From UHGV virus genome UHGV-0136520: a stretch of DNA of 28,383 nt. One strand, 5' to 3'. This stretch comes from a virus. How positions within the stretch are numbered: position 1 is the stretch's first letter; every line of letters begins with the position of its first letter. The notes beneath the pieces are model-generated. The model did not search any database. It saw only the letters and a list, made by a program, of their open reading frames with translations, and was not told the origin of the DNA. This document shows positions 1 to 28,383 of the stretch, one piece after another. The translations under genes were made by a program, and so were the position numbers.

Positions 1-273
1 TCAACATTTCTTATAATTATTTGTTCTTACTCGTTCCCATTCAATTCTGCCTTCTTCACGCCGCTGGTCTATATACTCAGCAAGATCCTGAATGTTGATG
101 CAGCGCTTTGCTTTCTGCGATGTTCCTACACGATAAGTCGGGATAGGCAACTGGCAGGCATTTGCTTTCGCTTCTGCTGTGTTAGGGCTCATACCGAAAT
201 ACTTTTGGCATACAGCTGATAGCTCGATGTTAGGCGTGTTGAACTCAGCCATAAGTAAAAACAAAGTATTCAT
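1..273 (-). CDS. Excisionase-like small DNA-binding protein (PrtN/AlpA-type HTH), 90 aa
   Basis: Complete ORF in track with stop codon at window positions 1-3. Small HTH-like protein at the far left of the early-left operon, the usual xis position. Family assignment is from memory of PrtN-like excisionases and is not verified. Confidence 0.45.
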   Translation of the reverse strand: MNTLFLLMAEFNTPNIELSAVCQKYFGMSPNTAEAKANACQLPIPTYRVGTSQKAKRCINIQDLAEYIDQRREEGRIEWERVRTNNYKKC

Positions 274-310
274 AGACGTTCTCCATACAACCTGGCTGCA
301 CCCAGGGGAA

Positions 311-883
311 TTACAGATCGCTGCTGGTGGCCGGAATCAACTTCTTCCAGATCGCGGACACGTATTTTGCCTGATGGCGCGCATCGGCCAGTGCGTTATG
401 TGCGACCCCATCGAATGGCATGTCTCGCTTAGGGTCGAAACCCACAACTCTGCCTAATGTAACGATGGTTCTGACGTCGTGATCATCCCAAAATTGCCAC
501 GGGCAAACCTGGCCGGCGCGCTCATATGCTCCGCGTAATATAACGTTGTCGAAAGTAGCTCCATTGCCCCAAACCTTTAAATATTTAGGGTTATCAGAAT
601 GCCGATTAATGAAATGGCTAAGTTCAGATAGGGCAGACGATATTGGCAGAGAATCATCAACACAGATTGCTGATCGTGCTTCTGGGCTTTGTCTTAACCA
701 CCACAGAATAGTGTCACCATCCGGCACTGCTCCCTGATCCATAGCACTTTCAAGATTAACGGCGGTGTAAAACTCCTGACCCAGTTCACCGCTTTGCGGA
801 TCGAAGAACACGGCACCAATGGAGACGATAGGGGCATTCGGTTTTTTGCCCATGGATTCAAGGTCGATCATTAAATTGTTCAC
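311..883 (-). CDS. Phage DEDD-type 3'-5' exonuclease (DnaQ-like fold), 190 aa
   Basis: Track ORF. Motifs MIDLESMG (Asp/Glu of exo motif I), WGNGATFD and HNALADARH (His/Asp of exo motif III) fit a DEDDh exonuclease. Start sits 2 nt from the upstream gene stop. Confidence 0.55.
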   Translation of the reverse strand: MNNLMIDLESMGKKPNAPIVSIGAVFFDPQSGELGQEFYTAVNLESAMDQGAVPDGDTILWWLRQSPEARSAICVDDSLPISSALSELSHFINRHSDNPKYLKVWGNGATFDNVILRGAYERAGQVCPWQFWDDHDVRTIVTLGRVVGFDPKRDMPFDGVAHNALADARHQAKYVSAIWKKLIPATSSDL

Positions 884-884
884 G

Positions 885-1355
885 TTAAAAATTCTCCTGT
901 TTTGGTGCTGTTTTTAGCATTGCGGCGCGGCAGGCGTTCCATCCCCTGACTTCTGCGATTGCAGCTACAGCATCAATCGCATGCATTTTCGACGCTTCTG
1001 GCATCGGCTTTTCATCCGGTACTACTGGCGCTGGAGGGGCGGTGTAGAGTGGAATTGTTTTGTATTCTGCCACGCCCGTTTTTCGTTCTTGATTCCATTC
1101 ATCAACCCAGCCGTCTACGACATTTTTGCAGGTTGATACGGCGTCGGTGTCCAGGTTGACTCCCTGCATTGCATACAGAACGGGCTCAGCACCACACGAT
1201 GCAATCACCCCAGCAATCACCTTCACAGCATCAGCCATTGCGTAGCCGAGATTACCGCCGTCGCTTTGTGCTGCTGCTTTGCTGAGTATTTCGCTTATCT
1301 GGTGCAGGCGATCGAGTGATACAGGACCGTTCGCCGGGTGGTTGTTAGTTGTCAT
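885..1355 (-). CDS. Hypothetical phage early protein, 156 aa
   Basis: Track ORF tightly packed between neighbours (4-nt and 2-nt gaps). No recognisable catalytic motif. Confidence 0.5.
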   Translation of the reverse strand: MTTNNHPANGPVSLDRLHQISEILSKAAAQSDGGNLGYAMADAVKVIAGVIASCGAEPVLYAMQGVNLDTDAVSTCKNVVDGWVDEWNQERKTGVAEYKTIPLYTAPPAPVVPDEKPMPEASKMHAIDAVAAIAEVRGWNACRAAMLKTAPKQENF

Positions 1356-1358
1356 GGG

Positions 1359-1553
1359 TTAGTCCTCCCAATCCCATACGGCAAAAGCATGGTCATCATC
1401 GCAATCAATTTCGCCTTTCTCGCCACACTCTGAGCAAACCACACCATCGCCAGCATAGAGGAATTCTGGAGTGCCTTTATCTGTGTGCACGTCGAGTTCA
1501 TCACTGTCACATTTGGGGCAAAAACCTGCCCATTTGATTCTTAACACGGTCAT
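1359..1553 (-). CDS. Small Cys-rich zinc-ribbon-like protein, 64 aa
   Basis: Two CxxC pairs (CPKC and CSEC). Start placed at ATG 1553-1551, which follows the upstream stop 1557-1555 by one base (TGA-t-ATG). The track ORF extends to 1619 (86 aa) as an alternative start. Confidence 0.4.
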   Translation of the reverse strand: MTVLRIKWAGFCPKCDSDELDVHTDKGTPEFLYAGDGVVCSECGEKGEIDCDDDHAFAVWDWED

Positions 1554-1554
1554 A

Positions 1555-1731
1555 TCAATCACCCCATTCTTCATAAAAGAAGTCATCAACGCGCTTTTGC
1601 GCCTCGTACGCGGCTTCAATTTCCATTTCAGTGATATCGAAATTTTTACCGTTCAGCTCCACCATGCACTCAAGAGCCTCACCCCAATCCTGAAGCGATG
1701 AGTTACGTTTTGTTGCGCTAAAATCTGCCAT
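1555..1731 (-). CDS. Small acidic hypothetical protein, 58 aa, absent from ORF track (below 60 aa)
   Basis: Hand translation of minus strand: MADFSATKRNSSLQDWGEALECMVELNGKNFDITEMEIEAAYEAQKRVDDFFYEEWGD. SD GGGGGAG lies 4-5 nt upstream. Its start is one base after the upstream gene stop and its own stop abuts the next start, indicating translational coupling. Confidence 0.4.
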   Translation of the reverse strand: MADFSATKRNSSLQDWGEALECMVELNGKNFDITEMEIEAAYEAQKRVDDFFYEEWGD

Positions 1732-1732
1732 C

Positions 1733-2260
1733 TCACTCCCCCTTCACGCCAATGCCAGCGGCGCGGAGTGCTTCTATGAAAACATCAAGCCCCTGATTAA
1801 ATCCGATAGCCTCATAAAACTGTTTTGTGTGCATGTCCGGTGAATTGCGATATTCGGGCAGCTTCACCGTCCGCGCCTCCAGTTCTGCTATGCGCTGCCG
1901 AGCAGACTGATAAGCATCGATAACCACGTCCAACAATTGCCCGTCACACAGCAGTTTGCTAAGTTCAGGCTTCCACGCTACACAGTCATCATCCGGGTCC
2001 TGCATGTTGTAGACGTAAGTATCAAAAGCACCCATAAAGCGCCCGAATCCACCTTTGTCGTCTACAAGCACTTGCCAGGCGCGGAGAAGAAACAGTTTTT
2101 GGTTACGATCTAAATCCGTTCGGGATAGCTCATCGGCGATAATGCTGATTTCACTACCGTGCCAGCGAGCATCGTTGCGTTGCGCCGCATGAAACAATTT
2201 CCAGAAATACTCGGTTTCTTTCTGGTCAGGGCGGCATTGCTTAATTGTATGGACTGTCAT
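1733..2260 (-). CDS. Hypothetical phage early protein, 175 aa
   Basis: Track ORF. Start chosen at ATG 2260 (MTVHTIK), which has GGAG about 9 nt upstream, rather than the track's GTG at 2269. Confidence 0.5.
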   Translation of the reverse strand: MTVHTIKQCRPDQKETEYFWKLFHAAQRNDARWHGSEISIIADELSRTDLDRNQKLFLLRAWQVLVDDKGGFGRFMGAFDTYVYNMQDPDDDCVAWKPELSKLLCDGQLLDVVIDAYQSARQRIAELEARTVKLPEYRNSPDMHTKQFYEAIGFNQGLDVFIEALRAAGIGVKGE

Positions 2261-2288
2261 GCTGCACACTCCTGTTTGTTGTGTGCTG

Positions 2289-2543
2289 TCATTGGGCTGC
2301 TCCTTGTCTGGCTCTGCTCAAGAGCTGGTTAAACATCATGGTTAGGCTGTTACTACACCCAAACGGCATATCGTTAACACGGTAAGTAGGAATTCCCTTG
2401 CGAACACCAGACTTCACGATCCGGCCGGTGCCATAGAGTTGCGATAATGCGCCAGCGACCGCGGGTGTCTTTTTGTTCATACCTTTGGCGATTTCACCGC
2501 TGGTGGTATTCGGATGAGCCTGGAGATATTCAAATACGGTCAT
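2289..2543 (-). CDS. Putative winged-helix DNA-binding protein, 84 aa
   Basis: Track ORF. Segment TSGEIAKGMNKKTPAVAGALSQLYGTGRIV looks like an HTH recognition helix plus wing. Its ATG overlaps the upstream stop (ATGA). Confidence 0.45.
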   Translation of the reverse strand: MTVFEYLQAHPNTTSGEIAKGMNKKTPAVAGALSQLYGTGRIVKSGVRKGIPTYRVNDMPFGCSNSLTMMFNQLLSRARQGAAQ

Positions 2544-2716
2544 GGCGTTTTACCTTTACGTTCCTGTTCCAGTTGCACCAGAGACTCTTTTAATGCTGCG
2601 AACGTAGCGTCCAGTCTGGTGGCGACTTCGCGCATAAGCGGTGCATGTTTTGGTGGTAATTCAGCAACGGAGGCAAAAGCCTCCGCTACGAGCTCTTTTA
2701 CCTTCATGCGGCGCAT
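2540..2716 (-). CDS. Small hypothetical protein, 58 aa, absent from ORF track
   Basis: Hand translation: MRRMKVKELVAEAFASVAELPPKHAPLMREVATRLDATFAALKESLVQLEQERKGKTP. GGAG lies 8 nt upstream. Start overlaps the end of the HD-protein gene and the stop overlaps the next ATG (ATGA). Confidence 0.4.
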   Translation of the reverse strand: MRRMKVKELVAEAFASVAELPPKHAPLMREVATRLDATFAALKESLVQLEQERKGKTP

Positions 2717-3243
2717 TGGCGCTGCTCCATCAACTCGTTAAAGCGATTCATGAACATGCCGTATGACTGGCCTGGACGAACTGGGTTGATGATGAATAAA
2801 TCCGTTGGGATAACTCCCTGGAGGCAAGGCCACACAGAACCTTCGTCAATCTCAAAATCGCGGCGTTCGCTGGCGAGCATCACCAAATCGGCATATTTAA
2901 CGGTCGGGTGTTGCTCCGTTGGCAGGCCAAATTTCTGACGAATAGCAGCGTCTACGCGAGTTTCGATCACCTGGTAATCCGGTAACAGGCGCTTAAGCGG
3001 AGAGGGAATATCCTGCAAGTAGGCTTCGGCTGCATCATGAAGCAGTGCTTCTAATGCAAACTCCTGCGGGACGAGGTGGCTGGTTAAAACGCTATGTTGG
3101 CCGACGCTGTAAAACTCAGGTAGATGCCCTGCAAAGCGGCATAAGTGAGACAGCGCAGTAGCGATATCCTCGATCACGATATCGTCCTGTTGGATATCGA
3201 GGTAATTAAAGTGTTTGCCGGATAATGTCTGAATGTAGCTCAT
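2704..3243 (-). CDS. HD-domain phosphohydrolase (YfdR-like 5'-deoxynucleotidase family), 179 aa
   Basis: HD-domain signature: conserved His residues (ALSHLCRFAGH, HSVLTSH) followed by the HD dyad in LLHDAAEAY. Start chosen at ATG 3243 with GGAG 8 nt upstream. Confidence 0.65.
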   Translation of the reverse strand: MSYIQTLSGKHFNYLDIQQDDIVIEDIATALSHLCRFAGHLPEFYSVGQHSVLTSHLVPQEFALEALLHDAAEAYLQDIPSPLKRLLPDYQVIETRVDAAIRQKFGLPTEQHPTVKYADLVMLASERRDFEIDEGSVWPCLQGVIPTDLFIINPVRPGQSYGMFMNRFNELMEQRQCAA

Positions 3244-3335
3244 GGTTTTCTCCATATTGGCGCGCTGCACCGCGCAGATTTTGGTTGCACGAATCCCTCG
3301 CCGGGTGGCGATAATTAATGGAATTACGCTTCAAT

Positions 3336-3359
3336 AAATCCCCGCGGCGCCGGGGATTT
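3336..3359. repeat. Perfect 24-bp palindrome between the YfdQ-like and HD-protein genes
   Basis: AAATCCCCGCGGCGCCGGGGATTT is fully self-complementary. It sits in the 100-bp spacer inside the leftward operon. Confidence 0.4.
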
Positions 3360-3371
3360 AATGCAGAGCAA

Positions 3372-4199
3372 TTAGGCTTTAAAGTTACCGATGAAAGTTT
3401 CCACTGATTCACCGTCGAACTTGCTGATCAGCAAATCGCGGAATTCGTTGGCGATCGCTTCTTCCTGTGCTTCCAGTTGGACGATGCGCAGAACAAAGCA
3501 GGGTTCATCGCTGGTCAGCAGGCTGTTACGCAAGCTAAAACGGCGTTCGCCCAGACCTTCATACGGCACACATTTGAATTCAAACGCCACAGGCATTACG
3601 TCTTTGCTGCTTGCTTCAACGCTTTGCATCAGGGATTTTTTACCAGCGAAATCACTAGTTTCATGGTCCTGCTGGGTTGCTTGTTGAATGGTGATACGAC
3701 GCACAGCCTGAGCCGCCTGGGAAATCTGCATCGTATTGCCATCAGCATCAAACGCCAGCAGGTAATCGCTCCAGTCTTCCAGCCATTCAGCAATTTGCTT
3801 TTGCTTCAGACGTTGACCATCGATCTGCAGTAACGCGCGGAACGGGGCGGTTTTCTTCAGGGTGATTGAAGCAACGTTATCGGCGTGACCGGGATTATCC
3901 AGGGTGCCGATATTGAACACTGAACGGGCGGTCATGTTGTCAGCGTCAATGAAGCAACGAGCTGGCTCACTGTCGCTGGCGTAACCTTTAGAATAACGTG
4001 CGAAGTCGTCAATACTGGTTGTTGTCATTGCACCACGGAAGCGGAAACGCTCCAGAGAAAAGCGCTCAAGGCTTTCAACGTTAGTACCATCTGGCAGCAA
4101 TGCGGTCGGGCAAGCCAGGCCATGAATATCATTCAGGTGGTAGCCAGAAAGGACCAGGTCTTTTACCTGCTGAAATGTACCGCTGTCTAACTGAGACAT
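3372..4199 (-). CDS. YfdQ-like prophage protein (DUF2303-type), 275 aa
   Basis: Track ORF. Length and sequence match my recollection of E. coli CPS-53/KplE1 prophage YfdQ (about 274 aa). Sits next to the YfdR-like HD protein, as in that prophage. Confidence 0.55.
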   Translation of the reverse strand: MSQLDSGTFQQVKDLVLSGYHLNDIHGLACPTALLPDGTNVESLERFSLERFRFRGAMTTTSIDDFARYSKGYASDSEPARCFIDADNMTARSVFNIGTLDNPGHADNVASITLKKTAPFRALLQIDGQRLKQKQIAEWLEDWSDYLLAFDADGNTMQISQAAQAVRRITIQQATQQDHETSDFAGKKSLMQSVEASSKDVMPVAFEFKCVPYEGLGERRFSLRNSLLTSDEPCFVLRIVQLEAQEEAIANEFRDLLISKFDGESVETFIGNFKA

Positions 4200-4255
4200 A
4201 GAAATTCCTTATTAACTGATGATCGAAGTGGTATCAGTGAGTTTGTTGTTGCGGA

Positions 4256-4627
4256 TCACTGAGCCGCTTTAAGCTTTCCATCCACCGCGCCAGTGATCCC
4301 GAACAGCTGACCCTGATCTTCCTGCAGGATAGTGAGCTTCCCCCCTTTGTTGACCCACATCGGGGTTTCGGTTGTGTCCTCTTCGGAGGCTTTACCACGC
4401 GGTGTCGGGGTGCTGTAGTTCAGCTTGTGCTTGATCTTGACGCGCTTCTCTTCAACGGAATTACCCATACGCTCAAAATCAAATGTGAGGACTACTTTGC
4501 CTTTGTTGCCGTTGTTCAGAACGCCAAGCGCGGTGGTATTAAGTGCTGCCGCGATTTTGTTCATGAACACGCCGGCATCCAGTTCGCCAAGAAAATCTGG
4601 CACTACGGTCATGCGGTCATTACTCAT
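4256..4627 (-). CDS. Hypothetical early protein, 123 aa (YfdP-like by position)
   Basis: Track ORF with SD GAGGGT 6 nt upstream of ATG 4627. First credible gene of the leftward operon. No N-like arginine-rich motif. Confidence 0.45.
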   Translation of the reverse strand: MSNDRMTVVPDFLGELDAGVFMNKIAAALNTTALGVLNNGNKGKVVLTFDFERMGNSVEEKRVKIKHKLNYSTPTPRGKASEEDTTETPMWVNKGGKLTILQEDQGQLFGITGAVDGKLKAAQ

Positions 4628-5538
4628 GCTTTTACCCTCGTTAAGGCGGCTGCAACCGCCGAACTTTCTCCATACACAACAGAGAAGGGCACCTGCATTG
4701 GTCGGCGGCTTGCAGAGACCGCTTTCTTTTTGCCCGGGTGGATTGGGTTATGAGCCCGTCGCCCGGTGATGCCCTTTTCTGTTGCGTAAAAAGGGCGGTA
4801 CCGAGGTAGAACATTATCTTCGTCCCCCTTGCATAAGGTTGAAGACCTGGTACCGCCAAGACTACACACAGCAATACTGGAACTACGGTTATCACAGTCC
4901 TAAGCGTGATTTGGTTGTGGTTGCTGGTGCTGAACTCCAGCTCAGTGGCGCGGTGTTTCAATATCGTAACCGCCCGTTCCATCCGCGTTCGATCAGTCCG
5001 TATGCTCGCTTAGAACGTTTCGCCTGCTTATCTTTTCTCAACCGTTTGACGGTCAGCCCCGCCATTTACCACAACGAAGAGAGCACTGCCGGTGTTCGAA
5101 TCGAACGAACCTTTTCCCTGCCCAACCCTCCCAACTGAATGGGACTGTCTGGAATCGAACCAGCACTTATGCCTTGCTCGTCAATGCTCTCGTCGTTGCG
5201 CCCTGAAAAAGGCTGGCGGTTACCGGACAAGTGGGAAAACACCGGGCCGCCAGAACAGGGAGTTACTTGTTATTGCTTTAGCCTGCTTTTAACCACATCA
5301 GGCGCGGTGGTAGGTATCTTCGGGCGGGGCGCTGGCGACCAACCAGCTACAACCCCTACGGTATTTACACTCCACGCCGTGGGTTAACGGCTCCGTATCG
5401 TGGCTGAGTTTCTGTTGCTGGTGGTCAAGCCAGCTTCGCAACCCCTCCCGAAGACACCTGTCAACGAATCATCCGGTTATTCATATGCCACCGGCGGCTA
5501 CTTCGTGGGCGTCCTGCCTGTTCGCTGTTGATGAATTA

Positions 5539-5567
5539 AATATACCTGTGAGTAATTTTTGTGTAAA
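5539..5567 (-). promoter_or_regulatory. Candidate leftward early promoter (PL-like): TTTACA-17 nt-TATATT on the minus strand
   Basis: Minus-strand -35 TTTACA (5567-5562) and -10 TATATT (5544-5539) with a 17-nt spacer, inside an AT-rich block at 5520-5640. Hexamers read by eye only. Confidence 0.3.
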
Positions 5568-5679
5568 TACCTATTGGTATATTTTTATTTACCTTAATGG
5601 CAACTACTTGCTTTTAATTGGATTTTATTTAAGTAGGTGATGCGTGTTATGCTCAAAAAAACACCAGAAAGGGCTTGGT

Positions 5680-5886
5680 ATGGAACGTGACGAACTGGAA
5701 GAAGACCGTGCGGCATTCATAGCTGGCGAGATTGGCGGCGCAGTTGTCGAATTGATAATCGGCGGAGTAGTGATTGACCGTGATGCGATCGTCGATTGTT
5801 TGGAAAGAAAACGACGTGCGGTGGGCAACGTGATCCACAAAGGTGTTCTGCGAGACGCCGCTGCTATGGTGAGAAAAGGGCAGTAA
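5680..5886 (+). CDS. Small hypothetical protein, 68 aa, convergent with cI
   Basis: ATG at 5680 with SD GAAAGGG 5 nt upstream. Product MERDELEEDRAAFIAGEIGGAVVELIIGGVVIDRDAIVDCLERKRRAVGNVIHKGVLRDAAAMVRKGQ. Ends at the shared terminator hairpin. Confidence 0.4.
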   Translation: MERDELEEDRAAFIAGEIGGAVVELIIGGVVIDRDAIVDCLERKRRAVGNVIHKGVLRDAAAMVRKGQ

Positions 5887-5910
5887 AAACCCGGCTCAGT
5901 GGCCGGGTTA
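5885..5910. terminator. Bidirectional intrinsic terminator between the small plus-strand gene and cI
   Basis: Stem CCCGGC (5890-5895), 6-nt loop, GCCGGG (5902-5907), flanked by AAAAA on one side and TTAGATGTTATTT on the other. Read on the minus strand the hairpin is followed by a U-run, so it should terminate the cI transcript. Confidence 0.55.
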
Positions 5911-5960
5911 GATGTTATTTCATTAAGAGTTAGGTCTGTTCAACTATCCAAAAATAGCAG

Positions 5961-6671
5961 TTACAGTTTATTGTAAGCTATTGATTCATGGAGCAGAGCT
6001 TTACCCATGATATACAGTTGATCCTGATTTTCTTCAGTTATATACCAGTCTTTGTACACTGGATTATCGGACAGGACTGCAAGCTGCAAGCCCTGCATTT
6101 GTAATCGCTTCACGTGGAAGTGTTGTCCGAAAACGAACGCATAAACACCGTCCACCTTGAAATTTCTTATCGAAATATCGAAAAACAACCTGTCACCAGA
6201 CTGGATGGTTGGGCACATGCTGTCGCCATCTACAGTCATTACTTTAACATCATCCTGAGAACGATTCCCGAAGAGTGAACGAGCGTGCTCAGTAGTGAAC
6301 TCAATAGCGTGTAGAACCTCAACAAACTCAGAAATCATGAAAGACCCTGGACCTGCGCTCACAGTAAGATCGAGAACTTCTACACGATAAGTGTCGATAT
6401 TGCGGGCGGGTACATCAATATCCATATTTGAGGTTGGGCCAAGACCATCCAACCATCCTCTGCTGATTTTCAAAGCATCTTCGATCTGCCGAGCCGCTTG
6501 CTCACCAATATTCCGCTTATTAGGTTTACCAACAGGGTAAAGCATCCGAGAGACAACAGTCGGATCAAGCCCTGCATTTTCAGCAAACTCTTTCTGGGTT
6601 TTATAGCGAGTTACCAACTCCTGAAGTTTGAGGCGTCGTAACTCGAAGATGTCAGGCGATTCAGTTTTCAT
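5961..6671 (-). CDS. cI: CI-type prophage repressor (N-terminal HTH, C-terminal S24 LexA-like autopeptidase), 236 aa
   Basis: C-terminal domain carries the Ser nucleophile context GDSM (DGDSMCPT) and the Lys in HVKRL, typical of S24 peptidases. Divergent from a Cro-like gene across an operator-rich spacer. Confidence 0.8.
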   Translation of the reverse strand: MKTESPDIFELRRLKLQELVTRYKTQKEFAENAGLDPTVVSRMLYPVGKPNKRNIGEQAARQIEDALKISRGWLDGLGPTSNMDIDVPARNIDTYRVEVLDLTVSAGPGSFMISEFVEVLHAIEFTTEHARSLFGNRSQDDVKVMTVDGDSMCPTIQSGDRLFFDISIRNFKVDGVYAFVFGQHFHVKRLQMQGLQLAVLSDNPVYKDWYITEENQDQLYIMGKALLHESIAYNKL

Positions 6672-6770
6672 AATTCCATCTTACTTAAATTTACTTCAAG
6701 GTAAATGACTTGTGAGTATTGACATGTATTTACTTAAAGGTATATTTAATTTCCAAACATAGGAGGCGTG
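6672..6770. promoter_or_regulatory. Immunity operator/promoter region (OR-like) with a rightward PR-like promoter
   Basis: Repeated imperfect palindromes TTTACTTCAAGGTAAA (6690-6705) and TTTACTTAAAGGTATA (6729-6744), plus a partial copy at 6681-6693. PR-like -35 TTGACA (6719-6724), 16-nt spacer, -10 TATATT (6741-6746). AGGAGG at 6761-6766 precedes the cro-like ATG. Confidence 0.55.
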
Positions 6771-7013
6771 ATGGAAACGTTAAGAAATTACCTAAACGCT
6801 TTGTCGCTCGAAAAACAGAGAGAATTTGCAGCACGATGCGAAACCTCTCTTGAGTACCTGCGTAAAGCCATTAGCAAAAAGCAAAAGTTGGGAGCTGCTC
6901 TATCTGTTTCTATCGAAACACAATCTGGCGGCTCAGTTAGTAGAAAAAATCTTCACCCGGATGATTGGGAAAAGATTTGGCCTGAACTGGAGCATAAAAA
7001 AACAGCGGCATGA
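6771..7013 (+). CDS. Cro-like small HTH regulator, 80 aa
   Basis: First gene rightward of the operator region. ATG 6771 follows SD AGGAGG. Small protein with an HTH-like segment (ARCETSLEYLRKAISKKQKL). Confidence 0.5.
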   Translation: METLRNYLNALSLEKQREFAARCETSLEYLRKAISKKQKLGAALSVSIETQSGGSVSRKNLHPDDWEKIWPELEHKKTAA

Positions 7014-7041
7014 AAGTAACCACAGAATTAAGGGGTTAACC

Positions 7042-7593
7042 GTGGGTAACGAACCTATTTGGAAAGTCGAGCGTCAGCCTTCCTGGCTGGTGGTAGCGAT
7101 TAAAAAAACGATTACCGATCTGCCTGGTGGATATGCTGAGGCGGCGGAATGGTTGGGCGTGACAGAGAACGCATTGTTTAACCGCCTTCGTGTTGACGGC
7201 GACCAGATCTTCCCACTGGGCTGGGCAATGGTTTTACAACGTGCTGGTGGTTCAACTCATATAGCTGATGCTGTCGCGCGCCATTCTCAGGGCGTATTTG
7301 TACCGCTGGCAGACGTTGATGATCTGGATAACGCCGATATAAACCAGCGCCTGATGGAGTCCATTGAATGGATAGGTCGTCATTCTAATTTTGTACGTAA
7401 AGCCACGGCTGATGGGGTAATTGACGCAGATGAGCGTGCTCAGATTGAGGAAAACAGCTATCAGGTTATCGCGAAGTTCCAGGAGCACGTAACGCTTCTT
7501 TATCGAGTTTTTTGTGTCGCTGAAAAGAGTGACGCCCGCGAGTGTGCAGCTCCGGGCGCCTTGGCGAACAACTCTTCGAGTATGGAGAAATAA
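7042..7593 (+). CDS. CII-like regulatory protein (phage CII/CP76-type), 183 aa
   Basis: Second gene of the rightward operon. Start placed at GTG 7042, 5 nt after AAGGGG, because the longer track ORF (from 6826) would fully overlap the cro-like gene. Family assignment is from memory and uncertain. Confidence 0.4.
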   Translation: MGNEPIWKVERQPSWLVVAIKKTITDLPGGYAEAAEWLGVTENALFNRLRVDGDQIFPLGWAMVLQRAGGSTHIADAVARHSQGVFVPLADVDDLDNADINQRLMESIEWIGRHSNFVRKATADGVIDADERAQIEENSYQVIAKFQEHVTLLYRVFCVAEKSDARECAAPGALANNSSSMEK

Positions 7594-7765
7594 TCCGCAT
7601 GAGCAGTTTAACGGCTTTTAACCGTCTACCGCAACTAAGGATGATCCCGGTTTCGGGTACTCCGTTGTTTCGGTATGAACGCAGATTATCAAACCGCTGG
7701 GTTCCGTGTAACCACAGTAGGGCGGTTTCAATTGTGGGGGTCTACAACCGGAGGGCAAAACGCCT

Positions 7766-7945
7766 GTGCGCGAACTTAACCGAAGGTTCAAAGACCACCG
7801 CGGAGTGCAAGTCCGTGTTATCCGCTGGGAGCCAGAAACACAGCGCGTTATCTATCTGCGTGATGGCTACCCACACGAATGCTTCAGCCCACTTGAGCAT
7901 TTCAGGCAAAAGTTCAGGGAGATAACGGACGATCATGAGCACTAA
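7766..7945 (+). CDS. Small hypothetical protein, 59 aa, absent from ORF track
   Basis: GTG start 7766 preceded by GGAGGG. Product MRELNRRFKDHRGVQVRVIRWEPETQRVIYLRDGYPHECFSPLEHFRQKFREITDDHEH. Its stop overlaps the start of the replication gene by 11 nt. Preferred over the low-complexity 127-aa track ORF 7542-7925 in another frame, but both are uncertain. Confidence 0.25.
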   Translation: MRELNRRFKDHRGVQVRVIRWEPETQRVIYLRDGYPHECFSPLEHFRQKFREITDDHEH

Positions 7946-8792
7946 ATTAACCGGCTACGTATGGGATGGTTGCGCGGCGTCGGGCATGAAGTTGTCTAGT
8001 GTCGCGATCATGGCTCGCCTCGCTGATTTCAGCAGCGATGAGGGAGTGTGCTGGCCGTCCATTGAAACTATTGCTCGCCAGCTTGGCGCAGGGCCTAGCA
8101 CGATCAGAACGGCAATCGCAAAGCTTGAAAAAGATGGCTGGCTCACGCGTACACAGCGCCGTAATGGTAACCGTAATGCGTCGAACGTGTACCGCCTGAA
8201 TGTGGCGAAACTTCAGGCTGCCGCATTTTCTCAACTGTCAGATTCTGACACGTCAAAATCTGACGCATCAAAATTTGACGCCTCAAAAACTGACCCGTCG
8301 AAATCCGTCAAAAACGGCGGTTTTGACCCGTCAGAATCTGGCGGGGATCCGTCAGTAAAATCAAAACAAGATCCACAAGTAACTTCAAAACCCTCTTGTC
8401 CGGTTGCGGCGCAACCAGACCCTGAAGTCGTGATTACTGATCAGGCAATTTTGGTTCTGACCCATTTGAACCAGATCAGCGGATCCCGGTATCAGAAATC
8501 CAAAACATCCCTAGAGAACATCCGTGCCCGACTGCGTGAGGGATACAGCGTTGCAGACCTGCAACTGGTTATCGACCTGAAGCATGAGCACTGGCACGAG
8601 AACGACGAGCAGTACCAGTACATGCGCCCGGAAACGCTGTTCGGCCCGAAGAAATTCGAGAGCTATCTGCAAAGCGCTACCCGCTGGGAGCAGAAGGGAC
8701 GGCCTAAACGCGCTGACTGGGGTGCGAAAAAGCGCGATGTGATGGCTTTTGGTCCGGTTGATACAACGATTCCAGAGGGGTTCAGAGGATGA
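7935..8792 (+). CDS. Replication initiator protein (O-like; N-terminal HTH, conserved phage C-terminal domain), 285 aa
   Basis: N-terminal winged-HTH-like region. Central region carries DNA iterons. C-terminal region resembles the conserved C-terminus of phage replication proteins. Position matches lambda O. Confidence 0.6.
   Translation: MSTKLTGYVWDGCAASGMKLSSVAIMARLADFSSDEGVCWPSIETIARQLGAGPSTIRTAIAKLEKDGWLTRTQRRNGNRNASNVYRLNVAKLQAAAFSQLSDSDTSKSDASKFDASKTDPSKSVKNGGFDPSESGGDPSVKSKQDPQVTSKPSCPVAAQPDPEVVITDQAILVLTHLNQISGSRYQKSKTSLENIRARLREGYSVADLQLVIDLKHEHWHENDEQYQYMRPETLFGPKKFESYLQSATRWEQKGRPKRADWGAKKRDVMAFGPVDTTIPEGFRG
8246..8362. repeat. Origin-like iteron array inside the replication initiator gene
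   Basis: Tandem 15-bp direct repeats TGACACGTCAAAATC, TGACGCATCAAAATT, TGACGCCTCAAAAAC, TGACCCGTCGAAATC (8246-8305), then degenerate copies (CGTCAAAAAC, TGACCCGTCAGAATC, CGTCAGTAAAATC) and an A-rich stretch. Mirrors ori-lambda lying within O. Confidence 0.55.
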
Positions 8793-10108
8793 CGTTAAAC
8801 AAATATTGCCAGGCGTTGGCGGCACTACGCAGCCAACCAGCCCACGAATTGAGAGAAGTTGGCGATCAGTGGCGGACACCGGATCTGCTTTTCTGGGGTA
8901 TTAACGCGCTATTTGGGCCATTAGTTCTGGACTTGTTTGCTGACGACGACAACGCGAAGTGCCCGGCATGGTACACCGCCGAAGATAATGCGCTGACGCA
9001 GGACTGGTCTGAACGTCTTACAGAACTGGGTGGCGCCGGTTATGGCAACCCACCGTATAGCCGTTCGCAGTATCACGAGAAACAGGCGATCACCGGCATG
9101 ACGCACATCATGAACTACGCAGCAGCCCAGCGCGAGAAGGGCGGTCGCTATGTATTCCTGATAAAAGCCGCGCCGAGTGAAAAGTGGTGGCCCGAAGATG
9201 CCGATCACATTGTATTCATTCGCGGGCGCATTGGGTTCGATCTGCCTGTGTGGTTTGTACCTGCTGACGAAAAACAGAAGCCCACCAGCGCGTTTTTTGC
9301 CGGTGCTATAGCTGTATTCGATAAGTCATGGCGTGGTGAGCGGTTCAGCTATATCAACCGTACAGAACTGGAGGCAAAAGGGCGGGCGTTTATGACTTTG
9401 GCGCAATTTGCTGCCAGCAAGTCTCAACCTGCAACTGCCACACCATCTGTAGCTGACAAGCCAGAAGCAGAGTTGCCACTTACCCAGAAAGATATTTTTG
9501 ATATCAGCGGTGTCGAGGCGTGGGCATGCGTTAGAGCTGCGTTCGGCGATAAAGAAGAATACACATTCAGTGAATCGAAGTTTGGGCATACCTGGGCGGC
9601 GGATTCTGTCGAAGCACCGGAATTCACTCAGGTATCACCATTAACGATCGACAAAGCGAAGCTGCTTATTCGTGAGAGTATTTTGTTCGGTGTGGATGAG
9701 TGGCTGTTGTCGATTGAATTCGATGACGCTGCTGCGCGCCTGGATATGTCGGAACGTATTCGGACTGTTGCCCTTGAAGCATCTGGTGAATATGGCATGA
9801 ACAGTACTGATTTCATTGCAGCTATGGGAAGCCTGGATGTTTCCAGTTGGTCCAATATTCGCCAGATCCGCATGCACATCCGTGAGAAAGCTAAACCAGT
9901 ATCGGATCCGCTTCCCGAGTCCCGTATCTGGCCGCTGGAGGTTGGAATTGTATTCGACCAGGTAGACGGCGCTGACATGCTGGATGAATCACAGCAGAAC
10001 AAGCTGAAAGCCAACATCAATCAACTCTGGCTGGAGCGGACTGCCACCAGCGAAATCATTACTGCTGCTTCTGAACTTGTTCGCAATATGCGGGGAGAGG
10101 CTGCGTGA
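8789..10108 (+). CDS. Phage DNA N6-adenine methyltransferase (Dam-type, NPPY motif) with an uncharacterised C-terminal extension of about 240 aa, 439 aa total
   Basis: N-terminal WRTPDLLF and catalytic GNPPYS motifs are typical of the phage Dam family. The C-terminal half has no motif I recognise. ATG overlaps the upstream stop (ATGA). Confidence 0.7.
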   Translation: MTLNKYCQALAALRSQPAHELREVGDQWRTPDLLFWGINALFGPLVLDLFADDDNAKCPAWYTAEDNALTQDWSERLTELGGAGYGNPPYSRSQYHEKQAITGMTHIMNYAAAQREKGGRYVFLIKAAPSEKWWPEDADHIVFIRGRIGFDLPVWFVPADEKQKPTSAFFAGAIAVFDKSWRGERFSYINRTELEAKGRAFMTLAQFAASKSQPATATPSVADKPEAELPLTQKDIFDISGVEAWACVRAAFGDKEEYTFSESKFGHTWAADSVEAPEFTQVSPLTIDKAKLLIRESILFGVDEWLLSIEFDDAAARLDMSERIRTVALEASGEYGMNSTDFIAAMGSLDVSSWSNIRQIRMHIREKAKPVSDPLPESRIWPLEVGIVFDQVDGADMLDESQQNKLKANINQLWLERTATSEIITAASELVRNMRGEAA

Positions 10109-10491
10109 AACTGGTCCTGCCTTTTCCTCCGAGCGTGAATACTTACTGGCGCGCCCCTAACAAGGGGCCGCTGGCCGGTCGTCACCTCATTAGCGCTGAT
10201 GGCCGTAAATACCAAAGCGCTGCCTGCGTGGCGATCATTGAGCAATTACGACGTCTCCCGAAGCCATCGACTGAACTGGCAGCGGTAGAAATCACTCTGT
10301 ACCCGCCGGATGCGCGCCGCCGGGATATCGATAATTACAACAAAGCCCTGTTTGACGCGCTGACGCATGCGGGTGTCTGGGAAGACGACAGCCAGATTAA
10401 GCGCATGCTGGTGGAATGGGGACCCGTTGTGCCGAAAGGTCGGGTAGAGATAACGATCAGCAGATATGAACCGGCGGGTGCAGCCGCCTGA
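10105..10491 (+). CDS. rusA: RusA-family Holliday junction resolvase, 128 aa
   Basis: Matches the RusA pattern (PPSVNTYWR ... RRRDIDNYNKALFDALTHAGVWEDDSQI) with catalytic Asp residues. GTG start overlaps the methyltransferase stop. Confidence 0.8.
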   Translation: MKLVLPFPPSVNTYWRAPNKGPLAGRHLISADGRKYQSAACVAIIEQLRRLPKPSTELAAVEITLYPPDARRRDIDNYNKALFDALTHAGVWEDDSQIKRMLVEWGPVVPKGRVEITISRYEPAGAAA

Positions 10492-10504
10492 TATGGAGAA
10501 AAGT

Positions 10505-11188
10505 ATGAGCCAGTTAGCAACAACAGCATTAACCATGTCCAGCAGCGATATTGCTGAGCTGGTGGAATCACGACATGACCATGTTAAACGGTCCATTGAA
10601 CGCCTGGCAGAGCGCGGTGTTATTGAACTCCCCCCAATGGGGGAAGTTAAAAATCACCTCAATCAGTCGGTATCGGTTTATCTGATAGGGAAGCGGGACA
10701 GTTATATCGTTGTCGCGCAGCTGTCGCCGGAGTTTACCGCACGTCTGGTTGATCGCTGGCAGGAGCTTGAGCAGGCACAGCAGCAGACGATTCCTCAATC
10801 ATTCTCTGAAGCCCTACGTCTTGCAGCTGACCTTGCAGAACAAAAACAGCAGTTGACTAACGAACTGGCTGCCGCGGCGCCGAAGGTAGCGTTTGTTGAT
10901 CGGTACTGTACAGCCAGTGGGTCAATGTCATTCCGTCAGGTGGCAAAACTGCTTAAGGCCAAAGAGCCAGATCTGCGGTTATTCCTCCTTGAGAACGACA
11001 TCATGTATCGCCTTGGCGGAACGATGACCCCACGGCATCAGCATATTGATGCGGGCCGTTTTGAAGTGAAAACCGGTACATCCGTAACCTCAAATCATGC
11101 ATTCAGCCAGGCACGATTCACGGCGAAAGGCGTGCGCTGGATTGGTGGACTGTGGGCAGAACACATTGCCAGGGGGCAGGTCGCGTGA
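10505..11188 (+). CDS. Phage antirepressor-like protein (Rha-type N-terminus, KilA-C-type C-terminus), 227 aa
   Basis: N-terminal LTMSSSDIAELVESRHDHVKRSIERL resembles the Rha regulatory domain. C-terminal AFVDRYCTASGSMSFRQVAKLL...LGGTMTPRHQHIDAGRFEVKTG resembles the KilA-C antirepressor domain. ATG 10505 with GGAG upstream. Confidence 0.55.
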   Translation: MSQLATTALTMSSSDIAELVESRHDHVKRSIERLAERGVIELPPMGEVKNHLNQSVSVYLIGKRDSYIVVAQLSPEFTARLVDRWQELEQAQQQTIPQSFSEALRLAADLAEQKQQLTNELAAAAPKVAFVDRYCTASGSMSFRQVAKLLKAKEPDLRLFLLENDIMYRLGGTMTPRHQHIDAGRFEVKTGTSVTSNHAFSQARFTAKGVRWIGGLWAEHIARGQVA

Positions 11189-12180
11189 GAGCTCTGCTTA
11201 CCCCCGAGATCGCCCATCGTATGGGGATTGTGCTGTTCCGTCCCGGTGCGGAACTGATGCACCTCTTCATGCGTGGTCGCGTTCTGCTCGAGCCTGAACC
11301 AGAAGAAATGGCGTCATTCAGTACCGGGGCTGTTCCGGCAGCCATTCAGCCGCTGGCTGATGATCCGGTAATGCGTCAGGTCTTCGAGAATGAGAGGGTT
11401 ATTCAGCGTGCCGGTGGGCTTCCTTCCCTTGAGCAATGGTTGAGTAATCGGTTTGAATGCCAGTGGCCACATTCAACGTGGCACGACAAGAACTTCACAA
11501 CAATGCGGCACCCACCAGGAAGCATTCGCCTGTGCTGGCATTGCGATCACACTTTGTCGGGGCAGCATACCGAACAGCTTGCAGGTATAGCGGCCGGAAA
11601 CCTGGTATCCTGGATTCTGGAAGTCATTCGGCGTGATTCTGGTTTTCCCGAGTCTCATATCCTGACGCTTCCGGAACTGTGCTGGTGGATGGTCAGAAAC
11701 GACCTGGCTGATGTTATTCCGGAAAGCGTTGCGCACAAAGGGCTGCGCCTTCCGGATGAGAAGATCCGTTCTGTCATGAGGGAAAGCGACATAGTGCCTT
11801 CCTCGTCAGCAACCAGACTCGTGCAGGAGAAGGCGAAGAAGATCCTCACGCTCTCTGTTGATCCGGAGTCGCCAGAGTCTTTTATGCTCAGGCCAAAACG
11901 TCGCCGCTGGATAAATGAGACGTACACCCGCTGGGTTAAAACACAGCCCTGTGAGTGTTGCCGACGGCCAGCAGATGATCCGCACCATATCGTAGGGCAC
12001 GGTATGGGGGGGACAGCAACAAAAGCCCATGATCTCTTCGTGATCCCTCTGTGCAGAGAGTGCCACGATGAGTTACACGCCGATGTACTGGCATTCGAGC
12101 AGAAGCATGGTACGCAGCTTGAGCTGCTACTGCGTTTTATGGATCGGGCGCTGGCGATCGGCGTAATTGCGAAAGCTTAA
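11185..12180 (+). CDS. Cys/His-rich putative HNH-like nuclease-fold protein (DUF968-like), 331 aa
   Basis: C-terminal cluster PCECCRRP...HHIVGHGMGG...CRECHDELH suggests a zinc-binding HNH-like module. GTG start overlaps the antirepressor stop (GTGA). Family assignment is tentative. Confidence 0.45.
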   Translation: MRALLTPEIAHRMGIVLFRPGAELMHLFMRGRVLLEPEPEEMASFSTGAVPAAIQPLADDPVMRQVFENERVIQRAGGLPSLEQWLSNRFECQWPHSTWHDKNFTTMRHPPGSIRLCWHCDHTLSGQHTEQLAGIAAGNLVSWILEVIRRDSGFPESHILTLPELCWWMVRNDLADVIPESVAHKGLRLPDEKIRSVMRESDIVPSSSATRLVQEKAKKILTLSVDPESPESFMLRPKRRRWINETYTRWVKTQPCECCRRPADDPHHIVGHGMGGTATKAHDLFVIPLCRECHDELHADVLAFEQKHGTQLELLLRFMDRALAIGVIAKA

Positions 12181-12196
12181 GAAGTATGGAGACCGT

Positions 12197-13012
12197 ATGA
12201 ATCTGGACAATGTTTTAAAGTTTTTTGCGCCTAAAGGCATGCACATATCAGATACCAGCAGAGCGACAGCCAGTGAACAACTGACGGTTACTGATGTAAT
12301 GGCTGCACTGGGGATGACTCAAGCCGATGCTGGGATCGGGCTGGCAATGTTTTTAGGTAAAGCTGGTATCAGCAGTCAGGACAGGGAGGCGTCAATAGCT
12401 TGGCTAACGGAGTACGCGAAAGAGCATGCGCCCACGGCCATTCGCAAAGCATCAGGGAAAAAGTTTCCCCTCTGCATGTGTATCCTTGCCCGGTTTGCCT
12501 ATAACGATTATTCCTCATCAGCAGCTGATAGCGTGGCATGCCCAAAATGTAGTGGTAAAGGGTTACTTACAACCACGAAAACCGTGACTAAAAGCCATTA
12601 CACGATGCGATTGCCGCAATGGGCTAAAGACCTGAGACAGTCACCATCTGACTTTGAGGTAAAGCGTGATGTAACTGACACTGATCAAACGTTATGCTCC
12701 CGCTGCCATGGCACCGGAAAGTTAAGTAAGCGATGCCAGTGCGGCGGCACAGGTAAGACGATTGACCGTAAAGCGACAGAACTGCAGGGTGTGCCAGTTT
12801 ATAAAGAATGTAAGCGCTGCGAAGGGCGGGGATACAGCCGGCCAAAATCATCGGTTGCCTATCGAGGTATTTTTTCTGAGTTGCCGAGTTTGCCTGACCG
12901 AACGTGGCGTTATAGCTGGAAACCATTCTATGAAAGCCTGGTGACCAAATGCTTCCAGGAAGAGAGTTATTCAAACTCTCAATTGAACCGGGTGACAAAA
13001 GTGAAGATGTGA
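12197..13012 (+). CDS. Putative late-gene regulator (Q-like antiterminator by position) with four CxxCxGxG zinc-finger repeats, 271 aa
   Basis: Last gene before the late promoter/lysis cassette. Four DnaJ-type repeats: CPKCSGKG, CSRCHGTGK, CQCGGTGK, CKRCEGRG. ATG 12197 with GGAG 5 nt upstream. The functional call rests on position. Confidence 0.45.
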   Translation: MNLDNVLKFFAPKGMHISDTSRATASEQLTVTDVMAALGMTQADAGIGLAMFLGKAGISSQDREASIAWLTEYAKEHAPTAIRKASGKKFPLCMCILARFAYNDYSSSAADSVACPKCSGKGLLTTTKTVTKSHYTMRLPQWAKDLRQSPSDFEVKRDVTDTDQTLCSRCHGTGKLSKRCQCGGTGKTIDRKATELQGVPVYKECKRCEGRGYSRPKSSVAYRGIFSELPSLPDRTWRYSWKPFYESLVTKCFQEESYSNSQLNRVTKVKM

Positions 13013-13042
13013 TAAATATCGCGTGATTTAGCGTCATGATGT

Positions 13043-13097
13043 TTGCAATGTTGCCGTTTTTGTGTATATTTGACATTAACGATGGGCATTGTATGTT
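13043..13097 (+). promoter_or_regulatory. Candidate late promoter(s) (PR'-like)
   Basis: TTGCAA (13043-13048), 16-nt spacer, TATATT (13065-13070) preceded by TG. Overlapping second candidate TTGACA (13070-13075), 16-nt spacer, TATGTT (13092-13097). Read by eye only. Confidence 0.3.
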
Positions 13098-13107
13098 CAG
13101 AGTTAAG

Positions 13108-13131
13108 AAACCCGCCACCGAGCGGGTTTTT
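13108..13131 (+). terminator. Intrinsic terminator hairpin just downstream of the candidate late promoter
   Basis: AAACCCGC, loop CACCGA, GCGGGTTT followed by TTGCTTTCC. Confidence 0.45.
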
Positions 13132-13228
13132 GCTTTCCGGCGATACGACAGGGAAATTCGCGAGATGTATTGCGTTAGTTCCCCTATCACATCGTCGATC
13201 TGCAAACATCCACCAAAAGAAAACAAGG

Positions 13229-13252
13229 CCTCGCTACCAAGCGGGGTTTTTT
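13229..13252 (+). terminator. Strong intrinsic terminator (tR'-like) before the lysis genes
   Basis: 7-bp stem CCTCGCT/AGCGGGG with ACCA loop followed by TTTTTT. About 175 nt downstream of the candidate late promoter, comparable to the lambda 6S RNA arrangement. Confidence 0.6.
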
Positions 13253-13432
13253 CATATTCAGGGCTCGCTGACGGACGGCTCATAACCCAATCCGACAGGC
13301 GCTTGCGCAGAGCCCGCCACCTTTCAGGCTCACGGGAATCACTTACTACGTGCTTTGTTGATAAATCCAGCCCGTGAAGCCTGACCCTTTCATCACACAC
13401 ACAGCGCCATCCGAAAAATCGGAGGTGAGGCT

Positions 13433-13711
13433 ATGACCAGAATGAGCACCATTTACAGCAGACTTTCATATGGATCAGGAACCACGCTTGCCGGCTGCGG
13501 TGTATCAGCGAAGGCATATGCCGAAACAGCTAAAACAGCAAAAGAGGTGTCCTGGATGTTGGCCGACAGAATTGCAGGGTTAAGCCTGAGCGACTGGGCA
13601 ATTATTGTCGGTATCGCATGCACCGTTATTACCTGTGCAGTGAACTGGTATTTCCGCTGGAAAGAACGGGAGGATCGTCGCAATGGCTATGCCACCAAAG
13701 CTGAAGAATAA
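13433..13711 (+). CDS. Holin (two-TMD class, possibly pinholin-type) with dual-start motif, 92 aa
   Basis: SD GGAGGTGAGG precedes ATG 13433. N-terminus MTRM gives two Met starts separated by Arg (antiholin/holin dual start). Hydrophobic TMD WAIIVGIACTVITCAVNWYF and charged C-terminus. Overlaps the endolysin start. Confidence 0.6.
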   Translation: MTRMSTIYSRLSYGSGTTLAGCGVSAKAYAETAKTAKEVSWMLADRIAGLSLSDWAIIVGIACTVITCAVNWYFRWKEREDRRNGYATKAEE

Positions 13712-14231
13712 ACTGAGCGCAGCGGTCGTTGGTTTGATTCTTGCGGGGGCTTCTGCACCTGTGATTCTCGATCAGTTTCTTAATGAGAAAGAGGGTAATA
13801 GCCTTACGGCATACCGCGACGGTGGCGGACTCTGGACCATTTGCCGTGGCGCCACGATGGTTGATGGTAAGCCAGTAGTTCAGGGCATGAAGATGTCTTC
13901 TGAGAAATGCGCCCGGGTGAACGCCATAGAACGCGATAAGGCGCTGGTGTGGGTTGAGAGAAATATCAAGGTACCACTGACCGAACCACAGAAAGCCGGG
14001 ATTGCTTCTTTTTGCCCATATAACATCGGCCCGGGAAAATGTTTCCCGTCCACGTTCTATAAGCGAATTAATGCTGGTGACCGTATTGGCGCGTGTGAAG
14101 CGATCCGCTGGTGGATTAAAGACGGTGGCCGCGACTGTCGTCTGACCAAAGGCCAGAAAAACGGCTGCTATGGGCAAGTAGAACGGCGAGACCAGGAAAG
14201 CGCGCTGACGTGCTGGGGGATAGACCAGTGA
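13683..14231 (+). CDS. SAR endolysin (phage lysozyme with N-terminal signal-anchor-release domain), 182 aa
   Basis: N-terminal Gly/Ala-rich hydrophobic SAR segment [19 protein letters not shown], then lysozyme catalytic region ([10 protein letters not shown]...GLWTICRG) resembling phage 21 / P1 Lyz-type enzymes. Confidence 0.8.
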
Positions 14232-14755
14232 GCCTGCGCTATCAGTTCATTGCCATTTCGGTGCTGGTGGCCGTCGCATTTATCGCCGGAAACGTATGGA
14301 GCAATCGCGGCTGGGAAAAGAAGTGGGCTGAACGTGACAGCGTGGAATCATCGCAAACAGCGAACGCCCAGACCGCCGCCCGCATGATCGAACAAGGGCG
14401 TATTATTGCCCGTGATGAGGCTGTAAAAGATGCACAAGCACAAGCCGCTAAATCTGCTGCCACTGCTGCTGGCCTGTCTGCCACTGTTAACCAGCTGCGC
14501 ACCGAAGCAACAAAGCTTGCCGCCCGCCTGGACGCCGCAAAGCACACCGCAAATCTTGCCGTTGCCGTCAGAAGCAAGACAGCCGGAGCCCATGCCAGAA
14601 TGCTCGCCGACATGCTCGGAAGTATTGCAGCAGAAGCTAAACGATATGCTGGAATCGCTGATGAGCGCTATGCCGCCGGGATGACGTGTGAACGCGTTTA
14701 TGACCAAGTGAGAGAGTCAAATAACAACATGGTTGACCACATAGTGAAGCGTTGA
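14228..14755 (+). CDS. Rz-like i-spanin, 175 aa
   Basis: GTG start overlaps the endolysin stop (GTGA). N-terminal TMD ([19 protein letters not shown]) followed by an Ala/Gln-rich coiled-coil-like periplasmic domain. Confidence 0.55.
14430..14684 (+). CDS. Rz1-like o-spanin lipoprotein embedded in the +1 frame of Rz, 84 aa
   Basis: Signal peptide with lipobox ([12 protein letters not shown]) followed by a proline-rich mature region. Lies entirely inside the Rz reading frame, the classic embedded spanin arrangement. Confidence 0.55.
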
Positions 14756-14795
14756 AAACTGGTATGATTAGGCTTCACTTTTCGGTGGTGGGATT

Positions 14796-15329
14796 ATGAG
14801 AAAAGAAATAACGGTAAGCAATGCTAAGCATGAGGCAGGTCATTGGATAACGGGTTGGATACTTGAAAAGGCAAGCGAGGACATAGTCATTGCCACAACC
14901 ATAGTGGGCGATTCATATTGTGGTCGTGCCCCTCATCCGGATTTTGTTGATTTACAACAAATTAACTTTCATCTGGGTAACCGGGTTATCAACTTACTCA
15001 GCGGAGCTATATCCGAAAGCCTTGTATGTGGAGAATTTAATCGTGAGATATATAAGCATCTCATTGGCGATTACAAAGGAGCATGGCCAGATTTTTTTAT
15101 GGCTTCTGAGTTGTTCCGCTACTATTACAGGTCGTTGCATTCCTCTGAACGAGGGTCATTTGAAGAAGAGTGGAATCTTCTAATTACGAAAGCTGAAAAA
15201 ATAATTAAGCAGCATGAAATGTTTATCAATCATGTAGCAAATGAAGCTATCCGACGCCTGTCCGTCGAACAATCACAAATAACATTGTCGCAAGTTGATG
15301 TGCTAGAAATATTAAAGAATAACTCGTGA
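14796..15329 (+). CDS. Hypothetical moron protein with N-terminal HExxH motif (putative zinc-metallopeptidase-like), 177 aa
   Basis: ATG 14796. Motif HEAGH at residues 12-16. The gene is visibly AT-rich compared with flanking phage genes (not computed). No family identified. Confidence 0.4.
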   Translation: MRKEITVSNAKHEAGHWITGWILEKASEDIVIATTIVGDSYCGRAPHPDFVDLQQINFHLGNRVINLLSGAISESLVCGEFNREIYKHLIGDYKGAWPDFFMASELFRYYYRSLHSSERGSFEEEWNLLITKAEKIIKQHEMFINHVANEAIRRLSVEQSQITLSQVDVLEILKNNS

Positions 15330-15390
15330 TGAACATTCACTGAATTCCTAGGATAATGTTATATATGCTACTCTAGAAAGCGGAGGGGCA

Positions 15391-15594
15391 ATGAATATTA
15401 AAAAATACTGGTTTTTTTCATGGGTTGCTTATGACTCAGTAACGGGTGAAAAGTTACTTGAATATTCCGGTTCTGATACTTTCACCTCTGAGGAGGGAGT
15501 TAGTGCAGTTGAGGTTTTTGAGAGTTTAATGAGTGACTTTGAATCGAGAAGAGAAAATCTGAAAATACATTGCATTGCATTCAATCCTATCTAA
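15391..15594 (+). CDS. Small acidic hypothetical moron protein, 67 aa
   Basis: SD GGAGGGG precedes ATG 15391. AT-rich. Product MNIKKYWFFSWVAYDSVTGEKLLEYSGSDTFTSEEGVSAVEVFESLMSDFESRRENLKIHCIAFNPI. Followed directly by a terminator. Confidence 0.35.
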   Translation: MNIKKYWFFSWVAYDSVTGEKLLEYSGSDTFTSEEGVSAVEVFESLMSDFESRRENLKIHCIAFNPI

Positions 15595-15596
15595 AT

Positions 15597-15626
15597 AAAA
15601 AGCCTCGCGTATGTGGGGCTTTTTTA
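15597..15626 (+). terminator. Intrinsic terminator closing the AT-rich moron
   Basis: AAAAGCC, loop region TCGCGTATGTGG, GGCTTTTTT (stem AGCC/GGCT with flanking A/T pairs) followed by a T-run. Confidence 0.5.
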
Positions 15627-15738
15627 TGCGCATCGCACGCGCACATCAAAGAGAGTCTTTCAGTAGTGAGCCTGGGTAAACCGTTAACTCTTGGCGGCTT
15701 TGCCGTGCGAAAGGCTCACGTCTAAAAGGAAACCCCTC

Positions 15739-16398
15739 ATGAAATATTTATCGCTGCAGCAGGCAATGCTGGGCATGCGCGTAACAATGACCGACGACGG
15801 CCTGATTCTCAAAAGTCCTGCAGGTAGCGCACACTACGATTTAAAAGGTCGCCGCCATGCAGTTTGGGGTGATGCTTCTTTCTTCCCTGAACATCTACGT
15901 GTGAAAGATAAACGCAAACCGAAAGGTGGCCACGTCAGTTATGGCAATGGCGAAATCGTTGGCTATCGGACTGATGGTTCTATTGCCTGGCGAATGGGGA
16001 AGTTCGAAGAACCTACAAAAACGCCGAAGCCGAAGACCAGCAATGACAGCATCGATGTTAGCAAGATTCTTGACGATGCATGGAGAAGTGGTCGCCCTCT
16101 TGTCGGGGAGGCAGTTAACGATCTGGCTGAGGCTATAGCAAATGCCAGGGCATGCTCTCAAAGCTATCAGCAACATGCCTGCGGCGGTGAGACAACACCA
16201 TCTACCTATACCGTATCTATCGGTATTAACTGCAACAATGAAGCCCATACTTCTGGTATCGGTAGCAACATCTATAGCATTCTGAAAAATGCACTGGCGC
16301 GCGATAAAGCAATGCCTGATTTTGAAGAGACCATCCGTAAAGCCATCCAGAAAGAATGTCAGCCCGGTGGACTGATCTGGAATTCCCGCAGTCGTTAA
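15739..16398 (+). CDS. Hypothetical protein just upstream of cos, 219 aa
   Basis: ATG 15739 with AAAGGAAA upstream (the track's TTG start at 15691 lacks an SD). No motif I can place. Confidence 0.45.
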   Translation: MKYLSLQQAMLGMRVTMTDDGLILKSPAGSAHYDLKGRRHAVWGDASFFPEHLRVKDKRKPKGGHVSYGNGEIVGYRTDGSIAWRMGKFEEPTKTPKPKTSNDSIDVSKILDDAWRSGRPLVGEAVNDLAEAIANARACSQSYQQHACGGETTPSTYTVSIGINCNNEAHTSGIGSNIYSILKNALARDKAMPDFEETIRKAIQKECQPGGLIWNSRSR

Positions 16399-16462
16399 TT
16401 TTTACGTGTAAATGGTAACTATTATCGTTTGCGGGTCCTTTCCGGCATATCGGCGCGCTACG

Positions 16463-16474
16463 GGGCGGCGACCT
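16463..16474. other. cos: cosN (12-nt cohesive-end site, lambda type)
   Basis: Sequence GGGCGGCGACCT in the context ACG-GGGCGGCGACCT-CGC matches the lambda cohesive end as I recall it, and sits about 180 bp upstream of the Nu1 start as in lambda. Confidence 0.7.
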
Positions 16475-16640
16475 CGCAGATTCTCGCTATTTATGAAAAT
16501 TTTCTGGCATTTGCCGTTTCCGTTCTTCTTCTCGCTAATTCATTGTTTTAACTGCAAACACCCCTGAAAAGAAAGGAAACGATAAGCCTTAAAAACGGCT
16601 AAATAACTAGAGGGCGTTTCCTTTCTCTGTTTTCGTGCAT
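16475..16640. promoter_or_regulatory. cosB (terminase small-subunit binding elements R3, R2, R1)
   Basis: Lambda-like R elements: CGTTTCCGTTCTTCTTC (16514-16530), GAAAGGAAACGA (16571-16582), CGTTTCCTTTCTC (16615-16627). Confidence 0.6.
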
Positions 16641-16650
16641 GGAGTGAGCT

Positions 16651-17196
16651 ATGGAGGTCAACAAAAAGCGTCTTTCTGAAATATTTGGGGTCAGCGTGCG
16701 AACCATTCAGAACTGGCAGGATCAGGGAATGCCTGTAGCACGTGGTGGCGGAAAAGGTAATGAGGTCCTCTATGAATCTTCCGCGGCTATTGAATGGTAT
16801 TCCGCACGCGACGCGGCGATTGAGAATGAGAAATTACGCAAGGAGGTGGAAGACCTTCGTCTTGCATCGGAATCCGACCTCCAGCCAGGTACGATTGACT
16901 ATGAGCGTCACCGCCTTACCCGGGCGCAGGCAGACGCCCAGGAACTAAAAAATGCAAAAGATTCCGCTGAGGTGGTGGAAACCGCATTCTGCACGTTCGT
17001 GCTGTCGCGGATGGCCGGAGAAGTAGCCAGCATTCTTGATGGAGTTCCTCTGTCGGTTCAGCGGCGCTTCCCGGAGCTGGAAAACCGACATATTGATTTC
17101 CTCAAGAAGGACATCATTAAGGCCATGAACAAAGCAGCTGCGCTGGATGAAATAATACCGGGGTTGCTGAGTGAATATATCGAACAGTCAGGTTAA
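16651..17196 (+). CDS. nu1: Terminase small subunit (lambda Nu1-like), 181 aa
   Basis: N-terminus MEVNKKRLSEIFGVSVRTIQNWQDQGMPV and the rest closely match my recollection of lambda gpNu1. Same length as lambda Nu1. Confidence 0.9.
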   Translation: MEVNKKRLSEIFGVSVRTIQNWQDQGMPVARGGGKGNEVLYESSAAIEWYSARDAAIENEKLRKEVEDLRLASESDLQPGTIDYERHRLTRAQADAQELKNAKDSAEVVETAFCTFVLSRMAGEVASILDGVPLSVQRRFPELENRHIDFLKKDIIKAMNKAAALDEIIPGLLSEYIEQSG

Positions 17197-19093
17197 GGGG
17201 CTGCAGCACTCTGCGCGCGCAGGGCTACTTTCGCTGTACCGGCCTGAGCCGCAAACGGCGGTTGAATGGGCAGACGATAATTACTATCTCCCCAAAGAGT
17301 CGGCCTATCAGGAAGGGCGCTGGGAAACGTTGCCGTTTCAACGCGCGATCATGAATGCGATGGGTAACGACTACATTCGTGAAGTTAACGTTGTTAAGTC
17401 TGCCCGTGTTGGCTATTCAAAAATGTTGCTGGGTGTTTATGCGTATTTTATTCAGCACAAGCAGCGAAATTCCCTTATCTGGCTGCCCACTGATGGTGAC
17501 GCCGAAAACTTCATGAAGTCGCATGTTGAGCCGACGATTCGCGATATTCCGTCACTTCTGGCGCTGGCCCCCTGGTATGGCAAAAAGCACCGGGACAATA
17601 CGCTCAGCATGAAACGCTTCTCCAACGGTCGCGGGTTCTGGTGTCTGGGTGGTAAGGCGGCGAAAAACTATCGTGAAAAGTCAGTGGATGTTGCCGGCTA
17701 TGACGAACTCGCTGCTTTTGATGAGGATATTGAGAAAGAGGGTTCCCCGACGTTTCTCGGTGATAAACGTATTGAGGGCTCTGTCTGGCCCAAATCTATT
17801 CGCGGATCAACGCCAAAAACAAAGGGAACCTGCCAGATTGAGCGTGCTGCCAGCGAGTCCGGGCATTTCATGCGTTTTCATGTTGCCTGTCCGCACTGTG
17901 GTGAAGAGCAGTACCTTAAGTTCGGCGACAAAGAGACCCCGTTCGGGTTCAAATGGACACCGGGCGAACCTTCCAGCGTCTTTTACCTGTGCGAACATAA
18001 TGCCTGCGTCATTAAGCAGCAGGAGCTGGATTTCACTGAAGCTCGTTACATCTGCGACACCACCGGGATCTGGACGCGCGACGGTTTATCCTGGTTTTCA
18101 TCAACAGGCACCGAAATCGACCCGCCAGACAGCGTGACGTTTCACATCTGGACGGCATACAGCCCGTTTACCACCTGGGTACAGATCGTTAAAGACTGGC
18201 TAAAAACGAAAGGGGATACCGGAAAGCGTAAAACCTTCGTTAACACCACTCTGGGCGAAACATGGGAGCCTAAAATTGGTGAACGGCCTGACGCGGAGAT
18301 CATGGCCGAACGTAAAGAGTTTTTCGGGGCATCCGTACCGGATCGTGTTGCTTATCTGACAGCCGGGATTGACTCCCAGCTGGATCGATATGAAATGCGC
18401 GTCTGGGGATGGGGGCCCGGTGAGGAAAGCTGGCTGATTGACCGGCAGATCATTATGGGCCGTCATGATGATGAAGCTACTCTCGTCAGGGTGGACGAGG
18501 CGATTAACAAAACCTACCCCCGAAAGAATGGCGTGGAAATGTCGGTATCCCGTATCTGCTGGGATATCGGCGGTATTGACCCCACAATTGTCTACAATCG
18601 CTCAAAAAAGCATGGTCTGTTTCGCGTGATCCCGATTAAAGGGGCTTCCGTTTACGGTAAGCCTGTGGCGAATATGCCGCGTAAACGCAACAAGAACGGC
18701 GTTTATCTGACGGAAGTGGGTACAGATACCGCAAAGGAGCAGATTTATAACCGCTTCACACTTCAGCCGGAAGGGAGTGAACCTCTTGCCGGTGCCGTGC
18801 ATTTTCCCAATAACCCAGAAATTTACGATCTGGCTGAGGCACAGCAGCTTACTGCTGAGGAGCAGGTTGAAAAATGGGTGGACGGGCGTAAGAAAATCGT
18901 CTGGGACAGCAAAAAGCGACGAAATGAGGCGCTGGACTGCTTCGTGTACGCGCTGGCTGCCCTGCGGATCAGTATTTCGCGATGGCAACTGAATCTTGAT
19001 TCACTGCTCGCAAGCCTGCTGGAGGAAGAGGGGAACCGGACCAATAACAAAACCCTGGCTGATTATGCCAGGGCATTATCTGGAGATGAATAA
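17171..19093 (+). CDS. A: Terminase large subunit (lambda gpA-like), 640 aa
   Basis: Overlaps the nu1 3' end as in lambda. Length and synteny match lambda gpA (641 aa). Confidence 0.9.
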
Positions 19094-19299
19094 TGGCGAC
19101 ACAGACTGATCTGGATGCCGCCCGCGCTGCGTTGCACGATCTCATGATGGGAAAGCGGGTGGCAACGGTGCAAAAAGACGGCCGGCGGGTTGAGTTTACC
19201 GCGACCTCCGTCAGTGACCTGAAAAAATACATTGCCGAACTTGAGTCACAGGTTGGCACCACTCCACGACGCCGGGGACCGGCAGGATTTTACGCATGA
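19093..19299 (+). CDS. W: Head-tail joining protein (lambda gpW-like), 68 aa
   Basis: Sequence ([43 protein letters not shown]) closely matches lambda gpW as I recall it. Confidence 0.85.
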
Positions 19300-20888
19300 A
19301 AACACCTGCTTTGTTAGGACCGGACGGTAAAACCGCTCTACGGGATTATGCCGGATATCATGGCGGTGCTGGTGGCTTTGGCGGTCAGCTCCGCGCCTGG
19401 AATCCACCGAGTGAAAGCGCAGATGCTGCGTTATTGCCTAATTTTTCCCGTGGTAACGCGCGCGCTGACGATCTGGTCCGCAATAACGGCTATGCGGCAA
19501 ACGCGGTACAGCTCCATCAGGACCACATTGTCGGGTCGTTTTTCCGGCTCAGTTATCGGCCCAGCTGGCGTTTTCTTGGCATTGGGGAGGAAGAGGCCCG
19601 GGCGTTCTCCCGTGAAGTTGAGGCGGCCTGGAAAGAATTTGCGGAGGATGATTGCTGCTGCATTGATGCGGAACGTAAGCGTACATTCACCATGATGATC
19701 CGCGAGGGTGTTTCCATGCATGCGTTTAACGGTGAGTTATGTGCACAGGCCACCTGGGACAGTGATTCCACGCGTCTTTTCCGCACACAGTTCAAAATGG
19801 TGAGCCCAAAACGCATCAGCAACCCCAATAACGCCGGAGACACGCGAAACTGTCGGGCAGGTGTCAGAACAAATGACAGTGGCGCCGCGCTGGGATATTA
19901 CGTCAGCGAGGATGGCTATCCGGGGTGGATGGCGCAGAAGTGGACCTATATCCCGCGTGAACTGCCCGGCGGGCGGCCTTCCTTTATCCACGTGTTTGAA
20001 CCCCTGGAAGATGGGCAGACACGCGGTGCCAACGTGTTTTACAGCGTCATGGAGCAAATGAAAATGCTCGATACGCTGCAGAATACGCAGCTCCAGAGCG
20101 CGATTGTCAAGGCGATGTATGCCGCCACGATTGAAAGTGAGCTGGATACGCAAACCGCGATGGACTTTATTCTCGGCTCAGACAGTAAAGAGCAGCAAAG
20201 CAAGATGACTGGCTGGCTGGGGGAGATGGCCTCGTACTATACCGCGGCGCCGGTTCGTCTCGGGGGCGCGAAGGTGCCGCATCTGATGCCGGGCGACTCC
20301 CTGAATCTTCAGTCAGCGCAGGACACTGACAACGGCTATTCGACGTTTGAACAATCTCTGTTGCGCTACATTGCTGCAGGGCTGGGGGTGTCGTATGAGC
20401 AACTCTCTCGCAACTATTCGCAGATGAGTTATTCCACCGCCCGCGCCAGTGCTAACGAGTCCTGGGCGTACTTTATGGGGCGTCGCAAATTTGTTGCCTC
20501 CCGCCAGGCCTGTCAGATGTTTTTATGCTGGCTGGAAGAGGCCATTGTCCGCCGCGTGGTGACATTGCCGTCTAAAGCCCGGTTCAGTTTTCAGGAGGCG
20601 AGAAGCGCCTGGGGAAATGCTGACTGGATCGGCTCCGGGCGAATGGCCATTGACGGACTGAAGGAGGTGCAGGAGGCAGTCATGCTCATTGAGGCGGGGC
20701 TGAGCACCTATGAGAAGGAATGCGCCAAACGCGGGGAAGACTATCAGGAAATCTTTGCCCAGCAGGTTCGTGAAACGATGGAGCGTCGTGCTGCGGGCCT
20801 TAAACCGCCAGCGTGGGCGGCTTCGGCCTTTGAGTCTGGACTGAAAAAATCGAATGAGGAGGGGACAGATGACGCCAGAGCTGCGTAA
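19296..20888 (+). CDS. B: Portal protein (lambda gpB-like), 530 aa
   Basis: Long stretches match lambda gpB as I recall it (for example [25 protein letters not shown] and the [12 protein letters not shown] region). Confidence 0.9.
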
Positions 20889-22206
20889 TCTCCCGCACAT
20901 TGCCAGTATGGCTTTCAATGAGCCGCTTTTACTTGAACCCGCCTATGCGCGGGTTTTCTTTTGTGCTCTCGCTGGTCAGTTAGGTATCACCCGTCTGACC
21001 GATACCGTGTCGGGCGTGACGCTTGGCGCAGAGCAGATGGCTGAACCGCTGGCACTCTTTGGTGATGATGAGGACATGGGACCAAAGCCGGCGCGAAGCT
21101 ACCAGGTCACTGATGGTATCGCGGTGCTGCCTGTTTCCGGGACGCTGGTCAGTAAAACCCGCTCACTTCAGCCGTATTCGGGGATGACGGGGTACAACGG
21201 CATCATCGCCCGCCTCCAGCAGGCAATCAGCGATCCGGGTGTAGACGGCATTCTTCTTGATATGGATACGCCAGGTGGAATGGTGGCGGGTGCCTTTGAC
21301 TGCGCGGACATCATCGCCCGTATGCGGGATACCAAACCCATCTGGGCGTTAGCCAACGATATGAACTGCAGCGCTGGCCAGCTGATTGCCAGTGCGGCAT
21401 CACGTCGGCTTGTGACGCAGACGGCCAGAACGGGATCTATCGGGGTCATGATGGCCCACAGCAATTACGGCGCCGCCCTTAAAACCAGCGGCGTTGAGGT
21501 CACGTTGATTTACAGCGGCGATCACAAGGTGGACGGGAACCCCTACGAGAAATTACCCAAAGAGGTACGCGCAGATTTTCAGGCGCGTATTGACGCTACC
21601 CGGCAGATGTTCGCTGAAAAGGTGGCAGGTTATACCGGCATGTCGGTACAGGCCGTTCTTGATACTGAAGCCGCTGTGTTTTCAGGCCAGGAATCAGTAG
21701 ACAACGGCCTGGCGGAGCAGCTGGTCAACAACATGGATGCGCTGAACGTTATGCGCGATGCAATTAACAAACGAACGATGATTTCCCGAGGAGGAAGCAT
21801 GAAAGGTACTACTGCATCCGCAGATACCACTCAACCAGCAGCATCTGCTGACCAGACCGTGACCACCGTTGACGTGCCTGCTGCGGTCGTTACTGACCCT
21901 GCAGCGGGTGCAACTGTTGATATCAGCAGCCAGCTGGCAGCGGCGGTCGCAGCCGAAAACGGTCGCATTATGGGGATCCTGAACTGTGAAGAGGCGAAAG
22001 GGCGTGAATCACAGGCGCGCGCGCTGGCGGAAACGCCAGGGATGACGGTGGAAAGTGCCCAGCGCATCCTTGCCGCGGCTCCTCAGAGTGCCCAGGCGCG
22101 TACGGATACCGCGCTGGATCGTCTGATGGAAACCGCACCCGGCACCGTAACGGCAGGTAGCGCTTCTGCCAAAGCGGGTGACGATTTGTTAAATACGCCT
22201 GTTTAA
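20869..22206 (+). CDS. C: Prohead protease/scaffold (lambda gpC-like, S49/ClpP-type; Nu3-like scaffold expected nested in frame), 445 aa
   Basis: Start [31 protein letters not shown] matches lambda gpC as I recall it. SD GAGGAGG upstream of ATG 20869. Confidence 0.85.
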   Translation: MTPELRNLPHIASMAFNEPLLLEPAYARVFFCALAGQLGITRLTDTVSGVTLGAEQMAEPLALFGDDEDMGPKPARSYQVTDGIAVLPVSGTLVSKTRSLQPYSGMTGYNGIIARLQQAISDPGVDGILLDMDTPGGMVAGAFDCADIIARMRDTKPIWALANDMNCSAGQLIASAASRRLVTQTARTGSIGVMMAHSNYGAALKTSGVEVTLIYSGDHKVDGNPYEKLPKEVRADFQARIDATRQMFAEKVAGYTGMSVQAVLDTEAAVFSGQESVDNGLAEQLVNNMDALNVMRDAINKRTMISRGGSMKGTTASADTTQPAASADQTVTTVDVPAAVVTDPAAGATVDISSQLAAAVAAENGRIMGILNCEEAKGRESQARALAETPGMTVESAQRILAAAPQSAQARTDTALDRLMETAPGTVTAGSASAKAGDDLLNTPV

Positions 22207-22215
22207 GAGGTCAAC

Positions 22216-22548
22216 ATGTCTAACACTGAACAATTTACGCACAATCAGCCCCTCGGGAACAGTGATCCGGCGCATACCGGTTTTGCACCTGGTGAACTGA
22301 CGAAAGCAGTACCGGCGATGACGCCCCTGATGCTGGATGCCACTTCCGGCAAGCTGACCGTCTGGGATGGCCAGCATGCTGGGTCTGCCTGTGGCGTTCT
22401 GGCGGTGTCTGCCGACCAGAGCAGCACTGAGCTGGCATTCTATAAGTCCGGCTCTTTCCGTATTGAAGATGTGCTCTGGCCGGATGCGGTGACGGATGAA
22501 CACATCAAACGCAACGCATTCGCAGGTACAGCCATCAGTATCGTCTGA
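22216..22548 (+). CDS. D: Head decoration protein (lambda gpD-like), 110 aa
   Basis: Matches lambda gpD as I recall it (NSDPAHT...[10 protein letters not shown]...[13 protein letters not shown]...[10 protein letters not shown]). Same length. Confidence 0.9.
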
Positions 22549-22580
22549 CATCCGACTTAATACTAACCATCATCCACAGA

Positions 22581-22602
22581 AGCCGCCATCGCGGCTTTTT
22601 TT
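22581..22602 (+). terminator. Terminator-like hairpin with U-run between D and E (possible attenuator)
   Basis: AGCCGC, loop CATC, GCGGCT followed by TTTTTT, sitting in the short D-E spacer. Confidence 0.4.
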
Positions 22603-22615
22603 ACAGGAAACATCT

Positions 22616-23641
22616 ATGTCAACTTACACAACGGCCCAACTGCTGGCGGTCAATGAGAAGAAATTCAAGTTCGATCCGCTTTTCCTGCGTATCTTCTTCC
22701 GTGAAAGCTATCCCTTCAGCACCGAGAAGGTGTATCTGTCGCAAATCCCGGGCATGGTCAACATGGCGCTGTATGTCTCGCCTGTTATTTCCGGCAAGGT
22801 TATCCGCTCCCGCGGCGGCGCAACGTCAGAGTTTACGCCGGGTTACGTCAAACCCAAGCACGAGGTAAATCCACAGATGACGCTGCGTCGCCTGCCGGAT
22901 GAAGATCCGCAAAATCTGGCTGACCCGGCCTACCGCCGCCGTCGCATTATCCTGCAGAACATGAAGGATGAGGAGCTGGCGATTGCCCAGGTGGAAGAGA
23001 AACAGGCGGTGGCTGCTGTCCTCAACGGTAAATACACCATGACCGGCGAAGCGTTTGAACCGGTTGAGGTGGATATGGGACGCAGTGCCGGAAACAACAT
23101 CATCCAGGCAGGCGCTGCGGCATGGAGCACCCGCGACAAAGAAACCTATGACCCCACTGACGATATTGAAACCTATGCGCTGAACGCCAGCGGCGTGGTC
23201 AATATTATCGTCTTTGATCCGAAGGGCTGGGCGTTGTTCCGTTCATTCAAAGCGGTAAAAGAGAAGCTTGACACCCGTCGCGGTTCTAACTCTGAACTGG
23301 AAACGGCGCTGAAAGATCTGGGTGAAGCGGTCTCCTATAAGGGAATGTATGGCGATGTGGCCATTGTCGTTTACTCCGGGCAATACATTGAAGACGACAC
23401 CAAAAAGAACTACCTGCCGGATTTGAGCATGGTGCTGGGTAATACCCAGGCGCGCGGCTTGCGCACCTACGGCTGCATTCAGGATGTGGATGCCCAGCGT
23501 GAAGGCATTAATGCTTCCACGCGTTATCCGAAAAACTGGGTACAGACAGGCGATCCGGCGCGTGAGTTCACCATGATCCAGTCTGCACCACTGATGCTGC
23601 TGGCTGACCCGGATGCGTTCGTGTCTGTCAAACTCGCCTGA
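22616..23641 (+). CDS. E: Major capsid protein (lambda gpE-like), 341 aa
   Basis: MSTYTTAQLLAVNEKKFKFDPLFLRIFFRESYPF and most of the remainder match lambda gpE as I recall it. Same length (341 aa). ATG 22616 chosen over the track's upstream start. Confidence 0.9.
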   Translation: MSTYTTAQLLAVNEKKFKFDPLFLRIFFRESYPFSTEKVYLSQIPGMVNMALYVSPVISGKVIRSRGGATSEFTPGYVKPKHEVNPQMTLRRLPDEDPQNLADPAYRRRRIILQNMKDEELAIAQVEEKQAVAAVLNGKYTMTGEAFEPVEVDMGRSAGNNIIQAGAAAWSTRDKETYDPTDDIETYALNASGVVNIIVFDPKGWALFRSFKAVKEKLDTRRGSNSELETALKDLGEAVSYKGMYGDVAIVVYSGQYIEDDTKKNYLPDLSMVLGNTQARGLRTYGCIQDVDAQREGINASTRYPKNWVQTGDPAREFTMIQSAPLMLLADPDAFVSVKLA

Positions 23642-23686
23642 TGTCCATTCTGTGGCCCTGCGGGGCCCTGCTCCGGAGTTGTTCTT

Positions 23687-24091
23687 ATGACTGAAAAAGA
23701 AAAGTTGATTGCGCGGCTTAATGAACTTGGCGCGCAGCTTGATCGGGAAGTGAATACCAGTGGCACCATTCAGGAGCTCTCTATGCGCATTGCAGAGCTG
23801 GAGGAAGAACTGAATGACGGCACGGATACCGATAGTGTTGAAAATGGTGGCGTGAGTGATGGTAGTGCATCCACCGGCGCCGTAGAACCCGTGCCGCCAG
23901 TGGATACTGTGTTAAGCGGTAGAACAGATGACGCGCTGATGGCCGTCGAAGCGCTGGCCACGCTGCACATTGAGGCGCTGCACGCGACCCGCGATGAACG
24001 GGTATCTATTGTCGAGGCGGGGACCGTGATCCGCGTGAAAGAAGCGGATGCGGACAGTCTGGTTGCACTCGGACTGGTCCGCGAGCACTAA
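23687..24091 (+). CDS. FI: DNA packaging/head completion protein (lambda gpFI-like), 134 aa
   Basis: Position and similarity to lambda FI (LIARL..LG.QL ... LHATRDE motif region). Confidence 0.8.
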   Translation: MTEKEKLIARLNELGAQLDREVNTSGTIQELSMRIAELEEELNDGTDTDSVENGGVSDGSASTGAVEPVPPVDTVLSGRTDDALMAVEALATLHIEALHATRDERVSIVEAGTVIRVKEADADSLVALGLVREH

Positions 24092-24102
24092 CAGGGGGCT
24101 GT

Positions 24103-24456
24103 GTGGCTGATTTCGATAACCTTTTTGATGCTGCAATAACACAGGCCGATGACACTATTCGGCAGGTTATGGGGACTTCTGCAACGGTAACGTCCGGCGC
24201 GATTTCTGGCGTCACGTTGAGTGGTGTTTTCGATGATCCGGAAAATATCGGTTACGCCACACCCGGCATCCGTGTCGAGGGGACCAGCCCGTCGCTGTTT
24301 GTGAAATCAGCAATGATTGGGCAACTGGCGCGGCTGGACACGCTGGATATTAACGGAAAGCCTTTCTGGGTTGATCGTATTGGTCCTGATGACTGTGGAT
24401 CCTGCCATGTCTGGCTCGGTACGGGTTCTCCCCCCGCAGCGACCCGGCGCCGGTAA
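24103..24456 (+). CDS. FII: Head-tail connector (lambda gpFII-like), 117 aa
   Basis: MADFDNLFDAAI...GVFDDPENI...FWVDRIGPDD matches lambda FII as I recall it. GTG start. Confidence 0.85.
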   Translation: MADFDNLFDAAITQADDTIRQVMGTSATVTSGAISGVTLSGVFDDPENIGYATPGIRVEGTSPSLFVKSAMIGQLARLDTLDINGKPFWVDRIGPDDCGSCHVWLGTGSPPAATRRR

Positions 24457-24465
24457 GGGGAAACT

Positions 24466-25020
24466 ATGTCTTTAAAAGGGCTTGAACAGGCTATAGCAAA
24501 CCTGAACAGCATCAGCAATACGGCGGTTCCGCGGGCCTCGGCGCAGGCTGTTAACCGTGTCGCCACCCGGGCAGTCAGCCGAAGCGTTGCCGTTGTCTCG
24601 AAAGATACTCGGGTGCCACGCAAGCTGGTAAAACAACGCGCGAGGATAAAACGCGCCACGGCGAAAAATCCGATGGCAATGATTCGCGTGAACCGGGGCA
24701 ACCTGCCCGCGATAAAGCTGGGTACCGCCAGCGTACGGTTATCCCGCAGAAAACGGGATAAAAAAGGGGCCAATAGTGTGTTGCGTATTGGCCCTTTTCG
24801 TTTCCCCGGTGCCTTTATTCAACAACTGGAAAATGGCCGCTGGCATGTGATGCGAAGGACATCCAGACCCCGCTATCCGATCGAAGTGGTCAGCATTCCA
24901 CTGGCAGCGCCACTGACGACCGCATTTAAAGATGAGCTGCCGAAGCTAATGGAATCGGATATGCCTAAAGAACTTCGGGCATCCCTTAAAAACCAACTCA
25001 GGCTGATTCTGAAACGATGA
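24466..25020 (+). CDS. Z: Minor tail protein (lambda gpZ-like), 184 aa
   Basis: Synteny and similarity to lambda Z. Confidence 0.85.
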   Translation: MSLKGLEQAIANLNSISNTAVPRASAQAVNRVATRAVSRSVAVVSKDTRVPRKLVKQRARIKRATAKNPMAMIRVNRGNLPAIKLGTASVRLSRRKRDKKGANSVLRIGPFRFPGAFIQQLENGRWHVMRRTSRPRYPIEVVSIPLAAPLTTAFKDELPKLMESDMPKELRASLKNQLRLILKR

Positions 25021-25415
25021 AACACACTGATATTAGAAAGGCGATTATTGATTCGCTGGAGAGCCATATTGGTAAAGACGCACTCTATTTTGACGGACGT
25101 CCAGCGGTACTGGAGGAGGGGGATTTTCCGGCGGTCGCTGTCTTCCTGACGGATGCCGGGTATACCGGCGAAGAACTGGATGCTGATATCTGGCAGGCCA
25201 CGCTGCATATCGAAATCTTTTTACCAGCGCAGGTACCAGATTCCGAGCTCGATGACTGGATGGAGTCACGTATTTATCCGGTGCTTGGCAATGTGCCAGG
25301 ACTTTCCCTGCTGATCAATAACATGGTGCAGCAAGGGTATGACTACCAGCGCGATGATGATCTTGGGCTGTGGAGTTCGGCTGATCTGAAATATTCCATT
25401 ACCTACGAAATGTGA
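25017..25415 (+). CDS. U: Tail terminator protein (lambda gpU-like), 132 aa
   Basis: FDGRPAVLEEGDFPAVAVFLT...LPAQVPDSELDDWMESRIYPV matches lambda U as I recall it. Confidence 0.85.
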   Translation: MKHTDIRKAIIDSLESHIGKDALYFDGRPAVLEEGDFPAVAVFLTDAGYTGEELDADIWQATLHIEIFLPAQVPDSELDDWMESRIYPVLGNVPGLSLLINNMVQQGYDYQRDDDLGLWSSADLKYSITYEM

Positions 25416-25422
25416 GGACGTA

Positions 25423-26160
25423 ATGACTACACCAAACCCACTGGCGCCGGTAAAGGGTGCCACCACCACGCTCTGGATTTATTCCGGATCGGGTAACCCG
25501 TTCGCCAACCCGGTATCGGATGTTGACTGGACGCGGCTGGCAAAGATTAAAGACCTGCAGCCCGGTGAACTGACTGCCGAATCAAACGACGATACCTACC
25601 TGGACGACGATGATGCCGACTGGACTGCCACCTCGCAGGGGCAGAAATCGGCGGGTGAGGCCAGTTTTACGCTGGCCTGGAAACCTGCCGAGAGCGGGCA
25701 GCAGGATCTGGTTCGCTGGTTTGATGACGGTACCGTGCTGGCGTACAAAATTAAATACCCGAATGGCGCCATCGATGTGTTCCGTGGCTGGGTAAGCAGC
25801 CTGGGTAAAACGGTGACGGCAAAAGACACCATTACTCGTTCTGTCAAAATCAGCAATAACGGCAAGCCAGGCCTTGCTGAAGACAGCGCTGCTGCAGCGA
25901 TTGCCGTAACTGGCGTCAGCCTGGATAAATCGACCGCCACCGTTGCAGTTGCTGCCACCACCACGCTGAATGTCACCGTGACGCCAGCCAGCGCGAGCGA
26001 TCCATCTTTCCGGGCCACCACCACGGATGCAGGTAAAGCCACGGTGGCTGTCGCCGGTACGGTGCTGACGGTCACCGGCATTGCCGCCGGAACCGCCGAC
26101 ATTATCGTGATGACCAATGACGGGTTGTTTGTCGCGACCTGTAAAGTCACCGTTTCCTGA
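25423..26160 (+). CDS. V: Major tail tube protein (lambda gpV-like) with C-terminal Ig-like domain, 245 aa
   Basis: Synteny and similarity to lambda V. C-terminal region is Thr/Ala/Val-rich, consistent with an Ig-like decoration domain. Confidence 0.9.
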   Translation: MTTPNPLAPVKGATTTLWIYSGSGNPFANPVSDVDWTRLAKIKDLQPGELTAESNDDTYLDDDDADWTATSQGQKSAGEASFTLAWKPAESGQQDLVRWFDDGTVLAYKIKYPNGAIDVFRGWVSSLGKTVTAKDTITRSVKISNNGKPGLAEDSAAAAIAVTGVSLDKSTATVAVAATTTLNVTVTPASASDPSFRATTTDAGKATVAVAGTVLTVTGIAAGTADIIVMTNDGLFVATCKVTVS

Positions 26161-26196
26161 TCTTCGGGGCTGTGGCCCCGCTTTCCGGAGTAACCC

Positions 26197-26604
26197 ATGT
26201 TTTTAAAAAGTGAACCGTTCGAACGTAACGGTAATACAGTCACGCTCTACGAGCTGTCGGCACTGCAGCGTATTGAGCATCTTGAACACCTGAAGGCGCT
26301 GGAAAGTATCACCGATGCCGACATGCAGGCGGCGATGGATATGACGATTAAATCCGGCGCACTGCTGGTGGCCATGTCGTTATGGCATGGGCATCCCCTG
26401 AAAGGGACGCACAAAACGCCGAAAGAAGACGTAGAGCAGATCCAGAATGAAGTGCTGATGACCTGGCCGCTGGAGATTGTTTCCGCAGCAGAGTACAGCG
26501 TGAAGCTGCTGTCAGGCATGGTGCCGCTGCAGGAAGTAAATGTTCCGGAGGATGTCGCTGTGACTGAGCCGGTCAGTCTGGAAAAGTCCTCGCCAGTGAG
26601 CTGA
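26197..26604 (+). CDS. G: Tail assembly chaperone (lambda gpG-like), 135 aa
   Basis: MFLKSEPFERNGNTVTLYELSALQRIEHL matches the lambda G N-terminus as I recall it. Confidence 0.85.
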   Translation: MFLKSEPFERNGNTVTLYELSALQRIEHLEHLKALESITDADMQAAMDMTIKSGALLVAMSLWHGHPLKGTHKTPKEDVEQIQNEVLMTWPLEIVSAAEYSVKLLSGMVPLQEVNVPEDVAVTEPVSLEKSSPVS

Positions 26605-26933
26605 CATTCGTCCTGAAACTGGCGCGTGAATTTCGTCGCCCGGACTGGCGCGCCATGCTTGCTGGTATGTCGTCAACGGAATACGCCGACTGGCGAACGT
26701 TCTACCAGGACAATTTTTTTAATGATGTGCAACTGGATGCGCATTTTTCCTCGCTGATGCATATCGTCATTACCGCGCTTGACCCCAAAACCACATCAAC
26801 CCCTGCCAGCTTCAGCCTGCTTTCACCTTCTGCGGAGGATATTGCCGACGATGAACCCGGTGATGCTGTGCTGATGGCAAAGGCCGAGGGCATTTCAGGA
26901 GGCGTTCGCTATGGCCCAGACGGCAGTGGGTGA
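26197..26933 (+). CDS. T: Tail assembly chaperone G-T fusion made by -1 programmed ribosomal frameshift (slip near 26580-26586, T frame open 26568-26933)
   Basis: The -1 frame is open from 26568 and continues as the T-like ORF to stop 26931-26933. The only slippery-like heptamer in the overlap is G GAA AAG (26580-26586), at the position of lambda G GGA AAG six codons before the G stop. Confidence 0.65.
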
Positions 26934-28383
26934 CCTGGTCGTTAACCTTGATGTTAACTCGTCAAAGTTCAACGAACAGATGGAGTACGTAAAACGGCAG
27001 TTTAAGCAGACGGGTGACGCAGCGAATGACTCTGCGCTGAAGGTGCAGCAGTCATTTACCCGCCAGGAGAGCGCGGCGAAGAAGGCCGGTATTTCTGTAG
27101 GCCAGTACAACGCCGCGATGCGTATGCTGCCTGCGCAGTTTACGGATATCGCCACCCAGCTGGCCGGTGGTCAAAGCCCATGGCTCATTTTGCTGCAGCA
27201 GGGTGGTCAGGTTAAAGACTCCTTCGGCGGTATCATGCCGACCTTCAGGGCGCTGCTGGGCACCATATCGCCGGTGATGGTGGGGGTTGGCGCGCTGGCA
27301 GCCGCCACCGGTGCGGTGGTTTACGCCTGGTATCAGGGCTCGTCCACGCTGTCTGATTTCAACAAAACGCTGGTCCTGTCCGGAAACACTGCCGGGCTGA
27401 CCTCAAACCGCATGCTGGTTCTGGCGAAATCCGGCGAGCAGGCGGGACTCACGTTTAACCAGACCAGCAACGCGCTGACGGAGCTGGTTAACGCCGGAGT
27501 GCGTGCCGGTGCCCGGTTCGATGATATGAGTCAGGCGGTAGCGAAATTCACCGATGCGTCGGGTGTGCCGGTCGATAAGGTGGCGGCGGCATTCGGCAAA
27601 CTGACGAACGATCCGACCTCTGGTCTGATTGCCATGGCGCAGCAGTTCCATAACGTCACAGCGGAACAGATTGCTTATGTGGCACAGCTGCAACGTGCCG
27701 GGGATGAAGCCGGGGCGCTGCAGGCGGCTAATGATGCGGCGACGAATGGTTTTCGTGAGCAGACAAAGAGCCTGCGCGACAATATGGGGTCGATTGAGTC
27801 TGCTGCCGACAGCCTGAAGCGTGCCTTTAAATCGATGTGGGATGCGGCGCTCGATATCGGGCGGCCTGACACCACGCAGGAGATGGTTGCCAAAGCTGAA
27901 GCGGCCTTTAAGCGGGCGGATGAAATCTGGAATCTGCGTAAAGGCGATCGTTACGTCAATGATGATGCGCGCGCCAGCTACTGGAACGATCGGGAGTCTG
28001 CACGCCTTGCACTGGAAATGGCGCAGCAGCAGGCCAGTGTGGCAAAGGCAACGGAGGATAACGCCGCCCGCGAGGCGGTGATTGAATCTGACCGCCAGAA
28101 GTATGCCGCTCAGGCGCAGTCGAATTATGCAAAGACCCAGACTGCGCTGGAGAAGTACACGGCCCGTCAGAATGAACTGAACAAGGCACTGAAGGACGGG
28201 AGGATCCTTCAGGCTGACTACAACATCAATCTGGAAGCTGCGAAAAAAGAATACGACGACTCGCTGAAGAAACCCAAAGCCCCTTCAGCGGTGAAAACAC
28301 CTGCAGGCGTAAAAAGTGTCGATACTGCCAGCGCGCAGACGCTGGAGCTGGAGGCGCAGTTACGCACTCTGCAGGAGCATAAG
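26911..28383 (+). CDS. H: Tail tape-measure protein (lambda gpH-like), N-terminal 491 codons, truncated by window end
   Basis: ATG 26911 overlaps the end of T. Open to the last base of the window. Segments GQSPWLILLQQGGQVKDSFGG, LSDFNKTLVLSGN and LEKYTARQNELNKALKDG match lambda H as I recall it. Confidence 0.85.
   Translation, partial: MAQTAVGDLVVNLDVNSSKFNEQMEYVKRQFKQTGDAANDSALKVQQSFTRQESAAKKAGISVGQYNAAMRMLPAQFTDIATQLAGGQSPWLILLQQGGQVKDSFGGIMPTFRALLGTISPVMVGVGALAAATGAVVYAWYQGSSTLSDFNKTLVLSGNTAGLTSNRMLVLAKSGEQAGLTFNQTSNALTELVNAGVRAGARFDDMSQAVAKFTDASGVPVDKVAAAFGKLTNDPTSGLIAMAQQFHNVTAEQIAYVAQLQRAGDEAGALQAANDAATNGFREQTKSLRDNMGSIESAADSLKRAFKSMWDAALDIGRPDTTQEMVAKAEAAFKRADEIWNLRKGDRYVNDDARASYWNDRESARLALEMAQQQASVAKATEDNAAREAVIESDRQKYAAQAQSNYAKTQTALEKYTARQNELNKALKDGRILQADYNINLEAAKKEYDDSLKKPKAPSAVKTPAGVKSVDTASAQTLELEAQLRTLQEHK

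Follow-up and report, generated by a model that had tools for sequence, protein, structure and literature searches.

Reports on phage lambda describe shifts in the lysis-lysogeny decision caused by small proteins of the exo-xis region (PMC3824215, PMC8614690). Ea22 has been described as an N-terminal region followed by a coiled coil and a C-terminal domain, and in phage 933W it is split by a gene insertion, such that its domains reside in two genes (PMC10834534; PMC8614690 section 4.5). In E. coli K-12, yfdQ and yfdR together with either yfdS or yfdT inhibit initiation at oriC, and YfdR binds DnaA (PMC4776307).

The locus considered here lies in the virus genome UHGV-0136520, of which a stretch of 28,383 nucleotides was analyzed (the window). 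It carries two reading frames of 58 aa, ORF1 and ORF2, in an operon segment shown to be equivalent to the lambda exo-xis region. Judged from comparison with their relatives, both are shown to be genuine, conserved protein-coding genes that form an accessory part of the leftward early operon of a prophage. The explanation that we favor, with a probability of about 0.7, is that of conserved, tightly packed genes; the roles proposed below for their products are held much more tentatively.

The leftward early operon and its two small genes

The initial annotation had assigned the two frames to an early-left operon of lambdoid type, and their location in such an operon of a prophage is borne out by a repressor, a cro-like ORF and promoter-like sites (Table 1). 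The genes flanking ORF1 and ORF2 are all on the minus strand, and the two ORFs are the sole occupants of two gaps in an otherwise gap-free operon. The YfdQ/DUF2303 gene of the yfdPQR-type module matches PF10065 (E 8.5e-67), and the gene calls of two loci with the same gene layout (L003 and L007) carry both PF27127 (YfdP) and PF10065. The YfdR homolog of the window shares 63% identity with YfdR of E. coli K-12 (E 3e-90) and matches phrog_318 (E 1e-95). The 175-aa gene that precedes ORF1 starts at ATG 2260, backed by an AGGAG Shine-Dalgarno (SD) sequence; its C-terminal 57 aa are 49% identical to an ead/Ea22-like protein of phage UPF_BP1, and its tail is common to lambda Ea22 (...AGIRIKGE). On the other side, the zinc-ribbon gene comes after an ORF1-type gene of 58 aa in 13 of the loci fetched. 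A search for RNA families returned none in the window (Rfam, gathering threshold), nor in positions 1-7000 at E <= 1.

Table 1. Coordinates of the two small reading frames, their neighbors and associated signals in the window
Feature	Position	Strand	Description
Zinc-ribbon gene	1359..1553	minus	64 aa, acidic; phrog_4446, E 6e-13
ORF1	1555..1731	minus	58 aa, ATG start, MADFSATKRN...EEWGD; ORF listing at minimum 30 aa
175-aa gene	1733..2260	minus	Upstream of ORF1; Ea22-type tail ...ALRAAGIGVKGE
SD of ORF1	1736..1744	minus	AAGGGGGAG; in last codons (K-G-E) of upstream gene
Winged-helix-like gene	2289..2543	minus	84 aa; phrog_1687 (MarR-family regulator), E 4.5e-25
ORF2	2540..2716	minus	58 aa, ATG start, MRRMKVKELV...KGKTP; ORF listing at minimum 30 aa
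Putative coupling junction in yfdR 3' end	2704..2728	minus	SD GGAG 2728-2725, ATG 2716-2714, yfdR TGA 2706-2704
YfdR homolog	2704..3243	minus	179 aa, HD-domain 5'-deoxynucleotidase family; directly upstream of ORF2
YfdQ/DUF2303 gene	3372-4199	minus	With YfdP-like gene, heads yfdPQR-type module
YfdP-like gene	4256-4627	minus	With YfdQ/DUF2303 gene, heads yfdPQR-type module
Promoter-like site	5567-5539	(-)	
cI-like S24 repressor	5961-6671		
Promoter-like site	6719-6746	(+)	
cro-like ORF	6768-7013		

As had been pointed out at the outset, both ORFs are missing from the ORF track: they are listed at a minimum of 30 aa and absent at >=60 aa, because they are 58 codons long and the display cutoff is 60 codons. 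The novelty that this seemed to imply did not stand. The exact proteins are found in public databases as "hypothetical protein" from Citrobacter, Salmonella and E. coli (144 blocks for ORF1 and 8225 for ORF2 in an exact-protein index of a public collection), the sense ORFs are called by gene callers and PGAP, and RefSeq annotates a homolog of ORF2 in E. coli, Nissle 1917 included. Since the exact proteins are deposited and both match PHROG families, the finding of the ORFs is a display-cutoff artifact and not a discovery. No functional study of either protein was found in the literature by accession or PHROG number. The practical lesson is that a 60-codon ORF filter conceals real, strongly conserved phage genes; in the part of the operon read here it conceals two of 11 genes, and a third has only 64 codons.

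Junctions, ribosome-binding sites and selection

Along the minus strand, the TGA of the 175-aa gene (1735-1733) is separated by a single g (1732) from the ATG of ORF1 (1731-1729), and the TGA of ORF1 (1557-1555) by a single t (1554) from the ATG at 1553 of the zinc-ribbon gene. The yfdR-like gene overlaps the beginning of ORF2, from its ATG onward, by 13 nt; a second ATG in the same frame, at codon 4 of ORF2, makes ATGA with the yfdR stop, and the stop of ORF2 forms a further ATGA (2543-2540) with the start of the 84-aa gene. The starts and stops were said in the initial annotation to abut or overlap neighboring genes, and they do so at each junction (TGA-g-ATG, TGA-t-ATG, ATGA and the 13-nt overlap). 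In all relatives examined, the spacing between upstream stop and downstream start is +1 to -13 nt. These arrangements are typical of translational coupling, and the coupling itself is putative.

The strength of SD sequences was taken as the pairing energy to the 16S tail, ranked among the 985 ATGs of the window. Both ORFs were claimed to possess such sequences, and both have one: the SD of ORF1 reaches -10.8 kcal/mol, a value matched by only 0.5% of these ATGs, and the first ATG of ORF2 is served by GGAG with an 8-nt spacer (-5.6 kcal/mol, top 14%). The codon-4 ATG of ORF2, at -1.9 kcal/mol, has no SD. The GGA and the first ATG are invariant in an alignment of the window, K-12 yfdR-yfdS, Flotzy, Kp4866-6 and phiNP; codon 1 is M throughout the ORF2 family and codon 4 is M or L, and in Kp4866-6 there is the first ATG only, as TAATG with the yfdR stop. 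Alignment and predicted pairing together show ATG 2716, and not the codon-4 ATG, to be the probable start of ORF2.

The junctions bear on the exchange of accessory genes among lambdoid phages. At the 3' end of yfdR, and likewise in the '...AGIGVKGE' tail, the final codons of one gene are conserved and contain the ribosome-binding site and the start codon from which the gene after it is translated. Because these signals lie inside a conserved previous gene, unrelated downstream genes may be swapped and still be translated.

Purifying selection on both ORFs is strong. In each of them pN/pS is lowest in the sense frame, with pooled values of 0.18 for ORF1 and 0.24 for ORF2, and of 1.0-2.7 in four other frames. 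Frame -1 antisense to ORF2 has a pN/pS of 0.31, a low value that is expected because its wobble positions are common to the sense frame. Homologous clusters number 82 for ORF1, all of them named 'hypothetical', and 80 for ORF2. Among relatives of ORF1 the synonymous sites are saturated (pS 0.73-0.80) and pN is merely 0.05-0.07; many relatives of ORF2 differ from the window sequence by 4-7 synonymous changes and 0 non-synonymous ones. The initial annotation had named loss of the reading frames in homologous prophages as one observation that would speak against the two genes; the frames and their overlaps are retained in the relatives.

The ORF2 and ORF1 families

ORF2 is basic (pI 9.7), and its AF2 model (pLDDT 90.3) is a predicted helical hairpin with helices at residues 6-17 and 25-55. 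Residues 1-58 match positions 1-58 of 65 in phrog_12248 (unknown function; E 1e-34). Short forms of 58-66 aa occur in Citrobacter, Salmonella, E. coli, Kluyvera and Enterobacter at identities as low as ~50%, with the last ~10 residues varying across the family. In other phages an ORF2-like N-terminal module heads proteins of 117-209 aa with differing C-terminal PHROG modules. ORF2 aligns with residues 2-50 of 150-209-aa proteins (BLAST E 1e-5 to 1e-14), these same proteins also match phrog_12248, and three long forms finish in ...AGI(S/R)I(K/N)GE. By these alignments, the longer proteins in the same post-yfdR slot are shown to share homology with ORF2 over their first ~48 residues; in terms of sequence ORF2 is a head-only, stand-alone form of the N-terminal module that heads them. 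In the model the chain stops at residue 58, still in the second helix, and the combination of coiled coil and C-terminal domain was not found in ORF2. The 224-aa members of its 90% cluster proved to be unrelated proteins, brought in by a clustering artifact.

The association with yfdR is close in both directions. A YfdR homolog ends <=40 nt from the ORF2 start in 90 of the 91 loci found through ORF2, and of the 80 loci found through YfdR, 73 are joined with ORF2 in a single BLAST-linked cluster, with a direct match to the ORF2 N-terminal module in all but one of these. The starts of the post-yfdR genes in the YfdR-found loci overlap yfdR by 1, 4, 10 or 13 nt. The identical ORF2 protein is accompanied by YfdR alleles whose identity to the one in the window ranges over 69-97%; co-evolution is thus not in evidence, and the shared overlap could by itself account for the adjacency.

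ORF1 is very acidic (pI 4.07, net charge -10.5), a property compatible with many other roles besides those proposed for it. Its AF2 model (pLDDT 81.5) has three predicted helices, at 13-26, 35-43 and 48-56. Over residues 1-57, ORF1 aligns with positions 76-135 of the 143-position profile of phrog_519 (unknown function; E 2.3e-9), a match that covers the C-terminal part of the profile only; homologs from Webervirus and an LF82 phage match the same segment. Homologs of ORF1 occur in 36 phage records, 27 of them from Klebsiella, and the family extends to virulent T1-like phages of Klebsiella (Drexlerviridae/Webervirus KpV522, gp21). A tail of the form 'AGI(G/K)VKGE' precedes ORF1 in most relatives, and in the P22-like phage UPF_BP1 the ORF1 homolog comes after ead/Ea22. 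The Webervirus gene upstream of ORF1 was considered as a homolog of the Ea22 tail and rejected on comparison. A pattern-limited scan of species-representative genomes for ORF1 returned only Citrobacter braakii ATCC 51113, and an exhaustive HMM search with the ORF1 profile gave only 14 representative clusters and, as to remote relatives, none that was informative.

Searches of PADLOC, Pfam and NCBIfam gave no credible match for the two ORFs, and sequence searches of the PDB gave no match for either. Foldseek comparison of both AF2 models with the PDB and BFVD returned none at E <= 0.001, the generic helical matches having E > 0.9.

Possible roles and comparison with known systems

The role proposed for ORF2 is argued by analogy. 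It would be the free 'head' (short N-terminal domain and coiled-coil start) of a protein of Ea22 architecture, would oligomerize or dock with the YfdQ-YfdR module, and would thereby modulate host replication or the lysis-lysogeny decision; the proposal is tentative and falls short of even odds. For ORF1 we propose a soluble binder or mimic by which, early in infection, a nucleic-acid-handling protein of the host or phage would be titrated; the need that it meets would be common to temperate and virulent phages. This suggestion is held just as tentatively.

A different assignment, to host-takeover or anti-defense factors of the Kil, CIII and Ral kind, was advanced in the initial annotation. One or both ORFs would then encode such a factor, for example one that blocks a restriction or nuclease system by acidic mimicry. 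Both are located in the early operon, ORF1 combines small size and acidity with a presence in temperate and virulent phages alike, and its downstream neighbor matches a Lar-like zinc ribbon below threshold. Yet neither ORF is homologous to Kil, CIII, Ral or Gam, the hhalign probability being <=0.5% for both against the lambda Kil, CIII and Ral proteins, and no structural match to a known inhibitor was found. The sole PADLOC hit, of ORF1 to Menshen NsnC (E 0.0033), was rejected, since just one of 23 family members matches; likewise, the zinc-ribbon neighbor was rejected as a relative of Lar/RalR or of YdaE of the Rac prophage, having no similarity to them and family matches below threshold. The Kil/cIII/ral class was therefore not upheld, and with no homology, fold or family support, the argument for a takeover or anti-defense role is left to position, size and charge. 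We consider such a role unlikely.

ORF2 may also be regarded as a remnant, namely the truncated 5' part of a longer gene of Ea22 architecture, cut by insertion of the winged-helix gene and other DNA; it would be kept mainly because its translation is needed to couple yfdR to the genes downstream, and not for any action of the peptide. Long forms with the same N-terminal module in the same slot, the documented splitting of Ea22 by insertion in 933W, the overlap of both the start and the stop of ORF2 with neighbors and the variable end of the family agree with such an origin. The strong conservation of its amino acids argues against it, as does the persistence of short forms across five genera, and a mere coupling relay would leave residues 5-48 unconstrained. 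A remnant is thus rather improbable, and the stand-alone head described above is preferred.

A bolder proposal would make the ~48-residue hairpin of the ORF2 type a dedicated docking module, by which interchangeable effector domains are tethered to the DnaA-binding YfdQ-YfdR module. On its own, as the 58-aa form, the hairpin would act as the smallest cofactor able to turn on the inhibition of replication initiation in the host. ORF1 would, separately, represent a novel acidic protein that inhibits or mimics a nucleic-acid enzyme or a defense protein of the host, present in temperate lambdoid and virulent T1-like phages; as a whole, this is a long shot. It is extremely improbable that the ORFs are chance open frames in spacers, or that the real genes are the + strand antisense ORFs at 1471-1701 (76 aa) and 2514-2741 (75 aa), which exceed 60 aa and of which the frame opposite ORF2 is free of stops in 57 of 60 close relatives, given that stops interrupt the frames opposite ORF1 (~2 on average in relatives) and opposite ORF2 (3 of 60), and that the sense ORFs have the lowest pN/pS, SD sequences, a fit to their neighbors to the nucleotide, flanking genes on their own strand and the calls of gene callers and PGAP.

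Among known systems, Kil, CIII and Ral of lambda are likewise small proteins of the PL operon. The lambda proteins Orf60a, Orf61, Orf63, Ea8.5 and Orf55 share with ORF1 and ORF2 the same early leftward neighborhood, next to an Ea22-type gene and between recombination or accessory genes and xis. The exo-xis small proteins are of comparable size (55-93 aa) and act by mechanisms that are mostly unknown. They have no sequence relationship to ORF1 or ORF2, as hhalign of both profiles against Kil, CIII, Gam, Ral, Ea8.5, Orf55, Orf60a, Orf61, Orf63 and Ea22 gave <=2% each. The gene order of ea22 followed by ea8.5 raised the idea that ORF1 and the zinc-ribbon gene represent a split lambda Ea8.5 (a homeodomain/zinc-finger hybrid). 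It was rejected on the Pfam, hhalign and Foldseek results: neither gene matches PF20735 (Lambda_ea8_5), the hhalign probability is 0.5%, a BLAST match has an E of 0.056 across 13 residues only, and the solved Ea8.5-type structures were not returned by Foldseek.

Gp5.9 and Ocr of phage T7 are small acidic inhibitor proteins. ORF1 resembles them in being small, strongly acidic, helical by prediction and encoded early, including in virulent phages; it differs in that no solved structure matches it in sequence or in fold, and its action as a DNA mimic is speculation.

YfdS, of the CPS-53 prophage of E. coli K-12, resembles ORF2 in following yfdR directly and in using the same start codon in the yfdR 3' end, and differs in carrying DUF551 (PF04448), which ORF2, with no Pfam match, lacks. 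ORF2 was rejected as a homolog of YfdS or YfdT (BLAST E 0.067 and 2.0, respectively; hhalign 0.85% for YfdS), and the analogy with K-12 is therefore positional only. If ORF2 works with YfdQ-YfdR, it would be a new component of the only described DnaA-binding prophage module, which is a conjecture.

The N-terminus of lambda Ea22 has no detectable homology to the ORF2 module, and ORF2 has no C-terminal domain, yet the long relatives of ORF2 display the Ea22 plan, in which a short N-terminal region is followed by a coiled coil and then by a variable C-terminal domain, and three of them carry the same ...AGIxIxGE tail. Domains of the Ea22 type appear here to be divided between genes, as they are in 933W.

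Gene layout and coding evidence

The minus-strand genes of positions 1-4627 form an unbroken run containing two ATG-initiated ORFs of 58 codons each, ORF1, which encodes MADFSATKRNSSLQDWGEALECMVELNGKNFDITEMEIEAAYEAQKRVDDFFYEEWGD, and ORF2, which encodes MRRMKVKELVAEAFASVAELPPKHAPLMREVATRLDATFAALKESLVQLEQERKGKTP, both read from the window where the initial annotation had placed them. Because of the cI-like S24 repressor, a cro-like ORF and the promoter-like sites, the leftward early operon of a lambdoid prophage, as proposed there, is a fair label for this run.

Features of the gene run containing ORF1 and ORF2 and of the repressor region, in window positions
Feature	Position	Strand
YfdP-like gene	4256-4627	-
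YfdQ/DUF2303 gene	3372-4199	-
YfdR-like HD phosphohydrolase gene	2704-3243	-
ORF2	2540-2716	-
84-aa winged-helix-like gene	2289-2543	-
175-aa gene with Ea22-type tail	1733-2260	-
ORF1	1555-1731	-
64-aa zinc-ribbon gene	1359-1553	-
156-aa gene	885-1355	-
Rv2179c-like 3'-5' exonuclease gene	311-883	-
PrtN/excisionase-like gene	1-273	-
cI-like S24 repressor	5961-6671	
Promoter-like site	6719-6746	+
Promoter-like site	5567-5539	-

Nei-Gojobori statistics were computed across all six frames for homologous DNA taken from phage records and from public and viral contigs. For both ORFs the lowest pN/pS was that of the annotated frame (0.18 for ORF1, 0.24 for ORF2); four other frames gave 1.0-2.7, and the remaining antisense frame, which shares its wobble positions with the sense frame, gave the expected value of ~0.3. 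Even where synonymous sites are saturated (pS 0.73-0.80), ORF1 relatives show a pN of just 0.05-0.07, while dozens of ORF2 relatives carry 4-7 synonymous and no non-synonymous changes. Conservation of frames and overlaps, suggested earlier as a check, was found throughout: the sense frames are open in all relatives, even the most divergent (Flotzy, phiNP and Kp4866-6), and the junctions are kept. The plus-strand ORF opposite ORF1 is interrupted by stops in relatives. An antisense 75-aa ORF opposite ORF2 (2514-2741, +) is open in 57 of 60 close relatives and has stops in three; with a pN/pS of 0.31 in the frame sharing the ORF2 wobble positions, it is probably a by-product of a sense sequence rich in Ala, Leu and Glu, and not a gene. 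The AlphaFold2 models are confident for both: three helices for ORF1 (pLDDT 81.5) and, for ORF2 (pLDDT 90.3), a helical hairpin whose second helix is long. ORF1 and ORF2 are real, conserved genes in a translational-coupling arrangement.

Both proteins are already known, as anonymous annotated hypothetical proteins. Public entries match both exactly: 'hypothetical protein [Citrobacter freundii]' for ORF1 and, for ORF2, a hypothetical protein of Salmonella and Citrobacter, in at least 1000 contigs; the indexed blocks of a public collection number 144 for ORF1 and 8225 for ORF2. In E. coli, for instance in Nissle 1917, the ORF2 homologue (177 nt) is annotated by RefSeq/PGAP and overlaps its neighbours by 13 and 4 nt, as in the window. 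The ORFs match phrog_519 (ORF1, E 2e-9) and phrog_12248 (ORF2, E 1e-34), two families of unknown function; Pfam and NCBIfam hold no family for either, and PADLOC gave no credible match.

Elsewhere in the run, the PrtN/excisionase-like gene ends with its stop codon exactly at the first position of the window, with no integrase to the left; in L003 and L007, two loci of the same gene layout, beyond this end come a SocA_Panacea-domain gene and then host zur, dinF and lexA. Which start the exonuclease gene uses is ambiguous (GTG 883 with AGGAG 10 nt upstream, or ATG 871 without an SD). Some 0.9 kb (4630-5540) between the leftward promoter-like site and the yfdP-like gene holds no convincing ORF, is also left empty by gene callers in loci of the same layout and has no Rfam match; pieces of it match E. 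coli prophage DNA near a 'ClpX C4-type zinc finger protein' gene, and possible explanations are a degraded gene and a long, nutL-like leader. An inverted repeat at 3322-3373, with 23-nt arms (83% complementary) around a 6-nt loop, includes part of the yfdQ stop codon, lies in the 128-nt yfdQ-yfdR spacer and has no T-run after it on either strand; it may act in RNA processing or stability, or as an attenuator inside the operon.

Junctions and the surroundings of ORF1

The starts and stops overlap or abut neighbouring genes as the initial annotation described: TGA-g-ATG joins the 175-aa gene to ORF1, TGA-t-ATG joins ORF1 to the zinc-ribbon gene, and ATGA joins ORF2 to the 84-aa gene, while the 5' end of ORF2 overlaps the yfdR-like gene by 13 nt, with a further ATGA internally at its codon 4. 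The proposed SD sequences are likewise present. For ORF1 this is AAGGGGGAG, whose pairing energy with the 16S tail (-10.8 kcal/mol) ranks among the best 0.5% for window ATGs; the first ATG of ORF2 follows GGAG with an 8-nt spacer (-5.6 kcal/mol), and its codon-4 ATG (-1.9 kcal/mol) is without an SD. Of the translational coupling claimed earlier, what stands is an arrangement of coupling type, as judged from the sequence.

ORF1 is strongly acidic (pI 4.07, net charge ~-10.5 across 58 residues) and has an invariant, aromatic- and acidic-rich C-terminus, RVDDFFYEEW; no fold or sequence match suggesting a function was found. The tail ...AGI(G/K)VKGE closes the gene before ORF1 in ~20 of 32 loci, irrespective of the rest of that gene, and the tail codons form the ORF1 SD. 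Proteins that otherwise have no relationship, lambda Ea22 among them, share this tail with its stop (window 1733-1760, -). What follows ORF1 differs between types: the 58-aa type precedes the zinc-ribbon gene, the 59-aa types precede other genes, and the next gene always lies +4 to -4 nt from the ORF1 stop. The family is narrow (at 50% identity, 1.84 billion proteins yielded 14 representative clusters) and spans phage lifestyles: it occurs in the P22-like Salmonella phage UPF_BP1, directly after an ead/Ea22-like gene, in 27 phage records from Klebsiella, one of them the virulent Webervirus KpV522 (gp21), and in LF82 phages of E. coli, where it lies among clustered small early genes. The gene upstream of the homologue is unrelated to Ea22 in the virulent phages.

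The zinc-ribbon gene is a third very small gene (64 aa, pI 4.1, CxxC...CxxC, phrog_4446), apparently coupled to the ORF1 stop. Its matches to Lar/restriction-alleviation proteins are sub-threshold only (Pfam E 0.04; TIGR03655 E 0.027), and it has no similarity to RalR or to YdaE of the Rac prophage. One locus (L005) carries it as a fusion with a relative of the 156-aa gene in the window. The start chosen for it by public gene callers lies 8-32 nt inside ORF1; ATG 1553, with the SD GGGGTGAT, looks more likely.

ORF2 and the yfdR 3' end

The gene upstream of ORF2 is 63% identical to E. coli K-12 YfdR, and a YfdR homologue ends at most 40 nt from the ORF2 start in 90 of 91 loci retrieved via ORF2. 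The predicted start is codon 1, because this codon is M family-wide while codon 4 is M or L, because Klebsiella phage Kp4866-6 has the first ATG only, as TAATG with the yfdR stop, and because an SD is present at codon 1 only. In a junction alignment of five phages, the GGA of this SD and the ATG are invariant inside the yfdR coding sequence, and in K-12 the non-homologous yfdS, a DUF551 protein gene, starts at the very same ATG (window 2704-2728, -; K-12 locus L120, 6490-6525). The yfdR 3' end thus serves different downstream genes as a fixed translational 'socket'; it sits at a mosaic boundary.

Among loci retrieved via YfdR, the socket protein falls into one BLAST-linked cluster with ORF2 in 73 of 80, and all but one of these 73, a 249-aa protein, directly match the N-terminal ~48 residues of ORF2. 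The short kind (58-72 aa) is ORF2-like; the long kind (117-209 aa) joins the same N-module to a coiled coil and differing C-terminal PHROG modules, three of them terminating in ...AGI(S/R)I(K/N)GE.

Identical ORF2 proteins pair with YfdR alleles 69-71% and 97% identical to the window's, and there is thus no signal of co-evolution. In loci L243/L044, L245/L076 and L251/L038 an identical ORF2 lies behind a YfdR only ~70% identical to that of the window. The conservation of ORF2 is far above that of its upstream neighbour, which points to recombination at or within the yfdR 3' end. Useful by-products are a corrected ORF2 start, the placing of ORF2, as a head-only form, in a modular family tied to the yfdR 3' end, and two conserved SD-in-tail junctions, which explain the exchange of these accessory genes.

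Comparison with lambda and K-12

The initial annotation had pointed to the kil, cIII and ral class, to which small early-left proteins often belong. Membership of this class was not supported: profiles of both families gave negative results against lambda Kil, CIII, Gam, Ral, Ea8.5, Orf55, Orf60a, Orf61, Orf63 and Ea22, and the suggested host-takeover or anti-defence role is therefore a possibility that these comparisons do not support. Such a role is slightly more plausible for ORF1 than for ORF2, since ORF1 is acidic and occurs also in virulent phages. The earlier observation is thus confirmed and its interpretation partly supported.

In K-12, YfdR binds domain I of DnaA, and yfdQ and yfdR inhibit oriC initiation when joined by either yfdS or yfdT (PMC4776307); a function for ORF2 would be inferred from position only, by way of this yfdQRST set.

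Lambda Ea22 (L121, 2340-2365) has the same tail type as the gene before ORF1, ...AGIRIKGE-TGA-g-ATC, yet lambda carries ATC in place of the ORF1 ATG, and the next ~190 nt hold no gene. This may be what remains of a lost ORF1-type start, although a match this short cannot decide it. Ea22 is described as having a tetrameric coiled coil between a variable N-terminal region and a C-terminal domain, and in phage 933W it is divided into two genes by an insertion (PMC10834534; PMC8614690 section 4.5). The long ORF2-type socket proteins share this architecture and, given the documented split, ORF2 is best described as the free head module of an Ea22-architecture protein.

Follow-up and report, generated by a model that had tools for sequence, protein, structure and literature searches.

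The put RNAs of HK022 and HK639 are cis-acting, protein-independent processive antiterminators. Read-through at put requires no protein factors and is blocked by mutations in the zinc-binding domain of the beta' subunit (rpoC). HK022 carries both putL and putR, and in HK639 only putL is annotated. To our knowledge, many enterobacterial temperate phages, among them SfV, ST64B, phiNP, LLS and e14, possess neither an N protein nor a recognised put RNA. For the related phage LLS, which lacks an N homologue, a put element was only speculated on in 2025 (PMC12315714). Long noncoding stretches are also present in the early-left-type dicBF operon of Qin, where the small RNA DicF is made by termination and through processing by RNases III and E (PMC10448788).

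Here, a viral DNA stretch of 28,383 nt (UHGV-0136520, hereafter the window) was analysed, for which the original prediction had described about 1 kb (4628-5679) without a credible protein gene behind a candidate PL. We propose that the RNA transcribed from this segment serves the processivity of RNA polymerase via a promoter-proximal motif, R1, and in addition as a polycistronic precursor of small RNAs, a reading to which we assign a probability of roughly 55%. Transcription start, termination points and processing given for UHGV-0136520 are predictions. The segment is framed by the following features.

5539-5567, minus strand: PL, with the -35 hexamer TTTACA (5562-5567) and the -10 hexamer TATATT (5539-5544).
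5543-5554 and 5568-5579: operator-like sites TACC-N4-GGTA flanking PL (motif search).
6692-6703 and 6731-6742: TACC-N4-GGTA sites at the rightward promoter (motif search).
4628-5538, minus-strand RNA: the PL-driven early-left leader segment of this temperate phage, protein-free and untranslated.
4625-4639, minus strand: the end of the leader, with the ribosome binding site GAGGG and the ATG (4627) of a 123-aa gene of the YfdP/Sb37 family (ORF list and PHROG).
4645-4660, minus strand: hairpin GGCGG-UUGCAG-CCGCC just upstream of the ribosome binding site of the first early-left gene.
4880-5065, minus strand: module B, a rare noncoding segment that includes a non-coding 35-aa ORF.

A promoter scan gave 10 of 12 consensus matches for the PL hexamers and a predicted transcription start near 5532. 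The TACC-N4-GGTA motif was found at 11 sites, compared with 4.8 expected. Together, the hexamers and the operator-like sites confirm the candidate promoter as a leftward, repressor-controlled PL.

According to the open reading frame list, all ORFs within 4628-5679 are short and overlapping, the longest encoding 113 aa on the minus strand and 118 aa on the plus strand. None of the eight longest matched Pfam, in agreement with the predicted absence of a credible protein gene. Searched against PHROG, the same eight ORFs gave partial matches to tiny families of unknown function, such as phrog_33599 (E = 3e-9 over 23 aa) and phrog_36251 (E = 5e-10 over 35 aa). These matches are confined to the conserved RNA modules described below, and the matched families probably consist of this same noncoding DNA wrongly called as ORFs. 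An N-like ORF between PL and the first gene was found neither in the ORF list nor by the Pfam and PHROG searches, and the homologous stretches of ST64B, phiNP, SfV and RefSeq E. coli genomes carry no annotation.

The existence of the 113-aa and 118-aa ORFs and the partial PHROG matches could be taken to mean that the segment is a decayed protein gene, as had been considered, or that an actual small gene is present in it, for instance one for the 35-aa basic peptide (4958-5065), which had been named as the best ORF. However, comparison of this ORF with its sole distant homologue, in phage 15G, revealed 12 substitutions (7, 4 and 1 at the first, second and third codon position, respectively), two frame-shifting indels and loss of the stop codon; on the substitution pattern, the peptide was rejected as an N-like protein. 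The surrounding module B, present in only one of 129 loci (L114), is 82% identical to phage 15G and its substitutions are likewise not codon-like. When codon-like and compensatory conservation were compared, as had been suggested, conservation was not codon-like and many compensatory base-pair changes were seen throughout. With RNA modules alone covered by the PHROG matches, no Pfam match and unannotated homologous stretches, the decayed-gene reading is already largely refuted, and we give almost no credence to a protein-coding explanation.

At its end, the leader runs into the 123-aa gene, which matches phrog_204 (E = 1e-41). The predicted inverted repeat GGCGG-N6-CCGCC is indeed located just before it (4645-4660); read from the alignment, relatives have CGACC-UUGCAG-GGUCG or GCCCC-UGCG-GGGGC at this position. 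RNA modules of this kind also appear to underlie mis-called ORFs in several PHROG families and some mis-called gene starts. An example of such a start appears to be that of STMMW_20251, 162 nt upstream of the Sb37 ATG.

Folding of the 908-nt minus-strand RNA yielded -349 kcal/mol (z = -5.2), whereas the plus strand of the same segment folds less well (z = -2.2). The sub-domains 5066-5202 and 4664-4790 reached z = -4.6 and -5.05. A promoter, the absence of genes and this fold bear out the suggested structured leader of about 900 nt behind PL. The 9-bp inverted-repeat arms described at 4794-4857 were also found. The repeat GCCCTTTT-N10-AAAAGGGC (4771-4796) is present as well, but it is better read as a terminator tail followed by the 5' strand of a long-range helix of 18-23 bp. 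The recommended search with Rfam covariance models (Rfam 15) gave no match at the gathering threshold in the whole window and, with the cut-off at E <= 10, no credible match in 4400-5950. Modules of the leader occur separately in different phages. The leader is a mosaic of independently mobile, conserved, folded minus-strand RNA modules; it contains noncoding RNAs but is not the single large phage ncRNA that had been envisaged. The PL-proximal module is the following.

5460-5528, minus strand: R1, a 69-nt PL-proximal RNA motif (covariation and model search).

R1 begins about 5 nt (5-7 nt for its helix P1) after the predicted transcription start. P1 pairs AGCGAA (5521-5526) with UUCGUU (5460s); the motif further comprises a small hairpin (GGC-AGGAC-GCC), the invariant stretch CCCACGAAGUAGCCG and helix P2 (CCGGU/ACCGG), whose 12-nt loop reads GGCAUAUGAAUA and behind which AUGA stands. 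The minimum-energy fold likewise contains P1, P2 and the small hairpin. In the alignment, 94.6% of cells were paired and 10 of 11 pairs had changed on both sides, giving a covariation score of 0.68 compared with 0.18 in shuffles, while slid controls were 17-45% paired; indels were limited to the loop of the small hairpin. About 30 unpaired bases, including CCCACGAAGUAGCC and GGCRYAYGAA, are invariant across Enterobacterales, Aeromonas and T5-like phages. GGCAUAUGAA, like CCCACGAAGUAGCC, is a stretch of R1. The seed alignment was anchored on an 18-mer, so that the invariance of this particular stretch is partly due to ascertainment. Stability by itself is unremarkable (z = -0.05). Counts of G-U versus A-C (10 vs 5) lend weak support to the minus strand, and the strand was assigned mainly from the orientation of the promoter. 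R1 is a real, conserved RNA structure with two strongly covarying helices. It has no Rfam match and is apparently undescribed, the comparison extending to sources other than King et al. 2011 (J Bacteriol).

A compact fold with short covarying helices and many invariant unpaired nucleotides, situated 5'-terminally in a leader that contains terminators, could also belong to a riboswitch-like aptamer that senses a ligand or signal and gates early-left transcription according to host physiology. This is very improbable, as the sequence after P1 is mosaic and holds no conserved expression platform, the 3' strand of P1 has no conserved alternative pairing and no Rfam riboswitch model matched.

The R1 model scores 94 bits in the window, and each phage carries one copy. 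R1 was detected in 1,382 of 5,426 complete E. coli genomes (25%), with no annotation under the match, including the e14 prophage of K-12, where it is located between ymfK and ymfJ (72.5 bits; PL-R1 at 1,202,109-1,202,240 of NC_000913, minus strand). It is also present in the phages SfV, ST64B, phiNP, ZF40, mEp237 and Aeromonas pAEv1818, in the T5-like Providencia phage PR1 and in genomes of Photorhabdus, Xenorhabdus, Klebsiella, Enterobacter and Citrobacter. In a GTDB scan with the 18-mer, most loci were chance matches in GC-rich genomes, and the R1 model was needed to pick the 12 true loci. R1 is always the first element transcribed behind PL-type promoters of many immunity types: about 100 distinct flanks upstream of R1 all have sigma-70 -35/-10 hexamers, and their operators fall into more than 15 types. 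The neighbours downstream are extremely varied, and the first ORFs are unrelated to one another.

In e14 of K-12 and in SfV an ORF directly follows R1, which is then simply its 5' UTR, and a role in mRNA stability or translation may therefore apply. R1 would in that case be a 5'-terminal stability or protein-binding element, and the remaining leader sRNA and moron cargo with leaky terminators; the element could block 5'-end-dependent RNase E or, via two GGA motifs, bind a global RNA-binding protein, e.g. CsrA. The start of P1, separated from the predicted 5' end by about 5-7 nt, and the varied neighbours are consistent with this, as are a GGA within the small hairpin's loop (AGGAC; AAGGAAA in Morganellaceae) and another in the GGAUGA after P2 of most variants. 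However, the second GGA is missing in two variants, and neither a protective hairpin nor a CsrA site would need some 30 invariant unpaired bases such as those in CCCACGAAGUAGCC and GGCRYAYGAA. The terminator-rich context and the association with boxA described next are also left unexplained, which makes this explanation rather unlikely.

Intrinsic terminators were counted with a fold-based scan, which replaced a first, simple scan because the latter missed large-loop terminators. One or more sense-strand terminators were located within 1 kb after R1 in 88 of 106 distinct loci. Their density was 1.6 per kb, compared with 0.20 per kb at 2.2-3.2 kb downstream; on the antisense strand of this kilobase, terminators are frequent too (1.24 per kb). 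Of 127 loci, 26 (about 20%) have a consensus boxA, GCUCUUUAACAA, at +31/32 after R1; PR1 has it at +10 and locus L089 at +78, and no boxA follows R1 in the window. Given its presence in only about 20% of loci and its absence here, R1 is maybe unrelated to Nus factors, or boxA itself may antiterminate in the phages that have it.

From this context we infer that R1 works in cis as a processivity (antitermination) element. With its covariation support and a location in which a device of this kind would be expected, R1 is a concrete candidate for the escape from termination in N-less, put-less phages. The protein-independent antitermination or processing element which the original prediction had considered for the whole segment is best sought in R1 and the long helices. 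More specifically, and only tentatively, R1 might represent a previously unrecognised class of cis-acting RNA, the third besides put and EAR, one that makes E. coli RNA polymerase terminator-resistant as soon as it has left the promoter, whether or not Nus factors take part; the large group of N-less lambdoid and SfV/ST64B/e14-like phages would have in it their missing device for early antitermination, and T5-like phages would have borrowed it for their pre-early transcripts. As R1 is present in E. coli K-12, the antitermination question is testable by standard genetics.

Alternatively, R1 might be a nut-like recruitment site for a protein antiterminator, encoded elsewhere in the phage or by the host, the RNA alone being inactive. 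R1 occupies the position of nutL, and consensus boxA adjoins it in the 20% of loci mentioned and in PR1. In a few relatives a small Arg-rich ORF lies right after R1, e.g. MNAAQRRKAYRKH in L053 and L057, and mEp237 belongs to a collection described as Nus-dependent coliphages (PMC11893012). On the other hand, no protein gene is common to the R1-bearing loci, whose first downstream ORFs are mutually unrelated; R1 spans lambdoid, SfV-like and T5-like phages; and a second copy on the PR side was absent from every locus searched. A recruitment site is thus distinctly unlikely.

Between R1 and the first gene, the leader consists of long helices and putative sRNA cassettes, in addition to module B.

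5313-5458, minus strand: D1, a long-helix domain and candidate RNase III site.
5206-5321, minus strand: sRNA cassette 1 (sRNA1), STnc1310-like, with a predicted 5' end at 5321.
5069-5199, minus strand: module C (D2), a 130-nt domain (covariation and fold).
4788-4875, minus strand: sRNA cassette 2 (sRNA2), DicF-like (conservation and terminator scan).
4674-4787, minus strand: D3, a long-range helix domain, candidate RNase III site and 5'-UTR remodelling element.

The outer helix of D1 (17 bp) pairs GGUGUCUUCGGGAGGGG (5442-5458) with CCCCGCCCGAAGAUACC (5313-5329) around a variable interior. It is nearly invariant in 10 distinct relatives, whereas the interiors differ and covary. sRNA cassette 1 ends in an intrinsic terminator, CUGGCGG...CCGCCAG plus U-tract (5206-5253), and contains a conserved 30-mer (5279-5309) that also occurs in about 35 other loci. 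In sRNA cassette 2 (z = -2.3), a conserved single-stranded seed, AUUGCUGUGUGUAGUCUU (4858-4875), precedes the terminator detected in the scan, GGCGGUACC...GGUACCGCC plus UUUUU (4788-4857). The seed is conserved in 56 distinct relatives, and the terminator stems covary while the loops vary. A crude duplex test of the seed against ftsZ was non-significant, as it also was for genuine DicF, and the test is therefore without power. D3 pairs ACGCAACAGAAAAGGGCAUCACC (4765-4787) with GGUGCCCUUCUCUGUUGUGU (4674-4693) and encloses a conserved (4734-4766) and a variable hairpin; its long helix shows compensatory changes at 5 pairs in 22 sequences, and the region reaches z = -5.05.

Module C is closed by a helix of about 20 bp (5182-5199 with 5069-5088) and holds T-arm-like hairpins at 5149-5163 and 5091-5111, a covarying variable hairpin (5129-5144) and the conserved stretch UGGGCAGGGAAAAGG. 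Among 39 predicted pairs, 8 show compensatory changes in 13 sequences (z = -4.6). The module also occurs in Stx2a phages, in Edwardsiella EPP-1 and in Uetakevirus SPN1S/SPN9TCW, where it adjoins tRNA-Arg. The direct repeat GAATCGAAC noticed earlier exists, at 5098-5106 and 5152-5160 instead of 5092-5100 and 5150-5158, and the T-loop-like motifs around it are real hairpins of this covarying 130-nt domain but not tRNAs: ARAGORN found no tRNA or tmRNA gene at default settings, with pseudo-hits only at a relaxed threshold, and the Rfam tRNA and tmRNA models gave nothing except an 8.7-bit tmRNA fragment. Similarly, the G-run with presumed G-quadruplex potential (5116-5132) is present, but its four G-runs are not conserved among homologues, and a G-quadruplex element is rejected on this ground. 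GGGAGGG is one strand of a covarying hairpin, and in relatives it is therefore replaced by UCUGGUG, GGCGGUG, GGUGGC and similar sequences; half of the G-run forms the 3' strand of that hairpin.

In our model of processivity combined with sRNA production, leftward transcription from the repressor-controlled PL would start near 5532, and the first 70 nt or so would fold into R1, a compact two-helix RNA. R1 would act in cis, alone or together with Nus factors of the host, on the RNA polymerase and let it cross the 900 untranslated nt ahead of the first gene as well as two intrinsic terminators with U-tracts ending at 5206 and 4788. With no N gene present, R1 would thereby be a functional analogue of HK022 putL or of lambda nutL/N. 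The precursor holds two cassettes, sRNA1 and sRNA2, each composed of a seed and a terminator and bracketed by the long-range helices of 17-23 bp in D1, module C and D3. We infer that these helices are RNase III processing sites which release the sRNAs, cut as in the E. coli dicBF operon, with 3' ends set by termination and 5' ends by helix cleavage. Cleavage of D3 would also reshape the 5' UTR of the first gene, and the sRNAs and module C are expected to act in trans.

Compared with put, R1 is likewise a folded RNA of about 70 nt directly after PL, and as in put-bearing operons there is no N gene and terminators lie downstream. In mEp237, R1 is found in the PL-proximal leader where HK639 has its annotated putL; synteny between the two comprises one gene pair only (68% identical, an HTH gene nearby), and the correspondence of position therefore rests on gene order, not on DNA homology. 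R1 differs from the two tandem stem-loops of put in consisting of a closing helix and an internal hairpin, and from HK022 (putL and putR) in being single, with no partner at PR. Alignment with putL/putR (GAACGGCGCG...CAUGCGUCGG...GGAUGA) gave scattered identities only, and the R1 model did not match the HK022 (L008) and HK639 (L009) loci at E <= 10, so membership in the put family is ruled out by both sequence and model search.

With the nutL/N leader of lambda, the locus shares the position of R1 relative to PL, a long structured leader and long helices that would suit RNase III, for which lambda has a site ahead of N; boxA, a part of nutL, follows R1 in about 20% of relatives. Unlike lambda, the window has no N gene, boxB-type hairpin or boxA near R1, and a lambda-type nut site (boxA CGCUCUUA or GCUCUUUAACAA beside boxB, with an N-family gene) is absent at R1. 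The order hairpin-boxA of rrn leaders is seen in 26 relatives, in which R1 is followed by a hairpin and GCUCUUUAACAAUCUGG; in contrast, the window lacks such a hairpin-boxA, and R1 has no rrn counterpart.

sRNA1 partly resembles STnc1310 of ST64B. Both lie at the first terminator after PL, behind a D1 helix, and share the region of the 5' end and the terminator stem CUGGCGG/CCGCCAG with its flanks, whereas the central seed of sRNA1 is a different sequence of about 45 nt that includes the 30-mer. The 5' end of STnc1310 maps inside the 3' strand of D1 and its 3' end to the terminator U-tract. In Salmonella it is expressed at 100-500 TPM in most conditions and at about 2,300 TPM under peroxide or NO shock, and expression rises with prophage induction.

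As for sRNA2, Rfam DicF (RF00039) scored 17.1 bits at 4793-4870 (E = 1.2; threshold 48), compared with 76.7 bits for the K-12 DicF control, the DicF model found no match in close relatives, and STnc100 (RF02076) did not match in the window. Assignment to Rfam DicF is thus ruled out by score; the seed sequence differs and the terminator loop is much larger, and sRNA2 is kept as an architectural analogue. In architecture it matches DicF: the putative sRNA lies within an early operon of a prophage, an intrinsic terminator would form its 3' end and a long helix comes next, and it would likewise be processed from a polycistronic transcript. The locus also shares with the dicBF operon of Qin its early-left type and long noncoding stretch, and with dicF the order of a conserved seed, a GGCGGUA...CCGCCCUUUUU terminator and, right behind it, a long-range helix (about 20 bp) that precedes the next gene. 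The K-12 dicF-dicB spacer, which has motifs in common with the ST64B leader, shows the same layout of terminator and long-range helix as sRNA2 and D3. Taken together, the seemingly empty kilobase is an ordered set of sRNA cassettes separated by long helices, built to the design of the dicF locus, and given this common design prophage early-left leaders may be a general source of host-directed small RNAs.

The immunity region of the window is lambdoid, with a near-consensus rightward promoter at 6719-6746 and a gap of approximately 1 kb between the first of the early-left genes and a small gene next to the leftward promoter PL. The features are:

4256-4627, leftward, YfdP/Sb37-family gene, 123 aa, first of the early-left genes
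4674-4787, minus, long-helix domain D3
4788-4875, minus, DicF-like cassette sRNA2
4880-5065, minus, module B, which is rare
5069-5199, minus, module C: closed by a helix of 20 bp and containing a pair of T-arm-like hairpins, one variable hairpin and a stretch of conserved UGGGCAGGGAAAAGG
5206-5321, minus, STnc1310-like cassette sRNA1
5313-5458, minus, long-helix domain D1
5460-5528, minus, R1, the PL-proximal RNA motif
5539-5567, minus, candidate PL
5680-5886, plus, small gene of 68 aa with a full-length match to phrog_3975 (E = 3e-37)
5961-6671, minus, LexA/CI-type repressor
6768-7013, plus, Cro-like gene behind the rightward promoter

The 68-aa gene is situated between PL and the repressor gene, towards which it is transcribed; a terminator-like hairpin (5888-5909) is next to it, and the equivalent position in phage HK639 is taken by the small plus-strand ORF HK639_46. 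Two RNAs absent from the window, isrK and C4 antisense RNA (Rfam 64-84 bits), are present on the PR side of ST64B (5287-5475 of its locus) and Stx2a_1447 (5149-5337).

The absence of a credible protein gene from the gap, claimed in the original prediction, was borne out, as all ORFs are short and overlap one another. The eight longest had no match in Pfam, and their PHROG matches were partial, to tiny families of unknown function, and coincided with conserved nucleotide modules. PHROG 33599 and 36251 match only translated conserved RNA modules (window 4732-4802 and 5092-5200) and probably represent noncoding RNA wrongly called as ORFs. Likewise, the annotation of STMMW_20251 (D23580) exceeds that of sb37 in ST64B by 162 nt, an extension covering the D3 helix and terminator. 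A 35-aa basic ORF, formerly the best coding candidate, failed a codon test against its sole distant homologue: substitutions fell on 7 first, 4 second and 1 third codon positions, the reading frame is shifted by two indels, and the stop codon is missing.

The proposed PL (5567-5539) was upheld with a sigma-70 match of 10/12, and TACC-N4-GGTA sites flank it on both sides and recur at the rightward promoter. The predicted inverted repeats were located at their positions; the direct repeat GAATCGAAC exists as well, slightly displaced, at 5098-5106 and 5152-5160. The minus-strand leader RNA folded with z = -5.2 against shuffles, the plus strand with z = -2.2. Across the whole window Rfam 15 gave zero matches, and ARAGORN found no tRNA.

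BLAST searches of phages and of E. coli genomes revealed no relative of the full length of the gap. Instead, separate conserved pieces were obtained, each distributed differently, so that the gap is a mosaic. In ST64B and in phiNP the same gap, likewise unannotated, separates Sb37 from the repressor gene.

The most widespread piece of the leader is R1. In an alignment of six phages its approximately 70 nt are almost invariant, immediately 3' of very dissimilar promoter/operator sequences, with compensatory changes within a 5-bp hairpin stem. An exact 18-mer scan of IMG/VR yielded more than 120 contigs, and 49 distinct sequences were aligned on this 18-mer. Two helices, P1 and P2, showed 94.6% pairing (slid controls 17-45%), both-side changes in 10 of 11 pairs and a covariation score of 0.68 (0.18 when shuffled). 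A third hairpin of 3 bp (GGC/GCC) is supported by the Photorhabdus and Providencia versions, whose indels are confined to its loop. R1 alone has no unusual folding stability, and its G-U pairs are weak evidence for the strand.

With a covariance model, R1 was found as a single copy per phage, and neither HK022 nor HK639 gave a match. SfV, SfII, ST64B, ZF40, mEp237 and an Aeromonas phage carry it. It also occurs in genomes of Photorhabdus, Xenorhabdus, Klebsiella, Enterobacter and Citrobacter and in 1,382 of 5,426 complete E. coli genomes, annotated in none; the K-12 copy lies in prophage e14 (1,202,109-1,202,178), between ymfK (cohE) and ymfJ. All of approximately 100 distinct upstream flanks contain -35/-10 hexamers, within more than 15 operator types, indicating that transcripts from PL begin with R1 across phages of many immunity types. 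In a T5-like Providencia phage it lies in the terminal repeat, likewise close behind a strong promoter.

The context of R1 points to transcription processivity. In the window, a PL transcript has to pass approximately 900 untranslated nucleotides and two intrinsic terminators before it reaches the first gene. At least one sense-strand terminator follows within the first kb in 83% of 106 distinct R1 loci, at 1.6 per kb versus 0.20 per kb deeper in the operon; antisense terminators are likewise common in that kb. A consensus boxA follows R1 in 26/127 loci and the Providencia phage, and inspection of ORFs, Pfam and PHROG gave no N-like gene in the gap. For the related phage LLS, a 2025 analysis likewise reported no N and offered put as a speculation (PMC12315714). 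The leading reading, at roughly one chance in three, is that R1 is a cis-acting antitermination element. Alternatively, R1 could be a nut-like site bound by a protein. In e14 and SfV, R1 is the plain 5' UTR of the next ORF, and it could also act as a 5' stabiliser, a protein decoy or a sensor.

In the 26 boxA loci, a hairpin AAGCG-CCCUACAGGA-CGCUU precedes a perfect rrn-type boxA, GCUCUUUAACAAUCUGG, approximately 10-50 nt after R1 (L015, L017, L033, L056, L060, L105, L113 and others; 2470-2490 in Providencia phage PR1, with CGCUCUUUAAAAAU 10 nt past R1). No rrn-type boxA follows R1 in the window. Downstream of R1, the first ORF often encodes a small protein of 69-121 aa with a ClpX-type C4 zinc finger (L001, L035, L073, L080, L101, L108); in L053 and L057 it encodes 70 aa with an Arg-rich N-terminus, MNAAQRRKAYRKH, resembling the N-type arginine-rich motif. 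In Stx2a_1447, where modules C and A are present and R1 is absent, the PL leader (3040-3085, minus) carries a 10-bp covarying hairpin, ACGGCGUAUG-GCA-CAUGCGUCGU, whose CAUGCGUCG recalls put. The same hairpin lies between PL and R1 in SfII-like contigs (L011, L042, L072) and may be a further interchangeable leader element. In L108 the sRNA2 terminator tail and D3 helix start (GGUACCGCCAUUUUUACGCAACAGAAAAGGG) replace the normal PL directly upstream of R1, and this leader looks rearranged or duplicated.

Downstream of R1, the 17-bp D1 helix (5442-5458 with 5313-5329) is nearly invariant in sequence, while its interior differs from phage to phage. Mapped on ST64B, the annotated Salmonella sRNA STnc1310 starts within the 3' strand of the D1 helix and stops at the first terminator's U-tract. 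It is expressed under most conditions and rises approximately ten-fold with peroxide or NO shock, alongside neighbouring early genes. sRNA1 is a partial homologue, sharing the D1 helix and terminator (5206-5253) with ST64B and differing in the central part. A 30-nt piece, CACCGCGCCUGAUGUGGUUAAAAGCAGGCUA (5279-5309), which forms a GCCUG/CAGGC hairpin whose 13-nt loop is conserved, recurs alone in approximately 35 loci (e.g. L015 5245-5274), many of them SfV-like leaders, far from homologous flanks.

Module C (folding z = -4.6) shows many compensatory changes in its variable hairpin and is also present in Stx2a phages, an Edwardsiella phage and, beside a tRNA-Arg gene, Uetakevirus. ST64B has a simpler insert inside the equivalent closing helix, which suggests that the helices are a constant frame and their interiors cargo. 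In Salmonella phage SPN9TCW (Uetakevirus; 2436-2631), module C lies immediately 5' of the annotated tRNA-Arg, on the same strand and outside the immunity region, which hints at processing or use together with tRNAs.

sRNA2 consists of a conserved single-stranded AUUGCUGUGUGUAGUCUU and a terminator with covarying stem and variable loop. It resembles DicF (UGGCGGUA...CCGCCCUUUUU), although it reached only 17 bits with the Rfam DicF model and failed the score test. Directly after its U-tract follows the long-range D3 helix of 18-23 bp (4765-4787 with 4674-4693), for which 22 sequences show compensatory changes. A terminator and a long-range helix are arranged in the same way in the dicF-dicB spacer of E. 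coli K-12, and DicF originates by termination and by the processing of a polycistronic transcript with RNase III and RNase E (PMC10448788). We infer that the long helices of the leader are candidate RNase III sites, where cleavage would release both sRNAs and shorten the first gene's 5' UTR. Sub-threshold matches to Rfam STnc100 (34-40 bits, threshold 47) were obtained in the SfV (2054-2269) and ST64B (2747-2865) leaders and the K-12 spacer (L133 1933-2142), which share GUGAAUGCGGCU(C/G)AGCGCACGCGG and CACC(G/U)GGAGGCACC(C/A)GGCAC. The dicF locus and these leaders are composed of related modules.

R1 did not qualify as put, as nut or as a member of any Rfam family, and the annotated put RNAs of HK022 and HK639 look quite unlike it. 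By analogy, the leader may work as a hybrid of the HK022 put or lambda nutL-N leader and the dicBF operon. As a whole it is classed as a variation on known kinds, and R1 is the element that could prove a new class.

Follow-up and report, generated by a model that had tools for sequence, protein, structure and literature searches.

In this study, we report that the small open reading frame (ORF) at 5680-5886, which lies beside the leftward early promoter pL, is a real gene and a functional accessory phage gene, and that its 68-residue product is a remote homologue, in sequence and in fold, of the Escherichia coli protein YmgB (AriR). The window, by which we mean the whole stretch of 28,383 nucleotides that was analyzed (UHGV virus genome UHGV-0136520), is a lambdoid prophage. 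The small gene belongs to a compact cassette in which a predicted extended −10 promoter and a conserved leader precede the ORF and a hairpin follows it; many heteroimmune lambdoid prophages of Enterobacterales, phi80, HK225 and HK639 among them, have this cassette at a fixed position beside pL. The finding is more ordinary than a new defence cargo, namely a phage-borne variant of a known small-protein fold in a well-defined cassette. The features of the region are listed below, with the strand in brackets where one applies.

3372-4199 (−): YfdQ (DUF2303) gene, leftward of OL/pL
4256-4627 (−): YfdP-like gene, leftward of OL/pL
5462-5527 (−): structured RNA motif at the 5' end of the pL transcript, outside the cassette (covariation, covariance model)
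5567 to 5539 (−): leftward early promoter pL, TTTACA-17-TATATT, mirroring pR/OR1 (promoter scan, 10/12)
5543-5601: OL operators for CI, comprising OL1 (5543-5554), OL2 (5568-5579) and a degenerate OL3-like site (5590-5601, TACCTTAATGGC)
5624-5653 (+): proposed promoter of the small gene, with −35-like TTTATT (5624-5629), an 18-nt spacer, the extended −10 TG (5645-5646) and TATGCT (5648-5653)
5654-5679 (+): conserved A-rich leader (CAAAAAAACAYCA) with the Shine-Dalgarno sequence GAAAGGG (5667-5673), of GAGGG type and at fixed spacing
5680-5886 (+): coding sequence of 68 aa for a YmgB/AriR-like three-helix protein (phrog_3975), ATG at 5680, stop codon at 5884-5886
5885-5909: GC-rich hairpin, stem 5888-5909, preceded by AAAAA at 5885-5889 (terminator scan, conservation in relatives)
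5961-6671 (−): cI-type repressor gene, HTH plus S24 peptidase (S24/LexA-type; Pfam Peptidase_S24, E = 4.6e-17; phrog_4, transcriptional repressor)
6771-7013 (+): cro-like gene, followed by a YmfL/cII-like gene

A tRNA scan of the whole window found none.

A preliminary description of this DNA had proposed a 68-aa ORF with a good Shine-Dalgarno sequence on the strand opposite to cI, and all of these points stood. The open frame extends from 5644 to 5886 on the plus strand (80 aa if read from a GTG), and translation from the in-frame ATG at 5680 yields the 68-aa form; GAAAGGG is found 6 nt 5' of that ATG, and the ORF converges with the minus-strand repressor gene. Across 55 distinct alleles, the pairwise dN/dS of the small ORF was 0.066 with dS of about 1, and it exceeded 1 in four of the five other frames. 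This strong purifying selection and the conserved Shine-Dalgarno sequence show that the protein matters. Over its full length it belongs to phrog_3975 (E = 2.6e-37), a family of unknown function, with 583 homologues at 90% clustering and only 67 clusters among 1.84 billion representatives at 50% identity; most of the full-length homologues stand alone, at a length of about 65-70 aa. An identical 68-aa protein is recorded from Citrobacter freundii. Among species-representative genomes, 22 of the 23 loci carrying the small gene belonged to Enterobacterales, with genera such as Citrobacter, Kluyvera, Enterobacter, Serratia, Rahnella and Ewingella, the remaining one being a short contig labelled as a Bacillota MAG. 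The gene was present in only 17 of 5426 complete E. coli genomes, and the homologue search indicated Salmonella as a genus in which the phage gene is common.

The product had not been recognized in the preliminary description, which proposed profile searches and structure prediction; both were run, and the E. coli YmgB/AriR structure (PDB 2OXL) was the best match by sequence and by fold. A profile built from 27 diverse family members had 2OXL as its sole match in the PDB (E = 1.1e-4, 48 residues), and hhalign against the 88-aa AriR gave E = 1.4e-5 with a probability of 80%. The AlphaFold model, obtained with a 47-sequence alignment, had a pLDDT of 94.2 and a pTM of 0.80, with helices at residues 3-27, 34-47 and 51-66; Foldseek returned 2OXL as its top match (probability 1.00, TM 0.79/0.86), the next match having E > 1.8. 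The viral fold library BFVD gave nothing informative (best E = 0.17). In addition, the UniRef entry of a 78%-identical member is named 'Biofilm development protein'. By contrast with these profile-level results, the single 68-aa sequence had no Pfam match at E ≤ 1, hence none to the YmgB family PF10798, and this family was touched by only 2 of the 27 diverse members, with a best E of 0.016. By Pfam's own threshold the small protein is outside PF10798, while it shares the fold and a key surface residue: Arg58, placed in helix 3, aligns with Arg74 of YmgB in hhalign, and it is invariant in the 47-sequence alignment (close and phi80-type members) but not in that of the most divergent members.

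YmgB of E. coli is a small connector protein, which activates the Rcs phosphorelay and binds SpoT by protein-protein contact. A raised level of YmgB alone suffices for ppGpp accumulation, while the R74G substitution abolishes both SpoT binding and ppGpp accumulation and leaves Rcs-dependent mucoidy intact (Guiraud et al., 2023; PMC10704370). The phage protein differs in the lack of the first 24 or so residues of YmgB and in its low identity to it (about 17-20%), and its gene is monocistronic, with its own putative promoter in a prophage immunity region, whereas ymgB is part of the BluR-controlled ycgZ-ymgABC operon. It must be considered that common ancestry is no guarantee of a common target. 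No publication on YmgB-like proteins of phages came up in a literature search.

The preliminary description had attributed to the small gene an AT-rich promoter region at 5520-5640. The drop in G+C is real (0.34 at 5500-5599 and 0.27 at 5550-5649, compared with about 0.5-0.6 on either side), but the block is the OL/pL control region and mainly not the promoter of the small gene. In this regard, the exact 12-mer TACYYNNNGGTA has only four copies in the whole 28-kb window, at 5543 and 5568 (OL) and at 6692 and 6731 (OR), a confinement to the two operator regions that is more than chance within the window. Moreover, the −10 box of pL and the overlapping OL1 mirror the pR −10/OR1 arrangement at 6719-6746, with 16 of 18 bases identical (TTACTTAAAGGTATATTT at OR against TTACTCACAGGTATATTT at OL). 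Since the operators and the −10 box mirror those of OR1/pR and the 12-mer is found only at OL and OR, the block was assigned to pL with OL1, OL2 and a degenerate third site, the latter read from the sequence as an inexact match to the operator 12-mer. An annotated pL/OL occupies the corresponding relative position in phi80, HK225 and HK639. The promoter-like hexamers reported on both strands held for the minus strand, where TTTACA-17-TATATT was called, and not for the plus strand, on which no promoter was called inside the block. Similarly, the palindrome ATACC-N4-GGTAT exists, but at 5567-5580 instead of 5571-5584, and it is OL2.

That the small gene has a promoter of its own is nevertheless very probable, on account of a conserved TTTATT/TGnTATGCT element situated only at the right edge of the AT-rich block (5624-5653). 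The block 5' of the ORF has the form ATTTATTTTT-N~17-TGnTATGCT-CAAAAAAACA and is conserved, with its TTTATT and TGnTATGCT elements at fixed spacing, in phages whose repressors and operators share no relationship as well as between divergent genera, the full upstream pattern being ATTTATTTTT-N~17-TGnTATGCT-CAAAAAAACAYCA-..GAGGG-N6-ATG. We infer here a promoter with a weak −35 box and an extended −10 box, and transcription is predicted to start near 5660; a consensus promoter scan made no call at 5624-5653 on the plus strand. The ATG at 5649, within the −10 element, is in frame with the ORF at some loci and out of frame elsewhere, and this variable relation indicates that the promoter and leader block is conserved at the nucleotide level and makes the 80-aa GTG form unlikely. 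That form, from the GTG at 5644, was also considered and rejected because it would start 5' of the conserved −10 box, in a segment whose frame varies between loci. With respect to regulation, the centre of the nearest operator lies at about −44 from the small-gene promoter in phi80 and at about −64 in the window. The phi80 geometry would fit activation by CI, as at pRM from OR2, but the distance in the window is the longer one, and CI may repress, activate or ignore the promoter.

The cassette ends in the hairpin AACCCGGCT-CAGT-GGCCGGGTT (5888-5909), which has 9 pairs, 6 of them G-C, and lies 51 nt from the cI stop codon in the window. In nearly all of the 47 distinct downstream contexts compared, it is found directly 3' of the stop codon as TAAAAA(A)CCCGGC-loop-GCCGGGTT, and beyond it the sequence diverges at once between loci, so that the plus-strand tails vary. 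The preliminary description regarded this hairpin as a bidirectional terminator. It is common to the ends of both transcripts, but UUUUU follows the stem on the minus strand only and the plus-strand tail (UUAGAUGUUAUUU) is degenerate, so that the canonical U-tract serves the cI strand alone. Because only the minus strand reads the stem and then UUUUU, the hairpin is mainly the terminator of the cI operon; judging by its sequence it would be at best a weaker terminator for the small gene, although it probably also ends the small-gene mRNA. The lambda tIMM-type terminator closes the cI-rex operon. The hairpin resembles it in being GC-rich with a U-tract and in stopping leftward transcription from pRM/pRE before OL/pL, and differs from it in that its run of U derives from TAAAAA, the sequence around the stop codon of a convergent gene whose mRNA probably ends at the same hairpin.

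In 80 IMG/VR loci and in phi80, HK225 and HK639, the order was early-left genes (−), OL/pL, small gene (+) with its hairpin, 0-3 variable minus-strand genes, repressor (−) and cro (+). The cassette is thus immediately to the right of OL/pL, divergent from pL and convergent with the cI operon, and it adjoins at least three unrelated repressor families with differing operators. The preliminary description had placed the small gene as cargo in the slot equivalent to rexAB and had proposed a check of whether this slot is variable among related prophages. The slot is indeed variable, since genes between the small-gene hairpin and the repressor, on the minus strand, differ between relatives; the small gene itself is the constant border of the slot, conserved on the pL side in all of the loci just mentioned, and not one of its variable cargos. 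The hotspot between cI and pL is real, and it corresponds to the lambda interval 3' of cI (cI to OL/pL) that holds rexAB and defence genes, with relatives carrying two-gene candidate defence modules co-oriented with the repressor. Several of these pairs match the PADLOC candidates PDC-M66 (HipA-like kinase plus DUF3037), PDC-M11 (ASCH-domain protein plus partner) and PDC-M63 (DUF6932 plus partner). The slot is empty in the window and likewise in about 20 loci with the same repressor. In contrast to rexAB, the small gene lies on the strand opposite to cI, does not vary and matches no defence model, and it borders the hotspot instead of filling it. Its accessory character, also proposed earlier, was borne out, given that ST64B and E. 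coli FAM21845, which share the pL leader/left arm, do not have it.

Lambdoid morons are promoter-gene-terminator cassettes, for example lambda bor/lom and HK97 gp15. The small-gene cassette is like them in being compact, with a promoter-like element and a terminal hairpin, as well as accessory and plausibly expressed in the prophage. Unlike morons, it is situated in the immunity region and not among late genes, its position is unusually fixed across heteroimmune phages, and the orientation of its hairpin is chiefly that of a terminator for the cI operon opposite.

With respect to function, we infer the promoter activity, the timing of expression, the host target and the phenotype of the small gene. 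The small protein may be a minimal YmgB/AriR-like connector, encoded in a compact cassette and acting in a dose-dependent way on host SpoT and/or the Rcs phosphorelay, a proposal that in our judgement has about an even chance of being right. The role is proposed because YmgB, the sole relative of known function, binds SpoT and activates Rcs. The gene would be transcribed from its own promoter, which is outside the exact CI operators, for which reason expression is probable in the lysogen and possible also at an early stage of infection. The protein would then bind a host regulator in a dose-dependent way, as YmgB does, through a contact surface on helix 3 carrying Arg58. The target could be SpoT, shifted towards ppGpp synthesis, and/or the Rcs phosphorelay, with capsule raised and curli and motility lowered, and the outcome would be a host physiology re-tuned to suit the lysogen or the lysis-lysogeny decision. 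A host protein is the most likely target, since the conservation of the cassette beside heterologous immunity modules makes an immunity-specific one unlikely. ppGpp is known to modulate lambdoid promoters, replication and lysogenization. It must be noted that Rcs activation and the capsule driven by it confer broad resistance to phage adsorption (PMC12557735; PMC7553319). The prophage thus probably adjusts host physiology at the small-gene site, rather than deploying a new defence system there.

Other explanations were weighed against this connector role. Within the immunity region and back to back with pL/OL, the small gene might regulate the phage's own switch, modulating pL or the cI operon or binding a conserved phage early protein, and the nearest annotated operator of phi80, which overlaps the −35-like element of the promoter, hints at coupling to CI; we consider this unlikely, because the gene stands beside at least three unrelated repressor families and operators, so that no immunity-specific protein or site can be the one recognized, and because Pfam detected no DNA-binding domain in the protein or its family and the only significant relative, YmgB, acts via protein-protein contact. 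The preliminary description had read the gene itself as an exclusion or abortive-infection effector in the rexAB-equivalent slot. Its accessory distribution among related prophages and its location between cI and pL, where relatives hold candidate defence pairs, agree with that reading, which we nonetheless regard as very unlikely: the 68-aa protein matched no PADLOC family even at E ≤ 10 and has no enzymatic domain, and, as read from the sequence, it has no obvious membrane segment, its hydrophobic helix containing charged residues. Furthermore, the gene is a conserved flank without a partner gene, is on the strand opposite to the cargo cotranscribed with cI, and occurs both with and without such cargo.

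The transcript, rather than the protein, could be what matters, if transcription from 5624-5653 read through the weak plus-strand terminator and interfered with the cI or cargo operon at its 3' end, or was antisense to it there, in a manner that would resemble lambda OOP RNA/cII. The plus strand lacks a proper U-tract after the hairpin in the window and in most relatives, and cI, with which the gene is convergent, has its stop codon 51 nt past the hairpin; however, the strong constraint on the protein, together with the conserved Shine-Dalgarno sequence and the unrelated sequences past the hairpin at different loci, leave this account little chance of explaining the gene. The two roles are compatible, and one for the transcript is possible in addition to that of the protein. 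Finally, as it adjoins pairs of the PDC-M66, PDC-M11 and PDC-M63 types in many loci, the gene could be an accessory, an antitoxin or a regulator of the neighbouring defence cargo. This is barely credible, given that it is present without cargo in the window and in about 20 same-repressor loci, that the cargo types are mutually unrelated, and that it is oppositely oriented with its own putative promoter.

The connector role would give a testable function to the 'hypothetical' family phrog_3975, which comprises thousands of sequences from prophages of Salmonella, Citrobacter and Enterobacter, and whose gene the classical phage phi80 also carries, though without annotation. Should the protein act like YmgB, a prophage would exert direct control, at the protein level, over host ppGpp or capsule synthesis, both of which bear on virulence, on biofilm formation and on how well the host withstands antibiotics and other phages. 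A broader and rather doubtful extension is that temperate phages of Enterobacterales carry a constitutively expressed YmgB mimic that seizes SpoT/ppGpp and/or Rcs, and that E. coli ymgAB is a domesticated copy of it. Tschowri et al. (PMC3509220) note that ymgABC lies next to the e14 prophage and possibly derives from a phage, and the chromosomal ymgAB unit is reported by them to be missing from Salmonella, where the phage gene is common. Were the mimic reading true, the prophage would set the stringent-response and capsule state of its host, which could make lysogeny more stable, tilt the choice between lysis and lysogeny or keep competing phages from adsorbing. Additionally, the defence-cargo hotspot is bounded at the pL side by the cassette hairpin, which helps in mining such hotspots.

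Outside the cassette, a block of about 50 nt just 3' of pL is conserved across immunity types. It is also found in SfV, SfII, ST64B, ZF40, SPN3UB, an Aeromonas phage and T5-like Providencia phages, and it was unannotated in the records inspected, save for a 'hypothetical protein' or terminal-repeat label in a few. An alignment of 19 sequences resolved it into a helix P1 that closes the structure, a GGC-AGGAC-GCC hairpin and a junction (CCACGAAGUAGCC), both of them invariant, and a 5-bp helix P2 with a conserved loop. Covariation is strong, with both partners changing in 12 of the 15 pairs; the share of paired cells is 91.6%, compared with 18-42% when the partners are slid, and none of 500 shuffles attained the observed covariation score. 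The whole 153-nt pL leader folds no better than shuffled sequence (z = 0.18), the structured part being visible only through covariation. A covariance model found a single copy in the window, at 5459-5530 on the minus strand (93.6 bits), about 5 nt into the pL transcript, and none 3' of pR.

The motif had no match in Rfam, either in the whole window, where no match of any kind reached the gathering threshold, or in 4550-5960 at E ≤ 5, where only chance-level matches were returned (DicF, with E = 1.1, among them). Neither did a literature search find a paper containing its invariant 19-mer. A relationship of the pL leader to the put RNA of HK639/HK022 was considered and discarded, as visual comparison with the putL-like region annotated in HK639 showed no resemblance. 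Phages without the motif include HK639 itself, which has the annotated putL-like RNA there, and phi80, which has an annotated nutL. Situated where the pL transcript begins, the motif may well serve the early-left operon as a leader element acting in cis, and this covarying RNA may be a more novel object than the small gene. Exactly one copy was present in 39 of the 65 loci searched, and the invariant 20-mer of the motif occurs in at least 120 IMG/VR contigs.

The transcript of the leftward early promoter pL (5539-5567, minus strand) begins with a structured RNA, which is followed by a long stretch preceding the first early-left gene. Three features were delimited in this region:

5462-5527, minus strand: structured RNA (about 66 nt) with which the pL transcript opens
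4628-5460, minus strand: gap of about 830 nt between this RNA and the YfdP-like gene (4256-4627), which is the first early-left gene
4793-4870, minus strand: long hairpin in the early-left transcript, with the end GGTACCGCCC-TTTTT

The structured RNA, matched in the window by its covariance model at 5459-5530 (minus strand), was built of two helices (P1 and P2) in which compensatory changes were numerous; the junction and loop sequences were invariant. The motif occurred once per phage: of 65 loci in the search, 39 contained it, as did at least 120 contigs of IMG/VR. Among its carriers were SfV, ST64B, ZF40, SPN3UB, an Aeromonas phage and T5-like Providencia phages. No copy was present where nutL (phi80) or a putL-like RNA (HK639) is annotated. 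The motif had no match in Rfam, and a literature search found its invariant 19-mer in no paper.

No convincing ORF was found in the gap at 4628-5460, which proved to be a mosaic of blocks common to various phages. A gene annotated as "ClpX C4-type zinc finger" took the place of part of this stretch in E. coli relatives, and comparable gaps, also unannotated, were present in ST64B and Stx2a_1447. The hairpin at 4793-4870 looks like an intrinsic terminator in the early-left transcript, and a block about 76% similar was present in the early-left operons of five related loci (L001, L016, L019, L020 and L023). The hairpin gave a DicF match below threshold (17 bits, E 1.1); it could be either a DicF-like sRNA or just a terminator. 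Further upstream in the gap, 131 nt (5069-5199) showed 93% identity to the sequence that, in Uetakevirus phages (SPN9TCW/SPN1S), immediately precedes an annotated tRNA-Arg; an overlapping stretch (approximately 5053-5205) was about 91-92% identical to Stx2a phages. The minus strand of 5069-5199 contained two T-arm-like motifs, GGTTCGATTCC and GGTTCGTTCGATTCGAAC; neither ARAGORN nor Rfam called a tRNA in it.

With respect to the small gene (5680-5886, plus strand), a remote YmgB/AriR homologue, two further ORFs were noted:

5649-5690, plus strand: upstream ORF of 13 codons (MLKKTPERAWYGT*), starting inside the proposed -10 element and overlapping the main start codon
phi80 (NC_021190) 33348-33557, plus strand (2498-2707 in locus L007): unannotated small-gene homologue of 69 aa, between OL3 and gene 40A

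The first codons of the upstream ORF were kept in relatives and the reading-frame relation between the two ORFs varied; should transcription begin near 5660, the upstream ORF is probably untranslated. The phi80 homologue was 45% identical to the window protein; within the conserved promoter of this homologue, the -35-like element was overlapped by the annotated operator OL3.

The same small gene was carried by L001, a prophage in E. coli O157:H16 (NZ_CP062876) whose repressor was closely similar to that of the window (phmmer E 7e-151). Its early-left operon contained the following gene:

L001 2227-3342, minus strand: RelA/SpoT-domain protein, some 800 nt downstream of pL

Its presence is curious in view of the link between YmgB and SpoT, and the co-occurrence may be a coincidence.

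In L026, L030, L032, L052 and other loci, the variable cargo of the hotspot between the small-gene hairpin and the repressor included pairs matching PADLOC candidate systems:

PDC-M66: HipA-like kinase and DUF3037
PDC-M11: ASCH protein and partner
PDC-M63: DUF6932 and partner

Other cargo, including a ParA-like ATPase and coiled-coil or membrane proteins, was without a defence-model match.

Upstream of the cI start codon (6672-6700, minus strand), the window reads TAAGAT-GGAATT-ATG, which would fit a pRM -10 element positioned to give a leaderless cI mRNA. If this putative element, proposed from sequence only, holds, the cI mRNA would be like that of lambda, which is leaderless.

Follow-up and report, generated by a model that had tools for sequence, protein, structure and literature searches.

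The second half of a predicted phage adenine DNA methyltransferase encoded in UHGV virus genome UHGV-0136520 is composed of a linker and two separable, mobile modules (M and T), rather than forming a single ~240-aa domain. Both M and the core of T are under purifying selection, comparable to that on the Dam domain, in genes without a C5 methylase. Their recurrence beside, or fused to, several kinds of phage DNA-modifying enzyme suggests a common accessory role, and we assign roughly an even chance to M and T being accessory or adaptor modules, without catalytic function, that are common to a phage "DNA-modification island". Throughout, the window is the whole stretch of DNA that was analyzed (28,383 nt).

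The Dam domain and its operon

The gene is laid out as a Dam-family methyltransferase followed by the linker, M and T (Table 1). Its N-terminal part, assigned to the Dam type in the initial annotation on the strength of the WRTPDLLF and GNPPYS motifs, scores above cutoff with both Pfam Dam (PF05869; E 1.1e-42, 146 bits against a cutoff of 28.1) and the NCBIfam equivalog TIGR01712 (phage_N6A_met; residues 16-197, E 5e-60, 201.7 bits against a cutoff of 97.05). WRTPDLLF, in which WRTP corresponds to residues 28-31, aligns with CWQTPLWLF of VT2-Sakai orf32, and GNPPYS with NNPPYS of the same protein; the above-cutoff scores, motif IV and W-x-T-P are thus all present in the 439-aa product, which is a predicted phage adenine DNA methyltransferase, its activity and specificity being inferred. 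Including a C-terminal helix, the structural unit of the Dam domain extends to about residue 215 (nt 9433). The non-specific methylases Hia5 and Hin1523 turned out to be relatives of EcoDam and not members of the PF05869 family.

Table 1 Features of the methyltransferase gene and its neighbors (window positions)
Feature	Position (nt)	Strand	Basis
Upstream gene, phage replication initiator (HTH_36 + Phg_2220_C)	7935..8792	+	Pfam
ATGA start/stop overlap with the upstream replication-initiator gene	8789..8792	+	
CDS, complete, 439 aa, ATG start, stop codon included	8789..10108	+	ORF list and sequence
Dam catalytic domain, residues 20-199	8846..9385	+	PF05869, TIGR01712, PADLOC MTase_II PDLC03263/03332
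WRTPDLLF, residues 28-35; conserved N-terminal W-x-T-P motif of the Dam family	8870..8893	+	
GNPPYS, residues 86-91; contains catalytic motif IV NPPY (residues 87-90)	9044..9061	+	
Low-complexity linker, residues 216-231, variable in length and sequence	9434..9481	+	alignment; pLDDT; dN/dS
Module M, residues about 232-372	9482..9904	+	AF2 pLDDT 79-93
Module T, residues 373-439	9905..10105	+	PHROG 16025, PHROG 111; AF2 pLDDT 83-91; alignment
GTGA stop/start overlap with rusA	10105..10108	+	
Downstream gene rusA, Holliday-junction resolvase	10105..10491	+	PF05866

The protein resembles the phage Dam family (M.EcoVT2Dam, SfV Dam) in its N-terminal 215 aa, which are far above both cutoffs and carry W-x-T-P and NPPY, as well as in occupying the same place in a lambdoid early-right operon as an orphan enzyme with no restriction partner. 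Identity to VT2 orf32 is, however, only 40% over 77 aa, and the protein is about twice as long as the characterized members, which lack M and T. The unusual length remarked upon at the outset is indeed evident against the 169 positions of the Pfam model, the 175 aa of VT2-Sakai orf32 and the 217 aa of SfV Dam. Because Dam-only relatives of 175-217 aa exist, and M.EcoVT2Dam (VT2-Sakai orf32, which has neither M nor T) is reported to target GATC (PMC6602927), catalysis would not need either module. The AF2 model of the Dam part is poor (pLDDT 30-55) and therefore gives no view of how M and T might dock onto it. The gene that follows the short Dam of SfV, orf42, was considered as a split-off C-terminal half and rejected as unrelated.

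Start and stop codons overlap at both ends of the gene, as expected from the translational coupling to the upstream replication gene and to rusA that had been proposed; GAGG lies 3 nt upstream of the Dam ATG, and the rusA GTG is preceded by GGGGAGAGG. In a locus survey, 67 of the 78 loci with Dam+T or Dam+M+T had an initiator of the same HTH_36 + Phg_2220_C type upstream. The early operon runs CI, Cro-like, CII-like, DUF4222, Rep, Dam-M-T, RusA, Ant, DUF968, Q and lysozyme, an order also found in a prophage of E. coli Nissle 1917, whose protein WP_001704140.1 (annotated "phage N-6-adenine-methyltransferase") has the same Dam+M+T layout and neighbors at 95.7% nucleotide identity. Layout and neighbors are likewise the same, with no architectural difference, in phages Eeyore, Flotzy and Phi06_2987 (73% amino-acid identity); a megablast search against the phage collection returned no near-identical phage. 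The records of these three phages misannotate Dam+M+T as "phosphoadenosine phosphosulfate reductase".

Anatomy and distribution of M and T

AF2 models both M and T confidently within the C-terminal 225 aa, with a disordered segment between them; residues 208-227, around the linker, have pLDDT below 50. Module M is all-alpha, with about 9 helices, and acidic (pI 4.65); it comprises an M1 sub-part (about residues 236-280; WAC..AAFGDK..YTFSESKF.HTWAADS) and an M2 sub-part (about residues 284-367; ..W.NIR.IR..IRE). Module T (pI 4.3) consists of a short disordered lead-in and a three-helix bundle (helices 383-391, 400-415 and 420-435), the net charges of M and T being -9 and -6, respectively. The PHROG 16025 profile matches residues 379-434 (E 9e-12), and the invariant T residues, W-P-x-E and I-N, are retained: all seven conserved columns (W, P, E, L, I, N and A, none of them basic) are present here, and the key residues are invariant across subfamilies that are 35-45% identical.

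The idea of an uncharacterized C-terminal domain thus stands as regards the lack of characterization and fails as regards its being a single domain. The search of this half alone that the initial annotation had recommended gave no Pfam or NCBIfam match, and the C-terminal 225 aa have no match in PDB or BFVD either; M has no PHROG match. In PDB sequence searches with the 439-aa protein and with T and M profiles nothing scored below E 0.1, and Foldseek searches of PDB and BFVD with the full and C-terminal models reached at best E 0.36-1.1, with TM about 0.2 to generic helical bundles, which allowed no fold to be assigned. Literature searches on prophage methyltransferases, PF05869 and the Dam C-terminal domain found no description of M or T. 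As to whether the half is a standard, already characterized part of the family, its last ~65 aa lie inside profiles of a Dam subfamily (PHROG 111, PHROG 16025 and PADLOC PDLC03332), but these come without functional characterization. The T tail is accordingly a recurrent, catalogued part of one Dam subfamily, and only M is really rare.

That subfamily is exemplified by Sb44 of Salmonella phage ST64B and by 292-aa Citrobacter and Salmonella proteins (PDLC03332, PHROG 111), in which Dam and T are followed by rusA. Annotated as "phage N-6-adenine-methyltransferase" and likewise uncharacterized, they are 76-92% identical to the 439-aa protein in the common parts and differ from it in lacking the 141-aa M. 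More generally, aligned Dam relatives come in four layouts, namely Dam only, Dam+T (292 aa), Dam+M (397 aa) and Dam+M+T (439 aa), and Dam domains that are 73-92% identical are found with neither, one or both modules. Dam+M also occurs in another prophage type. Outside the Dam family, M is found at the C-terminus of ParB-HTH proteins, which sit in the same genomic slot; in 2 loci, PHROG 887 DpdA-like genes come next. A search of a 5.8-billion-protein set with the M profile returned only 27 short proteins and missed the known Dam+M proteins, so the distribution of M is under-sampled.

Module T also exists as a stand-alone protein of 85-112 aa (PHROG 16025 for the 85-aa form) encoded directly upstream of PF00145 methylases. 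This is a homologous three-helix module with the same W-P-x-E and I-N invariants, which differs in being a separate gene product with an extra N-terminal amphipathic helix, a near-neutral charge and a basic helix 2. Among the IMG/VR loci recovered with the stand-alone T profile, a C5 methylase comes next in 80/80, with a 4-nt overlap at 75 of 76 junctions, and the upstream neighbors fall into 25 clusters; overall, T-methylase overlaps range from 4 to 8 nt. In a reverse search from the C5 methyltransferase (620-712 aa, PF00145; one genome per species, about 30 genera), a T-bearing ORF ends exactly at the methylase start in 77 of 80 loci, counts that are not independent events, the sampled loci being phylogenetically related. 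The T carriers in these 77 loci are 32 stand-alone, 30 Dam+T and 2 Dam+M+T proteins; further carriers are 7 PHROG-954 MTase+T, 2 MT-A70+T and 1 ParB+T, and the remainder are 2 PAPS_reduct+Dam+T and 1 DpdA-like+Dam+T.

Within the Dam-fused subfamily a C5 methylase directly follows T in only 14 of 80 loci, and this feature is absent here, where rusA adjoins T; in related loci, T and rusA are separated by a C5 methyltransferase cassette. The 28-kb window lacks a C5 methylase gene altogether, so a partnership between T and such an enzyme cannot operate here, and no ParB-like or DpdA-like gene is present in the window. The near-obligate place of T upstream of the C5 methyltransferase family points to a function tied to DNA modification generally, and not to Dam particularly. 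In a mosaic phage region, however, genes may come to adjoin or fuse through common position rather than common function. Helix 3 of T contains a recombination joint, with the last ~15 residues co-varying with the downstream gene; part of the distribution of T therefore reflects use as a module boundary.

By part, dN/dS amounts to 0.09 for Dam, 0.14 for M and 0.20 for T, with the linker showing the highest value of the gene (0.30); the T core has a dN/dS of 0.09, even in genes that have rusA next and no C5 methylase.

Weighing the roles of M and T

From the distribution of the modules, the adjacency of T to C5 methyltransferases and purifying selection we infer an adaptor or regulatory role. 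Dam-M-T would be a delayed-early orphan m6A methyltransferase, co-expressed with the initiator and RusA from a pR-type operon in a lambdoid prophage; the most likely substrate of the predicted Dam is replicating phage DNA, with host DNA methylated incidentally, which would let progeny escape restriction. Residues 1 to about 215 would form a catalytic unit complete on its own, and the other 225 residues the non-catalytic, all-helical M and T, which would contribute to neither catalysis nor sequence recognition. The two modules probably belong to a pool of parts that recombine in the island between the replication genes and rusA of Enterobacterales lambdoid prophages. There, T would be the signature module ending the gene directly upstream of the large C5 cytosine methyltransferase, whether it forms an 85-aa protein by itself or a fusion with Dam, MT-A70, the PHROG-954 methyltransferase, ParB-like, PAPS-reductase-Dam or DpdA-like-Dam, and M would be common to Dam and to the ParB-like proteins that accompany DpdA-like transglycosylases. 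Both may be protein-protein adaptor or regulatory modules that link various DNA-modifying enzymes to one shared partner or mode of control, candidates for the partner being replicating phage DNA or the replisome, a host factor, or a partner enzyme. M and T have no sequence or fold similarity to a characterized adaptor in Foldseek searches of PDB and BFVD (best E 0.36-0.78) or in PDB profile searches. No Pfam or NCBIfam HTH family falls on either module and no structural match was obtained, so that neither shows the hallmark of a controller (C) protein or HTH regulator. As for DpdA/DpdB-type 7-deazaguanine pairs (ParB-like plus TGT-like transglycosylase), M is carried by ParB-like proteins preceding PHROG 887 DpdA-like genes and a DpdA-like-Dam-T fusion exists elsewhere; the link runs through common accessory modules only.

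A different reading, which we consider unlikely, is that T, and perhaps M, is an autonomous counter-defense module or "antidote" against type IV restriction (McrBC, McrA, Mrr-like) or other toxicity provoked by the methyltransferase, translated just before or within the enzyme so that protection comes ahead of methylation. In E. coli, foreign methylases producing m5C or m6A are subject to restriction by McrBC and Mrr, and T4 Arn provides an example of a small acidic inhibitor. Consistent with this, T is always translated directly before the C5 methylase through the short overlaps described above, at least five unrelated DNA-modifying enzymes have T as a companion, selection maintains it where the C5 methylase is missing and Dam is still present, and M and T are acidic here (pI 4.3-4.65). 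Stand-alone T is, however, near neutral (pI 6.0) and has a basic helix 2, which argues that DNA mimicry is not family-wide; neither Foldseek nor HMM searches matched the DNA mimics Ocr, ArdA or Arn, nor is there any sequence or fold similarity to ArdB/KlcA. Among PADLOC and anti-defense families only methyltransferase models were matched, which already include T, and the case for an antidote is purely circumstantial. Slightly less probable again is the particular version in which T would be a "methylation-licensing" module, a small three-helix protein or domain produced just ahead of phage DNA-modifying enzymes or within them, disarming McrBC, McrA, Mrr-like nucleases or another sensor of aberrant methylation, with M a second module of the same kind in the Dam and ParB/DpdA branches; if true, an induced prophage could hypermodify its DNA without killing its own infection.

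It is distinctly improbable that T and/or M is a non-specific nucleic-acid-binding domain raising the DNA affinity or processivity of the methyltransferase, in the manner of the CcrM C-terminal domain. CcrM is a precedent for a methyltransferase with a C-terminal DNA-binding domain (PMC6787082); T is a three-helix bundle, helix 2 of its stand-alone form is strongly basic (HHQRRLKHHINR), and M2 ends in a conserved N-I-R-x-x-R-x-x-I-R helix. The likeness to CcrM-type enzymes, however, would be confined to the combination of a catalytic domain with a non-catalytic C-terminal extension, with no sequence or fold similarity detected. Both modules are moreover net acidic here, none of the invariant residues of T is basic, and neither HTH or other DNA-binding Pfam families nor DNA-binding folds above noise were found.

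It appears very unlikely that module shuffling left M and T behind without function, as once separate genes that came to be read through after deletions and were tolerated. Decayed variants do exist: one joins the first 44 aa of Dam to M2+T (P0007), another joins Dam+M to a C-terminal fragment of a C5 methylase (P0011), and M+T-only ORFs and split genes exist; here, in addition, the C5 methylase partner is missing and a mosaic joint lies inside T. Against this stand the low dN/dS of M and of the T core in genes without a C5 methylase, comparable to that of Dam, the confidently predicted folds and the invariance of key residues across divergent subfamilies.

Least probable of all is one of the roles first suggested for this half, a target-recognition domain setting the sequence specificity of Dam: its fusion to the catalytic domain speaks for this, as does the minimal build of PF05869 enzymes, which have no obvious separate TRD, but closely related Dam domains carry none, either or both modules without co-variation, M is also found on ParB-like proteins and T on MT-A70, PHROG-954 and stand-alone proteins, the modules are acidic, and the 175-aa family member is reported to recognize GATC without them (PMC6602927).

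Proposed accessory parts of phage DNA modification

Prophage-borne orphan methyltransferases, whose control and targeting are poorly understood, are a common feature of Enterobacterales, the probiotic E. coli Nissle 1917 among them. Genes of the Dam+M/T type are widely misannotated as "PAPS reductase". M and T travel with at least six kinds of DNA-modifying protein (Dam, MT-A70, the PHROG-954 methyltransferase, the large C5 methyltransferase, ParB-like and DpdA-like), and T marks the start of the C5 methyltransferase in about 30 genera. The two modules together make up a concrete candidate for an accessory component of DNA modification in phages, one that can be put to the test. Should T or M tether enzymes to replicating DNA, regulate them, or counter modification-dependent restriction, this would explain how temperate phages carry several simultaneous modifications; it would then also help in predicting the host range of phages and in engineering both phages and probiotic strains.

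A Dam-family gene in a lambdoid early operon

The gene under study, a 439-codon open reading frame identified from the ORF list and sequence of the window, lies in the early-right operon of a lambdoid prophage, and its N-terminal part is assigned with high confidence, on sequence grounds, to the orphan phage Dam-family m6A methyltransferases, made along with the replication genes. Both Dam hallmarks noted in the initial annotation are in place, within a region matching Pfam PF05869 (E 1e-42) and NCBIfam TIGR01712 (E 5e-60, far over the curated cutoff). The proposed translational coupling to the upstream replication gene and to rusA is likewise visible: the ATG of the gene, 3 nt behind a GAGG, overlaps the TGA of the initiator ORF (ATGA), and its own TGA overlaps the GTG of rusA (GTGA), which is preceded by GGGGAGAGG. 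The protein is also longer than usual for a phage Dam, as extension-free members have only 175 aa (VT2-Sakai orf32, PF05869 E 6e-65) or 217 aa (SfV Dam); each checkable detail of the first description was thus correct. We infer the enzyme activity and sequence specificity of the Dam part; GATC is the reported target of M.EcoVT2Dam (PMC6602927), and by analogy with characterised members the domain would modify replicating phage DNA.

The gene is real, not an artefact, and its protein is already in databases, being annotated correctly in RefSeq bacterial genomes. The closest public DNA is that of E. coli chromosomes (strain 1943, 97.3% identity; Nissle 1917, 95.7%), with Nissle 1917 having an identical gene order and a corresponding protein, WP_001704140.1, labelled 'phage N-6-adenine-methyltransferase'. 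None of the sequenced phages is close at the DNA level; Eeyore, Flotzy and Phi06_2987 share the full-length architecture at 73% protein identity. RefSeq phage records (NC_004313 (ST64B), NC_003444 (SfV dam), NC_021857, NC_019716, PP925821 and PP925827) call plain Dam-family genes 'phosphoadenosine phosphosulfate reductase', a label that likely stems from PHROG 33262 (495 positions), built from PAPS-reductase+Dam fusions, and was passed on to Dam-only genes.

Genes of this operon are packed very tightly, the Rha/Ant ORF beginning 26 nt within the 3' end of rusA and DUF968 also overlapping the end of Ant, assuming first start codons. The replication module (7935-10491) apparently has one initiator (HTH_36 + Phg_2220_C, weak DnaD_N), and no loader gene of the lambda-P, DnaC or DnaB type separates it from the methyltransferase; relatives (ST64B Sb43 and surveyed locus L259) have a PerC-like or YfdN-like gene of 140-175 aa in this interval. 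Within the initiator gene, 4.1 copies of a 15-bp unit (TCTGACGCGTCAAAA), encoding a SKSDASKFDASKTDPSKS stretch, look like iterons and, by analogy with lambda O, would put the phage origin inside the gene.

Coordinates of features in the window, its 439-aa protein and surveyed loci
Feature	Coordinates	Position or detail
S24 repressor		window, minus strand
CII-like gene, then DUF4222		window, upstream
Replication initiator	7935..8792	window, upstream, after DUF4222
15-bp repeats	8244-8305	window, within initiator gene
Dam-M-T gene	8789..10108	window, plus strand
rusA	10105..10491	window, downstream
rusA/Ant overlap	10466-10491	window
Rha/Ant antirepressor	10466..11188	window, downstream
DUF968/HNH	11152..12180	window, downstream
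Antiterminator Q, lysozyme		window, downstream
Dam	1 to ~215	protein, alignment
TIGR01712 match	16-197	protein
PF05869 match	20-199	protein
WRTPDLLF	28-35	protein
GNPPYS	86-91	protein
Variable linker	216-231	protein, alignment
Module M	~232-372	protein, alignment
Disordered stretch	371-377	protein, AlphaFold2
Module T	~373-439	protein, alignment
T helices 1, 2, 3	383-391, 400-415, 420-435	protein, AlphaFold2
ParB-M + DpdA-like pair	2610-4684	L012, Pantoea phage AH07 gp48-gp49
ParB-M + DpdA-like pair	4001-6275	L175
T + C5 cassette	3998-6234	L093, example from L093-L172 and L179-L257
Triple fusion	793-2511	L237, Erwinia rhapontici
Triple fusion	714-2501	L208
Triple fusion	765-2501	L229

Two helical modules in the C-terminal half

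Alignment of relatives indicates that the C-terminal extension, initially taken as a single domain of about 240 aa, is instead split into a variable linker and two modules, M and T. Relatives are Dam-only (SfV, Stx phages), Dam+T (292-308 aa; ST64B Sb44, Citrobacter, Salmonella), Dam+M (397-408 aa; Atlantibacter) or Dam+M+T (439-445 aa), and 80 IMG/VR loci collected with a T profile include 45 Dam+M+T, 33 Dam+T and three M+T ORFs. AlphaFold2, run on shallow and narrow alignments, models M as a bundle of about nine helices and T as a three-helix bundle, both confidently (pLDDT 79-93 in the full model, mean 85 in a C-terminal model), with a disordered stretch between them; the low pTM (0.46) fits two independent units. 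Because the Dam part is modelled at pLDDT 30-55 (full model m8ac34c08332c), inter-domain contacts cannot be read from the model. That one alignment gave a low-confidence Rossmann-type Dam domain yet high-confidence M and T may reflect Dam columns dominated by near-identical sequences.

Searched alone, as had been proposed, the C-terminal 240 residues have no match in Pfam or NCBIfam, and the whole protein has no relative among solved structures. Neither module resembles a characterised protein in Foldseek searches of PDB and BFVD (best E 0.36, TM ~0.2) or in HMM-profile searches of all PDB sequences (none under E 0.1). The impression that this half is unrecognisable holds for M, which has no PHROG match; T, functionally uncharacterised, is already in family profiles, corresponding to PHROG 16025 (85 positions, labelled 'DNA methyltransferase' by association alone) and the tail of both PHROG 111 and PADLOC model PDLC03332, and is therefore a catalogued, recurrent part of one Dam subfamily. 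With M+T as query, an exhaustive HMMER search gave only 42 matches among 1.84 billion cluster representatives, so the modules are restricted to a narrow group, essentially Enterobacterales prophages; literature outside subscription journals yielded no description of either.

Other settings of M and T

M, whose distribution is a lower bound given an odd outcome of its profile search, also forms the C-terminus of ParB-HTH proteins (349-446 aa). In Pantoea phage AH07 and two metagenomic prophages, the ParB-M gene occupies the exact slot of Dam-M-T, behind an HTH_36/Phg_2220_C initiator and ahead of rusA/DUF968/Q. A 251-aa PHROG 887 'queuine tRNA-ribosyltransferase' gene (DpdA-like; E ~1e-97) comes immediately after it in two of the three loci, where the two genes may form a DpdB/DpdA-like pair for 7-deazaguanine DNA modification in lambdoid phages. 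Dam+M is also found near an integrase in another prophage type, which argues that the Dam-M link is more than positional.

In all contexts inspected, the gene directly behind stand-alone T (85-112 aa 'hypothetical proteins'; 975 clusters at 90% identity) encodes a large C5 cytosine methyltransferase of family PF00145. With a stand-alone T profile, the methylase comes next after T in 80 of 80 IMG/VR loci, and the junction is a 4-nt overlap in 75 of the 76 measurable cases; the methylases form one cluster and the genes upstream of T 25 unrelated ones, with 22 of these T copies fused to a methyltransferase of a third kind (PHROG 954, DPPH motif). Against circularity, a search that started from the methylase, in a collection with one genome per species, found a T-bearing ORF ending at most ~17 nt from the methylase start in 77 of 80 loci, across ~30 Enterobacterales genera and at methylase identities of 48-78%; the three exceptions are the sole non-Enterobacterales matches. 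Carriers are stand-alone T (32 of 77), Dam+T (30), PHROG-954 methyltransferase+T (7), Dam+M+T, MT-A70+T and PAPS_reductase+Dam+T (2 each), and ParB-HTH+T and DpdA-like+Dam+T (1 each). T is therefore a signature module terminating any gene ahead of the C5 methyltransferase, and the stretch from the replication genes to rusA forms a combinatorial 'DNA-modification island'. Loci counted in all these surveys are phylogenetically non-independent, and their ORFs were called by a simple rule.

The conserved two-gene cassette, in which a 4-nt overlap links an 85-aa T protein (PHROG 16025) to a 620-712 aa C5 methyltransferase containing a very large variable insert, recurs in prophages of ~30 Enterobacterales genera; its methylase specificity and small T protein appear uncharacterised so far. 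Triple fusions of a DpdA-like transglycosylase or a PAPS-reductase-like domain with Dam and T, each followed by the C5 methyltransferase, imply phages joining three different DNA modifications at one locus. In a 405-aa metagenomic protein (P0011), Dam and M continue in frame into the C-terminal ~90 residues of a C5 methyltransferase, with motifs around QGFPDGYVI ... GNAVPPP. A deletion seems to have taken out T altogether, along with the end of M and most of the methylase; Dam-M-T-C5 as the ancestral gene order would fit this.

Function of the modules

M and T are best explained as non-catalytic accessory modules, adaptors or regulators, which would link DNA-modification enzymes to a common partner or control. 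Both are compact helical folds without catalytic signatures and under purifying selection (dN/dS across 41 distinct Dam+M+T genes: Dam 0.09, M 0.14, T 0.20, linker 0.30), and T is found with at least five classes of DNA-modifying proteins, M with two. Since closely related Dam domains lack the modules and unrelated enzymes carry them, neither is needed for catalysis or recognition, and the target-recognition role initially suggested for the C-terminal half is rejected.

That T is translated always just ahead of the methylase makes it attractive to regard it as an autonomous antidote to modification-dependent restriction or methylation toxicity, a purely circumstantial case. A non-specific DNA-binding or processivity domain would agree with the basic helix 2 of stand-alone T, but both modules are acidic in the window protein (M, pI 4.65 and net charge -9; T, pI 4.31 and -6) and none of the invariant residues is basic.

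The gene after T here is rusA, and a tblastn search of the 28 kb window found no C5 methylase. Within the Dam-fused T subfamily this state is the commoner one (rusA next in 62 of 80 loci, the methylase in 14). Which gene lies downstream is reflected in the last ~15 residues of T: they end '...AASELVRNMRGEAA' ahead of rusA, the form present in the window, and '...IARGLVGSMQGVTHA' ahead of the methylase, which places a mosaic recombination joint inside helix 3. That the modules are a tolerated remnant is contradicted by dN/dS, and T being a relic in this window is argued against by the same measure, which for the T core of rusA-followed genes alone is 0.09, equal to that of the Dam domain and the same in Dam+T genes.

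In summary, the analysis defines two mobile accessory modules and a near-obligate pairing of T with a C5 methyltransferase, whose interest would be greater if T were a licensing or anti-restriction factor.

Follow-up and report, generated by a model that had tools for sequence, protein, structure and literature searches.

The initiator gene and its neighbourhood

The window (the whole stretch of DNA that was analysed, 28,383 nucleotides of the UHGV virus genome UHGV-0136520) covers the early and late regions of a lambdoid prophage, with yfdP/Q/R-like genes in the left arm. The gene considered here encodes a replication initiator and is placed among its neighbours as follows:

5961-6671, minus strand: S24-peptidase repressor, the first of the listed neighbours
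Between the repressor and the DUF4222 gene: a cro-like gene, then a CII/CP76-like gene
7766-7945: DUF4222 gene, directly before the initiator gene
7935-8792, plus strand: replication initiator gene, 285 amino acids, with an N-terminal winged helix, a repeat-encoded linker and a C-terminal helical domain
8789-10108: Dam-family methyltransferase, directly after the initiator gene
Downstream of the methyltransferase, in this order: RusA, KilAC antirepressor, DUF968/HNH protein, Q antiterminator

No gene for a loader (P) or a helicase (gp12) is found among the genes downstream of the initiator, and those of the larger left-arm ORFs that were scanned contain no helicase or loader match. Citrobacter freundii genomes have an annotated initiator protein identical to that of the window, and near-identical ones are annotated in Salmonella and E. 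coli; all 120 homologous proteins listed are at least 99% identical to it. Among the named relatives, E. coli phage LLS, the Shigella phages SfII and SfIV, Citrobacter phage phiNP, and Yersinia phage YeP1 are the closest. In the genome records, the protein is named "conserved phage C-terminal domain-containing protein", "GntR family transcriptional regulator", or "helix-turn-helix domain-containing protein".

Two Pfam domains are recognized in the window initiator, the HTH_36 winged helix at amino acids 23-70 (E 4.5e-12, 46.0 bits for a cutoff of 25) and Phg_2220_C at amino acids 174-246 (E 1.3e-23, 83.3 bits for a cutoff of 27), and they are followed by a tail of 40 residues. The corresponding coding parts are:

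8001..8144, plus strand: HTH_36 (Pfam), the presumed iteron-recognition domain
8454..8672, plus strand: Phg_2220_C (Pfam), a presumed interaction domain of the replisome-organiser type
8670..8789, plus strand: the C-terminal 40 residues, ending ...KRDVMAFGPVDTTIPEGFRG, which resemble the C-terminal end of host DnaT

The PHROGs families 428, 391, and 11896 match the protein at E values of 4e-81, 5.6e-71, and 6.2e-50, and the labels obtained are primosomal protein, replication initiation protein, and replication initiation O-like; a PHROG named "DnaD-like helicase loader" matches the C-terminal domain at E 1.3e-8. Phage_rep_O (PF04492), the lambda O family, gives no match in the window initiator at E values up to 0.01, whereas P22 gp18 matches it at E 6.9e-38. 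The term "O-like", under which the sequence-only reading had introduced the gene, is a fair label for the function, as in PHROGs, and not a family assignment, for which the Pfam match to lambda O is missing.

A single-sequence AlphaFold model of the initiator has a mean pLDDT of 54.6. Its N-domain is poorly resolved, the helices of the C-domain are confident (pLDDT 80-90), and amino acids 103-162 appear, at low confidence, without secondary structure. Foldseek found no PDB match at E <= 0.001 with this model of mean pLDDT 54.6, and a PDB sequence search with the N-domain returned weak MarR-type matches only.

Repeats and adjoining DNA features within the gene

The central part of the initiator gene contains an array of short repeats, followed by an A-rich tract and a palindrome. 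The features are listed below according to their position:

8226..8420: proposed replication origin, the stretch placed under DNA-level constraint by synonymous diversity tests
8237..8249: first dyad site, GTCAGATTCTGAC, in the GTCA-N5-TGAC register, just upstream of the tandem array and unchanged across homologues
8244..8303, plus strand: iteron array of four abutting 15-bp units, TCTGAC-NCN-TCAAAA
8244: full iteron unit, TCTGACACGTCAAAA
8259: full iteron unit, TCTGACGCATCAAAA
8274: full iteron unit, TTTGACGCCTCAAAA
8289: full iteron unit, ACTGACCCGTCGAAA
8304..8327: degenerate unit with a small palindrome, GTCAAAAACG-G-CGGTTTTGAC
8321..8359: almost invariant block of 39 nt, TTTTGACCCGTCAGAATCTGGCGGGGATCCGTCAGTAAA, with a synonymous diversity of 0.05
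8346-8367 and 8370-8391, plus strand: two GATC-headed 22-nt repeats, degenerate and iteron-like, 24 bp apart
8351..8392: A-rich tract of low stability, candidate DNA-unwinding element
8398..8420: palindrome GTCCGGTTGCG-G-CGCAACCAGAC, at the joint of the N-module (with the repeats) and the C-module

Tandem Repeats Finder reports the array at 8244-8305 (period 15, 4.1 copies, 78% matches, score 75), which makes it the strongest tandem array in the window, where all others score 38 or less. When up to two mismatches are allowed, the motif TCTGACNNNTCAAAA has eight matches in the window, every one within 8228-8336; 2.38 are expected for the whole window, and a count of eight was reached in none of 100 shuffles. 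The array may alternatively be read as 13-bp dyads, GTCA-N5-TGAC, with a spacing of 15 bp, and these are found at 8237, 8252, 8267, 8282, and 8330. A perfect iteron copy is also present on the minus strand, at 8321-8335, inside the 39-nt block, which includes a conserved GATC at 8346 as well; compared with the 15-bp unit, the copy at 8237 is a half-site. GATC forms a local cluster here and is not in excess over the whole window (121 compared with 111 expected). DnaA boxes are absent from the element and its vicinity, and the window overall is not enriched in them.

What had been described from the letters is borne out by this analysis. Within ORF 7935-8792 the units keep the reading frame and do encode a repetitive protein linker of the SDxSK type (SDTSK-SDASK-FDASK-TDPSK), and the "about three" degenerate copies mentioned earlier are located at approximately 8232, 8346, and 8370. 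The A-rich stretch is real: 68% of the bases in 8355-8392 are A+T, and 53% are A on the plus strand. The four units had been called near-perfect; there are indeed four, and the description is accurate for 12 of their 15 positions, the central NCN being free. The bounds first given, 8246-8362, lie within the element and need to be widened, as the constrained stretch extends from about 8226 to 8420.

The least stable duplex of the gene is found at 8351-8390 (in 30- and 40-bp windows; z = 2.4 relative to the whole window), while the intergenic regions of the window are less stable than the A-rich tract 8351-8392. As single-stranded DNA, the iteron array folds strongly (z = -4.9) owing to its dyads, and the hairpin energy of the palindrome at 8398-8420 is modest (z = -1.6). 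This palindrome is common to three module combinations, those of the window, Salmonella phage F1055, and Shigella phage SfIV.

Selection on the nucleotide sequence and its possible causes

From phage records and viral contigs we gathered 85 homologous genes, of which 29 homologues, each more than 3% different in the N-domain, were kept for the codon alignment. The N-domain of these genes, including the HTH_36 coding part at 8001..8144, has an ordinary synonymous diversity of 0.44-0.49 and an amino-acid diversity of 0.07-0.13. The corresponding values are 0.11 and 0.25 in the repeats, 0.05 and 0.19 in 8307-8369, 0.11 and 0.33 from there up to 8414, and 0.35 and 0.31 at the start of the C-domain. 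The median synonymous diversity per column is 0.00 in 8226-8420 and 0.50 in the N-domain (Mann-Whitney p = 5e-19, a value that treats the homologues as more independent than their common descent allows). Compared singly with ten distant homologues, the window shows synonymous differences in 3-7 of 36-52 comparable codons of the element, as opposed to 36-48 of 68-90 in the N-domain. Because synonymous changes are strongly suppressed while amino-acid changes are tolerated, the stretch 8226-8420 is selected as DNA, apart from the protein that it encodes.

The codon usage of the units and the distribution of conserved bases along them follow the same trend. Aspartate is encoded by GAC in 95 of 103 cases within the units and in 179 of 366 outside, lysine by AAA in all 100 cases within and in 219 of 376 outside, and serine by TCA or TCT in 182 of 199 cases within and in 150 of 621 outside. 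In a position matrix of 118 units, positions 4, 5, 10, 11, and 14 are invariant and positions 7 and 9 are free, so that nucleotide conservation is periodic, with 12 fixed positions per unit and then the variable 3-nt centre NCN. The number of iteron copies is 3, 4, 5, or 7 among the homologues, close relatives included. Yersinia phage YeP1, whose initiator has 64% amino-acid identity, keeps the invariant core and the 39-nt block 8321-8359.

As a positive control, we considered gene 18 of phage P22, in which GenBank has a rep_origin feature at amino acids 118-166, annotated "by similarity with lambda". In this origin, four dyad repeats of 20-24 bp are accompanied by an A-rich tract. Among eight diverged relatives, its synonymous diversity is 0.09, compared with 0.42 for the N-domain and 0.39 for the C-part, and its amino-acid diversity is 0.26. 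The window gene shows the same evolutionary signature as the P22 gene 18 origin.

The repeats can also be examined according to the type of N-domain with which they occur. SfIV-type phages have the same N-module and repeats with another C-domain, and the homology stops at about 8374-8420. Salmonella phage F1055 has the C-module in common with the window from about 8387-8395, while its N-domain is unrelated; its initiator gene has, at the place of the window array, four 23-bp repeats of a different sequence. In each of four more distant HTH_36 initiators, the winged helix is directly followed by repeats peculiar to that initiator: those of Klebsiella, Stx2a_F451, and Vibrio have 3-4 dyad repeats about 21-24 bp apart, and in that of Aeromonas a 38-nt repeat occurs twice, at a distance of 45 bp. 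Own repeats are found in each of the seven initiator classes compared (those of the window, F1055, Klebsiella, Aeromonas, Stx2a_F451, Vibrio, and P22), and in the class of the window the N-domain is conserved along with the iteron core. The N-module and the repeats travel together. In lambdoid phages, the iterons are recognised by the N-terminal part of O, and P is contacted by the C-terminal part (PMC6022878); the pairing of repeats with N-domains corresponds to this known lambdoid pattern.

We conclude, with a probability that we place at about 80%, that the stretch from about 8226 to 8420 is the replication origin of this KplE1/CPS-53-SfV-type lambdoid prophage, situated within the linker-coding part of its own initiator gene. 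An origin of the ori-lambda kind had been proposed in the sequence-only reading, and this proposal is now supported by the suppression of synonymous changes, the signature in common with P22, the periodic conservation, the adjoining A-rich tract, and the N-domain-specific repeats. The locus has the composition of a lambdoid in-gene origin: at least three dyad-symmetric repeats in the initiator gene, between its two domains; an adjoining, easily melted tract (8351-8390, 68% A+T); a sequence that is selected as DNA; and repeats that are specific to the type of N-domain. This in-gene layout is the expected arrangement, of a known kind and found here in a further family.

Constraint tests of this type reveal selection on DNA and not its purpose, and the repeats could instead be protein-binding sites for regulation (autorepression, a transcriptional roadblock, handcuffing control of copy number, or exclusion of related phages), with the origin elsewhere, or they could act through a structure in mRNA or single-stranded DNA, for which the strong single-stranded folding of the array (z = -4.9) would be suitable. 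A weak promoter-like match that overlaps the units would also agree with regulation, but such matches are at chance level (2 compared with 1.1 expected), scans for an internal promoter or terminator do not exceed chance, and no match is obtained in Rfam 15 (its covariance models, run on 6600-9200, returned only two chance-level matches, E 0.23 and 0.34, far under the gathering score). One long stem does not explain a conservation with a period of 15 bp, no further repeat array and no comparable origin candidate are found in the window, and the annotated in-gene origin of P22 is matched in position, in its A-rich neighbour, and in signature, for which reasons we consider regulation alone unlikely. 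Recent recombination at a mosaic module boundary, with a linker that has no sequence-specific function, would likewise produce a low synonymous divergence, and the region is located exactly at the joint of the exchangeable N- and C-modules, where the palindrome 8398-8420 recurs in three module combinations. However, recombination should reduce all differences, and the amino-acid diversity here is above that of the N-domain, with changes confined to set positions of the unit; the variation in copy number among homologues and the invariant core that persists in YeP1, in spite of an amino-acid identity of 64%, also make this explanation quite improbable.

A by-product of a low-complexity SDxSK linker grown by slippage, with any selection acting on the protein, would account for units that are in frame, for their Ser/Asp/Lys-rich product, for the lack of secondary structure in the low-confidence model of amino acids 103-162, and for the variable copy number. 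It would not account for third codon positions that are nearly frozen while the amino acids vary, for a choice of Ser, Asp, and Lys codons in the units that is sharply unlike that in the rest of the same genes, or for a constraint that runs on through non-repetitive sequence to 8420, and we find it very hard to sustain. The least probable cause of the constraint is an overlapping gene in another frame. ORFs do exist at 8200-8358 on the plus strand and at 8143-8286 on the minus strand, and the alternative plus-strand frame is open across the repeats in all homologues, but it has no conserved start (several homologues lack an ATG, and the upstream limits range from 45 to 125 codons) and it stops at 8358, whereas the constraint reaches about 8420; in the window, as in several homologues, the minus-strand frames are interrupted by stops. 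With a start that is not conserved and an extent that is wrong, the overlapping ORFs were rejected as the cause.

Comparison with known origins and a possible mode of initiation

An origin within the initiator gene, as we propose for the window, resembles ori-lambda in the O genes of lambda and of the Stx phages 933W and P27, which is located mid-gene, in the part that encodes a flexible linker between the DNA-binding and recruitment domains, and is composed of several dyad-symmetric initiator-binding repeats (the binding is presumed in our case) and then an A+T-rich unwinding tract (PMC6022878, PMC7466680). The number of iterons varies between relatives there, with 4 in lambda and 6 in Stx phages (PMC6022878, PMC7466680), as it does in the window family. 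In contrast to lambda O, the window initiator is without the Phage_rep_O domain, its A-rich tract is less extreme than that of lambda (PMC6022878), and its gene is followed by a Dam-type methyltransferase and RusA and not by a P-type loader. The sites also differ, since those of the window measure 13-15 bp and recur every 15 bp, approximately 1.4 helical turns, and those of lambda are 18-19-bp dyads about 20-24 bp apart. Spacings of 20-24 bp are found in the other classes, lambda and P22 included (Aeromonas, with 38-nt repeats 45 bp apart, being the exception), compared with the 15 bp of the window. With this spacing, neighbouring sites are on nearly opposite faces of the helix, and a wrapped complex like that of lambda is therefore not to be assumed.

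P22 gene 18 has four repeats and then an A-rich tract at a matching relative position in the gene, and its product shows a weak full-length similarity to the window initiator (19% identity, pairwise E 1e-4). It differs in having a Phage_rep_O protein, its own DnaB-type helicase gene 12 after it, and an iteron period of 20-24 bp. The oriL of SPP1, in gene 38, has in-gene direct repeats that are bound by gp38, beside an AT-rich unwinding element (PMC6316719), and the window initiator's C-terminal domain matches the "DnaD-like helicase loader" families, in which it is similar to the DnaD-like organisers of Gram-positive phages. The likeness to SPP1 is one of description, and this phage has a second origin, a dedicated loader (gp39), a helicase (gp40), and a host of another phylum. 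According to one review, the origins of iteron plasmids have direct repeats as initiator sites by an A+T-rich region and a winged-helix initiator (PMC4980987), similar to the window, although plasmid iterons are normally outside the rep gene. No plasmid Rep family is above threshold in the window initiator, the value for RP-C (E 0.0023) being under the cutoff.

We infer that the N-domain binds to the sites, that unwinding occurs at the tract, that replication starts here, and that the helicase is recruited as follows. The winged-helix N-domain would bind the dyad-symmetric sites, whose conserved core TCAAAATCTGAC is read as GTCA-N5-TGAC and of which there are four to five good ones every 15 bp, in addition to degenerate ones. 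The initiator-DNA complex would then destabilise the adjoining A-rich tract 8351-8392, and the C-terminal part (Phg_2220_C and the DnaT-like tail) would bring the helicase machinery of the host, DnaB-DnaC, which is proposed because neither a loader nor a helicase is encoded by the phage itself.

The tail of the initiator aligns with host DnaT end-to-end at both C-termini (pairwise BLASTP, 43% identity, E 2e-4), and IPxGFRG forms the end of each protein. The best matches in a PDB search are DnaT chains, at E values of 0.14-1.2, which are not significant, and DnaT chains make up three of the four matches obtained when a DnaT-tail profile is compared with the PDB (E 0.23-1.2). The IPxGFRG tail is present in about 80 of the 85 homologues, regardless of the C-domain, and is missing from three initiators whose next gene is a loader or a helicase; the Klebsiella initiator is followed by a lambda-P-like gene and that of Stx2a_F451 by a primase-helicase. 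DnaT is a restart factor thought to recruit DnaB-DnaC (PMC5778457, PMC13377028). Its DNA-binding domain (PF17948) has no match in the window initiator, so that the tail alone is alike, and the DnaT literature that we found does not state a function for the extreme C-terminal tail. We regard this suggestive likeness as a lead and not as a finding.

A more speculative extension, which we consider doubtful, is that the gene constitutes a one-protein replication module, with compact abutting 15-bp sites and with access to the host helicase through mimicry of the DnaT tail, which is invoked because the phage has no loader. As the unit is exactly five codons long, the number of sites would change in frame (3-7), and origin strength and linker length would shift together. 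The pair of GATC sites and the phage Dam might add control by methylation.

We found no description in the literature of the origin of this initiator family; neither iterons nor an origin are mentioned in the SfIV genome paper, and an origin feature is listed in none of the annotated records of the family that we examined. A survey of Shiga-toxin phages from 2022 states that nothing is known about the replication of the non-lambdoid, HTH_36-bearing types (PMC8951638), and the in-gene repeats of one HTH_36-type Stx phage (Stx2a_F451) are candidate origins there too. The synonymous-site test, with P22 as its control, is a simple and generally applicable means of finding origins hidden in genes.

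Matches to the element occur in 1848 of 5426 complete E. coli genomes, always within generically named genes, and it thus marks one of the commonest replication modules of enterobacterial prophages. The main value of these results is in the annotation of a prophage family that roughly one in three complete E. coli genomes carries. A link to oriJ of the Rac prophage was considered and dropped, the match in question being in KplE1/CPS-53 (yfdO) of a rearranged MG1655 derivative. Knowing the location of the origin would allow the replication competence of a prophage to be judged, and KplE1/CPS-53 of E. coli K-12 is an example, in which an orphan copy of the putative origin is found in the pseudogene yfdO, with the DNA-binding domain lost.

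The palindrome at the module joint and further copies of the putative origin element

The palindrome GTCCGG...CCGGAC lies exactly at the joint that is common to three different combinations of the N-module (DNA-binding domain and repeats) and the C-module (the rest of the initiator gene), represented by the window, Salmonella phage F1055 and Shigella phage SfIV. We located it at the following positions:

8398-8420, in the window
2556-2578, in comparison sequence L007
about 3460-3485, in comparison sequence L002

In YeP1, this position is occupied by another sequence that is still partly palindromic. The palindrome could be an element of the origin, a recombination joint, or both.

The KplE1/CPS-53 pseudogene yfdO, found in an E. 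coli K-12 derivative (comparison sequence L173, 3444-4151), retains the entire array of iterons along with the 39-nt block and the palindrome (compare window 8190-8440). The pseudogene lacks the N-terminal DNA-binding domain, which makes the putative origin in K-12 an orphan copy. A small number of records classed as plasmids, CP085522.1 (41 kb), NZ_CP146678.1 (64 kb) and NZ_CP104632.1 (101 kb), contain the origin element as well; they may represent phage-plasmids, prophages carried by plasmids, or chromosomes filed in error.

Repeats within other HTH_36 initiators

Other HTH_36 initiators also carry in-gene repeats, each of its own type, and one of these comes from a Shiga-toxin phage (Stx2a_F451):

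2227-2292, repeats in L090 (Stx2a_F451)
2219-2309, repeats in comparison sequence L088
2202-2267, repeats in comparison sequence L091
2269-2351, repeats in comparison sequence L089

These initiators have three to four dyad repeats spaced by approximately 21-24 bp, with the exception of that of Aeromonas, in which a 38-nt repeat occurs twice, 45 bp apart. According to a survey of Stx 'Eru' types, the replication mode of such HTH_36-bearing phages is not known (PMC8951638).

The initiator tail and the neighbouring genes

The last 40 codons of the initiator gene encode a tail, ending in ...KRDVMAFGPVDTTIPEGFRG, that is similar to the C-terminal end of the host DnaT. This DnaT-like tail is found in about 80 of the 85 homologues and is missing from the initiators whose next gene is a loader or a helicase. 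The tail may serve to recruit the host helicase. The features of this section are as follows:

8670-8789, initiator C-terminal tail
7766-7945, DUF4222 gene, overlapping the initiator start codon (ATGAGCACTAA)
311-4627, minus strand, yfdP/Q/R-like gene block
3372-4199, minus strand, YfdQ-like gene (DUF2303)
2704-3270, minus strand, YfdR-like gene (HD-domain)
311-883, minus strand, 3'-5' exonuclease-like gene

SfIV-like phages have conserved the DNA of the DUF4222 gene along with the N-module, and the megablast match to them starts at window position 7763; the upstream ORFs annotated in these phages gave no DUF4222 match. The YfdR protein of K-12 reportedly binds DnaA and inhibits its interaction with DnaB (PMC4776307), an action that may be relevant to a phage without its own loader.

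GATC sites and the adjoining methyltransferase

The 140 bp at window 8346-8485 contain five GATC sites, compared with approximately 0.6 expected from the window average, and those at 8346 and 8370 are kept in most homologues. Directly after the initiator lies:

8789-10108, Dam-family methyltransferase gene

Its C-terminal extension of about 240 residues (9380-10108) has no Pfam match. A methylase gene also adjoins the initiator gene, or lies near it, in phages LLS, phiNP, 716R3, YeP1 and F1055.

Follow-up and report, generated by a model that had tools for sequence, protein, structure and literature searches.

The question raised by this locus is whether the 271-aa gene between DUF968 and a lysis cassette encodes a Q-type late antiterminator, and whether the DNA behind it forms the matching late-gene switch. 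The locus lies in the window, by which we mean the whole 28,383-nt stretch of the virus genome UHGV-0136520 that was analysed. By Pfam assignment, Ant/KilAC and DUF968 genes precede Q, and holin and lysozyme genes follow it. The original prediction had placed at the Q position a protein with four DnaJ-type repeats, unlike lambda Q, followed by two overlapping promoter candidates and two hairpin terminators.

12197–13012, plus strand: Q gene, lambda-family late antiterminator in its long (phi80-like) form, 271 aa (PF03589, PHROG 127 and lambda Q matches)
12197–12376, plus strand: codons 1–60, homologous to the N-terminal segment of lambda Q that forms the RNA-exit-channel nozzle (aligned to lambda Q residues 1–60)

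The gene at the Q position was confirmed as an open reading frame extending from an ATG at 12197 to a stop codon at 13010–13012, with a GGAG ribosome-binding site at 12188–12191. A profile search against the antiterminator Q families, as had been proposed, revealed a match of its product to PF03589 (156.8 bits, E 1.6e-46; cut-off 26.7), which is the Q-lambda family (bioRxiv 10.1101/2022.03.25.485794), and a full-length match to PHROG 127 (E 5.8e-94). With phmmer, lambda Q (7UBM_Q) was matched at E 1.8e-43 in two collinear blocks, residues 1–112 corresponding to lambda Q 1–114 and residues 179–268 to lambda Q 117–207. The AF2 model of the protein (pLDDT 82.6) displays the fold of Q-lambda proteins, namely a four-helix body with a helix-turn-helix and a zinc-ribbon arm. 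In a Foldseek comparison of this model with the PDB, the best match was 7UBN_Q (E 1.6e-13, TM relative to the target 0.78), and all eight significant matches were Q-lambda structures. In addition, an "antitermination protein" of Salmonella enterica shares 95% identity with it. The claim that it is unlike lambda Q is thus contradicted by profile score, phmmer match and TM value alike. Judged from sequence and predicted fold, the 271-aa protein is a member of the lambda-Q antiterminator family in its long, phi80-like form, and by homology its function would be antitermination.

Two other Q families were considered and rejected. Q21 (PF06530) and Q82 (PF06323) occupy the same genome position and follow the same regulatory logic, in which a sigma-dependent pause close to the promoter precedes a terminator (PMC9388147). 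Neither family appeared among the Pfam matches to the protein at E <0.01; the membership in PF03589 and the alignment with lambda Q assign it to the Q-lambda family, and Q21 and Q82 are functional analogues only.

The resemblance to lambda Q (PDB 4MO1, 7UBJ–7UBN) and P22 gp23, both PF03589 proteins, comprises a collinear nozzle segment, four-helix body and zinc-ribbon arm. The N-terminal segment of lambda Q refolds with NusA into a nozzle on the RNA exit channel, and its residues V6 and G39 are required for antitermination (PMC9388147). Alignment showed that the equivalents of V6, G39, L202 and T206 are kept in the protein under study, and that L, A and I stand in place of C53, H56 and L58, three lambda residues implicated in antitermination. 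All the positions conserved in the family (63 homologues) are retained. The last 4 residues are read in a frame different from that of the closest homologues, which have 276 aa; this change lies past the end point of lambda Q. Other open reading frames that overlap the intergenic region or run antisense to Q (13036–13377 and 13043–13285 on the plus strand, 12624–13400 and 12979–13209 on the minus strand) gave no PHROG match.

12533–12730, plus strand: insertion relative to lambda Q, residues 113–178, with two extra cysteine motifs (gap when aligned with lambda and P22 Q by phmmer and MAFFT)
12734–12832, plus strand: homologue of the zinc-ribbon arm, CQCGGTG and CKRCEGRG (alignments to lambda Q)

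Analysis of the cysteine motifs upheld three of the four repeats as canonical CxxCxGxG: CPKCSGKG (residues 115–122, nt 12539–12562), CSRCHGTG (residues 167–174, nt 12695–12718) and, on the C-terminal side, CKRCEGRG (residues 205–212, nt 12809–12832). The remaining one, third in order, is a variant with CxC spacing (CxCxGxG): CQCGGTG (residues 180–186, nt 12734–12754). Across the 63 homologues, the cysteines and glycines of the motifs either never vary or are conserved to 90% or more, which sets the motifs far from chance. Residues C180, C182, C205 and C208, the putative zinc ligands, align with C118, C121, C144 and C147, the zinc-binding cysteines of the lambda Q arm. In contrast with the lambda and P22 proteins, which have 207 aa, one zinc site and two CxxCxGxG motifs and do not share the CxC spacing of the third motif, the protein described here contains 66 inserted residues that bring in two further motifs, CPKCSGKG and CSRCHGTG. 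DSSP strands at residues 123–135 and 154–166 of the model suggest that this insertion is a long beta-hairpin, predicted to emerge where the Q body meets the arm.

The long form with the insertion is found in about half of the phage homologues, and the CxC spacing is common to every long form examined, phi80 included. The phi80 protein (gp17, JX871397 PHI80_57) has 269 aa in comparison with the 271 aa observed here, and carries the insertion at the equal place with the same four motifs, the third being CxC; the two proteins, however, are just 38% identical. Two short relatives (P0114 and P0115) have motifs B and D only, which does not fit a simple A+B / C+D pairing. Most likely the insertion provides a second zinc site and makes the DNA-binding arm longer or stiffer.

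The same cysteine motifs are what could speak for a zinc-finger protein that is not an antiterminator, such as a DnaJ-like chaperone. Four CxxCxGxG knuckles are also repeated in the DnaJ/Hsp40 cysteine-rich domain, and the profile of this central domain (PF00684) reached 32.8 bits on the protein for a cut-off of 32.7. Weak matches to TIGR02349 and to anti-TRAP were obtained as well, and two Xenorhabdus homologues bear the name "molecular chaperone". The PF00684 score, however, is at the border of noise, and the DnaJ equivalog TIGR02349 gave 27.2 bits where 377 are required. The J domain, the G/F region and the C-terminal substrate-binding domain are all absent; the DnaJ-type match is confined to residues 167–214, whereas the whole protein is collinear with lambda Q, which itself has two CxxCxGxG motifs. 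The gaps between motifs (44, 5 and 18 residues) are very unlike those of DnaJ, where the motifs pair in a nested manner (1+4 and 2+3), and no DnaJ structure was present among the Foldseek matches of the model. Domain architecture and scores effectively refute a DnaJ-type chaperone, and the probability that the gene encodes such a chaperone or another zinc-finger protein in place of an antiterminator is negligible.

13042–13070, plus strand: predicted late promoter pR', −35 TTTGCA at 13042–13047 and −10 TATATT at 13065–13070 (scan and alignment with lambda, P22 and phi80 pR')
13070–13099, plus strand: predicted sigma-dependent pause module with the initial transcribed region (homology to lambda and P22, clade conservation)

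The two promoter candidates of the original prediction were both recovered by a consensus scan: TTTGCA/TTGCAA-17/16-TATATT (13042–13070) and TTGACA-16-TATGTT (13070–13097). Over 4 kb the scan found 4 sites for 3.8 expected; since such candidates occur at chance frequency, they acquire meaning only from comparison with relatives. In a column-by-column alignment the promoter region matched pR' of lambda, P22 and phi80, and for lambda and P22 the correspondence includes TTGAC(T/A) and AACGAT-GG. The spacer GTTGCCGTTTTTGTG (13050–13064) is located at the position of the Q-binding element of lambda and phi80 and differs in sequence from the Q sites of both phages (TCGCGGA in phi80 vs GTTGCCG here). 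The spacer GTTGCCG(T/C)TTTTGTG, AACGAT-GGG and a terminator some 30–55 nt downstream are retained across about 30 loci that have a Q of 77% identity or more. From this alignment, the first candidate is identified as the homologue of pR'.

The pause module is composed of a −35-like TTGACA (13070–13075), a −10-like AACGAT (13078–13083) and GGG (13084–13086), followed by a conserved pause-region block, CATTGTATGTTCA (13087–13099), which contains TATGTT. Lambda and P22 have TTGACT-C-AACGAT-GG(G/A) in the same place, the gap between the −35-like and −10-like elements being 2 bp here vs 1 bp in lambda. AACGAT-GGG is retained in nearly all clade members, one of which has AACAAT. In phi80, on the other hand, the element is AACGCT and there is no TTGACA-like element. 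The P22 record sets the RNA 5′ end at the first A of AACGAT; a transcript start near 13077–13078 and a pause near 13093–13094 would be expected here.

The second candidate admits a different interpretation, that of two working tandem promoters, with TTGACA-16-TATGTT acting as an independent sigma70 promoter that starts near 13104. It is the top consensus match of the region (10/12); the clade preserves TATGTT, and most members also carry a correctly spaced TTGAC(A/G). The two hexamers, however, are not conserved together in relatives: TATGTT occurs without a −35 in the Kp4866-6-type loci (L005, L286, L288 and L291) and in L296–L302, and an E. coli relative (L004) keeps TTGACA with TATAAC instead of TATGTT. 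Moreover, TTGACA occupies the position of lambda TTGACT, the −35-like element bound by sigma region 4 in the Q-loading complex (PMC9388147). The start of such a promoter would also lie just before the first terminator and downstream of the Q-loading site, and an RNA from about 13104 would skip Q loading and stop at that terminator. We therefore rejected it as an independent unit and consider tandem promoters with such a start unlikely. Both sites of the original prediction exist, and the second is best explained, from these sequence comparisons, as a pause module plus a conserved pause-region block.

13106–13136, plus strand: first intrinsic terminator t1, tR'-like (RNAfold, related loci, phi80 and P22 annotation)
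13227–13252, plus strand: second intrinsic terminator t2 (scan, RNAfold, phi80 parallel)
13433–13711, plus strand: holin, first late gene downstream of Q (PF16080/PF04971, PHROG 20)
13683–14231: lysozyme gene, after the holin (PF00959)

Both hairpin terminators are real. In t1, a GC core of just 5 bp (13111–13115/13122–13126) lies within an extended stem (13106–13131) with a T-run at 13127–13131, and RNAfold gives −14.5 to −16 kcal/mol (z = −2.6). A consensus terminator scan listed t2 alone and not t1. A t1-like hairpin with T-run is found at an equal distance in dozens of related loci, and the phi80 and P22 annotations have a terminator at its position. P22, phi80 and this locus have their first terminator at about +30 to +59, whereas tR' of lambda is at +194. 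The stem of t2 (13227–13248) is followed by a T-run (13247–13252) about 175 nt from the probable start, with an energy of −15.1 kcal/mol (z = −3.8); the second annotated terminator of phi80 also precedes the holin. In phi80, too, Q is followed by pR' with a spacer Q site, then by a −10-like pause element, a pair of terminators and the holin. The gene occupies the position typical of Q-lambda members, between nin-type early genes and a lysis cassette, and has pR', a sigma-dependent pause element and a terminator behind it. The predicted Q-type layout, in which a short RNA would end before the holin, agrees with the protein family, the predicted fold and the pR' DNA homology.

Altogether, we estimate at about 90% the probability that this is a late switch in which a long-form, lambda-family Q loads at pR' and lets the polymerase pass t1 and t2. 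All its steps are drawn by analogy with lambda Q (PMC9388147). RNA polymerase would initiate at pR' (−10 TATATT, 13065–13070) and pause about 16 nt downstream of the start, where sigma70 would re-bind the −10-like AACGAT-GGG on the non-template strand. Q would bind the spacer DNA between −35 and −10 through its helix-turn-helix body and zinc-ribbon arm, and move sigma region 4 onto the −35-like TTGACA. Once docked on the polymerase, its N-terminal 60 residues would form with NusA a nozzle on the RNA exit channel, and the modified polymerase would pass t1 (13106–13136) and t2 (13227–13252) into the holin, lysozyme and late genes. Without Q, transcription would stop at t1 and give an RNA of about 55–60 nt. 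The points against this scheme are the replacement of C53/H56/L58, the different spacer, the 2-bp gap, the 5-bp core of t1 and its absence from the terminator scan, the frame change and the short relatives that have motifs B and D only.

Some of these features could also belong to an inactive remnant of a defective prophage, whose Q, pR' and tR' lookalikes no longer work. The altered frame of the C-terminal 4 residues with respect to the 276-aa homologues, an intergenic region pieced together from three or more blocks of differing origin, and the degenerate copy of an RNA element described below are consistent with decay. Nevertheless, the Q frame is intact with every conserved family position kept, and the frame change falls past the end of lambda Q. 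Many relatives share the promoter, pause element and terminator with few or no differences, and an intact lysis cassette follows. A remnant is accordingly quite improbable, and a working Q switch is the reading that we retain.

13132–13197, plus strand: degenerate copy of a structured RNA element, about 65 nt (related copies in IMG/VR, folding)

Analysis of the region between the terminators revealed a structured RNA element that is present here and absent between the terminators of phi80. It begins with GCUUUCC as a single-stranded lead, and the hairpin that follows has three parts, with the arms of P1 at 13138–13144 and 13191–13197. The element was found in more than 120 IMG/VR prophage contigs, after the first late terminator and directly behind its U-tract, in prophages of Klebsiella, Citrobacter, Enterobacter, Raoultella, Pectobacterium and relatives. 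In a scan of genome contigs with a 17-base pattern, 79 of 99 matches were due to chance and 20 were true. In the alignment, 97.3% of the cells are paired; the two lower stems and the internal loop UUCGCGA are nearly invariant, and the apical stem covaries (P3). The copy in the window looks decayed, with a folding energy of −21.8 kcal/mol vs −35.7 for the consensus; one example of a consensus copy is that of Klebsiella phage ST11-VIM1phi8.1 (MK448233, 16093–16166).

At least three Q families are found upstream of the element (Q-lambda long form, Q82-type PF06323 and PHROG 753), and its occurrence is independent of the upstream Q family or late promoter; it is a separate mosaic module and not Q-specific. 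A reading on the minus strand, as the 3′ end of a leftward moron, is disfavoured by the G.U pairs and by the plus strand having the more stable fold in 43 of 55 copies. An antiterminator RNA like HK022 put is unlikely too: put RNA is V-shaped with two stems and lies ahead of the terminators that it suppresses (PMC9378689), and blastn detected no similarity to HK022. Rfam gave no gathering-level match in the whole window, and up to E 5–10 nothing covering the element, either in the window copy or in a consensus-like copy. An Rfam identity for the short RNA or hairpin was discarded, the matches being noise and a sub-threshold isrJ (29 bits vs 37) at 13183–13250; in locus L009, isrJ and STnc100 matches adjoin the element without covering it.

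We tentatively propose, at somewhat short of even odds, that the element at 13132–13197 represents an undescribed class of structured RNA in lambdoid late-operon leaders. Its distribution, the near-invariant stems and loop and the covarying apical stem suggest a sequence-specific partner, which could be a protein of the host or the phage, a ribonuclease or RNA polymerase. The element might, for instance, serve as a processing site or 5′ stabiliser of the read-through late mRNA.

These results settle the annotation of the gene as a prophage late switch and mark where late transcription would start and stop. The switch itself is already known and ordinary; it adds little to the biology because phi80 Q, with the same architecture, has been studied and near-identical proteins are already annotated. 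Two features reach further. The long-form Q arm, with its probable second zinc site, is a form with no solved structure, and the extra zinc module may alter how the arm reads DNA. The RNA element after the first late terminator may be a new observation: it is nameless, yet common in prophages of clinically important Enterobacterales.

The original prediction had held the 271-aa protein at the Q position to be unlike lambda Q and to call for a profile search against the antiterminator families. This search placed it instead in the Q-lambda family (PF03589, as defined by Yin et al., bioRxiv 10.1101/2022.03.25.485794), rather than in an unrelated one, and the protein showed each defining feature of the family that was tested. 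The PF03589 profile scored 156.8 bits (Pfam cut-off 26.7), PHROG 127 ("anti-termination protein Q-like") gave a full-length match with an E value of 5.8e-94, and phmmer of PDB sequences retrieved lambda Q (7UBM/7UBN, 4MO1, 7UBJ-L; E 1.8e-43). The AlphaFold2 model, built from 63 homologues (mean pLDDT 82.6), had significant Foldseek matches in the PDB exclusively to Q-lambda structures, the best being 7UBN_Q (E 1.6e-13, TM 0.78), and DnaJ structures were absent from these matches. The window Q belongs to neither the Q21 nor the Q82 family. A DnaJ identity was also rejected, the DnaJ-type signals being marginal (PF00684, 32.8 bits vs 32.7; DnaJ equivalog, 27 bits vs 377).

The reading frame itself proved to be real, with an ATG start and an upstream GGAG. 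Three of the four CxxCxGxG repeats described earlier were canonical, and one was a variant:

12197-13012, + strand: Q open reading frame, ATG start, GGAG at 12188-12191, 271 aa
Residues 115-122: canonical motif CPKCSGKG
Residues 167-174: canonical motif CSRCHGTG
Residues 180-186: variant motif CQCGGTG, with CxC spacing
Residues 205-212: canonical motif CKRCEGRG

These motifs are not due to chance, since aligning 63 homologues showed their Cys and Gly residues to be either invariant or conserved at 90% or more. Six-frame translation gave a single isolated further match, CTPCTGNG, at about 27999 (+), far from Q. Findings of this kind are already known; near-identical proteins carried the annotation beforehand, among them a 95% identical "antitermination protein" of Salmonella enterica. 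Many further relatives were found in Citrobacter, Escherichia, Atlantibacter, Cronobacter, Yersinia, Photorhabdus and Xenorhabdus, all with PF03589 and PF00684, and a few database relatives carry the wrong name "molecular chaperone". An E. coli "phage endolysin" (P0034, 320 aa, PF00182 plus PF03589) was 96% identical to half of the window Q, and in an E. coli relative (L004:5710-5899) a second "antitermination protein" gene directly followed the lysis cassette; these could represent a gene fusion or an extra Q copy.

The match to lambda Q fell into two collinear blocks (query 1-112 with lambda 1-114; query 179-268 with lambda 117-207), and therefore the departure from lambda Q in the aligned sequences is a 66-residue insertion, residues 113-178. 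It is located exactly at the junction between the "body" of lambda Q and its zinc-ribbon "arm" (residues 114-152; PMC9388147), and was modelled by AlphaFold2 as a long beta-hairpin with strands 123-135 and 154-166. The two motifs of lambda Q, CRDCHGTG and CGRCKGVG, aligned with the third and fourth motifs of the window Q, the first and second being supplied by the insertion. The long form has a precedent in phi80 Q (gp17, 269 aa), the nearest studied relative in architecture, which has in common the insertion and four motifs (CDCCDGGG, CKPCNGKG, CRCHGKG and CDRCGGRG, in order), the third likewise with CxC spacing. When the long form was scored as at least 80% query coverage in one tblastn piece, 132 of 250 matching records in the phage collection qualified, and the match was split in two in Lambda, P22, HK022 and HK620. 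Two homologues of 222-227 aa (P0114 and P0115) kept the second and fourth motifs, lacked the others and retained a cysteine-free remnant of the third, which bears on which motifs share each of the two presumed zinc ions in the long form. The last four codons of Q (KVKM-stop, 12998-13012) differed in frame from the nearest homologues, of 276 aa, which end in KSEDVINIA. The window does encode KSEDVINIA in another of its frames, and a difference of one base near codon 268 is thus likely behind the altered residues, which fall past the C-terminus of lambda Q.

Downstream of Q, two overlapping sigma70-like promoters had been proposed. Both sequences are present, TTTGCA/TTGCAA-17/16-TATATT (13042-13070) and TTGACA-16-TATGTT (13070-13097), and promoter-like matches occurred in the region at chance frequency (observed 4, expected 3.8 ± 2.0). 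We therefore read the promoter and pause region by alignment with lambda, P22 and phi80, which gave the following elements:

-35 element: TTTGCA (lambda counterpart TTGACT)
17-bp spacer: GTTGCCGTTTTTGTG plus flanking bases
-10 element: TATATT (lambda counterpart TAAATT)
After the -10: TTGACA, TT, AACGAT-GGG

In lambda and phi80 the Q-binding element lies within the matching spacer, and TTGACT-C-AACGAT-GG(G/A) occupies the equivalent position in lambda and P22. The lambda AACGAT serves as the -10-like sigma-dependent pause element, and sigma region 4 in the Q-loading complex sits on TTGACT, the -35-like element (PMC9388147). The RNA 5′ end in the P22 record is the first A of AACGAT, and the start in the window is inferred to lie near 13077-13078. 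Within 80 fetched loci encoding relatives of the window Q, those with a Q at least 77% identical conserved the spacer GTTGCCG(T/C)TTTTGTG, the -10 element and the block CATTGTATGTTCA; AACGAT-GGG was present in nearly all of them, with AACAAT in one. An independent second promoter at TTGACA-16-TATGTT is quite improbable, as its two hexamers are not kept together: TATGTT was kept without TTGAC in L286, L288, L291, L296-L302 and Kp4866-6, and the E. coli relative retained TTGACA with TATAAC in place of TATGTT. The second "promoter" is thus best read as a chance juxtaposition of two functional pieces.

The two hairpin terminators predicted ahead of the holin both folded well (t1, 13106-13136, -14.5 to -16 kcal/mol, z = -2.6; t2, 13227-13252, -15.1 kcal/mol, z = -3.8). 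A consensus terminator scan reported t2 only; t1 seemingly satisfies its criteria (5-bp GC stem, 6-nt loop, T-run), yet was unlisted. The case for t1 rests on its conservation in relatives, a hairpin and T-run being found about 30-55 nt past the inferred start in nearly all loci with a Q at least 77% identical. For a layout with two terminators there is a precedent in the phi80 record, where two in the rightward direction are annotated between pR' and holin; the P22 record annotates one. The RNA would be about 55-60 nt long if ended at t1 and about 175 nt at t2. Short pR' RNAs are documented for lambda, 21, phi80, 82 and P22, and the equivalent RNA of Stx phages is a working Hfq-binding sRNA (PMC7547250). 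Open reading frames overlapping the Q-holin region on both strands matched no phage protein family.

The comparisons thus show the family, the fold, conserved motifs and homologous, conserved cis-elements, in agreement with the proposed Q-type antitermination layout, and from these we infer the start site, the pause, Q binding, zinc content and read-through. Q would bind the pR' spacer DNA and engage the sigma-paused complex, its N-terminal 60 residues would build with NusA a nozzle on the RNA exit channel, and the modified polymerase would then ignore t1 and t2. For this lambda Q mechanism, we put our confidence that its parts are correctly identified at about 90%. Complete identity with lambda is countered by the insertion, the replacement of lambda Q residues C53, H56 and L58, a different spacer sequence, a gap of 2 bp (1 bp in lambda) between the -35-like and -10-like elements and the one-base frame difference from the 276-aa homologues in the last four residues.

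The Q-holin interval is mosaic. Nucleotide identity to the nearest E. coli prophages breaks off at 13094, about the pause site; 13106-13206 is 83-90% identical to unrelated Pectobacterium, Citrobacter and Klebsiella phages, and the last 110 nt (13322-13432) match sequence that precedes the lysis genes of HK225, mEp237 and Louie. A sub-threshold isrJ match (13183-13250; 29.2 bits vs gathering score 37, E 0.0018) ends at t2; this stretch, which lies after the RNA element, is similar to the 3′ portion and terminator of a pR' short RNA from a different phage, and may be a recombination remnant.

The interval also contains a structured element between the terminators:

13132-13197, + strand: RNA element, about 65 nt, sharply bounded; degenerate window copy, directly after t1

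Its consensus is UUGCUUUCC-GGCGAUACGACAGGGGUAUUCGCGAGAUGCAUUGCAUCAGUACCCCUGUCAYAUCGYCG, with consensus-type copies at, e.g., L009:2497-2574 and L008:2501-2591, and Rfam 15 gave no match. By pattern scanning, copies were located in over 120 IMG/VR contigs, with at least 76 distinct variants, and in 20 species-representative genomes; where a title was shown it was of Enterobacterales, apart from one 1.6-kb MAG contig under the label Mucilaginibacter. It was rare in E. coli (5 of 5426 complete genomes) and occurred in 2 of the 80 loci with window-Q relatives, only the two nearest. Among the matches listed, it always started within the U-tract of the first terminator following the late promoter, downstream of at least four unrelated types of promoter and short-RNA sequence. 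The upstream genes fell into at least three different Q-like families. Of 86 contexts, 68 had a gene for an approximately 200-aa PHROG 753 "Q-like" protein without a Pfam match, 7 one for a Q82-type PF06323 protein and 3 one for a lambda-Q long form.

In the Klebsiella phage ST11-VIM1phi8.1 (L009, MK448233) the element is flanked by matches to isrJ (57 bits, pR' short RNA) and STnc100 (85 bits), at 2428-2506 and 2588-2780, the same late leader then containing tRNA-Asn. There, isrJ, an "Hfq binding RNA", coincides with the short transcript lying between a Q82-type Q gene and its first terminator, and from this match IsrJ looks like a pR' short RNA. The PHROG 753-label family occupies the Q position (L006:1314-1949, L007:1759-2364, L008:1764-2369), after DUF968/YdfU and before the lysis genes, and matched solely PHROG 753, with no Pfam or NCBIfam match. 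Downstream of it, a promoter of the form TTGAAA-17-TAGATAAT is conserved, together with a short RNA, some 75 nt long, that ends at a terminator, and the family could possibly be a fourth, uncharacterised antiterminator family.

The proposed three-part hairpin was 97.3% paired in 55 distinct copies (slid controls, 29-53%), and none of 500 shuffles reached its covariation score. Double compensatory changes were concentrated in the apical stem (pair 38-48: AU in 28 copies, GC in 15, GU in 9 and UA in 1), which some copies had swapped whole for a UACG tetraloop hairpin; RNAalifold alone recovered the two lower stems and nothing more. Both lower stems, like the internal loop UUCGCGA, were almost invariant in sequence; because the first search pattern specified some of the 5′ arm and so biased that side, a second scan took the loop and the apical stem as its anchor, and very little variation was found there too. 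The G.U pairs and the lower folding energy of the plus strand (in 43 of the 55 copies; Wilcoxon p = 7e-8, with non-independent sequences) point to this strand, the one of the late transcript. The window copy, with two middle-stem mismatches and three apical-stem wobble pairs (-21.8 vs -35.7 kcal/mol for the consensus), may be decaying. As guesses at the role of the element, it might be a processing site, might act as a 5′ stabiliser of the late mRNA made by read-through or might bind a conserved protein. We tentatively suggest, at somewhat under even odds, that the hairpin between the terminators is a member of an undescribed RNA class in late-operon leaders; a lesser possibility is that the second zinc module of the long-form Q alters DNA recognition.

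Follow-up and report, generated by a model that had tools for sequence, protein, structure and literature searches.

A compact AT-rich insert separates the lysis genes from the terminase genes of the prophage analysed here, and it raises the question of whether the two proteins that it encodes, one with an HExxH motif and one small and acidic, form a single acquired cassette, and of what the first of them might do. The analysis covers the whole 28,383-nt stretch of UHGV-0136520 (hereafter, the window; position 1 is its first letter), which is a lambda-like enterobacterial prophage with its nearest relatives in Citrobacter. Reading 5′ to 3′, the insert follows a holin gene, a lysozyme gene (PF00959), and a DUF2514 Rz-like gene with an embedded lipoprotein ORF, and is itself followed by a 219-aa ORF, a Nu1-like gene, and a GpA-like terminase gene. 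We find that the insert consists of two independent accessory genes, not one cassette, and that the first of them encodes a stand-alone FtsH-type (MEROPS M41) zinc-peptidase domain.

Table 1. Features in and around the AT-rich insert (window coordinates)
Feature	Position	Strand	Basis or details
Protease module (mosaic module B)	14728–15334	+	blastn of window against 26 loci
Candidate extended −10 element TGGTATGAT (TGnTATGAT)	14760–14768	+	27 nt before protease ATG
177-aa FtsH-type (M41-like) zinc metallopeptidase gene	14796–15329	+	ORF, profile, fold, conservation
67-aa gene module, AT-rich	15335 to about 15613	+	blastn of window against related loci
Candidate −10 element GATAAT for 67-aa gene	15352–15357	+	with TGAACA 15330–15335, 16-nt spacer, 9/12 matches
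67-aa acidic protein gene	15391–15594	+	ORF; SD GGAGG at 15382–15386, 4 nt before ATG
Intrinsic-terminator-like hairpin and T-run	15597–15625	+	fold, alignments
Portable non-coding linker, ~120 bp	15612–15732	+	terminator right arm, structured ~90-nt leader, SD
219-aa ORF	15739–16398	+	third independent insert

The initial annotation had described an AT-rich, compositionally foreign segment, located between the lysis genes and the cos-proximal gene, that carries acquired cargo in a late-region hotspot. Base composition, gene order, and the contents of related prophages bear this out. In particular, the GC content of positions 14796–15594 is 0.387, as compared to 0.522 for the window (sd 0.04, 799-bp windows), and the segment is the deepest GC trough of the window, with 0.04% of windows being as low. 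GC3 is 0.365 for the 177-aa gene and 0.309 for the 67-aa gene, as compared to 0.53–0.57 in adjoining genes. The same bias is present elsewhere: the GC content of the protease gene is below that of its surroundings in 13 of 13 lineages, and that of the 67-aa gene in all seven of its other contexts. Both ORFs are present as the initial annotation had placed them, the first with HEAGH at residues 12–16 and the second with its own SD, and the same 177-, 67-, and 219-aa genes were called independently in 44 public contig blocks encoding an identical 177-aa protein.

Related prophages hold other genes in the same position: two small hypothetical genes in mEp237, and, in other prophages, a pair encoding 74-aa and 120-aa proteins, a Pkinase and PP2C pair, or a Rha-family gene. 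A megablast search of the insert DNA against 5,426 complete E. coli genomes, and a DNA search against 50,697 phage records, returned no match for the genes in either set and found the right-hand linker alone; the insert is thus not a core component, in contrast to the alternative of a widespread core element that the initial annotation had named as overturning its own reading. At the protein level, matches in the phage records are limited to seven Klebsiella phages, at 29–30% identity. The slot between the spanin gene and cos/Nu1 is hypervariable, and in the window three independent accessory modules are stacked in it.

The initial annotation could assign neither protein to a family. For the 177-aa protein, this no longer holds: Pfam, Foldseek, BFVD, and hhalign comparisons all identify an M41 peptidase domain. 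The Pfam PF01434 match covers residues 10–80 only (E 0.0015; 18.9 bits, as compared to a gathering threshold of 29.9), and the NCBIfam FtsH_fam match has E 0.028; 13 of 42 family members match PF01434, with a best E of 2.5e-6. Searches of PDB sequences with family profiles are likewise marginal (E 0.13 with the close alignment, A1, and 0.0017 with the broad alignment, A3), and the assignment therefore required a fold search and hhalign. The AF2 model of the 177-aa protein has a pLDDT of 93.2 and a pTM of 0.89. In a Foldseek search of the PDB with this model, ranks 1–37 are exclusively protease domains of FtsH, AFG3L2, YME1, and FtsHi, with TM 0.50–0.65, the best match being 3kds_E (E 1.3e-4, TM 0.65). 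The top BFVD match is A0A6J5RJ76 (214 aa, E 7.9e-5, TM 0.67), a "Peptidase M41 domain-containing protein" of an uncultured Caudovirales phage that is also short and stand-alone, and that is 17% identical. An IrrE-like BFVD entry ranks only 35th (E 4.6), and we rejected an M78 fold for the protein. hhalign of the family against E. coli FtsH residues 414–596, using an FtsH sequence verified to be 100% identical to 7vhp_A, gives a probability of 94% and an E of 1.4e-7, and pairs HEAGH with HEAGH (FtsH 414–418), GAISE with GGRLAEE, and GAWPD99 with GASND. Since the Pfam score is below the gathering threshold, M41 membership rests on fold and profile–profile evidence, and the protein is a representative of a divergent M41-like clade, not a curated member.

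The conservation pattern indicates where the active site should be. Only 11 residues precede the motif, whose residues H12, E13, and H16 do not vary among 17 close and 42 broad homologues; the lack of conservation that the initial annotation had named as refuting its reading is thus not seen. R63, G70, and D99 are likewise without variation in the set of 42, in which identity falls to 16%. In structures of FtsH, the third zinc ligand is the Asp of GASND. The predicted zinc ligands of the 177-aa protein are H12, H16, and D99, and the predicted catalytic base is E13. As in FtsH and its mitochondrial and chloroplast homologues, HEAGH is located in the first helix and is followed by a β-hairpin, the Asp zinc ligand is kept, and the family motifs GAxAE and GAxxD-xxxA[ST]xL are collinear with FtsH GGRLAEE and GASNDIKVATNLAR. 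In contrast to FtsH, the 177-aa protein has an 8-residue insertion before the Asp, lacks the ~25-residue segment GPLLYAEEEGEVFLG after the Asp helix, is only 15–19% identical, and has no AAA+ ATPase module and no transmembrane or periplasmic part. No hydrophobic or TM segment is present (maximum Kyte–Doolittle value over 19 residues, 0.98), and no AAA+ module was found in the protein or in its 44 relatives, all of which are 60–246 aa. From its sequence, the 177-aa protein is predicted to be cytoplasmic, having no signal peptide, TM segment, or AAA+ module; the lack of an AAA+ module rules out ATP-driven processive degradation.

The shared fold could also be read as mimicry. Lambdoid phage biology is tightly tied to FtsH, and the fold is the same as that of the hexamer-forming FtsH protease ring, as would suit a catalytically irrelevant decoy that joins host FtsH (HflB) or titrates its partners, affecting, for example, CII/CIII turnover or LpxC control. 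We regard such a decoy as highly improbable, given the low identity to FtsH and the loss of the segment after the Asp helix, and given the strict retention of the metal ligands and catalytic Glu in a family otherwise 16–25% identical, which argues for selection for catalysis, not mimicry.

The protease family is rare, short, and AT-rich, and resides in phage accessory slots. Specifically, it comprises 44 clusters among 1.84 billion representatives, and, unlike the essential housekeeping FtsH gene, the gene is mobile phage cargo. PHROG 36675 matches the 177-aa protein (E 2.7e-13), and the relatives seen in annotated phage and plasmid records are labelled hypothetical protein or left unannotated. 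In the close family, the gene is located directly 3′ of the spanin gene or genes in every phage-borne lineage examined (at least nine lineages). Distant relatives are located in tail modules, in an early region, next to transposases, and in a non-phage CdiI/DUF4225 neighbourhood. In most lineages, the gene 3′ of the protease gene is an unrelated one, encoding either a TM protein of 159 or 185 aa or a protein of 60 or 63 aa. The 159-aa (L003) and 185-aa (L009) neighbours were considered as relatives of each other and rejected (BLASTP E 7.6); three such proteins (L003_159, L040_187, and L042_184) have in common an N-terminal WAFWSM TM motif and are 28–29% identical. The slots themselves are familiar: classic morons include HK97 gene 15, which separates the tail chaperone gene from the tape-measure gene, and lambda bor, located in the Rz–cos interval. 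Close family members occupy the Rz–cos slot, like bor, and distant ones a chaperone/tape-measure slot, like HK97 gene 15, whereas the products are unrelated to those of HK97 gene 15 and bor, and the terminator of the window is common to neighbouring modules, not private.

The invariable position of the close family behind spanin genes would also be expected of an accessory lysis or late-stage factor, i.e., a late-operon protease that acts as infection ends, processing a protein of the lysis system, the envelope, or the host. This position recurs across four different lysis cassettes (holin_2/lysozyme/DUF2514; holin_8 and holin_3_7/GH19/Phage_lysis; DUF2570/LysC; and GH19 with a 229-aa spanin) and with several different terminase types downstream, and the gene is on the late-operon strand. 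Such a role is nevertheless unlikely. mEp237 and loci L014–L021 have near-identical lysis cassettes without a protease, the Rz–cos gap here is a generic cargo slot, and the distant relatives reside in settings remote from lysis genes. In addition, the protein is predicted to be cytoplasmic, and the conserved private −10 element described below argues for expression apart from the late operon.

Comparison of the window with 26 loci by blastn reveals that homology to protease-less prophages ends at 14727 and restarts at 15335, and it places a recombination junction between the two genes, at 15334/15335. The two-gene cassette proposed in the initial annotation therefore resolves into separate mosaic modules, each of whose genes is found without the other. 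The 67-aa gene is present, at 98.5% identity, in at least eight loci that have no trace of the protease gene, where it follows the 74-aa and 120-aa pair or the Pkinase and PP2C pair; homologues encoding proteins with 69% and 55% identity follow a Rha-family gene or nothing, and no protease remnant is present there. Conversely, most protease lineages have the protease gene without the 67-aa gene. The 74-aa and 120-aa genes were considered as a broken protease gene and rejected (tblastn empty), and the 63-aa gene that follows the protease gene in locus L043 was considered as a remote homologue of the 67-aa gene and rejected (hhalign probability 0.3%). No hairpin was found in the interval that separates the two genes of the window.

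These distributions bear on the reading of the insert as a two-gene toxin/immunity or defence cassette, with the protease as effector and the small acidic protein as inhibitor, immunity protein, or sensor. A PADLOC-DB v2.0.0 search returned no model at E ≤ 1 for the 177-aa protein, the 67-aa protein, or the 219-aa ORF. With the 67-aa gene and its homologues behind other cargo, unrelated genes behind the protease gene in most lineages, and a clean junction between the two, we consider a cassette of this kind improbable. The 67-aa protein is unrelated to the protease and is not its dedicated partner, and the suggestion in the initial annotation of an immunity or DNA-mimic partner falls with the protease-free loci. 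A loose functional link may nonetheless exist, since the two genes co-occur in three diverged lineages (the window type, L007/L037, and L036), the proteins of the other lineages being 62–66% and about 52% identical to those of the window.

The 67-aa gene is instead commonly found as the final gene ahead of the terminase genes, irrespective of the cargo that comes before it. Its product is, as the initial annotation had noted, a small acidic protein from a gene with its own SD: it has a pI of 4.6, 11 D+E as compared to 6 K+R, and a β-β-α-β fold. A GATAAT or TACAAT sequence is present ~30–35 nt upstream of the gene start in six of seven contexts, which gives weak support to a candidate promoter for this gene.

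The protease module, in turn, has several attributes of a moron. A moron is an obvious addition, carried by some related phages and lacking at the equivalent position in others, and further criteria are an own promoter, an own terminator, and expression from the repressed prophage (PMC3594210). The related prophages differ in just this way at the slot, and GC content is low (0.401 for the protease gene and 0.348 for the 67-aa gene, as compared to 0.52–0.53). Upstream of the protease gene, the sequence TGnTAnnnT (or TATAAT or TAGAGT without the TG) is present 25–30 nt before the start in nearly all close-family lineages, and a −10 element at the matching position is present even in a ~20%-identical relative located in a tail module. 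The background rate of TGnTAnnnT in AT-rich DNA is 1.65 per kb, and, with a conservative count of independent lineages, the chance probability of this positional conservation is ~2e-6. A generic −35/−10 scan did not list the 14760–14768 element, and no good −35 element accompanies it. In some relatives, an ATG within the −10 element is in frame with the protease ORF. Because an extended −10 element sits 25–30 nt upstream across lineages, the protease gene is probably a self-promoted moron, with a candidate promoter at the level of consensus sequence. The self-containment of the gene appears to come from this conserved promoter element, which the initial annotation had not noticed.

The promoter also bears on a possible role as a counter-defence or host-takeover factor that degrades a host immunity protein or regulator and so favours lytic growth of the phage that encodes it. 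The gene is AT-rich, accessory, and horizontally mobile among phages, its catalytic site is conserved, and it belongs to no known defence family, as would suit such a factor. All contexts are those of temperate phages or prophages, however, the gene comes last in the late lysis region, a position too late for classic anti-defence, and a candidate private promoter is typical of morons expressed in the lysogen; on balance, this role is fairly unlikely.

The right-hand end of the insert is formed by a terminator-like hairpin that has a 12-bp stem (15597–15608/15613–15624) with a 7-bp G+C-rich core, a 4-nt loop, and a following run of six T. A simple terminator scan did not list the hairpin at 15597–15625. 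Alignments reveal that the hairpin is chimeric: its left arm comes from the 67-aa module, whereas the linker supplies the right arm and T-run. A second copy of the hairpin sequence is present directly 3′ of the Rz-like gene in locus L014. The "own terminator" of the initial annotation thus stands as a hairpin and T-run, and does not stand as a private possession of the cassette, the right arm and T-run belonging to the portable linker. In mEp237, HK639, mEp043, and 72 E. coli genomes, a ~90%-identical linker stands in front of unrelated genes; its fold has z = −3.6, and a search of Rfam returned no family for it. Prophages that otherwise have the 67-aa gene and the cos/Nu1 region in common with the window lack the 219-aa ORF beyond the linker. 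As a boundary element, the terminator is both chimeric and portable, and in these prophages the Rz–cos gap is built up from one-gene modules that are exchanged independently, with a recurrent hairpin and linker between them.

We put the probability of the main reading, in which a stand-alone, active M41-like protease is encoded by a single-gene moron that has its own promoter and is independent of the 67-aa gene, at roughly 0.6. According to this reading, which draws on sequence and on a structure model, the module from about 14728 to 15334 would be a single-gene moron for a minimal soluble zinc endopeptidase, in which H12, H16, and D99 would bind zinc and E13 would activate water. Since the protein has neither an AAA+ unfoldase nor a membrane anchor, unfolding and threading in the manner of FtsH would be impossible, and we infer that its substrates would be one or a few specific proteins, cleaved where the chain is accessible or unstructured; the protease may form an oligomeric ring to do so. 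The candidate promoter TGGTATGAT would permit transcription while the prophage is repressed, supplemented late by read-through from the Q-dependent operon, and the transcript in the window would run on through the 67-aa gene to the hairpin.

Two groups of ATP-independent HExxH proteases offer comparisons for a role. ImmA/IrrE proteins (M78, COG2856), anti-repressors of phages and ICEs, are likewise small and carried by temperate elements, whereas the 177-aa protein has no Pfam M78 match and no adjacent XRE-type repressor gene, its neighbours being the spanin and 67-aa genes. Lit, a zinc peptidase with an HExxH motif from the E. coli e14 prophage, cleaves EF-Tu during abortive infection and is, like the 177-aa protein, a single-gene, prophage-borne, cytoplasmic protease without an ATPase. 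The two belong to different peptidase families, and PADLOC, empty at E ≤ 1, revealed no similarity. The likeliest role, which we favour only tentatively, is in lysogenic conversion, by exclusion or abortive infection, in which the prophage-expressed protease would cleave a host or incoming-phage protein with a logic like that of Lit. It is conceivable, and more doubtful, that the protein is the founding member of a class of single-gene prophage exclusion or immunity proteases with Lit-like logic on an M41 scaffold, in which case the protease would be activated, or would meet its substrate, only upon infection by another phage. In a more exotic variant, the protease would dock onto a host AAA+ unfoldase and redirect host proteolysis. 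A literature search for stand-alone M41 or FtsH-like phage proteases returned nothing relevant.

These results have consequences for annotation and for cargo mining. About 44 clusters labelled "hypothetical protein" can now be annotated as M41-like peptidases, and, since elsewhere the slots that they occupy hold exclusion and defence genes, the protease genes are reasonable candidates for new single-gene phage exclusion. The stacking of one-gene modules with a recurrent hairpin and linker is useful for mining such cargo. To our knowledge, the M41 proteases characterised so far are all fused to an AAA+ module, anchored in the membrane, and devoted to quality control. A family of 175–220-aa proteins that keeps the catalytic domain only, with strictly conserved metal ligands, and that spreads among temperate phages as putatively self-promoted cargo would show the FtsH protease module working, or re-purposed, without its unfoldase.

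Sequence and modelled fold predict that the 177-aa protein is an M41-like zinc peptidase domain that stands alone, is soluble, and keeps its catalytic site intact; it lacks both an AAA+ unfoldase and a membrane anchor. Pfam returned a single match, Peptidase_M41 (E 0.0015, residues 10–80 on profile positions 12–82), and, because the score of 18.9 bits is below the cut-off of 29.9, we assign the protein to a divergent M41-like clade and not to the curated family. The unnamed PHROGs family 36675 also matches it (E 2.7e-13). Only 16 homologues, with 42–97% identity, came out of a word-indexed search that covered 5.8 billion proteins; their sources are Citrobacter freundii, Mixta calida, and unassigned assemblies. 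An AlphaFold2 model computed from the alignment of these homologues has a pLDDT of 93.2 and a pTM of 0.89. Foldseek ranks 1–37 against the PDB are all FtsH, AFG3L2, YME1, or FtsHi protease domains (top match 3kds_E, E 1.3e-4, TM 0.65), and among viral models an uncultured phage's 214-aa "Peptidase M41 domain-containing protein" ranks first. When 1.84 billion cluster representatives were searched exhaustively with the profile, just 44 relatives emerged, all of 60–246 aa, with no full-length FtsH among them.

Residues H12, E13, H16, R63, G70, and D99 are invariant in a 42-sequence alignment with identity down to 16%; 13 of the 42 members match PF01434 individually. Profile–profile comparison of the family with E. 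coli FtsH 414–596 (100% identical to PDB 7vhp_A) gave a probability of 94% and an E of 1.4e-7, and placed HEAGH on HEAGH, GAISE on GGRLAEE, and GAWPD99 on GASND, the Asp of which is, according to the FtsH structural literature, the third zinc ligand of FtsH. HEAGH is preceded by just 11 residues, and the protein contains no hydrophobic segment. The catalytic constellation of M41 type is intact and strongly constrained by purifying selection, and the protein has neither membrane nor secretion signal. The initial annotation could place neither small protein in a family; for the 177-aa protein, the fold and profile–profile results supersede that statement. The protein would act as an ATP-independent cytoplasmic endopeptidase and, like FtsH protease domains, may form a ring. 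Its cleavage would be limited to exposed or disordered segments, making a narrow substrate set probable. That it serves instead as a decoy for FtsH is very improbable.

The cargo follows holin, PF00959 lysozyme, and DUF2514 Rz-like genes, the last with an embedded lipoprotein ORF that is, by its position and lipobox, the expected Rz1-type o-spanin, so that the lysis cassette would be complete 5′ of the cargo; on the 3′ side are the 219-aa ORF, a Nu1-like gene, and a GpA-type terminase gene. In 44 public contig blocks that encode the identical protein, gene callers likewise find the 177-, 67-, and 219-aa genes, arranged as here. Segment 14796–15594, with a GC content of 0.387, is the lowest trough of the whole 28 kb, equally low windows making up 0.04%; the mean for the window is 0.522, with an sd of 0.04 for stretches of equal size. 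GC3 is 0.365 in the protease gene and 0.309 in the 67-aa gene, against 0.53–0.57 in the flanking lysis and terminase genes. The AT-richness initially judged by eye is thereby borne out, as are the placement of both ORFs, the HExxH motif, the acidic small protein (pI 4.6) with its own SD sequence, and the presence of a hairpin with T-run.

Positions of features in the window and, where a locus is named, in fetched public loci
Feature	Position	Description
Embedded ORF	14430–14684	+1 frame inside DUF2514 Rz-like gene 14210–14755; lipobox near start
Lysis module	ends 14727	blastn
Protease module	about 14728 to 15334	common only to loci with the protease (blastn)
Protease gene	14796–15329 (+)	177 aa; HEAGH at residues 12–16
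67-aa module	15335 to about 15608–15613	93% identical in eight loci without the protease (blastn)
67-aa gene	15391–15594 (+)	GGAGG 4 nt 5′ of ATG
Hairpin	15597–15624	12-bp stem, 4-nt loop, then six T
Linker	about 15601/15616 (or 15612) to 15732; L012 3001–3117; L013 3001–3132	non-coding
219-aa ORF	15739–16398	only in this arrangement (blastn)
cos/Nu1 region	resumes 16354–16407	94–96% identity (blastn)
159–187-aa TM proteins	L003 6637–7116; L040 2333–2896; L042 2313–2867	conserved N-terminal TM motif WAFWSM
Candidate −10, window	14760–14768	TGGTATGAT; 27 nt to start codon
Candidate −10, L003/L034		TGTTATGAT; 28 nt
Candidate −10, L007/L037		TGCTATTAT; 29 nt
Candidate −10, L036		TGTTATGAT; 30 nt
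Candidate −10, L042		TGGTATGCT; 27 nt
Candidate −10, L009/L045		TGTTAGAAT; 27 nt
Candidate −10, L043		TGATAGAAT; 25 nt
Candidate −10, L023 (tail module, about 20% identical)		TGTTAGGAT; 28 nt
Same region, L008		TATAAT (no TG); 28 nt
Same region, L040/L041		TAGAGT (no TG); 26 nt

The protease gene and the 67-aa gene had been joined as a two-gene moron with its own terminator, and neither part of this description is supported. Blastn of window 13000–17300 against all fetched loci gave a map with sharp mosaic junctions, one of which (15334/15335) separates the two genes, and each gene occurs without the other. In particular, a 98.5%-identical 67-aa protein is found behind either a pair of 74-aa and 120-aa genes or a Pkinase/PP2C pair, a 69% homologue is preceded by a Rha-family gene, and a 55% Cronobacter homologue has the lysis cassette directly 5′; in all these contexts the 67-aa gene lies directly 5′ of terminase genes, and tblastn detected no protease remnant in these protease-free loci. 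The protease, for its part, is followed by a 159-aa TM protein in a C. freundii lineage (protease 79% identical) and, in different lineages, by an unrelated 60-aa, a 185-aa TM, or an unrelated 63-aa protein; two more lineages have a 184–187-aa TM protein 5′ of it. By these comparisons, the two genes are not one cassette. They do occur together in three diverged lineages (window type, L007/L037, and L036), but a shared preference for one slot makes this expected, and no functional pairing follows from it; we consider a toxin/immunity pairing of the two proteins improbable. P0015 and P0018 resemble forms of the protease and of the 67-aa gene that have undergone a frameshift.

The terminator, too, appears to be recombinant. 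The left arm, AAGCCTCGC, is present in loci with the 67-aa module, but these lack the right arm, GGGGCTTTTTT. The right arm, the T-run, and about 110 further nt as far as the SD sequence form a linker ~90% identical in phages mEp237, HK639, and mEp043 and in 72 E. coli genomes. The genes on both sides of the linker differ entirely between carriers; in HK639, where the left arm differs by compensating changes, it separates the major tail gene from gene 13. The same hairpin (AGCCTCGC-N4-GGGGCTTTTT) follows the Rz-like gene in comparison locus L014 (about 4180–4205) and the 67-aa gene in the window. With arms of different descent and recurrence elsewhere, the hairpin would be a recurrent module boundary, not a private terminator, which suggests that terminator hairpins are crossover points for cargo exchange. 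A transcript begun at the protease gene would still end there in the window. The linker leader is strongly structured (fold z = −3.6, inverted repeat GTGAGCCT...AGGCTCAC), and has no Rfam family; the block may act as a linker for recombination or as a leader with a regulatory role.

Upstream of the protease gene, TGGTATGAT matches the extended −10 consensus TGnTATAAT with one mismatch. The pattern has a background rate of 1.65 per kb in the AT-rich DNA of these loci, and at least four matches in ten lineages within a 6-nt position window, with all alignable upstream regions counted as one lineage, have a P of about 2e-6. The gene would be transcribed from this candidate promoter. In combination, the element, a GC deficit of the protease gene in 13/13 lineages, and the presence/absence pattern agree with what Cumby et al. 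(PMC3594210) define as a moron. The initial view of acquired cargo with an HExxH motif, whose H12, E13, and H16 are conserved throughout, stands.

In all phage-borne lineages of the close family (42–100% identity), the protease gene comes right behind that for the spanin, with terminase genes on its 3′ side; the lysis cassettes 5′ of it are of four kinds, and the terminases are of several types. A lysis-associated role, which this constant position would accommodate, is unlikely. One 51%-identical member (L024 2732–3328) lies between DUF4225 and CdiI_2 genes, the latter a contact-dependent inhibition immunity gene, with no recognisable phage, and hints that the family circulates in toxin/immunity islands too. 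In L046 (1570–1860 and 2995–3327), an M41-like gene of a lineage about 70% identical to the window's is split by a ~1.1-kb insertion and is thus a pseudogene. Distant members occur in Klebsiella phage tail and baseplate modules and in Klebsiella replicons that are catalogued as plasmids, between a tail chaperone-like gene and a contig end, in the early region of a phage next to DUF4238 and ERF genes, and amid transposases, DUF4145, and SRAP genes. The family sites are accessory slots of mobile elements, with no conserved functional neighbourhood.

Other cargo shares the slot. A eukaryotic-type Ser/Thr kinase (PF00069) and a PP2C phosphatase take the protease's place in L016 (3285–4846) and L019 (1410–2914), prophages with the lysis cassette and the 67-aa gene of the window; this pair is another candidate exclusion/defence cargo of this hot spot. 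The WAFWSM proteins, without Pfam assignment, adjoin the M41-like gene in three lineages, 5′ or 3′ by lineage, and could be a second recurrent neighbour or another moron of the slot. The 219-aa ORF is a third independent insert before cos, with no match in Pfam, NCBIfam, or PADLOC; over residues 1–91 it shares 93% identity with a hypothetical protein from Escherichia phage CharmingMan, over residues 1–66 it shares 42% with an ORF labelled "Fur regulated protein" in phage Fraca, and its C-terminal part has no match within the phage collection.

The exclusion genes HK97 gene 15 and lambda bor occupy slots in which the protease family also occurs. For this reason, and because the gene apparently has its own promoter in temperate elements, we rank first, with a probability of roughly one in three, a role in lysogenic conversion of the exclusion or abortive-infection type. 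Counter-defence or host takeover ranks second and is doubtful; a lysis-associated role, toxin/immunity pairing, and the decoy follow in that order. Defence-family models did not match the protein, every relative met in annotated records is hypothetical or unannotated, and we found no literature on such a stand-alone M41 phage protein. The M41 zincin kind is known; a minimal, ATPase-less, phage-borne M41 domain as a probably self-promoted moron is an uncharacterised variant of it.

Follow-up and report, generated by a model that had tools for sequence, protein, structure and literature searches.

A G GAA AAG heptamer as the probable -1 frameshift site between tail chaperone genes G and T of virus genome UHGV-0136520

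The overlap between tail genes G and T in virus genome UHGV-0136520 very probably holds a programmed -1 frameshift site of a lambda/N15-type chaperone pair, carried by a temperate siphovirus prophage of Citrobacter/Kluyvera-like enterobacteria, and a two-tRNA slip on the heptamer G GAA AAG is its likeliest mechanism. A first-pass annotation, made from the letters of the sequence, had proposed a G-T programmed frameshift at this heptamer, and the proposal is supported at the sequence level by homologues, frame layout, motif conservation and the annotation of phage N15. We infer from these data that the fusion is produced, that two tRNAs take part, that efficiency lies in the low-percent range and that a downstream hairpin has a role. 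The site carries little biological weight in itself: it is one ordinary case of a conserved frameshift in phage tail chaperones, and GGAAAAG has been annotated in N15 for more than two decades. The additions made here are a survey in which GGAAAAG proves to be one of the main forms of the signal, evidence from synonymous sites for P-site re-pairing, and the observation that annotation pipelines split T off from its fusion.

Tail module

All positions refer to the window, the whole 28,383-nt stretch of DNA that was analysed; the features considered are listed in Table 1. Pfam matches placed homologues of V, G, T and H in lambda order, with the G-T pair between the major tail and tape measure genes. 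The Phage_TAC_2 match spans residues 1-117 of G, whose ATG follows a GGAG Shine-Dalgarno sequence at 6 nt, and an identical G protein is present in Citrobacter freundii records under the name 'phage tail assembly chaperone G'. The tail tube protein has a C-terminal Big_2 domain (Pfam, E = 1.7e-12). The tape measure ORF begins 23 nt ahead of the T stop, with an AGGAGG Shine-Dalgarno sequence 8 nt 5' of its start, and its 3' end lies beyond the window edge.

Table 1. Features of the tail module and the predicted frameshift signal, in window positions
Feature	Position	Strand	Length	Remarks
Major tail tube protein, lambda V-like, 5' of G	25423..26160	+		Phage_TTP_12, E = 1.1e-65
Gene G, tail assembly chaperone, zero-frame product	26197..26604	+	135 aa	Pfam Phage_TAC_2, E = 1e-43
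G/T overlap	26568..26604	+	37 nt	Sole stretch allowing a -1 join of G to T
Slippery heptamer G GAA AAG (predicted)	26580..26586	+		Zero frame ctG GAA AAG; -1 frame GGA AAA G
T segment, -1 frame, post-slip	26586..26933	+		Pfam Phage_tail_T, E = 1.5e-12
Candidate stimulatory hairpin	26591..26624	+		CGCCAGU (26591-97) paired with ACUGGCG (26618-24)
Tape measure protein, lambda H-like	26911..28383	+		Pfam TMP_2, E = 5.6e-72

The window is a mosaic. Its terminase and head genes (16463-23816) share 81-86% DNA identity with phi80 and mEp237, and the tail chaperone region (within 23687-28383) shares only about 70% with any named phage. The left 16 kb holds early and regulatory genes, encoded on both strands. 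Scans of the window returned no Rfam families and no tRNA genes. Between V and G, positions 26166-26179 form a GC-rich stem-loop (GGGGC-TGTG-GCCCC) followed by GCTTTCC. This stem-loop failed the terminator scan because its T run is short. The records of N15 and HK225 annotate a stem-loop or putative rho-independent terminator at the equivalent site, and the element may attenuate transcription of G-T-H relative to V.

The overlap of G and T and its heptamer

A TGA at 26565-67 closes the frame of T, which then runs open from 26568 up to the stop at 26931-33; the G stop occupies 26602-04. The claim that the T-like frame opens only at 26568 is therefore correct. When all in-phase heptamers of the overlap were scanned, GGAAAAG was the single one with a YYYZ part, in agreement with the earlier reading of it as the sole slippery-like sequence there. 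Downstream of the heptamer, TCC TCG CCA GTG AGC TGA supplies five sense codons and then the G stop. The distance from the end of the heptamer to the end of the stop is 18 nt, and it is the same in lambda, N15, mEp237 and HK225, as had been asserted for lambda. After a slip, GTC at 26586 would be the first codon of the T segment.

Relatives narrow the interval further. In two of them (loci L049 and L054) the -1 frame opens merely 3 nt 5' of the heptamer, and in four others (L019, L020, L042 and L044) the G stop lies two codons past AAG. Together these layouts confine the shift to about 13 nt containing the heptamer.

The bare string GGAAAAG occurs eight times in the window against 4.15 expected, an excess that is not significant. 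Chance does not account for the heptamer's phase and position, nor for how little it varies at synonymous sites over 70 distinct homologous junctions. As far as they can be tested, all features of the site place it in the lambda-type G/GT frameshift family, with a fusion as the predicted product.

The heptamer departs from the canonical X_XXY_YYZ form, which has three identical X and so leaves the P-site tRNA with two non-wobble Watson-Crick pairs after a shift, in that its X_XX is G_GA. Judged by its sequence, it would be a near-canonical site of the G_GA type that behaves like a heptamer. G_GA is an accepted intermediate between the hexamer and the canonical heptamer, and X_XX need not be three identical bases (PMC5009743). 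The same X_XX occurs in the heptamers of RNA viruses (G_GAU_UUY and others, in insect-specific flaviviruses, dianthoviruses, umbraviruses and mesoniviruses; PMC5009743), but those sites work on eukaryotic ribosomes with other A-site codons and strong pseudoknot or stem-loop stimulators, and the resemblance is one of principle only. Annotation rules tied to canonical X_XXY_YYZ will overlook the common G_GAA_AAG.

Counterparts in N15-type phages and lambda

Megablast found no near-identical sequence in the phage collection or in complete E. coli genomes. N15-type tail genes share only about 70% identity with the window, and distant blastn and protein-pattern scans were therefore needed. Distant blastn identified N15, mEp237 and HK225, all plaque-forming phages, as the closest named phages at about 70% identity. 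At the homologous site all three read GCG GAA AAG; the window reads CTG GAA AAG and lambda GCG GGA AAG, and thus the P-site codon is GAA here and GGA in lambda, as first noted.

The GenBank record of N15 (AF064539) carries a misc_feature at 10027..10033 described as "slippery sequence for -1 translational frameshift". These bases read GGAAAAG, and gene 15 is described in the same record as "downstream half of translational frameshift product". GGAAAAG is thus the standard N15-type form of the signal and was already known. Novelty of the heptamer is not supported, given its annotation in N15 and its presence in mEp237, HK225 and 121 of 231 related loci. Our literature search for frameshifting on GGAAAAG found none, the matches being unrelated human and plant genetics.

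The likeness to N15 genes 14/15, and to the corresponding genes of mEp237 and HK225, extends to an identical heptamer, phase and distance to the G stop, the V-G-T-H order, and a near-identical sequence in the 3' direction (GGAAAAG YCC TCG CCA GTG AGC TGA). The downstream hairpin arms CGCCAGU/ACUGGCG are common to both. The window differs from N15 in overall identity (about 70% nucleotide, 62% GT protein), in the codon 5' of the heptamer (CTG, Leu, in place of GCG, Ala) and in the length of G (135 aa, 140 aa in N15). N15-type phages also have an in-frame ATG 33 nt after the heptamer start, which the window lacks.

The lambda G/GT frameshift on G GGA AAG was reportedly described by Levin, Hendrix and Casjens in 1993 and by Xu, Hendrix and Duda in 2004, 2013 and 2014. 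The window shares with lambda homologous G and T genes (55% GT identity), a site separated from the G stop by five sense codons, the lysine slip on A AAG in the A site, and a role between the major tail and tape measure genes. It differs in the P-site codon, GAA (Glu) against GGA (Gly), and in the place of the G·U pair that would form after the slip: in lambda this pair falls at the wobble position (tRNA-Gly on GGG), whereas at the window site it falls at the middle position. Nor does lambda form a stable hairpin downstream of its site: the values are -6.7 kcal/mol (z = +1.5) in lambda and -16 kcal/mol (z = -3.2) in the window.

Related loci

The survey drew on 42 loci in species-representative genomes and 80 in IMG/VR. 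Heptamers were read in 231 related loci: 121 had GGAAAAG, 106 had GGGAAAG and four had another sequence. A second IMG/VR scan used a pattern with heptamer positions 1-3 left free, and the first 120 stretches among the matches listed gave GGGAAAG in 84, GGAAAAG in 34, and AGAAAAG and AGGAAAG in one each. Counted as distinct junction sequences, the order was reversed, with 29 for GGAAAAG and 13 for GGGAAAG. Both heptamers occur often, with GGAAAAG showing the greater diversity.

IMGVR_UViG_3300003109_000018 matched the window at 100% over GT, and the nearest species-representative genomes were those of Kluyvera (97%). Prophages with GGAAAAG were found in Kluyvera, Enterobacter, Citrobacter, Pseudocitrobacter, Superficieibacter, Entomohabitans, Pluralibacter, Atlantibacter, Kosakonia, Rahnella and Klebsiella. 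The heptamer is retained where G identity to the query falls below 50% and where the G stop lies two codons past AAG. In species-representative genomes, GGGAAAG was confined to Escherichia, apart from many copies of lambda DNA in unrelated assemblies.

These lambda-identical G-T junctions (L022-L034, L037-L039 and L043) lie on short, low-coverage contigs of species-representative assemblies. The taxa include Neobacillus, Oceanobacillus, Kitasatospora, Pseudomonas, Shewanella and Leeuwenhoekiella, as well as Paenibacillus, Enterococcus, Pseudoxanthomonas and Psychrobacter. They are almost certainly lambda control or spike-in contamination, and this contamination inflates the counts of the lambda-type heptamer. 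In three further loci (L046, L072 and L073) lambda-like G genes are disrupted.

The rare heptamers were AGAAAAG (L088), GGCAAAG (L113) and AGGAAAG (one locus among L127 onward), and all keep A AAG. L088 and L113 have the full 7-bp downstream helix. In these poorly re-pairing sites single-tRNA slippage may be under test in nature; alternatively, the sites may belong to decaying prophages.

Synonymous-site conservation and the slip

Conservation was counted over 70 distinct homologous junction sequences; these are phylogenetically related, so that independent events are fewer than the counts imply. Heptamer positions 2 and 4-7 were invariant (70/70), including the synonymous positions 4 (A) and 7 (G). 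Position 1 was G in 69 of the 70, and position 3 was A in 64, G in five and C in one. The G-frame third positions in the 21 nt 5' of the heptamer were all variable, with a mean minor-base fraction of 0.53, and a Glu codon 12 nt upstream was GAG in 36 and GAA in 29. The codon that ends at position 1 was GCG (Ala), CTG (Leu), CCG (Pro) or GTG (Val), and the G was kept after all four. These are all preferred enterobacterial codons, which accounts for part of the G bias at position 1. Among all 231 loci, the base 5' of NNA_AAG was other than G in three (AGAAAAG twice, AGGAAAG once).

In the mechanism that we propose, the majority of ribosomes would read G through to its stop, and a minority would move back a single base at G GAA AAG and go on in the -1 frame. 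In the A site, tRNA-Lys (anticodon UUU) would exchange AAG for AAA, which it matches better. In the P site, tRNA-Glu (anticodon UUC) would leave GAA for GGA; its pairs at the first and third positions would be retained, and a G·U would be tolerated between them. On GGA, tRNA-Glu (3'-CUU-5') forms G-C, G·U and A-U, with one non-Watson-Crick pair, the central one. Both the need for such a mismatch in tandem re-pairing and the retention of the A AAG lysine slip had been pointed out in the first-pass annotation, and both agree with our reading. The A_AA.G tetramer is the most shift-prone in E. coli, where the sole tRNA-Lys (UUU) pairs better with AAA, and G_GG.A_AA.G ranks among the best heptamers (PMC4066793).

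The earlier suggestion of a single-tRNA slip is the main rival to this mechanism. In such a slip tRNA-Lys alone would move on A AAG, while occupying the A site or else the P site with the A site vacant, and GAA would matter solely through its third base, A. The site would then resemble the NNA_AAG hexanucleotides of B. subtilis cdd (A_CGA_AAG) and IS1222 (G_CGA_AAG), where tRNA-Lys (UUU) shifts from AAG to AAA on the A_AA.G tetramer (PMC5009743, PMC4066793). NNA_AAG hexamers are in natural use as -1 sites, and there as in the window the preceding codon ends in A (PMC5009743). A_AA.G alone gave up to 5.6% frameshifting in E. coli with a strong stimulator, but tetramers without a stimulator barely exceeded background (PMC4066793). 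AAAG is invariant in all homologues, and the P-site tRNA re-pairs poorly in the rare AGAAAAG and GGCAAAG. Position 1, however, is irrelevant to a slip of this kind, yet it is held as G while neighbouring third positions are free; the window's base 5' of the P-site codon is thus conserved, unlike that of the hexanucleotides, and permits a near-cognate P-site re-pairing of the heptamer kind.

Because position 1 stays G after four different codons, the sequence comparison favours a tandem slip with near-cognate P-site re-pairing, and we consider a pure single-tRNA slip unlikely. The rare AGAAAAG, AGGAAAG and GGCAAAG relatives suggest that P-site re-pairing may not be strictly required. Conservation of position 1 is evidence from natural variation for selection on re-pairing in the P site by way of a central G·U.

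Transcriptional slippage was rejected, as the A run is only four bases long. Established cases of it need much longer homopolymers (PMC5009743).

Production of T as a GT fusion

The predicted GT fusion has 245 aa, reads ...VTEPVSLEK up to the junction and VLASELTFVLKLAREF... after it, and aligns across the junction with the GT proteins of lambda, N15 and HK225. Its T domain would recruit the major tail protein to the tape measure. Lambda requires G and GT at a ratio of about 30:1 (PMC5009743). By analogy with lambda, and in view of the viability of N15-type phages with this heptamer, GT would be made at a few percent of G and be needed for tail assembly. The exact 245-aa fusion was not found in a collection of 15 billion proteins, and a search for protein evidence of a GT fusion in this phage or in N15-type phages found none.

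Public annotation treats T differently. A free-standing 'phage tail assembly protein T' of 92 aa or 106 aa, begun at an internal ATG, is annotated on at least 1000 contigs, and pipelines give the window's T as a 92-aa ORF from ATG 26655, the first start in the T frame. In this phage group, annotation systematically omits the programmed frameshift.

These annotations would be right if there were no frameshift, T being initiated independently at ATG 26655 and GGAAAAG being a coincidental coding of Glu-Lys. The entire Pfam T domain does lie 3' of this ATG. Between the G stop and ATG 26655, however, there are 16 T-frame codons that vary as protein-coding sequence does, mostly at third positions (0.20, compared with 0.07 at first and 0.03 at second positions), and the residues of this stretch, ELxFxLKLAREFxRPDWRA, are conserved with lambda GT. 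The Shine-Dalgarno sequence of ATG 26655 is weak (-4.1 kcal/mol; G has -6.1 and H -10.3), and the promoter scan found no promoter-like site near T. Although the GGAAAAG string is not rare in the window, its synonymous positions in the heptamer are fixed, which speaks against coincidental coding. Furthermore, the homologous T of lambda is made only as GT, which is essential (Levin et al. 1993, cited in PMC5009743). Independent initiation of T is on this evidence highly improbable, and production of T as a GT fusion is the reading that we retain.

Downstream structure and other stimulators

Folding of 26560-26625 gave a candidate stimulatory hairpin with a 7-bp helix, 34 nt in all, separated from the heptamer by a 4-nt spacer; a stimulatory hairpin or pseudoknot would be expected to begin some 4-10 nt past its motif. 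The hairpin alone had -13.8 kcal/mol and the 44 nt downstream of the heptamer -16 kcal/mol (z = -3.2). The same 44-nt fold gave -12.1 kcal/mol in N15, -23 in Atlantibacter and -6.7 (z = +1.5) in lambda. Over 38 distinct sequences the pairing was present in 92.5% of cells, and both arms are coding. The loop-closing pair was UA in 22, CG in six and UG in four, and was unpaired in six; it is the only pair that covaries, and covariation is slight. Folding showed the hairpin to be absent from lambda and from the distant GGAAAAG relatives Rahnella and Klebsiella spallanzanii. The candidate falls within the in silico criteria for stimulators given in PMC4066793, and the 7-bp helix 3' of the heptamer may stimulate the shift and so raise its efficiency.

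Other structures were considered. A local hairpin CUCG/UGAG (26589-26600) was rejected, as folding gave the longer CGCCAGU/ACUGGCG helix instead. An upstream Shine-Dalgarno-like stimulator was also discarded: the nearest such sequence, GGAGGA (26547-52), ends 27 nt before the heptamer, and the range for such elements is 6-17 nt (PMC4066793). The longer downstream fold of 26587-26686 was not unusual (z = -0.58).

The mean MFE of the 44 nt downstream was -13.6 kcal/mol for GGAAAAG (35 distinct junctions) and -8.7 kcal/mol for GGGAAAG (eight), a difference confounded by phylogeny. The still weaker A GAA AAG and G GCA AAG have, like G GAA AAG, a hairpin of 7 bp or longer 4 nt downstream, which sites of the lambda type, G GGA AAG, do not have. 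Slip-site strength and downstream structure could have co-evolved to keep the G:GT ratio constant, an idea that we hold tentatively and think rather doubtful. If true, these loci would form a natural compensation series that tunes -1 frameshift efficiency, and GGAAAAG plus a hairpin, rather than lambda's site, would be the typical form of the signal.

In the Atlantibacter prophages (L035 and L036) the helix is lengthened to 11 bp and abuts the heptamer (-23 kcal/mol, z = -4.1). Arginine in the 3' arm is encoded by AGG rather than CGT, which accounts for part of the extension. Of all the observations, this one hints most strongly at selection acting on the hairpin in some lineages.
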